NCBI GenBank assembly: GCA_000004985.1
Contig: GG739415.1
Source: Naegleria gruberi
Lineage: Eukaryota
Length of the DNA: 1,466 nucleotides
Strand: one strand, 5' to 3'
Shown here one piece after another: positions 1 to 1,466 of this stretch. The notes under the pieces were generated by a model, which worked only from the letters and a program-made list of their open reading frames with translations, did no database searches and had not been told where the DNA came from. The position numbers and the translations under genes were made by a program. Within the stretch, counting starts at the first letter, position 1; every line of letters starts with the position of its first letter.

Positions 1-602
1 AGTATGAGTTGAGCTGCAGCTTTTTCTTCTTCCTCCTTCACCAGTGCAACCTCCTCCTCACTACCTTCCAGCACGAATGGAAATAGTTTCATTTCCTCCT
101 CAATTGATAATGACGAGGCATAAAAATGATTGAATGTTGAAGTATTCTCAGTATGGGAATGAATAGACCCAAATCTTATTCGATTATTAACTGCCTCGCC
201 TCCATACATGTAATTGAAAGTTCTCCTCCAACAAGCAGACCACCACACTGCACTTCTCGTTACAATAAACAAATCCACCATCTCATTAAAATATTTACAA
301 CTCAACTGCAATTCCACCAATTCATGCAATGCAAAATAATCCAACACTGAATCCCTTACCACTTGCAAAATTTCCATAAATTGAATTGGATCTTTAAGAA
401 TTTTCTCATCAATTTTACAAATTTCCTTCACCTCATCATAAACTCCATATCCATCATCTTCATCATCATCTTCGGAATCATGTATTCTATGCACATCTTC
501 CGATTGGTTCATGTTATTGTGGTTAGGAAGTTTAATTGCTGTTGAGGAATCATCCTCCTTCTCATCACTCGATTTGACCTTAAAATAATCCAATAAACCC
601 AT
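1..602 (-). CDS. Partial CDS (3' end beyond position 1). Hypothetical protein with an acidic D/E-rich N-terminal region and an F-box-like segment.
   Basis: Hand translation of the minus strand from ATG 602..600 gives an open frame of about 200 codons with no stop down to position 1. The next upstream in-frame codon set is TAG at 611..609, so 602 is the first possible start. Translation: MGLLDYFKVKSSDEKEDDSSTAIKLPNHNNMNQSEDVHRIHDSEDDDEDDGYGVYDEVKEICKIDEKILKDPIQFMEILQVVRDSVLDYFALHELVELQLSCKYFNEMVDLFIVTRSAVWWSACWRRTFNYMYGGEAVNNRIRFGSIHSHTENTSTFNHFYASSLSIEEEMKLFPFVLEGSEEEVALVKEEEKAAAQLI... A 600-nt stop-free frame is very unlikely by chance in AT-rich DNA. The segment DPIQFMEILQVV...LVELQLSCKYFNEMV loosely fits the F-box pattern (LPxEIL...LxxVCKxWxxLv). 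That motif call is by eye only. The ORF is missing from the supplied track, presumably because it runs off the window edge. Confidence 0.7.
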   Translation of the reverse strand, partial: MGLLDYFKVKSSDEKEDDSSTAIKLPNHNNMNQSEDVHRIHDSEDDDEDDGYGVYDEVKEICKIDEKILKDPIQFMEILQVVRDSVLDYFALHELVELQLSCKYFNEMVDLFIVTRSAVWWSACWRRTFNYMYGGEAVNNRIRFGSIHSHTENTSTFNHFYASSLSIEEEMKLFPFVLEGSEEEVALVKEEEEKAAAQLI

Positions 603-620
603 CTCTCTCTATCACTCTCT
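603..620 (-). promoter_or_regulatory. Pyrimidine (CT) tract on the plus strand, equal to a purine AG tract on the minus strand, abutting the ATG of the 1..602 gene. It may be a leader or ribosome-binding context.
   Basis: Plus strand 601-620 reads atctctctctatcactctct. The minus strand therefore reads AGAGAGTGATAGAGAGAG immediately 5' of the ATG at 602. There is no canonical GGAGG Shine-Dalgarno motif, so a regulatory role is speculative. Confidence 0.2.
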
Positions 621-687
621 GATTGTTTCAATTGTTGAGCAATTCAACTATCAAATCAAACAACGACAATTTTTTTGAGTTTTTAAA

Positions 688-716
688 AGATGAACTTGGC
701 ATTCACAAGTTCATTT
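688..716 (-). terminator. Candidate stem-loop between the two tandem minus-strand genes. It could be an intrinsic terminator or a 3'-end processing hairpin for the LRR gene.
   Basis: Perfect inverted repeat ATGAACTTG (690-698) / CAAGTTCAT (706-714) around a 7-nt loop GCATTCA. An A:T pair at 688/716 can extend the stem. In the minus-strand transcript the stem is followed by CUUUUAAAAA. The stem is AU-rich with only 3 G:C pairs, so it is weak. It sits about 110 nt past the LRR stop codon and about 90 nt before the ATG of the downstream gene. Confidence 0.25.
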
Positions 717-721
717 CATAA

Positions 722-735
722 AAAATTGCAATTTT
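722..735. repeat. Perfect 14-bp palindrome AAAATTGCAATTTT in the intergenic spacer. Function unknown; possibly a dimeric protein-binding site.
   Basis: The reverse complement of positions 722-735 equals itself. It lies between the LRR gene stop (824) and the hairpin (688-716). A palindrome of this size and AT content is only mildly unexpected by chance. Confidence 0.4.
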
Positions 736-823
736 CTTTACAATCAAGAGTTTAGTTTGTGAAAGAAGATTGAAAGTGTTTATTGGAAATGAGAAAAGAG
801 GTTCAAAATGATGATAATGATTA

Positions 824-1147
824 TTACCATGAAAAGGAATAATTTAGAGGAATGACATGCTCATTCAATGGTGGTTTTTCCTTAATATTGAGCTTTACTA
901 ATTGTTTCAGATTATTATAAATTAATTCTTCCACATTCGAATCAAATAAATGTCCATAAATATCAAGACTAGTTAATTGTTTCATTTCCAATATCCATAA
1001 TAGTCCTTCCCTATCCAAACCACTAAATCTGAAAGCAAGTTCTTTCAGATTTGTCATTCTACTAATGATTTCTGCTAAAGGAGTTCCATTAAATTTGTTA
1101 TTGCAACTAATGTCAAGATTGGTCAATTGTGTCATTCTACTGACCAC
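824..1147 (-). CDS. Leucine-rich-repeat protein, C-terminal intact ORF segment (107 codons). Probably the 3' part of a larger, frameshifted LRR gene.
   Basis: ORF from the track with stop TAA at 826..824. The called start at 1147 is GTG, directly after frame-internal sequence. The first ATG is at 1135..1133 (MTQLTNLDIS...). The protein shows four LRR-like units of about 25-26 aa, each beginning M(K/T)xL: MTQLTNLDISCNNKFNGTPLAEIISR / MTNLKELAFRFSGLDREGLLWILE / MKQLTSLDIYGHLFDSNVEELIYNN / LKQLVKLNIKEKPP... The unit length and Cys/Asn positions resemble the cysteine-containing LRR type typical of F-box/LRR proteins. Confidence 0.6.
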   Translation of the reverse strand: MVSRMTQLTNLDISCNNKFNGTPLAEIISRMTNLKELAFRFSGLDREGLLWILEMKQLTSLDIYGHLFDSNVEELIYNNLKQLVKLNIKEKPPLNEHVIPLNYSFSW

Positions 1148-1466
1148 TTTAGCCCACTTTCGGTAAGATTAGTTTCAGAAATATTTAGTTTTCTCAATTG
1201 TTTCATGGTTGCAATCATTTCCAATTCATAGTCCATTATTCTTGTCATACTCAAATCGAGTTCAGTTAAATTTTTCAATTGACTAATTTTTTTCACTCCA
1301 TTTCCAATCTGAAATAATGTTTAAATCCAAATCGAGACATTTCATAATGATTTAAACTCAATTTAGTTAAATTCTTCATTAGAAACAGCGAGTCAACCAC
1401 AGATTTCACACCCAAAACACAAGATGATGGATTTTTGTCAAATTTCAATTCAACAATCGAATCATG
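824..1466 (-). pseudogene. LRR-repeat gene disrupted by two frameshifts (or two assembly indels). The 5' end lies beyond the window.
   Basis: Upstream of the intact ORF the same LRR periodicity continues on the minus strand in other frames. Frame A (1320..1135, closed by TGA at 1134..1132) reads TLFQIGNGVKKISQLKNLTELDLSMTRIMDYELEMIATMKQLRKLNISETNLTESGLKWSVE*. Frame +1 (1466..1296, closed by TGA at 1295..1293) reads HDSIVELKFDKNPSSCVLGVKSVVDSLFLMKNLTKLSLNHYEMSRFGFKHYFRLEME*. The units MKNLTKLSLNHYEM, LKNLTELDLSMTRI and MKQLRKLNISETNL match the units of the intact ORF. The shifts map to about 1293-1323 and 1132-1171. No intron with usable GT..AG and correct phase restores the frame. Confidence 0.5.

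Follow-up and report, generated by a model that had tools for sequence, protein, structure and literature searches.

A Naegleria gene for an acidic protein with a putative, divergent F-box-like motif, beside a probable LRR pseudogene

Results

The window, by which we mean the whole 1,466-nucleotide stretch of DNA analysed here, carries the 5' part of one protein-coding gene, an AT-rich spacer and an LRR coding region (Table 1). An earlier note on this DNA had drawn attention to about 200 consecutive sense codons on the minus strand, starting at ATG 602 and reaching the window edge, and retranslation bore this out: the frame 602->1 holds 200 sense codons from the ATG (602-600, minus strand) and is free of stops as far as the edge. 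Both peptides quoted in that note, HDSEDDDEDDGYGVYDE and DPIQFMEILQVVRDSVLDYFALHELVELQLSCKYFNEMV, are found in this translation. The remaining C-terminal ~178 codons lie past position 1, and the full-length relatives measure 378-389 aa, in keeping with the statement that the C-terminal part falls outside the window. The ORF is indeed missing from the supplied track because the ORF lister leaves out ORFs that run off the window ends. Two plus-strand ORFs that the track does list, 153..350 and 363..545, had been correctly described as antisense shadows; both lie wholly within the 602->1 ORF.

Table 1. Features of the window, with the evidence on which each is placed
Feature	Position	Strand	Evidence
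5' part of a 378-aa intronless protein-coding gene: first 200 codons	1..602	-	translation, P0001, L001, dN/dS
Trp-rich segment, residues 111-129, LFIVTRSAVWWSACWRRTF, directly after the motif	216..272	-	family alignment
Divergent F-box-like motif without Leu-Pro (putative), residues 80-110, QVVRDSVLDYFALHELVELQLSCKYFNEMVD	273..365	-	hhalign and F-box HMM
Residues 1-70: short conserved peptide MGLLDYFKVKSS, then acidic low-complexity region, probably disordered	393..602	-	sequence, poor model
Imperfect (CAT)n run, GAT/GAA codons on the coding strand, Asp/Glu stretch	452..481	.	Tandem Repeats Finder
AT-rich spacer between LRR remnant and ATG, 26-29% G+C	603..823	.	composition profile, sequence
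LRR coding region in three reading frames (1466-1293, 1296-1132, 1147-824)	824..1466	-	ORF list, Pfam, tblastn

Several observations bear on the coding status of this ORF. The longest stop-free run of the window spans 202 codons, against a mean of 77.6 and a maximum of 165 in 2000 mononucleotide shuffles. Comparison at the nucleotide level was made with L001, a 1728-bp ENA metagenome contig which encodes a relative of the product, P0001, as a single uninterrupted 378-aa ORF. Positions 1-714 of the window align with L001 at 94.9% nucleotide identity, and the alignment stops near that contig's end. The coding parts of the two differ by 8 synonymous and 3 non-synonymous changes (dS 0.074, dN 0.006, dN/dS 0.08), and all three indels that separate them consist of whole codons, located in Asn-rich and Asp/Glu-rich low-complexity stretches within residues 1-70. 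Since dN/dS is 0.08 and the indels are in frame, the minus-strand frame 602->1 is translated and under purifying selection, and the ORF represents a genuine coding gene. A scan of the whole window against Rfam found no RNA families. Outside the window, at positions 1301-1714 (minus strand) of L001, the convergent downstream neighbour encodes a 137-aa DUF4326 protein (PF14216, E 7e-20, 71.9 bits).

An exhaustive phmmer search for relatives of the 200-aa product, covering 1.84 billion representative proteins, returned three only. P0001 (378 aa) is 99% identical to the window product over residues 1-199 as measured by phmmer; P0002, which is N. gruberi XP_002674211.1 (NAEGRDRAFT_70608, 358 aa), is 36% identical over residues 1-185; and P0003, a 109-aa fragment, is 50% identical over residues 66-129. 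A further protein, P0004, shares the 90%-identity cluster of P0001; it is N. gruberi XP_002669805.1 / EFC37061.1 (NAEGRDRAFT_59851). This protein is named hypothetical protein by NCBI and, as UniRef100_D2W1K3, "F-box domain-containing protein". A word-indexed search of proteins with this 200-aa sequence as the query recovered no relatives, and a re-search of the protein collection with the family profile yielded no further members. In the family alignment the window product is 96-98% identical to both orthologous copies, P0001 and P0004. The 602->1 gene is an orthologue or allele of NAEGRDRAFT_59851.

The genomic setting of these relatives bears on the source of the DNA. NAEGRDRAFT_59851 is located on a 209,908-bp N. 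gruberi scaffold and NAEGRDRAFT_70608 on one of 362,555 bp, and the G+C content of the window (26-40% in the composition profile) agrees with the composition of the N. gruberi genome. No relative of the product was found among the IMG/VR viral contigs or in bacterial and archaeal genomes taken one per species for 185,579 species, and the window had no DNA match among the GenBank phages. The JGI metagenomes gave no match either with the family profile or with an exact 24-mer of the window. Judged by its relatives, the window is nuclear DNA of Naegleria, a free-living amoeba, from the N. gruberi group. The protein family is very small; apart from N. gruberi proteins, its members so far are all environmental sequences of unattributed origin. 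A literature search combining Naegleria gruberi with F-box showed, in titles and abstracts, no paper concerning the family of the window product.

The product opens with an acidic region. Asp and Glu account for ~31% of residues 1-71, which agrees with the D/E-rich N-terminus described in the earlier note, and a poor AlphaFold2 model assigns pLDDT values of 25-32 over residues 1-70. Within the Asp/Glu stretch, Tandem Repeats Finder reported a repeat of period 3 with 6.3 copies at 452-470 and one of period 12 at 453-481. A one-codon indel relative to L001 falls within this (CAT)n run, and whole-codon indels distinguish window, L001 and reference protein both in the Asp/Glu stretch and in the nearby Asn run. 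This codon-length variation between strains at 452-481 would fit replication slippage within a probably disordered region.

The reference model for the orthologue differs from the window product at its start. P0004, the JGI model, begins with MKQLTSLDIYGHLF and continues with DYFKV...; these first 14 residues are encoded within the LRR ORF 824-1147 (minus strand) of the window, at ~950-991. The paralogue P0002 begins with MGLMEKFKIKSS and the fragment P0003 with MVLFKSS, and both align with MGLLDYFKVKSS of the window, so that the N-terminal consensus peptide of the family reads (M)G/V-L-x-x-x-FK-x-(K)SS. Because P0002 and P0003 begin at the equivalent position, we conclude from the alignment that ATG 602 is the true start. 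The first exon of the reference model NAEGRDRAFT_59851 is probably an artefact, taken from the upstream LRR remnant, since paralogue and fragment begin at the equivalent of ATG 602, the spacer is AT-rich, and a reading of the window by eye found no GT...AG pair at the positions that the JGI junction requires. No part of the window is richer in A+T than the 220-bp spacer, which resembles an intergenic region and presumably serves the 602->1 gene as promoter and 5'UTR. Directly upstream of the ATG, at 601-620, lies a CT-rich run with two copies of ATCACTCTCT (AG-rich on the coding strand), possibly belonging to the 5'UTR or core promoter. We also weighed N-myristoylation at the MG start and rejected it: the consensus for this modification has Ser, Thr, Ala, Gly, Cys or Asn at residue 6, and residue 6 of this family is Tyr or Lys.

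On the far side of the spacer, each of the three LRR frames ends in a stop. The Pfam match to LRR_4 is sub-threshold (26.1 bits vs a cut-off of 27), and tblastn with LRR homologues gave colinear HSPs, with E values down to 4e-12, that switch frame at ~1147 and ~1300; residues 171-216 of the homologue P0007, for instance, are matched in frame -3 and residues 219-301 in frame -2. Tandem LxxLxLxxN repeats continuous in a single frame were not found at 824-1466. In a collection of 5.8 billion clusters no orthologous LRR protein was present, and the best protein match was an N. gruberi paralogue of 28% identity. We tried an intron as the cause of the first frame switch (a 49-nt GT..AG candidate at ~1356-1308) and rejected it, as it fails to explain the second switch at ~1147, where an intron is excluded because the repeat homology continues without spare bases. 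Poor sequence quality is unlikely to lie behind the frameshifts, since the adjacent F-box-like ORF is free of frame errors against L001. We consider the LRR region most likely to be a decayed, frameshifted pseudogene, separate from the F-box-like gene.

The earlier note had also proposed a segment resembling an F-box. A Pfam hmmscan at a nominal E<=10, which amounts in practice to about E 0.1 as the HMMER speed filters remove most weaker matches, reported no F-box family (PF00646, PF12937, PF15966 or others) for the window ORF or for P0001-P0004. A weak RNase_P_Rpp14 match of the window ORF in Pfam (E 0.16, 12.6 bits vs a cut-off of 23) was dismissed as noise, and phmmer of the window product against PDB sequences gave no match. 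For profile comparison we employed an F-box seed of 13 well-known F-boxes compiled by hand, among them Skp2, beta-TrCP, FBXW7, Cdc4, cyclin F, TIR1 and FBXL2. When this seed profile was run against the PDB, 49/49 sequences at E<=1e-3 were either named as F-box proteins or known as F-box carriers. Those outside the seed included FBXL5, FBXW8, FBXO3, FBXO31, KDM2A/B, GID2 and Legionella AnkB (5k35); KDM2A/B, AnkB and ECT2L are among the known F-box carriers. Since all 49 PDB matches are F-box proteins, the seed profile is specific for F-boxes.

Aligned with hhalign, the core of the family matched this seed with a probability of 79.5% (P 1.5e-5, score 28.9), residues 80-110 pairing without gaps with Skp2, and the full-length family alignment selected the same site. 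Column-shuffled core profiles scored 9.3 +/- 1.9 with a maximum of 17.0 (n=200) and reversed profiles 8-9, which places the observed 28.9 about 10 SD above the column shuffles. The family alignment behind these scores is very shallow (Neff ~1.8). Searched with the seed HMM with filters off, all members matched at the homologous position, with 16.0 bits for P0002, 9.3 for the window, 8.0 for P0001 and 2.1 for P0003; the match of the window spans residues 84-109, and among 1000 shuffled versions of the window product none exceeded 5.8 bits. Scores of 2-16 bits lie well under any curated family cut-off. Among the weak PDB profile matches of the family, the F-box of FBXO4 was the sole recognisable family at the motif site, at a non-significant E of 1.4.

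The motif departs from the usual F-box at two positions. That of Leu-Pro is taken by Ile-Leu, Thr-Met or Thr-Ile in the family, and the Trp of (V/C)-K-x-W is an invariant Phe (F105). Some genuine F-boxes likewise lack these conserved residues, Leu-Pro at the start of helix 1 and the Trp of (V/C)-K-x-W in helix 3, so that these losses lower the F-box claim without excluding it. AlphaFold2, run on an alignment of 4-5 sequences that was too shallow for it, gave unusable models, with a mean pLDDT of 36.8 for the full length and of 59.1 for an 86-residue core, which was all-helical; Foldseek returned 0 matches when this low-confidence core model was compared with the PDB. The F-box name of the orthologue in UniRef presumably comes from the PROSITE F-box profile, which would be an independent method. 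The outcome for the earlier proposal is mixed: the profile match places an F-box-like segment at residues 80-110, and at the same site in the paralogue, while Pfam recognises no F-box there. Of the two findings that had been named together as refuting it, the absence of an F-box HMM match was observed for Pfam, and a confident match to an unrelated family was not seen. It is plausible, if weakly so, that residues 80-110 are a genuine but very divergent F-box-like motif. Membership of the F-box family is not thereby established, since the motif scores above chance yet under every curated threshold.

The most conserved part of the family is the Trp-rich segment LFIVTRSAVWWSACWRRTF, in which R116, W120, W121, W125 and F129 are invariant. 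After this Trp-rich helix follow ~250 residues without a recognisable domain. The motifs YSS.GKSGSA.G.F, WWL and YD.YGPV..TE and a C-terminal SYY, all outside the window, are common to the orthologues and the paralogue. Pfam found no domain in the C-terminal region of the full-length proteins P0001-P0004, and the suggestion that this part might carry a repeat domain of its own was therefore abandoned, none being recognisable by Pfam in the full-length relatives.

A possible G-alpha relationship of the C-terminal half was traced to an artefact. When the family profile was searched against the PDB, the best 60 of the 70 matches were weak G-alpha matches on the C-terminal half (E 4.5e-4 to 0.36). 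These 60 were short G-alpha constructs of 229-326 residues together with one 492-residue miniGq chain, and no full-length natural G-alpha was among them. In three printed alignments, SSGKSGSA of the family was paired with GGSGGSGG of mini-G chains, which is their engineered linker. Natural human GNAI1, its sequence entered by hand, gave an hhalign P of 0.32 against the family. No significant resemblance to the Ras-like domain of a natural G-alpha, with the motifs G1-G5, was seen, and membership of the G-alpha family was rejected on these grounds. The YSS.GKSGSA.G.F motif itself (residues ~255-270 of P0001/P0002) retrieves dozens of mini-G-alpha PDB chains through the linker, and profile searches of PDB sequences can thus yield false leads through engineered linkers.

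Discussion

The closest known counterpart of the window gene is NAEGRDRAFT_59851, whose product is 96% identical over the aligned part and alike in domain order and motif sequence; it differs by a few substitutions, by whole-codon indels in the acidic region and by a first exon that is probably wrong. NAEGRDRAFT_70608 (358 aa, 'predicted protein') shares with the window family the N-terminal peptide, the F-box-like motif and the WW..W segment, as well as the TENTST, GKSGSA and YD.YGPV motifs and the SYY C-terminus. It differs in having 36% identity, in lacking the long Asp/Glu run and in bearing no F-box label in the databases.

Compared with canonical F-boxes (Skp2, FBXW7, beta-TrCP, FBXO4, TIR1; PF00646/PF12937), the window motif gives a gap-free profile alignment of ~31 residues, which covers most of the conserved core. 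Common to both are the hydrophobic pattern and the Cys-Lys-x-aromatic of the last helix, which reads SCKYF in the orthologue group and VCKRW in Skp2. As in most F-box proteins, the motif lies in the N-terminal half and is followed by a long C-terminal region. Unlike the canonical domain, however, it is without Leu-Pro, has Phe for Trp and ~four extra residues before the downstream Trp, and scores below threshold. In the C-terminal region of the family Pfam recognises no WD40, LRR or Kelch domain, nor another of the known substrate-binding domains. With the bacterial and viral F-box effectors such as AnkB of Legionella pneumophila (5k35), the window protein has only the class of F-box-like motif in common and, unlike them, it is encoded by the amoeba itself and not by a symbiont, pathogen or virus.

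The product of this Naegleria gene is a host protein rather than a pathogen effector, and we lean slightly towards the reading that it serves an SCF (Skp1-Cul1-F-box) ubiquitin ligase as substrate adaptor. In such an adaptor the F-box-like helices of residues 80-110 would dock on Skp1, and the lineage-specific C-terminal region would select the substrate for ubiquitination. The predicted layout of the protein comprises an acidic disordered N-terminus, the F-box-like motif, the conserved Trp-rich helix and ~250 domain-less residues. A more specific version of the adaptor reading is quite possible, though we would stop short of calling it probable: an SCF adaptor found in Naegleria or heteroloboseans alone, with a highly reduced F-box (without Leu-Pro, with Phe for Trp, then the WW..W..F helix) and a substrate-recognition region of ~250 residues for which the 1.84 billion representative proteins hold no relative outside the family.

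The main rival reading is that the Naegleria gene is real but the motif no functional F-box, residues 76-130 forming a lineage-specific amphipathic helical domain with no role in an SCF; the profile match would then reflect a shared heptad-like hydrophobic pattern together with a chance 'CK-aromatic' triplet. We regard this as rather doubtful, though it has several points in its favour. A Pfam F-box match is absent, Leu-Pro is missing, and Phe is invariant in place of Trp; the strongest conservation, WW..W..F, falls outside the hhalign match; and the predicted helices exceed the length of F-box helices, albeit in a low-confidence model for which Foldseek found no match. Such a domain would not, however, readily account for a profile-profile score ~10 SD over column shuffles, with reversed profiles at ~9, for two members only 36% identical that match the F-box HMM at the same column, or for the F-box name of the orthologue in UniRef.

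The remaining alternatives concern the origin and the extent of the gene. The earlier note had suggested that, were the source a bacterium or virus, the protein might be an effector mimicking the SCF adaptors of its host, in the manner of Legionella AnkB. There is general precedent for F-box proteins in amoeba-associated bacteria and giant viruses, and our F-box profile does detect AnkB (5k35) in the PDB. The nuclear assembly of N. gruberi, however, contains both the orthologue, on a scaffold of 210 kb, and the paralogue, on one of 363 kb; therefore the source is a eukaryote and the effector reading falls. That no relative was found in IMG/VR, the GenBank phages or the 185,579 bacterial and archaeal species genomes, and that the best-matching protein of the neighbouring LRR sequence is from N. 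gruberi (28% identity), likewise stand against a bacterial or giant-virus effector, which we judge very improbable indeed. It is also improbable, if less extremely so, that a single spliced gene takes in both the LRR region and the F-box-like ORF, as the JGI model NAEGRDRAFT_59851 implies. The first 14 residues of P0004 do match LRR ORF 824-1147, but P0002 and P0003 begin at the equivalent of ATG 602 with a conserved peptide, the LRR sequence lying upstream of the first Met of the JGI model carries frameshifts, no GT...AG pair was seen by eye at the required positions, and the intervening 220-bp spacer is the most AT-rich and intergenic-like part of the window.

The gene is already present in GenBank and UniProt for N. 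gruberi, with an F-box label in UniRef, and the window adds another allele. What the analysis contributes is in part a set of small corrections: the first exon of the reference model is probably wrong, the start being the equivalent of ATG 602, and the LRR region is probably a pseudogene. The existing F-box label is found to rest on weak evidence that lies below the Pfam threshold. Significance for host mimicry does not apply, as the gene is the host's own, and the importance of the finding is mainly one of annotation. If the F-box is functional, the protein would add a further lineage-specific SCF adaptor to the little-studied ubiquitin system of this organism; and if the reading as an adaptor with a reduced F-box holds true, the family would represent a new subclass of F-box proteins, and its substrate-binding module would be new as well.

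What the first reader, a model, noticed from the sequence alone, without database searches (positions are those of the whole stretch)
824..1466. LRR gene split across three reading frames: two frameshifts within about 650 nt
The same 25-26-aa LRR unit (consensus roughly M-K/T-x-L-x-x-L-x-I-S-...) is readable continuously on the minus strand only by switching frames twice, near 1293-1323 and 1132-1171. Only the last 107 codons remain as an intact ORF. This is either an eroding pseudogene or uncorrected indel errors. Gene decay in expanded repeat-protein families is common in symbionts and giant viruses. The intact downstream neighbour at 1..602 shows that the region is otherwise coding-competent.
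Basis: seen in the sequence. Interest (0 to 1): 0.55.

Follow-up and report, generated by a model that had tools for sequence, protein, structure and literature searches.

The report
Frameshifted LRR gene in Naegleria DNA
This is a leucine-rich-repeat gene of the free-living amoeba Naegleria gruberi (or a very close relative) broken by two one-base frame changes, most likely an ordinary decaying copy from a large gene family, although sequencing error cannot be excluded without reads.

Summary
On the minus strand, three open stretches tile one LRR array: 1466..1296 (57 codons), 1320..1135 (62) and 1168..827 (114). Both frame switches go the same way, each equivalent to one missing base. One inserted base in each overlap (1320..1296 and 1168..1135) gives a 214-codon reading with no stop. 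All three pieces match LRR proteins independently.

The repaired protein models as a regular strand/helix solenoid. Confidence is high across junction 2 and drops at junction 1, where the repaired unit is 34 aa instead of 24-26.

The downstream gene is 96% identical to Naegleria gruberi NAEGRDRAFT_59851, so this is nuclear DNA of a free-living amoeboflagellate, not a symbiont or giant virus.

Introns, programmed frameshifting and poly(A) slippage do not fit. No second copy of the LRR locus was found, so real lesion versus indel error stays open. I favour a real lesion (about 0.65), because:
- the window shows no 1-2-base indels against an independent assembly over 723 nt;
- no high-identity N. 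gruberi protein was found for this LRR gene.

It is ordinary and of low interest.

The parts
1296..1466 (-). LRR gene, first readable piece (frame 0), 57 codons. It is open to the window end, so the 5' end of the gene lies outside the window. It holds about two LRR-like units (IVELKFDKN...GVKSV, MKNLTKLSLN...GFKHY).
   Evidence: Searches give the open stretch. One search gives 27.9 bits against P0002, with 0 of 300 shuffles reaching it. One search gives 9.2 bits with the homologue-only unit model. Pfam finds nothing.
1293..1295 (-). TGA that ends frame 0. Translation from the upstream start would stop here.
1296..1320 (-). Junction 1: the 25-nt overlap in which the frame must change from 0 to 2 (one base missing, or 3n+1 bases deleted). 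The likeliest site is 1309..1314 (tatTTCAGatt, next to a T3 run), judged by which residues match LRR homologues on each side.
   Evidence: any single inserted base in this stretch removes the stop. GFKHYFRLE in frame 0 aligns to GFKEVAKLQ of P0005. IGNGVKKISQLKN in frame 2 aligns to N. gruberi GEGIKSISEMKQ, leaving a 10-aa gap.
1135..1320 (-). LRR gene, second piece (frame 2), 62 codons, with units starting at 1278 (LKNLTELDLS) and 1206 (MKQLRKLNIS).
   Evidence: LRR_4 at 35.5 bits, above the cut-off of 27..
1132..1134 (-). TGA that ends frame 2.
1135..1168 (-). Junction 2: the 34-nt overlap in which the frame changes from 2 to 1. It is pinned to about 1147..1150 (ctAAAGtgg). Reading ...ESGLK in frame 2 and VVSRM... 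in frame 1 keeps the 24-aa register, and one extra A or G restores GLK-VVSRM.
   Evidence: the alignment to P0003 has no gap at the junction (repaired residues 83-131); pLDDT 91-96 over residues 101-120..
827..1168 (-). LRR gene, third piece (frame 1), 114 open codons. The listed ORF is 824..1147, 107 aa from a GTG. Units start at 1135, 1057, 985 and 910, followed by a C-terminal tail.
   Evidence: Pfam LRR hits are weak on this piece alone.
824..826 (-). TAA stop of the LRR gene, followed directly by a second TAA at 821..823.
1..602 (-). Downstream neighbour (context, not part of the broken gene). It is the 5' part (200 codons) of the orthologue of N. gruberi NAEGRDRAFT_59851, which UniProt names an F-box domain-containing protein. 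It is intact in the window.
   Evidence: P0007 at 99% identity; cluster names; 98% identity to P0007 and 96% to P0010.

Best explanation
The region is the 3' two-thirds or so of a single leucine-rich-repeat gene in the nuclear genome of a Naegleria gruberi-complex amoeba. It carries two real frame-disrupting mutations, which makes it a young pseudogene or a null allele.

Shown: the gene is an array of 24-26-aa units of the strand/helix horseshoe type (Skp2 / ribonuclease-inhibitor / internalin-like). Each lesion shifts the frame by -1. Junction 2 (about 1147..1150) is a single-base loss next to an A3 run in an otherwise regular unit. Junction 1 (about 1309..1314) is either a single-base loss next to a T3 run within an unusually long 34-aa unit, or a deletion of 3n+1 bases that removed most of one unit.

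Inferred: a ribosome starting at the unseen upstream start would stop at TGA 1295..1293, after at most two LRR units in this window. The solenoid would not be made. The 107-codon ORF at the 3' end has no evident means of expression of its own. The three pieces carry no further stops, so the lesions are recent relative to neutral decay.
For: One gene in three frames:
- two one-base repairs give 214 codons with no stop.
- all three pieces hit a unit model built only from homologues.
- the alignment to P0003 has no gap at junction 2.
- the repaired protein models as an LRR solenoid (pLDDT 79, pTM 0.80). Best PDB matches are internalin A, Skp2, NLRC4 and ribonuclease inhibitor.

Origin:
- the neighbour is 96% identical to N. 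gruberi NAEGRDRAFT_59851.
- the best named LRR relative is N. gruberi NAEGRDRAFT_77817.

Real lesion rather than error:
- over 723 nt shared with an independently assembled contig (L001), there is 97.8% identity and no 1- or 2-base indel. The three coding indels are 9, 3 and 12 nt, and an A7 run agrees. The window therefore shows no sign of indel-prone sequencing.
- junction 1 does not repair to a normal unit (34 aa against 24-26, with pLDDT falling to about 53).
- the N. gruberi proteome is in the searched collection, yet the best hit was only 28% identical; the one close trace found is 14 residues (MKQLTSLDIYGHLF) at the start of the neighbour's gene model. This is consistent with the reference strain also lacking a clean ORF here.
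Against: - No reads and no second copy of the locus were available, so the lesions are unverified.
- Both shifts are the loss of one base beside a 3-base homopolymer. Homopolymer under-calling produces exactly this.
- The three pieces have no other defects across 233 codons in AT-rich DNA. That is what one expects of an intact gene with two sequencing errors.
- Long irregular units occur in this family. N. gruberi P0001 has a unit about 5 aa longer at the same position in the repeat, so the 34-aa unit need not be a lesion.
- Finding no 1-2-base indel in 723 nt only bounds the error rate at roughly 0.4% or less, which does not exclude two errors in 640 nt.
Confidence: 0.65

Rival explanations
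1. The gene is intact in the organism. The two frame changes are single-base deletion errors of sequencing or assembly (homopolymer under-calls).
For: Both shifts have the same sign, and each can be repaired by lengthening a 3-base run (T3 at 1314..1312, A3 at 1150..1148). Repair gives 214 codons with no stop. The repaired model is a confident solenoid with pLDDT 91-96 across junction 2. There are no other defects in the 233 codons.
Against: The window agrees with an independent assembly over 723 nt with no 1-2-base indels, including an A7 run. The longest run inside the LRR gene (A7 at 1293..1287) is not the error site, because the frame-0 stop lies before it. Errors at 3-base runs while 7-base runs are read correctly would be unusual. 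The unit repaired at junction 1 is abnormal. No N. gruberi protein with high identity to this LRR gene was found.
Confidence: 0.3
2. The frame changes are short spliceosomal introns of a eukaryotic gene, so the mature mRNA is in frame.
For: The host is a eukaryote with introns (established knowledge about Naegleria). A polypyrimidine-AG (tatttcag) sits at 1316..1309 in junction 1. One GT...AG candidate (1418..1309, 110 nt) would give a 26-aa unit.
Against: All 34 and 42 GT...AG candidates of length 3n+2 were enumerated. Those short enough to spare coding sequence are 8-14 nt, far below any known Naegleria intron. The longer ones remove sequence that itself scores as LRR or break the 24-aa register. 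At junction 2 the register is already exact without removing anything. The 110-nt candidate has a poor donor (GTTTTG) and would excise the frame-0 LRR units.
Confidence: 0.03
3. The gene is expressed through programmed -1 ribosomal frameshifting, or through polymerase slippage on the A7 run.
For: Both shifts are -1. An A AAA AAA heptamer exists at 1293..1287.
Against: No X XXY YYZ heptamer lies in either zero frame upstream of its stop. The A7 heptamer begins with the last base of the frame-0 TGA, so a ribosome in frame 0 terminates before it could use it. Slippage within the run likewise cannot remove that stop. No Rfam element was found. Two obligatory shifts in a repeat protein have no precedent in this lineage that I know of.
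Confidence: 0.01

Closest known systems
Naegleria gruberi LRR proteins such as NAEGRDRAFT_77817 (UniRef name 'Zer-1-like leucine-rich repeat'; P0001)
   Same: Same genus. Same unit type (M/L-K-x-L-T-x-L-x-I-S ... I-G-x-x-G-V-K-x-I-S) with a period of about 24 aa and occasional longer units. It is the best named database hit.
   Different: Only 28% identical, so it is not a close paralogue or orthologue. P0001 is an intact 339-aa protein, whereas the window gene is split across three frames.
F-box/LRR (FBXL, Skp2-like) and ribonuclease-inhibitor-like LRR domains
   Same: The predicted fold of the repaired protein alternates strand and helix. Foldseek matches Skp2, ribonuclease inhibitor, NLRC4 and internalin A at E of 1e-5 to 1e-7.
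   Different: No F-box can be checked because the 5' end lies outside the window. Sequence identity to solved structures is 14-23%.
Frameshifted pseudogenes in expanded repeat-protein families (general phenomenon)
   Same: A disrupted ORF in a lineage-expanded, fast-evolving family, next to an intact, conserved neighbour.
   Different: Pseudogene status is not verified here by reads, by expression data or by an intact orthologue.
Metagenomic protein P0003 (ENA, 338 aa, unnamed)
   Same: The highest-scoring pairwise alignment: 37% identity over 132 residues, running colinearly through junction 2.
   Different: Unknown organism. The similarity is at family level only.

Membership tests
Leucine-rich repeat (LRR) proteins | Tandem units of 20-30 aa carrying the LxxLxLxx(N/C/S)xL core | tested here: met
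   Seven units were found with a model built only from homologues, with spacings of 34, 24, 24, 26, 24 and 25 aa. Window-derived units are shown.
Leucine-rich repeat (LRR) proteins | A significant match to curated LRR profiles | tested here: met
   Pfam LRR_4 scores 35.5 bits for the frame-2 piece and 40.2 bits for the repaired protein, against a cut-off of 27. The frame-1 piece is below cut-off on its own and the frame-0 piece has no Pfam hit.
Leucine-rich repeat (LRR) proteins | Curved solenoid fold with a parallel strand in each unit | tested here: met
Foldseek matches LRR structures.
F-box/LRR (FBXL-type) proteins | An N-terminal F-box preceding the LRR array | not testable with these tools
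   The gene runs off the window at 1466, and no longer copy of the locus could be fetched.
Pseudogene | A reading frame disrupted relative to functional relatives | tested here: met
   Two -1 shifts are present. Relatives P0001 and P0003 are uninterrupted, and P0003 aligns across junction 2.
Pseudogene | The lesion is real in the genome, not a sequencing artefact | not testable with these tools
   No reads and no independent copy of the locus are available. The indirect evidence only leans towards a real lesion.
Pseudogene | Relaxed constraint: further stops, or loss of repeat consensus | tested here: not met
   There are no additional stops across 233 codons. So either the lesions are very recent or the gene is intact.
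Spliceosomal intron | GT...AG boundaries of plausible length that restore the frame and keep the protein colinear with relatives | tested here: not met
   Enumeration found no candidate that keeps the LRR register without excising LRR-coding sequence.
Programmed -1 ribosomal frameshift site | A slippery X XXY YYZ heptamer in the zero frame upstream of the zero-frame stop | tested here: not met
   none at junction 2. The only heptamer at junction 1 (A7) starts at the last base of the TGA itself.

The most novel reading that the evidence does not exclude
The LRR remnant may be raw material for gene remodelling rather than plain decay. In the reference strain NEG-M, the gene model of the downstream neighbour (NAEGRDRAFT_59851) starts with 14 residues identical to the LRR unit at 985..944. 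The join falls exactly in an 11-nt near-repeat, TTTATT(T/G)GATT, present at 950..940 and 597..587. A 353-nt deletion between these two sites would fuse the LRR frame in phase to the neighbour, creating a chimeric LRR/F-box-like gene in one strain while the other keeps two separate genes.
Probability: 0.05. Interest if true: 0.4.

Novelty: new member of a known kind. Interest (0 to 1): 0.1.

Why it matters
It matters little. If real, it is one more decaying copy in the large, fast-evolving LRR family of Naegleria, useful only as a data point on gene turnover between N. gruberi-complex strains. If it is an error, it flags the quality of this assembly. The practical gain is the correct placement of the window: eukaryotic Naegleria DNA, not viral or symbiont DNA.

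Tried and rejected
Searches for a second copy or a close relative of the LRR locus all failed:
- Exact-product look-ups of the 107-aa ORF, its ATG-started 103-aa version and the 200-aa neighbour fragment.
- Back-translated peptide scans of viral, metagenome and bacterial/archaeal genome collections.
- A degenerate DNA scan for DIYGHLFD in metagenome contigs.

The N. gruberi reference scaffold could not be fetched. Neither P0010 nor P0001 is on record with a genomic position.

A word-indexed protein search with the neighbour found nothing. Only the exhaustive HMMER search found it.

Other checks:
- Rfam gave only two sub-threshold chance hits.
- Intron, programmed-frameshift and A-run slippage readings were tested and rejected.
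- A ciliate-type code or TGA = Trp was rejected by reading the sequence. The frames hit TAA within a few codons after each TGA, and glutamine is encoded by CAA throughout.
- A recent 29-nt tandem duplication at junction 1 was considered. I counted only about 15 of 29 identical bases between the putative copies by eye, so it was rejected.
- Two literature searches and two papers gave nothing specific to this locus.

Full report

Yes. On the minus strand there are three long open stretches:
- frame 0 at 1466..1296 (57 codons, running off the window end), closed by TGA 1295..1293;
- frame 2 at 1320..1135 (62 codons), closed by TGA 1134..1132;
- frame 1 at 1168..827 (114 codons), closed by TAA 826..824.

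They overlap by 25 nt (1320..1296) and 34 nt (1168..1135). The DNA is AT-rich, about 26-34% G+C in this part of the window, so such stretches are not expected by chance. In 2000 shuffles of 824..1466, the third-longest open stretch reached 57 codons once and the longest never reached 114.

**2. Do the three pieces belong to one LRR array?**

Pfam gives LRR_4 at 35.5 bits (cut-off 27) for the middle piece, weak LRR hits for the last piece, nothing for the first piece, and 40.2 bits for the repaired whole.

A unit model built only from 47 units of distant homologues, with no window sequence, scores 47.2 bits on frame 2, 31.9 on frame 1 and 9.2 on frame 0. It places unit starts at repaired residues 30, 64, 88, 112, 138, 162 and 187.

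The first piece alone scores 27.9 bits against homologue P0002, whereas 300 shuffles of it reached at most 7.6. The out-of-frame stretches are therefore significant LRR sequence.

**3. Anatomy of the two junctions**

Both switches (0 to 2, then 2 to 1) are -1 shifts. Each corresponds to one missing base, or to a deletion of 3n+1 bases. Inserting one base anywhere in each overlap yields a 214-codon reading without a stop.

*Junction 2* can be placed at about 1147..1150 (ctAAAGtgg). Frame 2 reads ...LNISETNLTESGLK and frame 1 reads VVSRMTQLTNLDIS, which mirrors IISRMTNLKEL one unit later. The resulting unit is exactly 24 aa. The BLASTP alignment to P0003 (37% identity over 132 residues) has no gap at this point. 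The AlphaFold2 model of the repaired protein has pLDDT 91-96 here.

*Junction 1* is different. Frame 0 matches LRR homologues up to GFKHYF(RLE). Frame 2 matches from IGNGVKKISQLKN onward. The shift is therefore around 1309..1314, next to a T3 run. The repaired unit is 34 aa where all the others are 24-26. N. gruberi P0001 aligns here with a 10-residue gap. The model's confidence falls to about 53, with residues 43-46 below 50. There are two possibilities. One is a base lost from an unusually long unit; P0001 has a unit about 5 aa longer at the same place in the repeat. The other is a 3n+1 deletion that removed most of one unit.

**4. Where the DNA comes from**

The 200-codon ORF at 602..3 had no hit in the word-indexed search. 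The exhaustive HMMER search found P0007 at 99% identity. Its 90% cluster contains Naegleria gruberi NAEGRDRAFT_59851 / XP_002669805.1, which UniRef names 'F-box domain-containing protein'. In the MAFFT alignment, identity to the window is 98% for P0007 and 96% for the NEG-M protein P0010.

The best named relative of the LRR gene is also from N. gruberi (NAEGRDRAFT_77817, 28% identity). The window is therefore nuclear DNA of a strain or sibling species in the N. gruberi complex, and not NEG-M itself. Nothing related was found in viral or bacterial/archaeal collections.

**5. Mechanistic alternatives**

*Introns.* All GT...AG intervals of length 3n+2 that bridge the frames were enumerated. The ones that spare coding sequence are 8-14 nt long. 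The longer ones delete sequence that itself scores as LRR, or break the repeat register. Junction 2 needs nothing removed.

*Programmed -1 frameshifting.* There is no X XXY YYZ heptamer in the zero frame before either stop. The A7 run at 1293..1287 starts with the last base of the frame-0 TGA, so neither ribosomal nor polymerase slippage there can avoid that stop.

*Other.* Rfam shows nothing. Alternative genetic codes fail on reading the sequence, because TAA follows within a few codons after each TGA.

**6. Real lesion or sequencing error?**

This cannot be decided without reads. No independent copy of the LRR locus exists in the searchable collections.

For error:
- both shifts are one base lost beside a 3-base run;
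- the 233 codons carry no other defect.

For a real lesion:
- Over 723 nt shared with the independently assembled contig L001 (ENA ERZ929261), the window is 97.8% identical with no 1- or 2-base indel. All three coding indels are multiples of three (9, 3, 12 nt). Substitutions in the coding part are 7 synonymous to 4 non-synonymous. An A7 run agrees. The window therefore shows no sign of indel-prone sequencing.
- The longest homopolymer inside the LRR gene is not the site of a shift.
- Junction 1 does not repair to a normal unit.
- The N. gruberi proteome is in the searched collection, yet no high-identity protein for this LRR gene was found. The one close trace is 14 residues at the start of the neighbour's gene model. 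This fits the reference strain also lacking a clean ORF here.

I put a real lesion at about 0.65, sequencing error at about 0.30, and everything else at 0.05 or less.

**7. What it does**

If the lesions are real, nothing functional is expected. Translation from the unseen start ends at 1295..1293, after at most two units in this window. The repaired protein would be a Skp2 / ribonuclease-inhibitor / internalin-like horseshoe, presumably a protein-binding module. Whether an F-box precedes it cannot be tested.

**8. Verdict**

The feature is an ordinary disrupted member of a known, expanded family. Interest is low.

Noticed in passing
window 985..944 and 602..585; near-repeats at 950..940 and 597..587: The N. 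gruberi NEG-M gene model NAEGRDRAFT_59851 (P0010) starts with MKQLTSLDIYGHLF-DYFKV. Its first 14 residues are identical to the LRR unit at 985..944. The join lies in an 11-nt near-repeat, TTTATT(T/G)GATT, present in both genes and in phase with both. There is no GT donor at that point in the window. The cause is therefore either a 353-nt deletion in NEG-M or a faulty gene model.
   Followed up: partly
window 1..602 (minus strand), compared with L001:125-1261: The neighbour gene differs between strains by in-frame indels of 9, 3 and 12 nt in its Asn- and acid-rich N-terminal region. The rest of the protein is nearly invariant (7 synonymous and 4 non-synonymous substitutions). Pfam detects no F-box in this protein or its relatives, although UniRef names it as F-box domain-containing. 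By eye, residues about 77-109 (ILQVVRDSVLDYFALHELVELQLSCKYFNEMV) look F-box-like.
   Followed up: partly
L001:1301-1726 (minus strand): On the related metagenome contig, the gene downstream of the F-box-like gene encodes a DUF4326 protein (Pfam 71.8 bits).
   Followed up: no
window 784..779 (minus strand): An AATAAA hexamer lies about 40 nt downstream of the LRR gene's double TAA stop. It could be a polyadenylation-type signal or simply chance in AT-rich DNA.
   Followed up: no
window 603..823: The 221-nt intergenic spacer is conserved with L001 over the 124 nt available there, with 5 substitutions and one 5-nt indel. A purine-rich GAGAGTGATAGAGAGAG sits directly before the neighbour's ATG.
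   Followed up: no
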